This document shows positions 1 through 25,496 of a stretch of 25,496 nt of DNA, in pieces. The position numbers were made by a program, and so were the translations under genes. How positions within the stretch are numbered: position 1 is the first letter of the stretch; the number at the start of each line of letters is the position of its first letter. The stretch covers positions 1 to 25,496 of IMG/VR virus record IMGVR_UViG_3300016674_000129, one strand, 5' to 3'. The notes beneath the pieces were generated by a model. It saw only the letters and a program-made list of their open reading frames with translations, had not been told where the DNA came from and made no database searches. This DNA comes from a virus. Lineage: Duplodnaviria; Caudoviricetes.

Positions 1-52
1 GGGTATAGAAGTAGTAGAAAAATATGCAAAACAAGTGCTAGACTACAATTAG
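1..52 (+). CDS. 3' end of an upstream gene, truncated by the window edge (GIEVVEKYAKQVLDYN*)
   Basis: Frame 2 is open from the window start to TAG at 50-52, followed by an AT-rich intergenic promoter region. Too short to assign a function. Confidence 0.4.
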   Translation, partial: GIEVVEKYAKQVLDYN

Positions 53-88
53 TCATTCGATTATTGTACTAATTAATAAAATTTAATC

Positions 89-117
89 TTGTTTTGTGTA
101 TCAAAAGCCTGTATAAT
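89..117 (+). promoter_or_regulatory. sigma70-type promoter upstream of ligase subunit A
   Basis: TTGTTT (89-94), 17 nt spacer, TATAAT (112-117), preceded by an A/T tract resembling an UP element (ataaaaatttaatc). Confidence 0.8.
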
Positions 118-147
118 ATTCATATAAACTGACATAACGGACAAAGA

Positions 148-1101
148 ATGAATAAGATTGAAGAATATCTAAACCTTGCCAGCCGTATGTATTATGCAGG
201 CTCTCCAATCATTTCTGATGAAACTTTCGATAAACTTGCAGACTCTGTAAACTACAATAAAGTTGGTGCAAAGGAAGATGGTGCTGAAAAGCATTTCTTC
301 CGTATGTACTCACTTCAGAAACATTATGAAGATCAAGGAGTAGCTCCAATTGATGGCAAGTTATGTACTGTTAGCCCAAAACTCGACGGGGCCGCTATCT
401 CTGCTCTTTATATCAATGGTAAGCTTGCTCGTGTTCTTACTAGGGGCGATGGTGTGGAAGGTAGGAACATTACTGAAAAGTTTCTACAGTCTAATTCTGA
501 AATTCTGCCTAAGTCTATCCCAGACGAAAGAGGAATTATACAGATTACTGGTGAAATTGTCGCTCCTAAACATATTGCAAACGCTCGTAATTATGCTGCT
601 GGTGCTCTCAATCTCAAAAGCGTAGAAGAGTTTAGATCTAAAGCTATTAGCTTTTTTGCATACGGCATCACCCCCTACGTTAATAAGACATTTGACCAAG
701 ATATGCAAATGTTGAGTAAGTGGGGCTTCAATACAGTAAAAGATAGCGATATTCAAAATATTTACGATACTGATGGTTTAGTATTTCGTATTAATGATAA
801 TGTACTTTTTACTGTCGAGGGTTTTACTGCTAAACACCCTAAAGGAGCATACGCTCTTAAAACTCGACAGGAATGTGTCGAGACAGAGATTGTAGGAGTA
901 GAGTGGAATACTGGCCGTACTGGTAGGGTAACACCAGTGGCTTTGCTAAAACCTGTAAAGATTGGCGATAAAGAAGTTTCCAGAGCTACACTTAATAATC
1001 CAGGATTTATCGAGGCACTTGATATTCGGATTGGCGATACTGTAGCTATTCGAATGGCTGGACAAATTATTCCAGAGATTGTTCATAAGGTAGATGGTTA
1101 G
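148..1101 (+). CDS. ligA: NAD+-dependent DNA ligase subunit A (adenylation and OB domains) of a T5-type split ligase
   Basis: YY..G.PIISD..FD domain Ia, KLDG adenylation motif, TRGDG, GEIV, RN, DGLV, GRTGRVTPVA, RATLNN, GQIIP. Confidence 0.95.
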   Translation: MNKIEEYLNLASRMYYAGSPIISDETFDKLADSVNYNKVGAKEDGAEKHFFRMYSLQKHYEDQGVAPIDGKLCTVSPKLDGAAISALYINGKLARVLTRGDGVEGRNITEKFLQSNSEILPKSIPDERGIIQITGEIVAPKHIANARNYAAGALNLKSVEEFRSKAISFFAYGITPYVNKTFDQDMQMLSKWGFNTVKDSDIQNIYDTDGLVFRINDNVLFTVEGFTAKHPKGAYALKTRQECVETEIVGVEWNTGRTGRVTPVALLKPVKIGDKEVSRATLNNPGFIEALDIRIGDTVAIRMAGQIIPEIVHKVDG

Positions 1102-1118
1102 GGAATAAAATTTTACTC

Positions 1119-1147
1119 TTGCGAGTGTCTACCGAATACCGTATAAT
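1119..1147 (+). promoter_or_regulatory. sigma70-type promoter between the two ligase genes
   Basis: TTGCGA (1119-1124), 17 nt spacer, TATAAT (1142-1147), with upstream ataaaattttactc similar to the promoter at 89. Confidence 0.8.
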
Positions 1148-1170
1148 ATCTATAAATCGTTGAGAAAACA

Positions 1171-1914
1171 ATGCGAATCGAAATTCCGAAAACCTGTCCA
1201 GCCTGTGACTACCCTCTTGAGCTAGTAAATGAGCAGTTGTTTTGTCGGAACTCCTCTTGCTGCGCTCGACTCGACAAACAGATCGAACATTTTGCAAAAG
1301 TTTTGGGTATCAAAGGACTTGGTGCTAAAACTATTGAAAAACTAGATCTTGCTGATATTACTGAGTTATATTACCTTGATGTAGAAGAACTAACTGAAAC
1401 CTTAGGGAGTGAACGAGTTGCAGAAAAACTAATTACTGAAATTGAACACTCTAAGTCAGCATCGTTGGATAAAGTACTAGCTTCTTTTGGTATTCCCCTT
1501 ATTGGAAATACAGCATCGACAAAGCTATGTACAGTAGTTAGCGATATTGATGAAATTACTCAGGAAACTTGTAAAAAAGCAGGTCTAGGGGATAAAGCCA
1601 CTACTAACTTACTTAATTGGCTAAATACAGAATTTGTTGATATGAGGCAATTTCTTCCTTTCAGCTTCAAATCACAAACGGCAACACCTGTTAGCGCAGA
1701 TTCAAAGACAGTATGCGTAACAGGAAAACTTAAATCCTTTAAGACTAAGGCAGAGGCATATAAGGCACTAGAAAACGCCGGATATACTATTGTCGAATCA
1801 GTAACTAAAAAGACTGACTTATTAGTTGACGAGGAAGATAAAAATAGTTCAAAACGCAAAAAAGCAGATGAACTTGGCATTACAATTATTTCTAATTTAA
1901 CAACTTTTATTTGA
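1171..1914 (+). CDS. ligB: NAD+-dependent DNA ligase subunit B (Zn finger, HhH repeats, BRCT)
   Basis: CPAC...FCRNSSC Zn finger, IKGLG and IPLIG HhH motifs, C-terminal BRCT-like VCVTGKL...SVTKKTDLLV...KA..LGI. Confidence 0.93.
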   Translation: MRIEIPKTCPACDYPLELVNEQLFCRNSSCCARLDKQIEHFAKVLGIKGLGAKTIEKLDLADITELYYLDVEELTETLGSERVAEKLITEIEHSKSASLDKVLASFGIPLIGNTASTKLCTVVSDIDEITQETCKKAGLGDKATTNLLNWLNTEFVDMRQFLPFSFKSQTATPVSADSKTVCVTGKLKSFKTKAEAYKALENAGYTIVESVTKKTDLLVDEEDKNSSKRKKADELGITIISNLTTFI

Positions 1915-1931
1915 TAAAGAAAAGAACCAAT

Positions 1932-2684
1932 ATGACTACTACCGAAAAGACCAAAAAGTGGAATGACGAAGCTATCAACACCCTTCTGTCGATCGTTGGA
2001 AACGAATCCCCAGTTAGCGTTGACTCTGTTGAAAAGGCTGCTGAAGCCCTTGGATTTACTACTCGTTCTGTCGCTTCTAAGCTGCGTAAGTTGGAGCGCG
2101 ATGTAGTTTCTATGGCTAAGGAAAAGACTTCTGCTTTTAGCGAAACTGAAGGCGAGCAACTTGCTCAGTTCGTTCAGCGCAATGATGGTCAGTTTACCTA
2201 CAAAGAAATCGCTGAAAAGTTTGCAGATGGTAAGTTCTCTGCAAAGCAAATTCAAGGCAAGTTGCTTGCTCTAGAATTGACTGGCTCTGTTAAGGCCGCT
2301 GAAAAGGTTGAAGTTGCTCGCACCTATTCAGAACAAGAAGAAGCTAAGTTTATTGAGATGGCTAACGCTGGATCTTTCATTGAAGATATTGCTGAAGCTC
2401 TTGGTAAGACCGTCGCTTCTGTCCGTGGTAAGGCATTGTCTCTTACTCGTAATGAGCAGATCGCAAAGATCCCTGCACAGCGTGAATCTCATGCTAAGGA
2501 TACGGTTGATCCAATCGTTGCACTTGGTGCCAAGATCGCTACTATGACTGTTGCAGAAATCGCTGCCGCTGTTCAGAAGACTGAGCGTGGTCTTCGTACT
2601 CTCTTGACTCGTCGTGGTATCGACTGTGCCGACTATAAAGGCAGTGTCAAAAAAATGAAAGCTGAAGCCAAAGCAGCTCAGTAA
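1932..2684 (+). CDS. D5: T5 D5-like DNA-binding protein / transcription regulator
   Basis: Repeated HTH-like units (SVASKLRK, KQIQGKLLALELT, SVRGKALSL, ERGLRTLLTRRG) and position after ligB as in T5. ATG at 1932 is preferred over TTG at 1911. Confidence 0.85.
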   Translation: MTTTEKTKKWNDEAINTLLSIVGNESPVSVDSVEKAAEALGFTTRSVASKLRKLERDVVSMAKEKTSAFSETEGEQLAQFVQRNDGQFTYKEIAEKFADGKFSAKQIQGKLLALELTGSVKAAEKVEVARTYSEQEEAKFIEMANAGSFIEDIAEALGKTVASVRGKALSLTRNEQIAKIPAQRESHAKDTVDPIVALGAKIATMTVAEIAAAVQKTERGLRTLLTRRGIDCADYKGSVKKMKAEAKAAQ

Positions 2685-2691
2685 CACTAGC

Positions 2692-2723
2692 AGCCACCCA
2701 AATGCACATTTGGGTGGCTTTTT
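2692..2723 (+). terminator. Rho-independent terminator after D5
   Basis: Inverted repeat agccacccaaat / atttgggtggct followed by a T run. Confidence 0.9.
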
Positions 2724-2733
2724 AAGTATAAGA

Positions 2734-3432
2734 ATGATTACAATGGATAACTGTGGAATATATTGTATATACTTTGACCAACACCCAGATAAGTTTTATA
2801 TAGGAAGGTCTACTAACCTATATAACAGGTTACAAAACCATAAAAGTGCACTAATTTCTAATAGGCATATAAATAGTAAATTACAAAATTATTATAATAA
2901 GTACGGTATGCCTAATTTTGAAATATTGAAGTATGCTAGCCCAGAAGAATTAAATACTTTAGAAGAGTTTTATATAAAAGAATTTGACTCATTTAATAAA
3001 GGCTTAAATCTAACTAATGGTGGCGAAAATGCCGGGTATGGTGAAGGAACGTCGGCAGCAAAACATACTGAAGCAGATTATGTAGAAGTGTTAAAATTAA
3101 TTGCTAATACTAATTATACATTAAAACGCATAAGCCAAATTACCGGTGTAGGGCTAAGCATAGTAAAGCATATAGCTATTGGTAGAACCCACGGATATTT
3201 AGCTAACCTATACCCAGAGTATTACGAAATACTAAAAAGTAAAATAAACTCAAGAGATAACTCAGCAGCAAACAAAGGTATAGTATACCCAAATATACTT
3301 TCTCCAGAAGGCACTACTTATAGTATTAGCAATATACGTGCTTTTTGCAGAGAGCATGGATTACAGGCACAGAATCTACATAAAGTTCTTACTAAGCAGA
3401 GAGGTTCACATAAAGGCTGGAGACTAGCATGA
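2734..3432 (+). CDS. Free-standing GIY-YIG homing endonuclease (Seg-like)
   Basis: GIYCIY...FYIG..R..H motif, conserved Glu (LEEFYI), GLNLTNGG, and C-terminal HTH/NUMOD-like modules ending in HKGW. Start is ATG 2734 or 2743, because TTG 2710 lies inside the terminator stem. Confidence 0.9.
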   Translation: MITMDNCGIYCIYFDQHPDKFYIGRSTNLYNRLQNHKSALISNRHINSKLQNYYNKYGMPNFEILKYASPEELNTLEEFYIKEFDSFNKGLNLTNGGENAGYGEGTSAAKHTEADYVEVLKLIANTNYTLKRISQITGVGLSIVKHIAIGRTHGYLANLYPEYYEILKSKINSRDNSAANKGIVYPNILSPEGTTYSISNIRAFCREHGLQAQNLHKVLTKQRGSHKGWRLA

Positions 3433-3728
3433 AAGTAACAATAACATACCACGACAACGACTCTCTGACTGTAGAAGAAGTAGTAAAGCAAGCAGTACAT
3501 AACTATGGCCGTAACGCTAGTATCGAAATAATGCCTGACTCTACTATGGCATATGACCACATACATTTCGGCCTACAGCAACTAATAAATCATGAGCAGT
3601 TTAGTATGCTTTTTGATAGAATGTCTAACTATCAGGAAGAATTAAAAAAGCTACGTGCTGGTGTATTATATAAAGTAACAGAGATTATCGACCAGATTAT
3701 CGTAGAAAACGAAGCAAAGGTAGAATAG
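3429..3728 (+). CDS. Hypothetical protein (99 aa) upstream of the helicase
   Basis: ATGA overlap with the endonuclease stop and a 1-nt gap to the helicase ATG. Confidence 0.75.
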   Translation: MKVTITYHDNDSLTVEEVVKQAVHNYGRNASIEIMPDSTMAYDHIHFGLQQLINHEQFSMLFDRMSNYQEELKKLRAGVLYKVTEIIDQIIVENEAKVE

Positions 3729-3729
3729 C

Positions 3730-5118
3730 ATGGATGTTAGTGCCGTTGTACTGAATAAGTTATTAACAGAACAAAACCTTGAAATATGGGCTAAGTTAAA
3801 ACTGGTTTTTCTAGACCCGGCATATAGCTCCCTGTATAGTGTAATCAATAAATACTATGAAAAGTACGGAAACGTACCTTCCTTTGGTGACCTTGAATTA
3901 ACTGTTAGGGACAGTCCAGCGTCTAAAACCCTAGCAACATTAAAACTTACAGATGTTCCAGAAGTTTCCGCAGAAGTAGCTCTGGACGCTCTAATAGACC
4001 AGTATACACAGTCAGAAACAGTTAAACTATTGGACAAATTTGTAGATAAACTACCTTTGTATGATAGTAATGAAATTAAAGAAAATCTTTCTTCCATAGC
4101 ACTAACAATAGAAGAAAAAACACATACCAGTGAAAAAGTATTCACTATGGCTGATATGTTTATGTTCCGCCATCCTGATGAACTAGAGAAAGAACGTGTC
4201 TACCTGGGTCTTAACAATACTTTTGATTCTGTACTTGGTGGGGTGGCTCGTCAAGAGCTTATTCTTATTGGAGGAAAACGCGGATCTGGTAAGTCCATTA
4301 CTAGCAGTAATATTTTTGTTAATCAGTTTGAGTCCGGCAACTCTAGTATTTACTTCTCCATTGAAATGACCGCAATGGAAACAATGGAGCGTAACTTAGC
4401 TATTCTAGCTAATGTAAATCTTCAGAACCTAAAGCAGGGAAAGCTTACGGATGATGAAGTGCTTCGAGTAGTAAAAGCACGCGCAAATATGTTTAAAGAT
4501 GCTGACGAACTGGTTCTGGATTATATGAGGCATCGCGATCGTTACAAGTTCGAAGAAACCTTAGTGCGTAACTTTTCCCTAAAAGATCACCAGATGATTG
4601 TAGTAGATGATAGAGATCTAACACTATCTAGTATTGATTTGCACTTAGGTAAGATGAAAGCTAAGTTTGGTGATGGTCTAAAGGTAGCAGTAGTAGACTA
4701 TGTTAATCAGATTGTAGTTGAAGGGGCTAGTCAGTATGATTGGCAACCACAAATTGAAGTGTCTAAAAAGCTAAAGAATCTTGCTCGTAAGTATGAAGTT
4801 GTAATGGTATCTCCATATCAAATTGATGCTACTGGCGAAGCACGTTTTGCTAAGGGTATTCTAGATGCTGCTGACATTGCTCTTGTAATGGAAGCTCACG
4901 ATAAAGATGCCCAGGCTATATCTTTTGAAACTACTAAAATTCGTGGTGGTAAAGAAATGAATTTTACCTGCCCGATTGATTGGGACACCCTTCGCATTTC
5001 TCCGATGAGTATTGATAAACCAGCCTCAAAAGAAACTGTTAAGAAAGCCGGTTCTGGAAAGAAGAAAGAAACGGCAGCAAGTGGAGAGCCTGCAGCCGAT
5101 TTGCCTTGGGATGCGTAA
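3730..5118 (+). CDS. Replicative DnaB-like (SF4) helicase, T5 D6-like
   Basis: Walker A GKRGSGKS, FSIEM, Walker B VVDY, SPYQ, and position directly before the primase. Confidence 0.92.
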   Translation: MDVSAVVLNKLLTEQNLEIWAKLKLVFLDPAYSSLYSVINKYYEKYGNVPSFGDLELTVRDSPASKTLATLKLTDVPEVSAEVALDALIDQYTQSETVKLLDKFVDKLPLYDSNEIKENLSSIALTIEEKTHTSEKVFTMADMFMFRHPDELEKERVYLGLNNTFDSVLGGVARQELILIGGKRGSGKSITSSNIFVNQFESGNSSIYFSIEMTAMETMERNLAILANVNLQNLKQGKLTDDEVLRVVKARANMFKDADELVLDYMRHRDRYKFEETLVRNFSLKDHQMIVVDDRDLTLSSIDLHLGKMKAKFGDGLKVAVVDYVNQIVVEGASQYDWQPQIEVSKKLKNLARKYEVVMVSPYQIDATGEARFAKGILDAADIALVMEAHDKDAQAISFETTKIRGGKEMNFTCPIDWDTLRISPMSIDKPASKETVKKAGSGKKKETAASGEPAADLPWDA

Positions 5119-5120
5119 AT

Positions 5121-5975
5121 ATGAGTGATCCAGTTTTAGATTTACTAAACAGTAAAGGCCTTGCCTTTACTGTTTCAGGACGAGACTACCTTATCCGCTG
5201 TCTCAATCCTGAGCATGACGACAGCAATCCCAGCTTTAGGGTTGATAAGGTAACTGGTATTGCACATTGTTTTAGTTGTGGGTTTAAAACCAATATCTTT
5301 AAGTATTTCGGAATATTCAGCAACCCAATACCTATAAAGATAGCTAAGCTGAAAGAAAAGTTAAAAGAAGTTATGCAAATGCAGCATGGGTTAGAACCAT
5401 TACCGGGTGGTATACCATATACTAGAGCATTTAGAGGACTATCCCCTAATACGTTAAAGAAGTTCAATGCTTTTTATACTAATTCTATTGATAAGCTAGA
5501 AGATAGAATTATATTTCCTATCACAGATATATCTGGTAAAACAGTAGTATATGTAGCTAGACATACTCTTAGCAATGGAAACCCTAGATATATAAATTAT
5601 CCTAGCGGAGTACAAATACCTTTATTCCCTCCTAGTGCTCCAAAGGACTACAAGTCAATTATTCTTGTAGAAGGTTTATTTGATTTTCTAAACTTGTACG
5701 ATAAAGGATTAGAAAACGCAGTAGCTTGTTTTGGAACTAATACGCTACAAAAAGATACAAAACTAAAACTTTTGCCGTTTAAGGCACAAGGTATTCAGAA
5801 AATCTTCATTATGTTTGATGGAGACGAGGCAGGAGAAAAGGCTGCCAAAACTTTGAAACCCTTAATTGAGGACGAAGGTTTCTTAGTAGAAATTATCACT
5901 CTTCCTGACGGAACGGATCCGGGAGAATTAGGACAAGAAGATGTTTCTAGTATTAAGGAATATATAAAACAATGA
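5121..5975 (+). CDS. DNA primase (Zn finger plus TOPRIM)
   Basis: CLNPEH..NPS...CFSCG Zn-binding domain, EGLFD and FDGDEAG TOPRIM motifs. ATG at 5121. Confidence 0.93.
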   Translation: MSDPVLDLLNSKGLAFTVSGRDYLIRCLNPEHDDSNPSFRVDKVTGIAHCFSCGFKTNIFKYFGIFSNPIPIKIAKLKEKLKEVMQMQHGLEPLPGGIPYTRAFRGLSPNTLKKFNAFYTNSIDKLEDRIIFPITDISGKTVVYVARHTLSNGNPRYINYPSGVQIPLFPPSAPKDYKSIILVEGLFDFLNLYDKGLENAVACFGTNTLQKDTKLKLLPFKAQGIQKIFIMFDGDEAGEKAAKTLKPLIEDEGFLVEIITLPDGTDPGELGQEDVSSIKEYIKQ

Positions 5976-8251
5976 AGATTGCACTTATTGATAAAGCACC
6001 AAATAGAACTCGCTACTCAGATTATTTTGATTTCGAGTTTGACCACTATCATATGAGTTCTGTACCTATTACAAAACTCCTAAAGAAAGACGTAGATCTA
6101 GAAGTAGATCTGGAACCATATGATTTCGTGATTCTAGTTGGTGCAGAAGCAGCAAAAGAGTACGCAAAGATTACTAGTGTCACTAACTATGCAGGACAGT
6201 TAATTAATGATAAATTCATTCCAATTAGTAACCCTGCTATGCTGGCTTTCAAGCCAGAAGGAAAGCCAGATTTCCAGCGAGCTGTAGATAAGATTAAGAA
6301 ATATATTAGTGGCACTCTACTAGCCCCAACTATTGGAGACTATAAAGGTATATCTAGTACTGTAGAAGCAAAAGAGTATTTAGATGAAATTATTGAAAAT
6401 GCCCAGGGTGTTGTAGCATGGGATACGGAAACTACTGCCCTATATCCTAGAGATGGTTATGTATTAGGTGTATCTCTTACTTATAAAGTAAAACAGGGCA
6501 GGTATATTCTTACTGACTGCCTAGATGAAGAATGTGTAGAAAAACTACAGCAGATCGCTGACTCGTTTGAAACAGTGTTTCATAATATGAAATTTGACTA
6601 CAAGATGATTGCATACCATCTTGGAATTAAATTTAATCGTAATCGTGTACATGATACTATGCTAATGCACTATGCATTAGATGAAAACGATTCTCATGGC
6701 TTAAAGCAGTTGGCATTGAAGTACACTGATTTTGGAGACTATGATTCTACTCTAGATGAGTTTAAGAAAGATTACTGTGCAAAGCATGGAGTTCTAAACG
6801 ATGATTTCACATACGATCTAATTCCTTTCGACGTCATTAGCGAGTATGCTAGTATTGATACTGCGGTAACTTTTGAACTATTCAATAAGTTTAGACCTAT
6901 CCTTCAGCGAAATGATAAGCTGACATTTGTATATGAAAAGATTCTAGTACCTGGAACATTATTCCTAATGGATATGGAAGAGGTAGGTATACCTATTAGC
7001 CAAGAGCGTATGCAAGGGGCTAATATATACTTAGGAGAGCAGATTCAAGCTGCTAAGGAAGCACTGTATAGTTATGAGGCAGTACAGAAGTATGAAAAAG
7101 ATACGGGAAAAATTTTCAACCCTAATTCAGTGCTGCAGTTACGTTCTGTTTTATTTGATTATGTTGGACTTACTCCCACTGGTAAAATCACTAAAGCAGG
7201 CGCTATATCTACGGATGCGGAAGTACTAGAAACACTTAGCGAAGAACACCCTTTACCAAAAGATATTCTTAAAGTACGTCAAATGGGTAAAATGCAGAAT
7301 ACTTATATTAGTAAGATTCTGCCGGAGTTAGATAAAGATGGTCGCATTAGAACGAACTTTAATCTCATTTTTACTACTAGTGGCCGACTATCTAGTTCGG
7401 GCAAGTTTAACGCTCAGCAAATCCCGCGGGACGACCCAATTATTAAAGGTTGTATTGCAGCACCTAAAGGATACAAGATCGTATCACAGGATTTAGCAAC
7501 CGCTGAAATGTATTATGCGGCAGTATTGTCTAGTGATAAAAACCTTCAAGCTGTTTTTACTAGTGGAGGTGACTTCCACTCTACTATTGCTAAAATGGTT
7601 TTTAACTTACCTTGTGATGTTGATGATGTAAAGAAACAGTTCGGTAGTATGCGACAGTCTGCTAAGGCTATTTCCTTTGGTATTTTGTACGGTTCGGGAG
7701 CTAAAAAAGTATCTGAGACGGTTACTAAAGCAACTGGTGAGTATTATCCAGTTGAGCAGGCTCAAGAAGATATTGATTCTTACTTTAAAAAGTTCAATAA
7801 GCTGAAGAGTTGGCTAAAGTCCAGAAAAGAGTTCATTGAAGCTAATGGATATACTTATTCTTTCTTTGGAAGAAAACGTAGACTTCCTAATGTATTCTCT
7901 TCCGATAAGGGTATTGCTGCACATGAAATACGAAGCGGTATTAACTCAGAAGTACAGTCACTAGCATCTGATATTAACCTATTTGGTGCTATGGATACTG
8001 CCAAAGAAATTAAAAAAGCAGGGTTAGATGCTAATATTTTTATGTTAGTACATGACTCTATTGTAGCCTTAGTTAGAGAAGATCAAGTAGAGCAATACTG
8101 CAAAATTCTAGCAGAGTGTACTCAGCGAGATAGAGGCTGTTCTATTAAAGGATGCCCTATTGGTATCGATCAGGAAGTTGGTGATGACTACTCGTTTGGG
8201 AAATTCGAAAAATCTTATAGATTGGAGCAAGGTATCCTTTCCCGTATTTAA
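5972..8251 (+). CDS. pol: Family A DNA polymerase with 3'-5' exonuclease, T5 type
   Basis: ExoI DTET, ExoII HNMKFD, ExoIII YASID, TTSGRLSSS, motif A QDLATAEM, motif B RQSAKAISFGILYG, motif C VHDS, and a T5-like N-terminus (MKIALIDKA...DFVILVGAE). Confidence 0.97.
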   Translation: MKIALIDKAPNRTRYSDYFDFEFDHYHMSSVPITKLLKKDVDLEVDLEPYDFVILVGAEAAKEYAKITSVTNYAGQLINDKFIPISNPAMLAFKPEGKPDFQRAVDKIKKYISGTLLAPTIGDYKGISSTVEAKEYLDEIIENAQGVVAWDTETTALYPRDGYVLGVSLTYKVKQGRYILTDCLDEECVEKLQQIADSFETVFHNMKFDYKMIAYHLGIKFNRNRVHDTMLMHYALDENDSHGLKQLALKYTDFGDYDSTLDEFKKDYCAKHGVLNDDFTYDLIPFDVISEYASIDTAVTFELFNKFRPILQRNDKLTFVYEKILVPGTLFLMDMEEVGIPISQERMQGANIYLGEQIQAAKEALYSYEAVQKYEKDTGKIFNPNSVLQLRSVLFDYVGLTPTGKITKAGAISTDAEVLETLSEEHPLPKDILKVRQMGKMQNTYISKILPELDKDGRIRTNFNLIFTTSGRLSSSGKFNAQQIPRDDPIIKGCIAAPKGYKIVSQDLATAEMYYAAVLSSDKNLQAVFTSGGDFHSTIAKMVFNLPCDVDDVKKQFGSMRQSAKAISFGILYGSGAKKVSETVTKATGEYYPVEQAQEDIDSYFKKFNKLKSWLKSRKEFIEANGYTYSFFGRKRRLPNVFSSDKGIAAHEIRSGINSEVQSLASDINLFGAMDTAKEIKKAGLDANIFMLVHDSIVALVREDQVEQYCKILAECTQRDRGCSIKGCPIGIDQEVGDDYSFGKFEKSYRLEQGILSRI

Positions 8252-8753
8252 ACTAGGAAATAAGGAGCCTTGTAGATCCGGACCTCTAGTGTATTATACT
8301 GATGAAACATTAGACTCTAGTACACTAGAGGCTTCGGAGTCTGTTAGGTTAGTGGATGATCTTAGTATTAGTGATACATCACTAGGAAGAAGAAGATTAA
8401 AGTTAGTGTCTCTGGGACATAAATTGTTTCAGCTTAAACACTCTTTACCACATCTAAAAGATGTACTATTATCTGCGTCAACGTCTACATGGTTTATAGA
8501 CTCCAAAGGCAGAGTATTCCAAATACAGAAAACACATAGATGCAAATTGACCTGCGCCAAAATACAAAATATATTACCGGCTAAAGATACTACCGGATGT
8601 GTGTTAGTATTAAAAGGAATATCTACTAGATATAAATTATCGTATAGGCCACACCATACGGATCAATATGCGGGACTATTACATTATGGTGGAGGCACAG
8701 TATTATATGGAATATATAAGGAGCCTTTTAAAGATACTTGGAGAAAAGCATAG
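8184..8753 (+). CDS. Conserved T5-like hypothetical protein between pol and D10 (start uncertain)
   Basis: Long ORF overlapping the pol 3' end, with FPVF.L, RRRL and FIDSKG segments. Same position as the T5 gene after pol. Confidence 0.7.
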   Translation: MTTRLGNSKNLIDWSKVSFPVFKLGNKEPCRSGPLVYYTDETLDSSTLEASESVRLVDDLSISDTSLGRRRLKLVSLGHKLFQLKHSLPHLKDVLLSASTSTWFIDSKGRVFQIQKTHRCKLTCAKIQNILPAKDTTGCVLVLKGISTRYKLSYRPHHTDQYAGLLHYGGGTVLYGIYKEPFKDTWRKA

Positions 8754-10060
8754 TGCCTAAAGCAATAATTAGTAATAGGATATACATAGATAATCCTGGC
8801 ACAGAAATTACAGAAAAAATAAAGAAAGAGTTAACCTATAAGATAGCTAAGGCTTTTAACCCTAAAGCGTCGAAAGTGGGGGCAATACCTTTTGAAACGT
8901 TTAGATCTTATAAGATACTAACTAAAGGTATTATATCTATGCCGCAAACTCGTATTGACCTTATTCCTGAAGGTTATGAGATTGTGGATAAAAGGGTACT
9001 AAACGAAGTACCGTTCCCAATACCAAAGTTTCAGTTAAGAGAAGCCCAACAACCTATATATGATGCAGTAGAAGATAACTCTTTCATTAATGCATTAGTT
9101 GGTTGGGGTAAAACATTTACTGCACTACATCTGGCTAGAAAGTTAGGTCAGAAAACACTAGTAGTTACACATACTACGGCACTTAGAGATCAGTGGATAG
9201 AAGAAGTAGAAACCTTATATGGAACTAGTCCTGGTATAATAGGTAGTGGAAAATTTGATATAGACGATCACTTTATAGTTATATCAAATATACAAAGTCT
9301 AGTAAAGTATATTAGTGCAGTAGATAAGGAATTTGGTACTGTAATTGTTGACGAATGCCACCATACTCCAGCCACTACTTTTACTTCTATATTAGAACAG
9401 TTGCATTGTAGATATAAAATAGGTTTAAGTGGTACTATGCTTAGAAAAGATGGAAAGCATGTAATGTTTCCAGACTTTTTTGGAAAAGACGTATATACTC
9501 CCCCCGCCAGTGATACTTTAGTACCTAAAGTTAAAATAGTAAATACTGGAGTGGCACTAGACCCTAAACTGGCGTGGACAGATAGAATTACTAAACTTGT
9601 TCAAGATATTGACTACCAAGACTTTATTGCTACTTTGGCAAAAGTACAAATAAAAAAAGGTCATTCAGTATTAATAATTGCAGATAGAGTGGAGTTCTTA
9701 GAAAATGTTGCTGAAAAAATTGGAGACACCTGCGTGTTGGTTACTGGGAACACTAAGTTCGAAGAACGACAAAAAGCAAAAGAGCAGCTCCTATCAAAGG
9801 AAAAAATGTGCGTTGCTGGATCCAGACAGATTTTCTCAGAAGGCATCTCTATAAATATTCTAAGTTGTGTTATATTAGCTATACCAATGAGTAATGATTC
9901 CCTATTAGAGCAAATTATTGGTAGAGTACAAAGACTACATGAAAATAAGCTACAACCATTAGTACTAGATATGAACTTCTCCGGATACTCAGATAAGAAA
10001 CAAAATACTGATAGGCTTTCTTTCTACCTAAAGAAGGGTTGGGAAATAGAAAGGGTTTAA
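8753..10060 (+). CDS. D10: SF2 DExH helicase, T5 D10-like
   Basis: LREAQ Q-motif, GWGKT, DECHH, GLSGT, FSEGISI, QIIGRVQR. GTG at 8753 follows a GGAG and overlaps the upstream TAG; the track start is 8738. Confidence 0.92.
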   Translation: MPKAIISNRIYIDNPGTEITEKIKKELTYKIAKAFNPKASKVGAIPFETFRSYKILTKGIISMPQTRIDLIPEGYEIVDKRVLNEVPFPIPKFQLREAQQPIYDAVEDNSFINALVGWGKTFTALHLARKLGQKTLVVTHTTALRDQWIEEVETLYGTSPGIIGSGKFDIDDHFIVISNIQSLVKYISAVDKEFGTVIVDECHHTPATTFTSILEQLHCRYKIGLSGTMLRKDGKHVMFPDFFGKDVYTPPASDTLVPKVKIVNTGVALDPKLAWTDRITKLVQDIDYQDFIATLAKVQIKKGHSVLIIADRVEFLENVAEKIGDTCVLVTGNTKFEERQKAKEQLLSKEKMCVAGSRQIFSEGISINILSCVILAIPMSNDSLLEQIIGRVQRLHENKLQPLVLDMNFSGYSDKKQNTDRLSFYLKKGWEIERV

Positions 10061-10069
10061 ATTTTGAAC

Positions 10070-10098
10070 TTGTAGTAGTGTTTCTTTTTTGATATAAT
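10070..10098 (+). promoter_or_regulatory. sigma70-type promoter with extended -10
   Basis: TTGTAG (10070-10075), 17 nt spacer, TATAAT (10093-10098) in a TGaTATAAT context, with upstream taaatttt. Confidence 0.8.
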
Positions 10099-10124
10099 AT
10101 TATTTCAAAATCGGAAATTAAACA

Positions 10125-10529
10125 ATGATACTAAGATTTAATTTAACGGTATTGGAGGAATGTACAGCATGTGATCCGGTAGCAATGGTAGGTGCATTAC
10201 AATATTGGAATGATAGAGTTCTAGTCCCTTCAAAAAAACACGGCAAGCACTATAAAGCTTTGCCAAAATCATTAGTAGGAGATAGCTATTTACTAAATCC
10301 TAATCCTCTATTTAGTTGTACAAATGATCTGACCCATAAAGCGCAGTATATACGCTTAGCTGGAAGACGTAACTACTACAACTATAAAGCATTTGGAACT
10401 AAGCACTTAGATCTAACAGACTACTTCGACTTAAACATAACTGCAGTTAAATATAATCCACTGCTAAAAATAACAGATAACAAAATATATTTCATATTTG
10501 AGGAAAATTATGGCAATCTCGTTCGGTAA
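10125..10529 (+). CDS. Conserved T5-like hypothetical protein preceding the SSB
   Basis: ORF directly after the promoter, with L.G.S.L.NP, QYI.LAGRRNY..Y and NPLL...I.F.FEE segments. Syntenic with the T5 gene before D11. Confidence 0.75.
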   Translation: MILRFNLTVLEECTACDPVAMVGALQYWNDRVLVPSKKHGKHYKALPKSLVGDSYLLNPNPLFSCTNDLTHKAQYIRLAGRRNYYNYKAFGTKHLDLTDYFDLNITAVKYNPLLKITDNKIYFIFEENYGNLVR

Positions 10530-11148
10530 TACTAAAGGCAAAGCACAATCTAACAAAGTTGATACCTACTCTTATAAGGATGGTGAAAACTCTGTACGTC
10601 TTATTGGTGGCGTTCTCCCACGTTACGTTTATTGGGTTAAGGGGACTAATAACAAAGACATTCCTATTGAGTGCTTGGCATTTAACCGTGAAAAGGAAAA
10701 GTTTGATAATCTTGAAAAAGACCATGTTCAAGAATACTTCCCTGATATCAAGTGCTCTTGGAGCTATGTAATCAACTGTATTGATCCTAGTGATGGCAAA
10801 GTTAAAGCACTAAACCTGAAAAAGAAGCTTTTTGAGCAGATTCTTACTGCCGCAGAAGATTTGGGTGATCCTACAGATTATGATACTGGCTGGGATGTAG
10901 TGTTTAAGCGTGTTAAGACTGGCCCATTAGCATATAATGTAGAGTACCAGCTTCAAGTTCTTCGTTGCAAGCCGCGTTCTTTATCAGATGCTGAACGTCA
11001 ACTTGCCGATGCTGAAAAGACTATTGACGAGAAATATCCTCGTCCTACTTCCGAAGAAGTAAAAGCTCTACTGGAAAAGATTTCTAGTACGGATGACGAA
11101 CAAAACGATTCTAACGATCAGGAAGCCGTTAACGAATTAGGTAACTAA
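10510..11148 (+). CDS. D11: ssDNA-binding protein, T5 D11-like
   Basis: VRLIGGVLPRYVYW, LKKKLFEQI, DLGDPTD..TGWD, KTGPL..NVEY and an acidic C-terminal tail. GAGGA ribosome binding site before ATG 10510. Confidence 0.9.
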   Translation: MAISFGNTKGKAQSNKVDTYSYKDGENSVRLIGGVLPRYVYWVKGTNNKDIPIECLAFNREKEKFDNLEKDHVQEYFPDIKCSWSYVINCIDPSDGKVKALNLKKKLFEQILTAAEDLGDPTDYDTGWDVVFKRVKTGPLAYNVEYQLQVLRCKPRSLSDAERQLADAEKTIDEKYPRPTSEEVKALLEKISSTDDEQNDSNDQEAVNELGN

Positions 11149-11155
11149 TATAAAT

Positions 11156-11189
11156 AGCCCCATAAGTTTAATACCTATGGGGCTTTTTT
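11156..11189 (+). terminator. Rho-independent terminator after D11
   Basis: agccccata / tatggggct stem followed by a T run. Confidence 0.88.
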
Positions 11190-11201
11190 ACCTGGAAAAT
11201 C

Positions 11202-11390
11202 ATGGACTATAAAAAACTTAAACTTTCTAGCGTGTCTGATATGGTTGATAACCTAATAAATACCATTACAGATGCTAATGAGGGTTTAAACAGGACGTAT
11301 ATAAAAAGTATCAACGCAACAAAAACATTTGAGACAGTTAATATTACAGTATCAAAGTACGAAATAGAAATTATCAGGATAAATTCATGA
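11202..11390 (+). CDS. Small hypothetical protein (62 aa)
   Basis: GGA before the ATG and ATGA coupling to D12. Confidence 0.6.
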   Translation: MDYKKLKLSSVSDMVDNLINTITDANEGLNRTYIKSINATKTFETVNITVSKYEIEIIRINS

Positions 11391-12340
11391 AAGTACTATT
11401 TACAGCAGATATACATATAAAGTATGGTGCAAAAAATGTGCCAGTAGATTGGGCAAAAAATAGATATAAGATGCTGTGGGAAGCGTTAGAAAAACAACAA
11501 GAAGTATGTGATCTATTTATTATAGGTGGAGATACCTTTGATAAGCTTCCTAATATGGAAGAACTAGAAGAATATTTTAATCTTATAGAACACTGCATTA
11601 TACCAACGGTTATAATCCCAGGTAATCACGAAGCTCTGAAGAAAAATACTACTTTTATGACTAATCTTAAAAAGGCTACTAGCCGTATTAATGATTTAGT
11701 AATGATTGTGGATGACTTTGAGACGCTAGATGGAATTGATTATATACCATATAATAAATTAAAAGAATACACTACAGGTGGTGTTGATTTTGATGGCGAC
11801 ATTCTAGTAACACACGTTAGAGGAGAGATTCCACCACATGTTAAACCAGAAGTTGATCTTAGCATATTTGATAGGTGGAAAGTGGTTCTCGCCGGTGACT
11901 TGCATAGCTACGATAATTCTCAGCGTAATATACTATATCCCGGATCTCCAGTTACTACATCCTTCCACCGTGGAGAGGTTGATACAGGGGTTATCATTCT
12001 TGATACTGATACGTTGGAGCATGTTTGGGTAAAGCTAGACATGCCGCAGCTAATAAGAAAGACTATCGGTATTAACGACCCTAAACCGCAGACACCTTTC
12101 CATCATACAGTATATGAAGTTGAGGGTAGTCTTGATGAATTAGCAGGACTTGAAGATAATACGTTAGTATCTAAAAAAGTTACTAAGAGAGATACAGACT
12201 CGGCACTAATACTAGATCCGGAAATGTCTATATCTGATGAAGTTCGTGAATATTTAACATATATTCTACAACTTAATGAAGATACTATAAATAACGTAAT
12301 GCATGAACTACAGAATAACTTAAGTAAGCTAGAACAATGA
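11387..12340 (+). CDS. D12: SbcD/Mre11-like metallophosphoesterase nuclease, T5 D12-like
   Basis: ADIH, GGDTFD, PGNHE, THVRGEIPPH, GDLH, YPGSP. Confidence 0.93.
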   Translation: MKVLFTADIHIKYGAKNVPVDWAKNRYKMLWEALEKQQEVCDLFIIGGDTFDKLPNMEELEEYFNLIEHCIIPTVIIPGNHEALKKNTTFMTNLKKATSRINDLVMIVDDFETLDGIDYIPYNKLKEYTTGGVDFDGDILVTHVRGEIPPHVKPEVDLSIFDRWKVVLAGDLHSYDNSQRNILYPGSPVTTSFHRGEVDTGVIILDTDTLEHVWVKLDMPQLIRKTIGINDPKPQTPFHHTVYEVEGSLDELAGLEDNTLVSKKVTKRDTDSALILDPEMSISDEVREYLTYILQLNEDTINNVMHELQNNLSKLEQ

Positions 12341-14133
12341 TTAAATTAAAAGAACTACGTTGGTCTAATGCGTTTTCATACGGTGAGAATAATTCCGTAT
12401 CTTTTATATCAAGCCCACTTACGCAGATTTTGGGTAAGAATGGACACGGAAAAAGTAGTATAGCACTAATATTGGAAGAGGTATTATTTAATAAGAACTC
12501 TAAGGGAACTAAAAAAGGCGATGTATTAAATAGGTACGCTAAAGCAACCAAGTACTCAATAGAACTGGATTTTGACAAAGGATCAGATTCTTATACTATT
12601 AAGACTACTAGAGGTGCAACTCAAACAGTAAAGCTAATTAAAAATAGCGAAGATATTAGCGCACATACATCTACTGCAACTTATAAGATTATAGAAGATA
12701 TTATTGGTTTTGACCATAAAGCCTTTACACAAATTGTGTATCAAAGCAGTCCAGCTAGTCTAGAGTTTCTAACAGCTACTGATACAAACAGAAAAAAATT
12801 CTTCATAGAACTATTAGACTTAGAAAAATATAGTAAAGCGTCAGACCTATTTAAAAATATTAATGCAGCACTTACTAAAGAGTTTTCTGCTGCTGAGGCC
12901 GAGTTCAATACTATTGAGTCTTGGATCAATAAATATAAAAACTATGACTTATCTGAACACCCTATTTGTGAAGTACCAGTATTAGAAGAAGCTATACTAG
13001 CTAAGAAGCTTGAATTAGATAATTCAATAGCTAATATTGCAAAGACTAATAAAGCAATTACTCAGAATAATACATATATTAGTCTGCAAAATAAGATTAA
13101 CTTACTACCAGTACCTAAGAAGCCTTCCGAGACTTCTACAAAGTACAGTAATGAAATAATAGAACACAAGAAAACTATAAAAGATAGTACCTCTTTTATA
13201 GATAAAATGAAGCAGTTGCATGGTACATGTCCAACCTGTCTACAGCAAATAGACGATAATAAAGTAGCAACACTAATTGATGAAAAACAACAATTAGTTA
13301 GTGAGTCTACTGCTCTTATAAAAGAGTTATCAACCAAAGTAGATGAAATTGAGGCAGCAACAAAAGCATATAACGACGCCAGTAAGTCCCAGGAAGATTG
13401 GGAGAAGTATCATACATTAATTGACGTCAATATGCAAAAAGAACTCCTAGACAAGGAGTCTTTAGAAAATGAAGTGGCTACACTACAGTCTAAAATAGAC
13501 AATACAAAATCTGCTATTAAAGATGCAGAAGCGTTTAATACTAAAGCTAGTAAGCATAATGCAACTATAGGGGTTATATCTAAGCAACTGTCCGAGTATG
13601 CTGATGAATTAGATAAAGTGTCAGCCAAAGTAAAGAGTCTAAACGATAAAATAGCTATACTAAATATACTAGTAAAGACCTTTAGTACTACAGGATTAGT
13701 AGCATATAAAATAGAGTGCCTTGTAAAAGACTTACAGGAAATTACTAATGAATATCTATCAGATATGGCAGATGGTAGGTTCCAGATCTCTTTTGAAATA
13801 ACTACCAGCGATAAATTAAACGTAGTAGTTACTGATAATGGGAAAGATATTGACATATCTTCACTATCAAACGGAGAAAGAGCTAGAGTTAATGTATCTG
13901 CGCTATTAGCTATTAGAAAACTTATGCAGTCTTTATCTAATAATAAGATAAACCTACTGATTCTTGATGAAACTGTAGAGGCTCTAGATATTGATGGTAA
14001 AGAAAAGCTAGTAGAAGTACTACTTAAAGAAGATAGTTTAAACACTTTCCTAATTAGTCATGGGTTTACTCACCCACTACTAGAAAAAGTTAGTGTAGTT
14101 AAAGAAAATAACATATCTCGGATAGAGGTTTAA
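12337..14133 (+). CDS. D13: SbcC/Rad50-like SMC ATPase, T5 D13-like
   Basis: Walker A GKNGHGKSS, coiled coil with a CPTC zinc hook, signature LSNGE, Walker B LLILDE, ISH. Confidence 0.94.
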   Translation: MIKLKELRWSNAFSYGENNSVSFISSPLTQILGKNGHGKSSIALILEEVLFNKNSKGTKKGDVLNRYAKATKYSIELDFDKGSDSYTIKTTRGATQTVKLIKNSEDISAHTSTATYKIIEDIIGFDHKAFTQIVYQSSPASLEFLTATDTNRKKFFIELLDLEKYSKASDLFKNINAALTKEFSAAEAEFNTIESWINKYKNYDLSEHPICEVPVLEEAILAKKLELDNSIANIAKTNKAITQNNTYISLQNKINLLPVPKKPSETSTKYSNEIIEHKKTIKDSTSFIDKMKQLHGTCPTCLQQIDDNKVATLIDEKQQLVSESTALIKELSTKVDEIEAATKAYNDASKSQEDWEKYHTLIDVNMQKELLDKESLENEVATLQSKIDNTKSAIKDAEAFNTKASKHNATIGVISKQLSEYADELDKVSAKVKSLNDKIAILNILVKTFSTTGLVAYKIECLVKDLQEITNEYLSDMADGRFQISFEITTSDKLNVVVTDNGKDIDISSLSNGERARVNVSALLAIRKLMQSLSNNKINLLILDETVEALDIDGKEKLVEVLLKEDSLNTFLISHGFTHPLLEKVSVVKENNISRIEV

Positions 14134-14134
14134 T

Positions 14135-14566
14135 ATGATTAAAATAGAAAAAATGTCCAAAGATGCTAAGGCATCCATTAAACGAGTCACAGTATCTGGG
14201 GAATCAGAAATAGGCTTGTATGCAGGCATGTTAATGAGTCTCAAAGAATTAAGTACATTAAAAGTACTTTCTGGATCAGTAACATACAGTATAGACGAAA
14301 TGGAGATTATTACACAACATGCAAAACCTAATGTTAACACTACTAATGTATCTGATAGTGTATCCAATGTATCTAATAGTATCAATACCATTATCACTAA
14401 TAGTAATAGTAGTGATCCTAGCACTAGTCCTACTAGCGCTATTAGTAGTAGCGTTAGTGACGGTACTGCTGATCTGTCTAATGCCGGCAATAATATTAGC
14501 GGGAATACTGAAACTATTCCTAAAAAGGTTGGAAGAAGTATTGGACGTACAGTAAAGGCTAAGTAA
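14135..14566 (+). CDS. Hypothetical protein with a Ser/Asn/Thr-rich low-complexity region and a basic tail
   Basis: GAGG ribosome binding site, 1-nt gap from D13 and TAATG overlap with D14. Confidence 0.7.
   Translation: MIKIEKMSKDAKASIKRVTVSGESEIGLYAGMLMSLKELSTLKVLSGSVTYSIDEMEIITQHAKPNVNTTNVSDSVSNVSNSINTIITNSNSSDPSTSPTSAISSSVSDGTADLSNAGNNISGNTETIPKKVGRSIGRTVKAK
14345..14386 (+). repeat. Imperfect 21-nt tandem duplication inside the low-complexity ORF
   Basis: aatgtatctgatagtgtatcc / aatgtatctaatagtatcaat, encoding NVSDSVS / NVSNSIN. Confidence 0.5.
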
Positions 14567-15021
14567 TGGTTGATTCTAGAGCTAAAGGCGCTAGAATCGA
14601 GTCTGATGTAAAAAAGAAGTTAAAAGAATTAACTGGACTAAGTTGGGAGAGAGTGCCTGGATCAGGTGCTCTTGACCCTAAACATCAGCTAAAGGGGGAT
14701 TTATATATACCTGGCGAAGGCAATATCTATTGTACTGAGGTAAAAGGATATAAAGATGACCATTTGACTAGTGCTATATTAACTAGCATAAACCCTCAAC
14801 TATTAGAGTTTTGGGAACAGGCAGTAAGACAAAGTTGTCAAACGAATAAAATACCGCTCTTGATTTTTAAATTCGATCGTAGTAAAATATTTGTTGGATT
14901 CGAGAAAAAACCAGTAAATCCAGCATTAGATTATATGTTCATAAATGTCAAGGGGTGGGAACTTTACGTAGCTTTATTAGATCAATGGATAGCATTAGAG
15001 AAGCCTAAATTTATAAAATGA
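14566..15021 (+). CDS. D14: PD-(D/E)xK nuclease, T5 D14-like (putative Holliday junction resolvase)
   Basis: SRAKGARIE, RVPGSGA, KGD, EVK, W.Q, PLLIFK.DRS. Confidence 0.88.
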   Translation: MVDSRAKGARIESDVKKKLKELTGLSWERVPGSGALDPKHQLKGDLYIPGEGNIYCTEVKGYKDDHLTSAILTSINPQLLEFWEQAVRQSCQTNKIPLLIFKFDRSKIFVGFEKKPVNPALDYMFINVKGWELYVALLDQWIALEKPKFIK

Positions 15022-15845
15022 AAACATTTAAAGAAATTACTGAGACACATAATACCTTGATGATTGTAGACGGTCTAAACCTAGCTTTTAGATATAAACA
15101 CGGTAAGGTTAGAGATTTTGCTACCGACTATATTAGGACAGTTCAAAGCCTACAAAAATCATATAAGGCTTCAAAAGTTATTATTGCTTGTGATAAAGGA
15201 AGTTCCTCGTTTAGAAAATCTATTTATCCTGAGTATAAGCAAAATAGAAAAGATAAGTTTGATAATCAAACAGAACAAGAAAAGCAAGAGTTTGAAGAGT
15301 TCTTTAACGATTTCGAACAAACTATGGAATTATGTGCAGAACAGTTTGAAGTTCTGCGGTACCAAGGCGTAGAGGCCGATGATATTGCTGGGTACTTAGT
15401 ATCTAAACGAAAGTCTCTTGGGTTTGATAATATTTGGCTAATTTCTTCTGATAGAGACTGGGACCTATTACTTAGTCCATATGTACACAGATTTAGTTAT
15501 GTGACTAGAAAAGAGTATTCTCTAGAGAATTGGGGTGAACATTACGACTTTTCACATGATGACTATATGTCAATTAAGTGTCTAATGGGTGACTCTGGGG
15601 ATAATATTATAGGCGTACCGGGAGTAGGTCCAAAACGTGCACAATCTTTAATTGAAGAGTATGGTAGCGTTTTTGATATTATTCAGGCAATACCGCTTCC
15701 GGGCAAATATAAGTATATTGCAGCAATTAATGATAGTGCTGATTTATTAGAGTTAAACCATAAGTTAGTAGATATTGAGACTTTTTGTGACGAAGCAATT
15801 GGCGAAGCCAATATTAAAGATATTAACGAAAGACTAGGATTATGA
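15018..15845 (+). CDS. D15: Flap endonuclease / 5'-3' exonuclease, T5 D15-like
   Basis: IVDGLNLAFR, YKQNR, EADD, SSDRD, GDSGDNIIGVPGVGPKRA. Confidence 0.95.
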   Translation: MKTFKEITETHNTLMIVDGLNLAFRYKHGKVRDFATDYIRTVQSLQKSYKASKVIIACDKGSSSFRKSIYPEYKQNRKDKFDNQTEQEKQEFEEFFNDFEQTMELCAEQFEVLRYQGVEADDIAGYLVSKRKSLGFDNIWLISSDRDWDLLLSPYVHRFSYVTRKEYSLENWGEHYDFSHDDYMSIKCLMGDSGDNIIGVPGVGPKRAQSLIEEYGSVFDIIQAIPLPGKYKYIAAINDSADLLELNHKLVDIETFCDEAIGEANIKDINERLGL

Positions 15846-16288
15846 GCCATATTGTAAAACTATATGTAGACACGAACTATGATATTACTATTCCAGTATA
15901 TGCTAAGGAAGGTGATTCAGGAAAAGATGTACGCGCGAAACAAGACTACGTTATTAGACCGGGTGAAACTACTATTGTAGGAACTGGACTATACTTAGGT
16001 ATTCCATCGTATGCAGAAATCCAAGTACGTCCTCGTAGCGGTTTATCTTATAAGACTAAGTTGCGTATAGCTAATAGTCCGGGTACAGTAGATTCTAACT
16101 ATAGAGAAGAACTAGGAATCATTGTAGATAATATTGGCGAAGATGAAATTCGTATTAAAGCTGGAGATAGAATTGCACAGATTGTGCTAGTACCAGTTCT
16201 GCAGTTTGATTGGTCAATGGTTGATACTAAAGAAGCTTTAGGTACGACTGAACGTACTGGCGGTTTTGGGTCTACAGGTATTGAATGA
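15842..16288 (+). CDS. dut: Trimeric dUTPase
   Basis: SGKD, PRSG, GTVDSNYR, GDRIAQ, RTGGFGSTG. Confidence 0.96.
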   Translation: MSHIVKLYVDTNYDITIPVYAKEGDSGKDVRAKQDYVIRPGETTIVGTGLYLGIPSYAEIQVRPRSGLSYKTKLRIANSPGTVDSNYREELGIIVDNIGEDEIRIKAGDRIAQIVLVPVLQFDWSMVDTKEALGTTERTGGFGSTGIE

Positions 16289-16482
16289 AAAAGTCATTAT
16301 ATGCTATTGGATATGAGTGGCCTGATGGATCATTAGGATTTTATACACTGTTAGGCGGAGAAATACTGCACAGTACCAAAAAAGATGCGTTGGAAACACT
16401 AGACTATGTAAAACGTACTAACTCTAGTGCTAGCAAAGAATATAAACTATTTAAAGTAAAATTAAAGGAAGTTATTGAATGA
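16285..16482 (+). CDS. Small hypothetical protein (65 aa)
   Basis: ATGA overlaps with both dut and nrdJ. Confidence 0.65.
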   Translation: MKKSLYAIGYEWPDGSLGFYTLLGGEILHSTKKDALETLDYVKRTNSSASKEYKLFKVKLKEVIE

Positions 16483-18500
16483 CAGTAAGTACACGAGCAC
16501 AAGTAATTACCCGTAGAACATATAATCGACCACTTAATGAAGATGGAACGGAGTTTGAAACATGGGAACAGACAGTAAACAGAGTTATTAAGCACCAACG
16601 CTTCTTATGGGAACGTGCTAAAACAGCGACCATTCTACGCGATGTTCCTCTACATGATGTGACCGAGGATTTGGAAGAGTGGCAGACGCTTAACGGCAAT
16701 GAACTCGCAGAACTAGAAGAACTTAGGCAGTTGTTGATTAGTCGTAAAGTTGCAGTAGCCGGCAGAACATTATGGCTAGGTGGTACAGATATCTCTAAGC
16801 GTCGCGAAGCTAGTATGTTTAACTGTAGTTTTACTAATGTTGAAACAATTTATGATGTTGTAGACGTATTTTGGTTACTACTTCAAGGTTGTGGTGTTGG
16901 TTTCCGCCCAGTAGCAGGATCGCTTACCGGATTCAGACAATATATCCCAGAACTAGAAATTAAGCGTTCTAGAAACTCTACGATTAAGGGTCGCGAGGAA
17001 AACTTAGAGTCTTGGGATGATGAAACAAATACTTGGACTATTAGTGTTGGCGACTCTGCCGAAGCTTGGGCCAAGTCTATCGGAAAACTATTAGCAGGTA
17101 AGTATCCAGCTAAAAAGCTAGTATTGGAGTTTTCCGAGATTCGTAAAGCAGGTATTAGACTTAAGAATTACGGTTGGCTATCTCAGGGTGATGTAGGTAT
17201 TGCTAAAGCCTATACCAAGGTATTTAATATTCTTAATTCCAAAGCTGACAGTATTTTGTCAGAGATGGATATTCTGGATGTTATCAACCTATTGGGCACG
17301 GTATTGTCAACTCGCCGTAGTGCACAGATTGCAGTAATGGACGATCACAATCCTAGCGTATTTGATTTTGCGGATGCTAAAGCAGGTATGTGGGAAAATG
17401 GAAATGACCATCGTAGTCAGAGTAATAATTCTATTATTTTCTGGAAGCGTCCTGCATATGATGATCTATATGCTTGGTTTGACAAAATTAATCAAGGTGG
17501 TAATGGAGAACCCGGTCTAATTAATGGGCAGCAAATGAAAGCTCGCGCTCCATGGGCTGTTGGGCTTAACCCTTGTGCTGAAATTCTATTACCTAACAAA
17601 GGTTTCTGTAACTTAGTTAGTATCGATTTGTTGAAGTTCCGCAATGACAATTTAGGATTACTTCGTGCTGCTAAAGTTATTGCAAGAGCTAACTATCGTC
17701 AAACTGTAGTAGATTTCCGTGACGGATTATTGCAAGAATCTTGGCACTTAAATAATGAACATCTTCGTTTATGCGGTGTGTCACTAATGGGTGTGGCAGG
17801 TCGTACAGATATGAAGGCTTATGATTATCGCAGATTAGAGCGTACTATTACTACTGCCGCATACTCTATGGCTAAAGACTTAGGCCTACAGTATCCTAAG
17901 AATGTTACCAGTATTAAACCAGAAGGTACTCAAAGTAAGTGTTATGACTCTCTAGAGGGTATGCATAAGCCTCTAGGAAAGTATATTCTTAATAATGTTG
18001 CATTTAGTAAGTACGATCTATTAGTAGATAAACTTCGTGATGCTAATTATAATGTATTTAACCATCCATACGATGATTCAGCAACACTTGTTACTTTCCC
18101 AGTAAAGAATGATGGTGTTGATTTCGATATTGTTGACGGTAAGGAAGTTAACCTAGATTCTGCTGTTCAGCAACTTGAGTCGTATAAGATGCTGATGGAT
18201 AGTTACTGTCAGCAAAATGTAAGCTGTACTATTTCATATTCTCCAGAAGAAACTCCTGAAATTGTCAAATGGTTGCACGATAACTGGGATAGTTATGTGG
18301 CTGTTAGCTTCTTGTTTAGAAATGATCCAAGCAAGACCGCAAAAGACTTAGGATACCCGTATCTTCCACAAGAAGTTACTACTAAAGAGATTTATGAAGA
18401 GTATATTCGTAACCTATTACCAGTAGATCTAGATTCCGCTAATTCTTTTGAAGAGTTAGCTATGGATGATTGTGCTGGTGGAATGTGTCCAATCAAATGA
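16479..18500 (+). CDS. nrdJ: Class II (adenosylcobalamin-dependent) monomeric ribonucleotide reductase
   Basis: RRTYNRP, GRTLWLGGT, FNCSF, G.GVGF, RRSAQIA, NPCAEI (thiyl Cys), FCNL, KPEGT and a C-terminal CAGGMCPIK redox pair. No Tyr-Tyr pair at the C-terminus and no adjacent beta subunit. Confidence 0.92.
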   Translation: MTVSTRAQVITRRTYNRPLNEDGTEFETWEQTVNRVIKHQRFLWERAKTATILRDVPLHDVTEDLEEWQTLNGNELAELEELRQLLISRKVAVAGRTLWLGGTDISKRREASMFNCSFTNVETIYDVVDVFWLLLQGCGVGFRPVAGSLTGFRQYIPELEIKRSRNSTIKGREENLESWDDETNTWTISVGDSAEAWAKSIGKLLAGKYPAKKLVLEFSEIRKAGIRLKNYGWLSQGDVGIAKAYTKVFNILNSKADSILSEMDILDVINLLGTVLSTRRSAQIAVMDDHNPSVFDFADAKAGMWENGNDHRSQSNNSIIFWKRPAYDDLYAWFDKINQGGNGEPGLINGQQMKARAPWAVGLNPCAEILLPNKGFCNLVSIDLLKFRNDNLGLLRAAKVIARANYRQTVVDFRDGLLQESWHLNNEHLRLCGVSLMGVAGRTDMKAYDYRRLERTITTAAYSMAKDLGLQYPKNVTSIKPEGTQSKCYDSLEGMHKPLGKYILNNVAFSKYDLLVDKLRDANYNVFNHPYDDSATLVTFPVKNDGVDFDIVDGKEVNLDSAVQQLESYKMLMDSYCQQNVSCTISYSPEETPEIVKWLHDNWDSYVAVSFLFRNDPSKTAKDLGYPYLPQEVTTKEIYEEYIRNLLPVDLDSANSFEELAMDDCAGGMCPIK

Positions 18501-18691
18501 ACCCACAAGAAACTAATATTAATATCAATGTAACTGTTCAAGAACTAGAGTTAATAGCTAATGCATTAAGCGAGTTGCCATATAAAGTATCTAAACAAGT
18601 TATAGATAAATTAACTATCCAATATAATATGTTTGTACAGGAGCAAATGCCTCCACCACCCACTAAACCTGTAGGAGTTCCAGATGCCTGA
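18497..18691 (+). CDS. Small hypothetical protein (64 aa) with a Pro-rich tail
   Basis: ATG 18497 overlaps the nrdJ TGA. Helical core ELELIANALSELPYKVSKQVIDKL. Confidence 0.7.
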   Translation: MNPQETNININVTVQELELIANALSELPYKVSKQVIDKLTIQYNMFVQEQMPPPPTKPVGVPDA

Positions 18692-19094
18692 TAATTGTCC
18701 TGTATCATCAATATATCCAGAAGTAAATATAGCAAACCACCTAACGTGCATAAGGCTTGCTAACCTAGGTCCTGCGGACCCAAGAGAGCCTAATCATATT
18801 TTCTGGAATGATAAAATGATTAAGTGGCGCGTCAAAGAAGGTGAAGCTAGAACTAGGTTGTGCTATAATTGCGAAGAATACGATGCTTCACCAGAGGTAT
18901 TAGATTGTCTAGCGAAAGGTCCGGGTGGTTCAGTGAAGGCTTCTGATATTGACCCTACTTGGGCTGACATTGATGGCATGCCAAGCGGTAACTGCCTTCG
19001 TTGGAATATCACTTGTTCTGCTTTAAGAACTTGTGACGATTGGGAGCCAATCCTAGAAGATGACGAAGAAGATATGATGGAAGCAGAGATGTAA
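18684..19094 (+). CDS. Cys-rich putative metal-binding protein with an acidic tail
   Basis: AGGAG ribosome binding site, 8 Cys including CYNC and C-x6-C-x5-CDDW, ending just before the terminator. Confidence 0.75.
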   Translation: MPDNCPVSSIYPEVNIANHLTCIRLANLGPADPREPNHIFWNDKMIKWRVKEGEARTRLCYNCEEYDASPEVLDCLAKGPGGSVKASDIDPTWADIDGMPSGNCLRWNITCSALRTCDDWEPILEDDEEDMMEAEM

Positions 19095-19097
19095 AAG

Positions 19098-19132
19098 AAA
19101 AGCCCCGTATACTTAGTATACGGGGCTTTTTT
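19098..19132. terminator. Bidirectional Rho-independent terminator between convergent transcription units
   Basis: aaaagccccgtatac-tta-gtatacggggctttt, a perfect stem with an A run on the left and a T run on the right. Confidence 0.93.
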
Positions 19133-20654
19133 ATTTAATGGTGATAGAAGTAAATTTTTCTTTAACTAGTTTAGCTGCCAACTCTCTTACTGAGGTATTA
19201 ATTAATCTTGAAGGATAGTATCCTTTATGACCTTGTTTTCCTCCAACCTCAAAAGTTGCATAAGGATATCGCATATAGGACATAAAAGCCGTTATCGCGC
19301 CATCACGTGCACGAGAAAGTTGCTCAACCTTTACGGACTCAGCAAACCTACCTGTCTGATATTTTAAATTAGGTCTATGCATATTCTTCTTAATTTGATC
19401 ATGTAACTGCATATTAAGAAGGTTTTGCAAGCTAGTAAGTGAAGTAAACTGCCCTTGTATATTTCTTAGTGCTGGTAACTGAGTTTTTTGCGGCTTTACT
19501 ACTTCCGTCTTACCCTTACTAATTTTAGACTTTGGTAGACTTACATCTACTGATTCTGTTTTTCTAGATTTTTTGGTAGGTACTTTTTTACCAGTTAATT
19601 TTGCTATTACCGCACTCTCAATATTATCTTTTAAAGATGGCGAAAACCTTTCAGAAGTTAGTACTTCACCTATAATTTTATTTTTTATAGTCCTATTTAT
19701 ACCACCTTCAAGTCTAGACCCAAACTCTTTTTGATTTTCAGCTCTATCTTGTATAATAGTTATAATAGCCCCAACTCTATTAAGAGCCGGTGATATAGTT
19801 TTCACCATATCTAATTCAACTATAGTATTACCATATGAGTGTGATTCGGCTAAAGTATCATACTCTTTATCTATTTTTTCTTTTATAATGTTAAAATAGC
19901 CACTATTTGAACTAGATAATCCCTTATAAGACATATTGCGTAAACTCTGTCTAATAACTGATTTTAGCATAGTAGTACTAGTCATTATACTATCTATATC
20001 TTTTGTTACTTTGTAAGATGTATTTAATTCTTCAATAGCTTTATCCCTATCGCCTTTATCTCCAGAGTTATAAAGAGTAATTAGGTGCATAGCTATTCTA
20101 TCTACAACATAGGATATAACTTTAGAAGAGTTTTTACTTTCTGCATATGTTGATAGTAATCCCTTTACCTCATCTATTTTTAGCTGTAAAGGACTTTTAG
20201 CTAGTTTACTACTAGATACTAAGTGACCTATATCAAAACCACCAGATACGGCGAAATCAGATAAAGTTTTATTTATTATAGGAGTAAAAAGATTTTTACC
20301 AGCACTATTATAATTCTTAAATAGTACGCCTATAATACTACGATTATATTCTATTACTATTGGTCCTGCAGAAAGTATTTTAGTAATATCGCTTAAAGCC
20401 ATTTTATTTATTGCTGTAGCAGATAATACTTTGAAACTACTAAGGCGTATTTGCGCTACTAAAGCTTCTTCGAACTCTTTTAGCCTAGGTCCTAATATAT
20501 GTGAGAGAGCTACTTCAAGAACCGACATATCTATAGGTACAAAGTGAGGTCTGCTATCTAATTTTCGTCTAGAAGTTGTTTTTGCAGCATCAAATACTTT
20601 ATGTAGCAATATGCCTAGCCCACTTGTATAATTCTTTTTTGTAGCTCTGCTCAT
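19131..20654 (-). CDS. 507-aa basic protein whose C-terminal region resembles the T5 tail-completion/neck protein (p143-like)
   Basis: C-terminal M..P.LKYQTGRFAESVKV...YM.YPY..F...P.RLI..S.RE.A pattern, recalled from T5-like tail completion proteins. The N-terminal ~370 aa are unassigned. Confidence 0.55.
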   Translation of the reverse strand: MSRATKKNYTSGLGILLHKVFDAAKTTSRRKLDSRPHFVPIDMSVLEVALSHILGPRLKEFEEALVAQIRLSSFKVLSATAINKMALSDITKILSAGPIVIEYNRSIIGVLFKNYNSAGKNLFTPIINKTLSDFAVSGGFDIGHLVSSSKLAKSPLQLKIDEVKGLLSTYAESKNSSKVISYVVDRIAMHLITLYNSGDKGDRDKAIEELNTSYKVTKDIDSIMTSTTMLKSVIRQSLRNMSYKGLSSSNSGYFNIIKEKIDKEYDTLAESHSYGNTIVELDMVKTISPALNRVGAIITIIQDRAENQKEFGSRLEGGINRTIKNKIIGEVLTSERFSPSLKDNIESAVIAKLTGKKVPTKKSRKTESVDVSLPKSKISKGKTEVVKPQKTQLPALRNIQGQFTSLTSLQNLLNMQLHDQIKKNMHRPNLKYQTGRFAESVKVEQLSRARDGAITAFMSYMRYPYATFEVGGKQGHKGYYPSRLINTSVRELAAKLVKEKFTSITIK

Positions 20655-20656
20655 AT

Positions 20657-21340
20657 TTAATTCCTATATGCCATTATAATAGCTTTACACATTTTACTAC
20701 GGACAATATCTTCATCCCTAAACCGTACCACTTCGATACCTTCTAAACCTTCAAGTCTGCGAACAGCGTCTAGAAGTCCGGAATCTTCTCCAATATCTGT
20801 TTGATCTTGGTCACCACTAAGAATAATTTTACAGTTCTTTCCTATTCTAGAAAGTAGCATCTTCATTTCTTCTTTTGTAGCATTTTGGGCTTCATCTACT
20901 AATACTATACAGTTATCAAAAGTTGCTCCACGCATATACCCTAACGGTTTAGGTTCTATATCTTTTGATTTTAATGCATATTCGTAGAAGCCCTTACCTA
21001 AAGACTTAGTAAAAATATTATCGAATGGGTCTAAGAAGGGGGCATACTTTTCTTCTAAAGTACCTGGAAGGAATCCTAAACCTCGACCGGTCTCAATATT
21101 TGGTCTAGTTAGAATAATTTTTTGTATCCTTCTATGGAATAGCTCGCCTGCAGCATATGTAGCTGCTATATAAGTTTTTCCTGTACCTGCTGAACCTATA
21201 CCAAATATAATATCGTTATTTCGTATAGCTTCTAAGTACTCACCTTGTATATAATTGAGAGGTTTTACTTCTCTAAAACCATACTCAACAGGGTTTTGGG
21301 TACCACCCTTACGTGTTCTCTTTCCAGAAGAATTGCCCAT
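20657..21340 (-). CDS. phoH: PhoH-family ATPase
   Basis: GSAGTGKT, RP...LGFLPG..EK, YMRGATF, VDEAQN, SRIG, GD..Q.D, DIVRS. Confidence 0.96.
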   Translation of the reverse strand: MGNSSGKRTRKGGTQNPVEYGFREVKPLNYIQGEYLEAIRNNDIIFGIGSAGTGKTYIAATYAAGELFHRRIQKIILTRPNIETGRGLGFLPGTLEEKYAPFLDPFDNIFTKSLGKGFYEYALKSKDIEPKPLGYMRGATFDNCIVLVDEAQNATKEEMKMLLSRIGKNCKIILSGDQDQTDIGEDSGLLDAVRRLEGLEGIEVVRFRDEDIVRSKMCKAIIMAYRN

Positions 21341-21343
21341 ATG

Positions 21344-21697
21344 CTATCCTAATTGTTTAAAATATGTAACTGCTCTAACTACTGCATCTGCTAATATGGG
21401 TTTATTTATTATCCAGCCATATTTATACATTAAAGAGTAATTAAAGTCATCACTAGTTGAAGTAACAAAAACTATTGGTATATTGTATGGCTCACATAAT
21501 TCAGCAACCGATATACCTGAAGATTTTATTAGTACTAAATCTAAGAGAGCTCCATTAAACTTATATTTTTTTAATAATAATGAAGCTTCTTCATAACTGC
21601 TTGCTACAACCACATCTATCATAGGGTCTATTTTGTGCACTATTTCTTGCAATAGTTTACGCATAGACCTATTATCATCTACTATTAGTATATTCAT
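21344..21697 (-). CDS. Stand-alone response-regulator receiver domain (CheY-like)
   Basis: ILIVDD (D7, D8), LLD (D53 phosphoacceptor), SG, IPIVFVT (T79), NKP (K99, P100). 117 aa with no output domain. Confidence 0.88.
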   Translation of the reverse strand: MNILIVDDNRSMRKLLQEIVHKIDPMIDVVVASSYEEASLLLKKYKFNGALLDLVLIKSSGISVAELCEPYNIPIVFVTSTSDDFNYSLMYKYGWIINKPILADAVVRAVTYFKQLG

Positions 21698-21699
21698 AT

Positions 21700-22776
21700 T
21701 TAGAAACTATATGATATAGATCCTATTAAAGTATTCCATTTAGTTAGGGTTTCAGGAGAACCATATTTAACCCACCCAACACCTTTTCCATAGTGGTATT
21801 CTACGGAAGTAGTAATTCTTTTATAATTATTAGTAATACCTATAAATCTATCTATATTATGTGCATCTTTAGAAATATTATGTCCCAAAGAATACCCTAA
21901 ATAAATTATACTATTATCTATATATTTACCAGCTACTACGTTATAATCAAGAGACTCTTGAAAAGATGTAACATTATTATTTTTACTATAGGTATATGTA
22001 ATACCTTCAGTTACTTCAGTTCTGGCAAACCAAATCTTATTATCATATTGAATACCATATTTAAACAGATCGTATGTCGCTACATTATATACACTTACAT
22101 AATATTGATAAATTGGAGAGGTACTATTACTAGTTTGGTGCGATACATATTTATGTTTAGCAACATAAAAAGACCAATCAGCATTTTCTAGTTTTATAGA
22201 TAAATCAGTATTATCATTACTAGAAGACATATCTATATTTCTGTCGTACCTTTTGAAAGCTTCCATTTGTAAGCTTTTCTCGTCTATTACACCCCTACCA
22301 ATCGCCATTCTAGTAGTTATAAGAACATTATCTAGCTTTTTCTTGAGTATTAGATTATGTCCATCCATAGTCGTGAACGAACCATTATACATTCTATATG
22401 AGTAACCAGCAAATGGTAGTATAGCCATTTGGTAGTCTCCTGGAGATTCTAGTACACCGTTATAGAATGAGTCTACCCTACCAAACCTACCTATTTGATA
22501 TATTATATCAGTATTATATACAGATATAGCTTGCTCTAGTACTAATCTTCTTACAAAAGTACTTGAATCTAGTCCTGCTACTTGTGCCCTTATAGCAGTA
22601 TTTGCTATATCAGCATCCATATTTATAGCTACTACTTTTCTATCATTATGAAATGAGTGGTCTGAAAAAGCGGTATAAAATAAATATCCAGATAAATTAC
22701 CACCATAATCTATAGCATTAGCAGATACACTTACTATTAAAAAACTAATCAGTAATATCAATTTTTTTAATGTCAT
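21700..22776 (-). CDS. Outer-membrane beta-barrel (porin-like) protein
   Basis: Sec signal peptide ending in ANA, Tyr/Gly-rich amphipathic strands, GR...FYN...ILP..Y...DG segment, and a BAM-type C-terminus GSISYSF. Confidence 0.78.
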   Translation of the reverse strand: MTLKKLILLISFLIVSVSANAIDYGGNLSGYLFYTAFSDHSFHNDRKVVAINMDADIANTAIRAQVAGLDSSTFVRRLVLEQAISVYNTDIIYQIGRFGRVDSFYNGVLESPGDYQMAILPFAGYSYRMYNGSFTTMDGHNLILKKKLDNVLITTRMAIGRGVIDEKSLQMEAFKRYDRNIDMSSSNDNTDLSIKLENADWSFYVAKHKYVSHQTSNSTSPIYQYYVSVYNVATYDLFKYGIQYDNKIWFARTEVTEGITYTYSKNNNVTSFQESLDYNVVAGKYIDNSIIYLGYSLGHNISKDAHNIDRFIGITNNYKRITTSVEYHYGKGVGWVKYGSPETLTKWNTLIGSISYSF

Positions 22777-23170
22777 GGTATCCGCCGTTTATTAATAAAG
22801 TCCTAGATGATATATATCCTACAGATCCAGGAGTTATTGCTACTTGCCTTAACATTTCATAGTCTGATCTTACCATACGAAAATAGCTGGCATTACCGCT
22901 ATTAACGTATGTAGTTATAGCGGATTGGAATTGTTGTGGAGATATGCCTAATGTTTGTTTAACAAAACTTATATGGGTAGGATTGTCAAACCCTGAATAG
23001 TATACTGTAATCTTACTACCATCTGACCAAAACCTAGTTTTCATAGTATATATCCAATAAACCTCTATCCTAGGGATAGAGGTTATATTGGGTTCTATGT
23101 TTTTTATAGGTTCTGTGGCTGTTGCAAGTAAGGAGTATATAAGTACTACTAAAGCAATTAAATACTTCAT
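22745..23170 (-). CDS. Small secreted periplasmic-binding-protein-like protein (single-lobe family usually annotated as phosphate ABC substrate-binding)
   Basis: Signal peptide ending in ATA, IYTMKTRFWSDGSKI, H..F....LG, SG, S..EM...VA.TPGSVGYI. Confidence 0.78.
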   Translation of the reverse strand: MKYLIALVVLIYSLLATATEPIKNIEPNITSIPRIEVYWIYTMKTRFWSDGSKITVYYSGFDNPTHISFVKQTLGISPQQFQSAITTYVNSGNASYFRMVRSDYEMLRQVAITPGSVGYISSRTLLINGGYHDIKKIDITD

Positions 23171-23901
23171 TTCCTATTCCTTAAATACTCTAGTTGTCTA
23201 TCTGTGTCCTGCTGCATTTGTGATATTCTCTTTACCTGTTCTTGAGTATCTTTTACAGTAGACTCTAAACTTAGTACCCTATTATCATATATAATATGGT
23301 CTCTTTTATTTAGTTCCATAGACTGTACTATTTGAGTTCTGTCCTTTTCAATACTATCTACCCATCTCCATAGTGTAGTATTAAAAGCTCCGAACACTAG
23401 TACTAGTACTAGCCATGCACCAACACCTCTATTTAGCCATTGCTTGAGTTCTTTCTCAGTATTATCAGCTTTACTAGAGATTTCTTTAGTTGCTTTGTCA
23501 CATTTGGAAGCTACTTCTTTTTGTGCAAGTTCTGTTTCTTTAACTATAAGCTCTAACTTATCTCTACCATGGTCTTGTATTTCCTCTATTCTAGTGTGTA
23601 TTCTAGATACAGAAGCATCAAATTTCTGGAAGTGTTCTCGCTGAGACGTCCTTAATTCAGTAATTTGATCAGATTGTTGTGATGCTTGTTGACCAAGTAC
23701 GGCAACTGACTTTGTTAAATCTACTATCTGGTCTAGTCTGTCTTCCACCTTTTTAAGGTGTGAGATAAAATCTGACTCAGTTTTCTGAATTCTATCTGAC
23801 AATAGGTTAAGTGATTGGGTCAGTAAAGTATGTGCTTCTATTTCTCGTTGCTGTAGGTCATTTCTATTAGTTCTATATGGTTGGTTATTTTGGTTTGACA
23901 T
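23167..23901 (-). CDS. Single-pass membrane protein with long coiled coils on both sides
   Basis: Heptad-rich Q/E/K N-terminal region, WLNRGVGAWLVLVLVFGAF TM segment, C-terminal coiled coil. ATGA overlap with the binding-protein gene. Confidence 0.75.
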   Translation of the reverse strand: MSNQNNQPYRTNRNDLQQREIEAHTLLTQSLNLLSDRIQKTESDFISHLKKVEDRLDQIVDLTKSVAVLGQQASQQSDQITELRTSQREHFQKFDASVSRIHTRIEEIQDHGRDKLELIVKETELAQKEVASKCDKATKEISSKADNTEKELKQWLNRGVGAWLVLVLVFGAFNTTLWRWVDSIEKDRTQIVQSMELNKRDHIIYDNRVLSLESTVKDTQEQVKRISQMQQDTDRQLEYLRNRK

Positions 23902-23910
23902 GATTGGTAC

Positions 23911-24474
23911 CTACTTTAAATATGGTATATACTTTGGACTACGTACTTCTAGCACATCATATACGTGGTGTCTATTTATATCGCACGCAGATCTAGTACC
24001 ATATAGTGGGGTTTTACTTTTCATGCAAAACTTTTCTACATTCCCAAACCATTTCCTATGGTCACAAGAACTTGATAGTTTACATGCGCGTCTTTCAGTA
24101 TCTAAACCACCTATTCCACCATTATACGCTGCATCAGCAAAAGCAAGAGCATCTTCTGTTGATGCTGAGTACCTAATATAATAGCTATAGTTTGATTTAG
24201 ACATTAGTAATAGTGCCCTAATCTGTAAGTCCGGTCTAGCATATATGTTAGACCAACTTAACTCTGAGAGTTCTTTAGGGTATTTAGCTTTTAGTTCTGA
24301 TAATGCATCAAATCTAATACTACCGTCTTGTTTAAAGGCCCTTGTAAGCTGTCCTAACCCAGCCCCTTCTTCACGAGGAGTTCTAAGCCTAGACTTTGGG
24401 TTCCAGCACTTAGTATGGGTTAGACTTAGGCAGCTTTCATGTTCTATTAAAGCTCCAAGGGCTTGGCTTTTGGG
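23911..24474 (-). CDS. Lytic transglycosylase (SLT-like) endolysin domain in the -1 frame relative to the upstream membrane ORF, with no canonical start codon ahead of the catalytic Glu
   Basis: Manual translation of 24474 to 23911 has no internal stop: PKSQALGALIEHESCLSLTHTKCWNPKSRLRTPREEGAGLGQLT...RPDLQIRALLLMSKSN...AAYNGGIG. ES, GLGQ and AYNGG are the three SLT motifs. Confidence 0.85.
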   Translation of the reverse strand, partial: PKSQALGALIEHESCLSLTHTKCWNPKSRLRTPREEGAGLGQLTRAFKQDGSIRFDALSELKAKYPKELSELSWSNIYARPDLQIRALLLMSKSNYSYYIRYSASTEDALAFADAAYNGGIGGLDTERRACKLSSSCDHRKWFGNVEKFCMKSKTPLYGTRSACDINRHHVYDVLEVRSPKYIPYLK

Positions 24475-24869
24475 TGTTCAGGCCACAACCTTATTTGTTC
24501 TTGTTTTAATGTAGGTAAGTGTATTTCAGCATTAGCTGGTATATACGTCTTTACATCTGGTGAAGCATATACTTGGGAACCAAAAAGTCCCAATAAACCA
24601 AATATTACTACACATATACCTAAAAATACTAATCCTGAACCCGTTGCTGTTTCTTTTGCCTTTTTATATACAGAAAATAAATCTATATAGTCAAATAGTG
24701 CTTTTCTAGCTAAATGTGCAAACCATACTGCAATTACTGGTGTAGCTAACTTAGCTATGAATGGTAGTGTTAGACTTCCTTCATTTGGATCACTAATAAA
24801 TAGATACGCGGTTATAATAATAGTGCCGCCTATCATAAACCAGTGTCTGAATCTAAACCATTTACTCAT
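24447..24869 (-). CDS. Three-TM holin-like membrane protein (140 aa), N-terminal part of a possible 319-aa fusion with the SLT domain
   Basis: Basic N-terminus, three hydrophobic segments (about aa 11-25, 33-54 and 79-102), located between the o-spanin and the SLT domain. Confidence 0.7.
   Translation of the reverse strand: MSKWFRFRHWFMIGGTIIITAYLFISDPNEGSLTLPFIAKLATPVIAVWFAHLARKALFDYIDLFSVYKKAKETATGSGLVFLGICVVIFGLLGLFGSQVYASPDVKTYIPANAEIHLPTLKQEQIRLWPEHPKAKPLEL
24468..24474 (-). other. Candidate -1 ribosomal frameshift heptamer C_CCA_AAA
   Basis: X_XXY_YYZ pattern in the correct phase (codons 133-134), lying in the short overlap between the TGA that bounds the -1 frame (24480-24478) and the 0-frame TAA (24449-24447). 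Confidence 0.5.
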
Positions 24870-25137
24870 CTTTATCCTTTATATTGGCTAAAGTCTTAAT
24901 TGTTGATATTGAAGCATTTTGCCTATTAGCACACTGTCCATATAGACCTATTAATTCTATATATCTAATATCTAAGGCATCTGTTGCTTCTGCTTTAGGT
25001 ATAGGCGAGCATTTTTTTAATAACTCCCTATCTATAGGTATTTCTTTTGGAGTTACTACAGAAGTATCTGGCTTTGTACCAAATAGTACGCAGCCAGATA
25101 GCATTATTGGTAACAAAATGGTGTATAAATATTTCAT
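24862..25137 (-). CDS. o-spanin (Rz1-like outer-membrane lipoprotein)
   Basis: Lipobox LSG|C, Pro-containing I...LL..C.PIP segment, Y.QC..R. ATGA overlap with the i-spanin. Confidence 0.8.
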   Translation of the reverse strand: MKYLYTILLPIMLSGCVLFGTKPDTSVVTPKEIPIDRELLKKCSPIPKAEATDALDIRYIELIGLYGQCANRQNASISTIKTLANIKDKDE

Positions 25138-25496
25138 TTTTTACCACCTATATCTGCATTTACTCTATCTATAGCAGCATTAACATCTTTAACATACTGC
25201 TCTGATGTTACACACTTACCATTTTTTATAGTAATATTTGACTGTTTTTTAACCCTAGATAATATACTAGAAATATCTTGTGTTAGGTTTTCATTATTAC
25301 TAATTAGAATATCTGTATTAGATGCTATACTTACTGATAGTTTCTCCAGTTTAGCGTCTATTTGTGATTGATATTCTTTAAATTTTTGCTCACACTCAGC
25401 CTGTGCTTCTAAATAACCAGTCTGCTTTATATGTGAGTATGTAGCTGTCAGTAAGCCTAGCAATAGTAGTATGGATACTACTATTGCTATTAACTT
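25134..25496 (-). CDS. i-spanin (Rz-like), 5' end beyond the window
   Basis: The frame is open to the window edge (KLIAIVVSILLLLGLLTATY, a TM helix), followed by a coiled coil and a C-terminal Cys. Confidence 0.72.
   Translation of the reverse strand, partial: KLIAIVVSILLLLGLLTATYSHIKQTGYLEAQAECEQKFKEYQSQIDAKLEKLSVSIASNTDILISNNENLTQDISSILSRVKKQSNITIKNGKCVTSEQYVKDVNAAIDRVNADIGGKK

What the first reader, a model, noticed from the sequence alone, without database searches (positions are those of the whole stretch)
20657..23901. Phage-encoded envelope sensing/uptake module (TM coiled coil, binding protein, porin, receiver, PhoH) co-transcribed with the lysis genes
Seen: five minus-strand genes that overlap or are 2-3 nt apart, beginning 9 nt after the endolysin stop, with no terminator visible until about 19132. 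Together they cover the inner membrane, periplasm, outer membrane and cytoplasm. Established: phoH is common in phages, and cyanophages carry full-length pstS. From recall, the small binding protein plus beta-barrel pair occurs in proteobacterial chromosomes beside chemoreceptors, kinases or GGDEF/EAL genes. I do not know of this pair plus a receiver being described in a T5-like lytic phage. Inference: a late-expressed system that imports or senses a small ligand (phosphate is suggested by PhoH but unproven) and may tune host signalling or lysis timing.
Basis: partly seen in the sequence, partly recalled or inferred. Interest (0 to 1): 0.9.

Follow-up and report, generated by a model that had tools for sequence, protein, structure and literature searches.

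The report
Phage plugged-porin relay beside lysis genes
This uncultured phage carries, inserted directly behind its cell-bursting genes, three genes that recur together in many unrelated phages (an outer-membrane pore, a small protein predicted to plug that pore from the inside, and an inner-membrane arm), which likely form a relay across the host's envelope and may help set when the infected cell bursts.

Summary
The five genes and their folds are real, but the unit is three genes, not five. A membrane coiled-coil protein, a single PstS-like lobe and a 16-strand porin recur in that order in diverse phages: among 18 viral loci with the lobe, 16 have the porin next and 17 have a TM/coiled-coil gene directly before. 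The receiver sits beside the trio only here. phoH is the clade's ordinary endolysin neighbour (24 of 26 relatives, none with the trio). The lobe lacks the PstS phosphate motif and is predicted to dock into the porin's periplasmic mouth (score 0.86, best control 0.21). Bacteria pair the same lobe and porin with a dCache-GGDEF/EAL sensor (VpvABC-like); in phages a bare coiled-coil arm takes the sensor's place. An endolysin lies within two genes in 6 of 18 loci (four unrelated endolysin families) and none is near in 6. Best reading: a plug-gated trans-envelope relay, likely tied to lysis timing here (about 0.4). Phosphate uptake is unlikely. My searches found no paper on it. Side finding: the neighbouring endolysin needs a conserved -1 frameshift from a holin-like gene.

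The parts
23167..23901 (-). Core gene 1: inner-membrane protein, 158-aa N-terminal coiled coil, one TM (159-177), 67-aa C-terminal (presumably periplasmic) coiled coil; stands where bacteria have the dCache sensor
   Evidence: 89 homologues; a TM/coiled-coil gene lies directly upstream of the lobe in 17 of 18 viral loci
22745..23170 (-). Core gene 2: secreted single lobe of the PstS fold (VpvB-like), predicted periplasmic plug of the porin
   Evidence: AF2 pLDDT 89.9; VIA Z 10.1, rmsd 3.0, 93 aligned to 4gd5 residues 118-219; phosphate motif absent; complex score 0.86 vs best control 0.21
21700..22776 (-). Core gene 3: 16-strand outer-membrane porin with long conserved L3 loop and terminal Phe (VpvA-like)
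   Evidence: bacterial-porin HMM hits the L005 phage porin at E 2e-11
21344..21697 (-). Accessory: single-domain receiver with intact D7, D8, D53, T79, K99, P100; not conserved beside the trio; no kinase found in this fragment
20657..21340 (-). PhoH; ancestral downstream neighbour of the endolysin in this clade, not part of the module
   Evidence: follows the endolysin within 20 nt or overlapping in 24 of 26 relatives
23911..24467 (-). Catalytic part of a lytic-transglycosylase endolysin, in the -1 frame relative to the holin-like ORF
   Evidence: phrog_669 E 5e-10; homologues annotated endolysin / SAR endolysin transglycosylase
24468..24474 (-). Slippery heptamer (C CCA AAA) joining the holin-like ORF to the endolysin frame
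24447..24869 (-). Holin-like membrane domain running in frame into the endolysin N-terminus
   Evidence: 'holin-like' rests on homologues fused to or preceding the endolysin, no direct family hit
24862..25137 (-). o-spanin-like lipoprotein
   Evidence: phrog_456 Rz-like spanin E 0.002
25134..25496 (-). i-spanin-like protein (cut by the window end)
   Evidence: position and homologues in 26 related cassettes; no family hit
19131..20654 (-). T5 p143-like tail completion protein, last gene of the run
   Evidence: PF25747 E 2e-11
19098..19130 (-). 15-pair hairpin terminator closing the minus-strand run

Best explanation
The coiled-coil membrane protein, the single PstS-like lobe and the porin form a conserved phage gene trio whose products likely assemble into a relay across the host envelope: the lobe is predicted to plug the porin's periplasmic mouth, the membrane arm would contact the plug in place of the bacterial dCache sensor, and in this phage the relay likely passes an outside cue to the inner-membrane lysis machinery to adjust lysis timing. 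Shown: gene order, folds, insertion between endolysin and phoH, bacterial context, loss of the phosphate motif. Predicted: the porin-plug complex. Inferred and untested: late co-expression, arm-plug contact, the cue, the direction of signalling and any effect on lysis. The receiver is a local add-on that would need a host or unsequenced kinase.
For: (1) Among 18 distinct viral or phage-like loci with the lobe, a porin follows by HMM in 16 and a one-TM coiled-coil gene directly precedes in 17. They include T5-like, N4-capsid-like and 238-292 kb phages. (2) A TM+coiled-coil rule passes 16 of 18 viral partner genes (the rule was tuned on them) but 0 of 74 and 0 of 27 bacterial loci. (3) In bacteria the lobe is followed by a porin in 78 of 80 loci, with a dCache sensor in 67 of 80 (62 of 67 with enough downstream DNA); the sensors scanned are dCache_3-GGDEF/EAL or a hybrid kinase. 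PMC12456836 calls the vpvAB pair a probable 'conserved sensing unit'. (4) Complex model: score 0.86, best of 3 controls 0.21; the mark was reached by 116 of 157 solved and 2 of 215 mismatched pairs (counts hold only roughly with my alignments); runs agree in at least 92% of contacts, partner pLDDT at least 79. The lobe's helix tip (V89-N90-S91-G92) meets porin S29/G30/N52/R63/Q65 and L3 from the short-turn side. Porin G30 and Q65 and lobe G92 are invariant. (5) An endolysin lies within two genes on the same strand in 6 of 18 loci, from four unrelated families: transglycosylase, M15 peptidase, DUF5675, phage lysozyme. (6) The membrane gene's family also occurs before holin-like genes without lobe or porin (L004; short forms in L134/135/137/138), so it has its own lysis-cassette link. 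(7) Precedent for the logic: T4 holin T has one TM and a periplasmic domain bound by periplasmic RI (PMC11413866 abstract).
Against: No lysis gene was seen within about 3.3 kb in 6 of 18 loci (L178, whose contig ends in the porin, L179, L186, L190, L195, L197), and it is 1.5-4.4 kb away in 3 more; in several of these the trio is a stand-alone unit on the opposite strand. Lysis regions are insertion hot spots (recalled), so adjacency may reflect late expression only, and no background rate was computed. 0 of 26 window-type cassettes carry the trio and it was not found in four complete relatives (controls in 90, 91), so it is dispensable. The cytoplasmic part of the membrane protein varies from 12 to 158 aa with no enzyme domain, so no common output is visible. 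Mean conservation of the predicted interface is hardly above the whole-protein mean (0.29 vs 0.24; 0.36 vs 0.35). There is no expression or phenotype data.
Confidence: 0.4

Rival explanations
1. Host-signalling interference: the phage porin-plug pair feeds or jams the host's own VpvABC-like c-di-GMP or kinase sensors, with the coiled-coil protein as an output-less decoy for the sensor. This would change biofilm or motility state, or block a host porin used as a phage receptor. Lysis adjacency is only a late-expressed insertion site.
For: The lobe is common in the sampled proteobacterial class (75 of 300 genomes, up to 9 copies; the tally includes 3 unpublished genomes on which nothing here depends). 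The phage arm has no enzyme domain. A lone receiver accompanies the trio here. At least 6 of 18 loci are away from lysis genes.
Against: The 18 viral lobes separate from 20 bacterial lobes on one branch (support 100, FastTree) and keep their own porin, which suggests a self-contained unit. Decoy use would not need a conserved third gene.
Confidence: 0.2
2. Inside-out gate: the membrane arm reads a cytoplasmic signal and opens or closes the plugged porin, letting solutes cross the outer membrane late in infection.
For: A plug geometry is predicted. The cytoplasmic tails of 4 of 18 arms carry motifs like the c-di-GMP-binding [Y/F]xGP[D/E][R/K]R of Cle proteins: an exact copy in L205, near copies in L178, L195 (two) and L197 (two) (motif from PMC5677366 passages). 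One Atlas cluster joins a similar lobe to TonB_C.
Against: The window's arm and 13 others lack the motif. The bacterial arrangement points outside-in, with a dCache input domain.
Confidence: 0.17
3. Structural lysis accessory: the trio bridges inner and outer membrane like a three-piece spanin and helps remove the outer membrane.
For: The TM + 44-75 aa coiled coil is i-spanin-like; weak hits to phrog_739 'Rz-like spanin' at E 2e-4 to 3e-3 for five arms. Lysis-cassette location.
Against: Rz/Rz1-like pairs are already present in the window, L002 and L005. Coiled coils give such weak hits non-specifically. A third of the loci are far from lysis genes.
Confidence: 0.1
4. Phosphate (or other nutrient) uptake system with PhoH.
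For: The lobe's nearest solved folds are all PstS (12 best rows); a porin is present; phoH is adjacent here and near the trio in L001; one bacterial porin hits Porin_O_P weakly.
Against: There is one lobe only. The PstS segment that reads REASSGT in 1twy aligns to a non-matching segment in this family. The lobe's conserved tip faces the porin lumen in the model. phoH is the clade's default endolysin neighbour (24 of 26) and was found in 1 of 17 other trio loci. The bacterial neighbours are sensors and acyltransferases, not permeases.
Confidence: 0.07

Closest known systems
VpvABC of Vibrio cholerae and the wider vpvAB 'sensing unit' (PMC12456836, passages and section 14; bioRxiv 10.1101/2021.10.04.463056, passages)
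   Same: Porin plus small periplasmic binding-type protein in one operon; ligand unknown; bacterial relatives of this lobe sit with a membrane GGDEF/EAL sensor.
   Different: Phage-encoded; no cyclase or kinase; a one-TM coiled-coil protein stands in its place; often beside lysis genes. Sequence homology to VpvA/VpvB themselves was not tested. The papers treat VpvB as a ligand sensor, whereas my model makes the lobe a porin plug.
PstS / Pst phosphate uptake, including cyanophage PstS (PDB 7xg8, 7xg7 among the fold hits)
   Same: Fold of the second PstS lobe (Z 8-10); phoH nearby.
   Different: Half the size, phosphate motif lost, no permease or ATPase, phoH link incidental.
T4 lysis inhibition, holin T / antiholin RI (PMC11413866, abstract)
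   Same: One-TM inner-membrane protein with a periplasmic domain plus a secreted periplasmic partner; environmental control of lysis timing is the proposed output.
   Different: No family hit to T or RI; an outer-membrane porin is part of the unit; a separate holin-like gene exists; no phenotype shown.
Phage-encoded outer-membrane proteins of temperate coliphages (LomW, one passage in PMC11125983; Lc/NmpC near lysis genes, recalled)
   Same: Outer-membrane barrel encoded by a phage.
   Different: Those are lone conversion genes of prophages (recalled); here the porin is coupled to a plug and a membrane arm in a T5-like phage.

Membership tests
VpvABC-type three-component system | Porin gene adjacent to a small periplasmic binding-type gene | tested here: met
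   adjacent here and in 16 of 18 viral loci
VpvABC-type three-component system | Membrane-bound diguanylate cyclase or other sensor enzyme in the operon | tested here: not met
   No GGDEF, EAL or kinase family among 33 window ORFs; HATPase_c not found in G000 or G001; G000 is about 24% complete
VpvABC-type three-component system | Sequence homology to VpvA and VpvB themselves | not tested
   The Vpv sequences were not fetched; the link rests on architecture described in PMC12456836
PstS phosphate-binding protein | Two lobes closing on the ligand | tested here: not met
   141 aa; matches only residues about 110-220 of PstS chains
PstS phosphate-binding protein | Phosphate-binding R-x-x-S-G-T segment of lobe 2 (role recalled) | tested here: not met
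   1twy REASSGT aligns to a non-matching family segment; the window reads YYSGFDNPTH there
16-stranded porin | Signal peptide, 16 strands, long L3, terminal Phe | tested here: met
   (16 long strands, L3 about 100-135 at low pLDDT), (OmpT E 3e-11, TM 0.54)
16-stranded porin | Channel activity and selectivity | not testable with these tools
   Needs bilayer recording
Single-domain response regulator | Acidic pocket, phospho-Asp, Thr and Lys-Pro | tested here: met
   D7, D8, D53, T79, K99, P100; PF00072 above cut-off
Single-domain response regulator | Cognate histidine kinase | tested here: inconclusive
   None in the 25-kb fragment; three quarters of the genome is missing
T4-type lysis inhibition system | Homology to holin T or antiholin RI | tested here: inconclusive
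   No Pfam or PHROG hit to such families at E 0.01; no fold comparison of the arm was run
T4-type lysis inhibition system | Delay of lysis on superinfection | not testable with these tools
   Uncultured phage
Two-component spanin | i-spanin paired with an outer-membrane lipoprotein o-spanin | tested here: not met
   The arm's partner genes are a secreted lobe and a barrel; a separate Rz/Rz1-like pair lies upstream

The most novel reading that the evidence does not exclude
Lytic phages across several lineages build their own three-layer sensor (porin, plug, membrane arm) in the infected cell's envelope and use it to read a small outside molecule and retime lysis: a second, chemically triggered kind of lysis control unrelated to T4's T/RI. 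It would also show that the widespread VpvB-like half binding proteins are porin plugs.
Probability: 0.3. Interest if true: 0.9.

Novelty: new variant of a known kind. Interest (0 to 1): 0.72.

Why it matters
How lytic phages sense the outside world to time lysis is worked out for very few phages. A widespread phage-built porin-plug-arm unit would be a new, directly testable route. The predicted plug geometry also gives a concrete structural hypothesis for a common but mechanistically unexplained bacterial unit (vpvAB-like pairs), and the phage version is a minimal three-gene form of it. The result also warns against annotating these genes as phosphate-uptake auxiliary genes on the strength of a PstS-like fold and a neighbouring phoH.

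Tried and rejected
No cultured phage in the GenBank phage set matched the porin, lobe or arm; the receiver gave 3 weak hits in unannotated records. Pfam, PHROG and NCBIfam gave nothing for porin or lobe. PDB sequence searches with the small alignments gave nothing significant. Foldseek on the lobe gave no match at E 0.001; VIA was needed. Narrow motif scans of viral contigs found 0-2 loci each; the porin pattern scan gave 8 matches, 2 true and both already known. The broad lobe pattern matches only 45 of 88 non-bacterial-motif lobes, so the 18 loci are a floor. In one search, 21 of 38 matches were chance; of the 17 true, I dropped L184 (same contig as L005), L176 and L199 (near copies of L175, L180). 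The single-sequence receiver search missed its own positive control (the L038 receiver), so receiver absence rests on the PF00072 searches, mostly on incomplete records. Coinciding contig lengths among porin, lobe and arm hits hint at more trio loci, but no accessions came back, so they are not counted. GC and GC3 do not mark the insertion as foreign. Promoter-like sites were fewer than in shuffles (23 vs 31.6). A stimulatory hairpin after the slippery site is not conserved (z near 0 in 26 of 27). The tree is a quick, unfinished search. Neither tree is rooted and the bacterial rows come from one motif-selected clade, so the direction of transfer is inferred only. The arm-plug contact was not modelled. 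RNA runs held too small a share to use.
Full report
Setting. The window is a 25.5-kb virus record, about 24% complete. It has T5-like replication genes (split NAD ligase, D5-like regulator, PolA, SbcCD-like nucleases) on the plus strand and a p143-like tail completion gene on the minus strand. Runs holding it are from fresh water, estuary and wastewater by their labels.

Observation. The five ORFs, their spacings (9, -4, -32, 2, 3, 2 nt) and the lack of an internal terminator are as described. The region is not chimeric. A single contig of run X3 covers 20650-25496 with 105 differences and no gap, and X2 covers 19448-25496 in two gap-free contigs; X1 may be the source and is not counted.

The proteins. 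21340-20657 is PhoH and 21697-21344 a receiver with all catalytic residues. The 358-aa protein has no family hit; its model (pLDDT 76) shows 16 long strands and a poorly modelled L3 loop, and its best solved matches are OmpT, Omp32 and DcaP porins. The Atlas agrees (Porin_4 clusters, TM 0.78-0.80). The 141-aa protein (pLDDT 90) matches the second lobe of PstS: the 12 best VIA rows are all phosphate-binding proteins, Z 10.1-7.9, aligned to about residues 110-220. The PstS segment REASSGT of 1twy aligns to a non-matching stretch of this family; that this segment binds phosphate is recalled. The 244-aa protein has one TM (159-177) with a long N-terminal and a 67-aa C-terminal coiled coil.

What is conserved. 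Homology and pattern scans gave 17 further distinct loci with the lobe: L001 (90-kb T5-like), L002 (a metagenome contig, phage-like by its lysis genes), L005 (N4-type capsid, by recall of the family; phrog_1357 major head) and 14 after dropping three duplicates. Counting the window, the porin follows by HMM in 16 of 18. L179 has an unmatched 445-aa barrel-like ORF; L208 has a hydrolase instead. A one-TM coiled-coil gene lies directly upstream in 17 of 18 (in L205 three small ORFs intervene). The constant feature of that gene is the TM plus a 44-75 aa C-terminal coil (135 in L208); the N-terminal part ranges from 12 to 158 aa. The receiver lies beside the trio only in the window. PF00072 matched 1 of the 16 other IMG/VR records, in G321, about 7.6 kb from the lobe in a larger frame (G000 served as positive control; most records are incomplete). 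PhoH was found in 1 of 17 other loci.

An insertion. Of 80 viral loci of the endolysin (the best 80 of 88), 26 share the window's cassette (spanin pair, holin-like ORF, endolysin). In 24 of these phoH follows the endolysin directly; one is cut short and one has other genes. None of the 80 has lobe or porin. Four complete relatives lack the lobe and the arm (positive controls in 90, 91). The four genes are therefore inserted between endolysin and phoH, and phoH says nothing about the ligand.

Link to lysis. An endolysin lies within two genes on the same strand in 6 of 18 loci: window (transglycosylase), L001 and L005 (M15 peptidase), L002 (DUF5675, lysin role recalled), L188 and L206 (lysozyme). 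Unlabelled lysin- or holin-like neighbours occur in L180, L183 and L205. An endolysin is 1.5-4.4 kb away in L175, L181 and L208. None was seen within about 3.3 kb in L178, L179, L186, L190, L195 and L197. The other loci were found through porin or lobe homology, not through lysis genes, but several are related to each other and no background rate was computed. The arm's family (89 hits) also occurs before a holin without the lobe (L004), and short forms occur near holin-like genes in 4 of the 80 endolysin loci.

Bacterial relatives. Of 343 confirmed matches the best 80 loci were fetched (one motif, many Nitrosomonadaceae). The porin was present in 78 (two cut short), a dCache sensor in 67 and a FeeM/autoinducer-synthase-like acyltransferase in 65. 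Of 18 large downstream or nearby proteins scanned by Pfam that carried dCache_3, 17 had GGDEF (16 also EAL) and one was a hybrid kinase. The bacterial porin profile hits the L005 phage porin at E 2e-11, including L3. In an even sample of a proteobacterial class, 75 of 300 genomes had the lobe; 25 of 27 loci examined had the porin within 1.5 kb and none the coiled-coil arm. Eighteen viral and 20 bacterial lobes separate on one branch (support 100, unrooted FastTree), and 70 of 83 unlocated non-bacterial-motif lobes are closest to a viral one. This suggests a large viral radiation. PMC12456836 (passages, section 14) describes VpvABC as a predicted porin / periplasmic binding protein / diguanylate cyclase module with an unknown signal, and vpvAB as a probable conserved sensing unit. 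bioRxiv 10.1101/2021.10.04.463056 (passages) calls VpvA and VpvB proteins of unknown function. I did not compare the Vpv sequences, and did not read that paper's supplements (S5 Fig), which may bear on family membership.

Structure of the pair. The model supports binding of lobe and porin but does not show it: score 0.86 (runs 0.86, 0.77, 0.86), best of 3 controls 0.21; the mark was reached by 116 of 157 solved and 2 of 215 mismatched pairs, counts that hold only roughly for my alignments; contacts agree by at least 92%, partner pLDDT at least 79. I found no solved complex of this kind by sequence. The contacts run along the short turns (58-59, 83-88, 150, 198-199, 247, 287-288, 319), by the usual porin topology the periplasmic side, and up the lumen to L3 (109-116). 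The closest pairs join lobe V89/N90/G92 to porin S29, G30, N52, R63 and Q65. G30, Q65 and G92 are invariant across phage and bacterial rows, although the interface as a whole is barely more conserved than average. The lobe thus looks like a plug or adaptor at the pore mouth rather than half of a free clamshell.

Mechanism. I commit to a trans-envelope relay: a cue reaching the pore shifts the plug, the plug is read by the arm's periplasmic coil, and in this phage the arm acts on the inner-membrane lysis machinery encoded on the same run of genes (0.4). The steps after the porin-plug contact are inferred. The T4 T/RI pair is the precedent for periplasmic control of lysis timing (PMC11413866, abstract), with no detected homology. 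Rivals: interference with host VpvABC-like signalling or receptors (0.2); an inside-out gate, favoured by c-di-GMP-type motifs in 4 of 18 arm tails but absent here (0.17; PMC5677366 passages); a spanin-like accessory (0.1); phosphate uptake (0.07).

Side finding. ORF 24869-24447 runs from a holin-like membrane domain into the endolysin N-terminus and stops; the catalytic part is in the -1 frame, which opens two codons before a C CCA AAA heptamer at 24474-24468. Four runs from four studies show no indel there. All 21 substitutions upstream are synonymous in frame 0 and both downstream ones in the -1 frame. All 26 window-type relatives are split the same way, the CAC CCA AAR codons are invariant in 24 of 24 distinct junctions, and 0 of 51 unsplit homologues have such a site. 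In 18 other loci the two parts are fused in frame. No downstream stimulator is conserved. Earlier notes of this scan report the same feature.

Novelty. Ten library searches were run; those aimed at the module or the frameshift (listings only unless stated) returned no description of a phage-borne porin / half-PBP / coiled-coil unit or of a holin-endolysin frameshift. The library lacks most subscription papers. Earlier AI notes of this scan describe the same trio in a 210-kb phage and a kinase-bearing version beside lysis genes; these are leads, not support. Verdict: a new variant of a known but poorly understood kind; interest 0.72.

Noticed in passing
window 24869-23911 (-), heptamer 24474-24468: Holin-like ORF and transglycosylase endolysin are joined only through a -1 shift at a conserved slippery heptamer; same split in 26 of 26 related cassettes, in-frame fusion in 18 other phage loci. 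Likely a programmed frameshift in a lysis gene; already noted by earlier agents.
   Followed up: yes
L178 4344-4772, L195 4337-4780, L197 4363-4794, L205 3414-3794: Cytoplasmic tails of the membrane arm carry one or two motifs like the c-di-GMP-binding Arg-rich motif of Cle proteins (exact in L205).
   Followed up: partly
L006-L085: Bacterial cassette: FeeM/autoinducer-synthase-like acyltransferase, half-PBP, porin, dCache_3-PAS-GGDEF-EAL; looks like a make-and-sense small-molecule unit (acyltransferase in 65 of 80 loci).
   Followed up: partly
L190 5678-6340 (-): A multi-TM MASE3-like sensor domain (E 3e-5, below cut-off) sits directly upstream of the trio in this phage.
   Followed up: no
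L208 5387-6166 and 3343-4884 (-): Variant in a complete 242-kb phage: longer arm and lobe, followed by an alpha/beta hydrolase instead of a porin.
   Followed up: no
Atlas row 6: A 231-aa Acidobacteriota cluster joins a similar lobe to a TonB C-terminal domain.
   Followed up: no
L134, L135, L137, L138 about 3243-3549 (+): Short (about 95 aa) homologues of the membrane arm ending just after the TM, near holin-like genes; weak PHROG 'hemolysin' hits.
   Followed up: partly
window 19131-20654 (-): p143-like protein is about twice the length of the T5 profile; only the C-terminal third matches, the N-terminal 340 aa are unexplained (same length in L001).
   Followed up: no
window 2710-3432 (+) and 16479-18500 (+): GIY-YIG homing endonuclease among the replication genes; class II (B12-type) ribonucleotide reductase, whereas the L001 phage has a two-subunit reductase at the matching place.
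   Followed up: no
window 19098-19130: 15-pair perfect hairpin between the converging plus- and minus-strand gene runs, with A/T runs on both sides; likely a bidirectional terminator.
   Followed up: no
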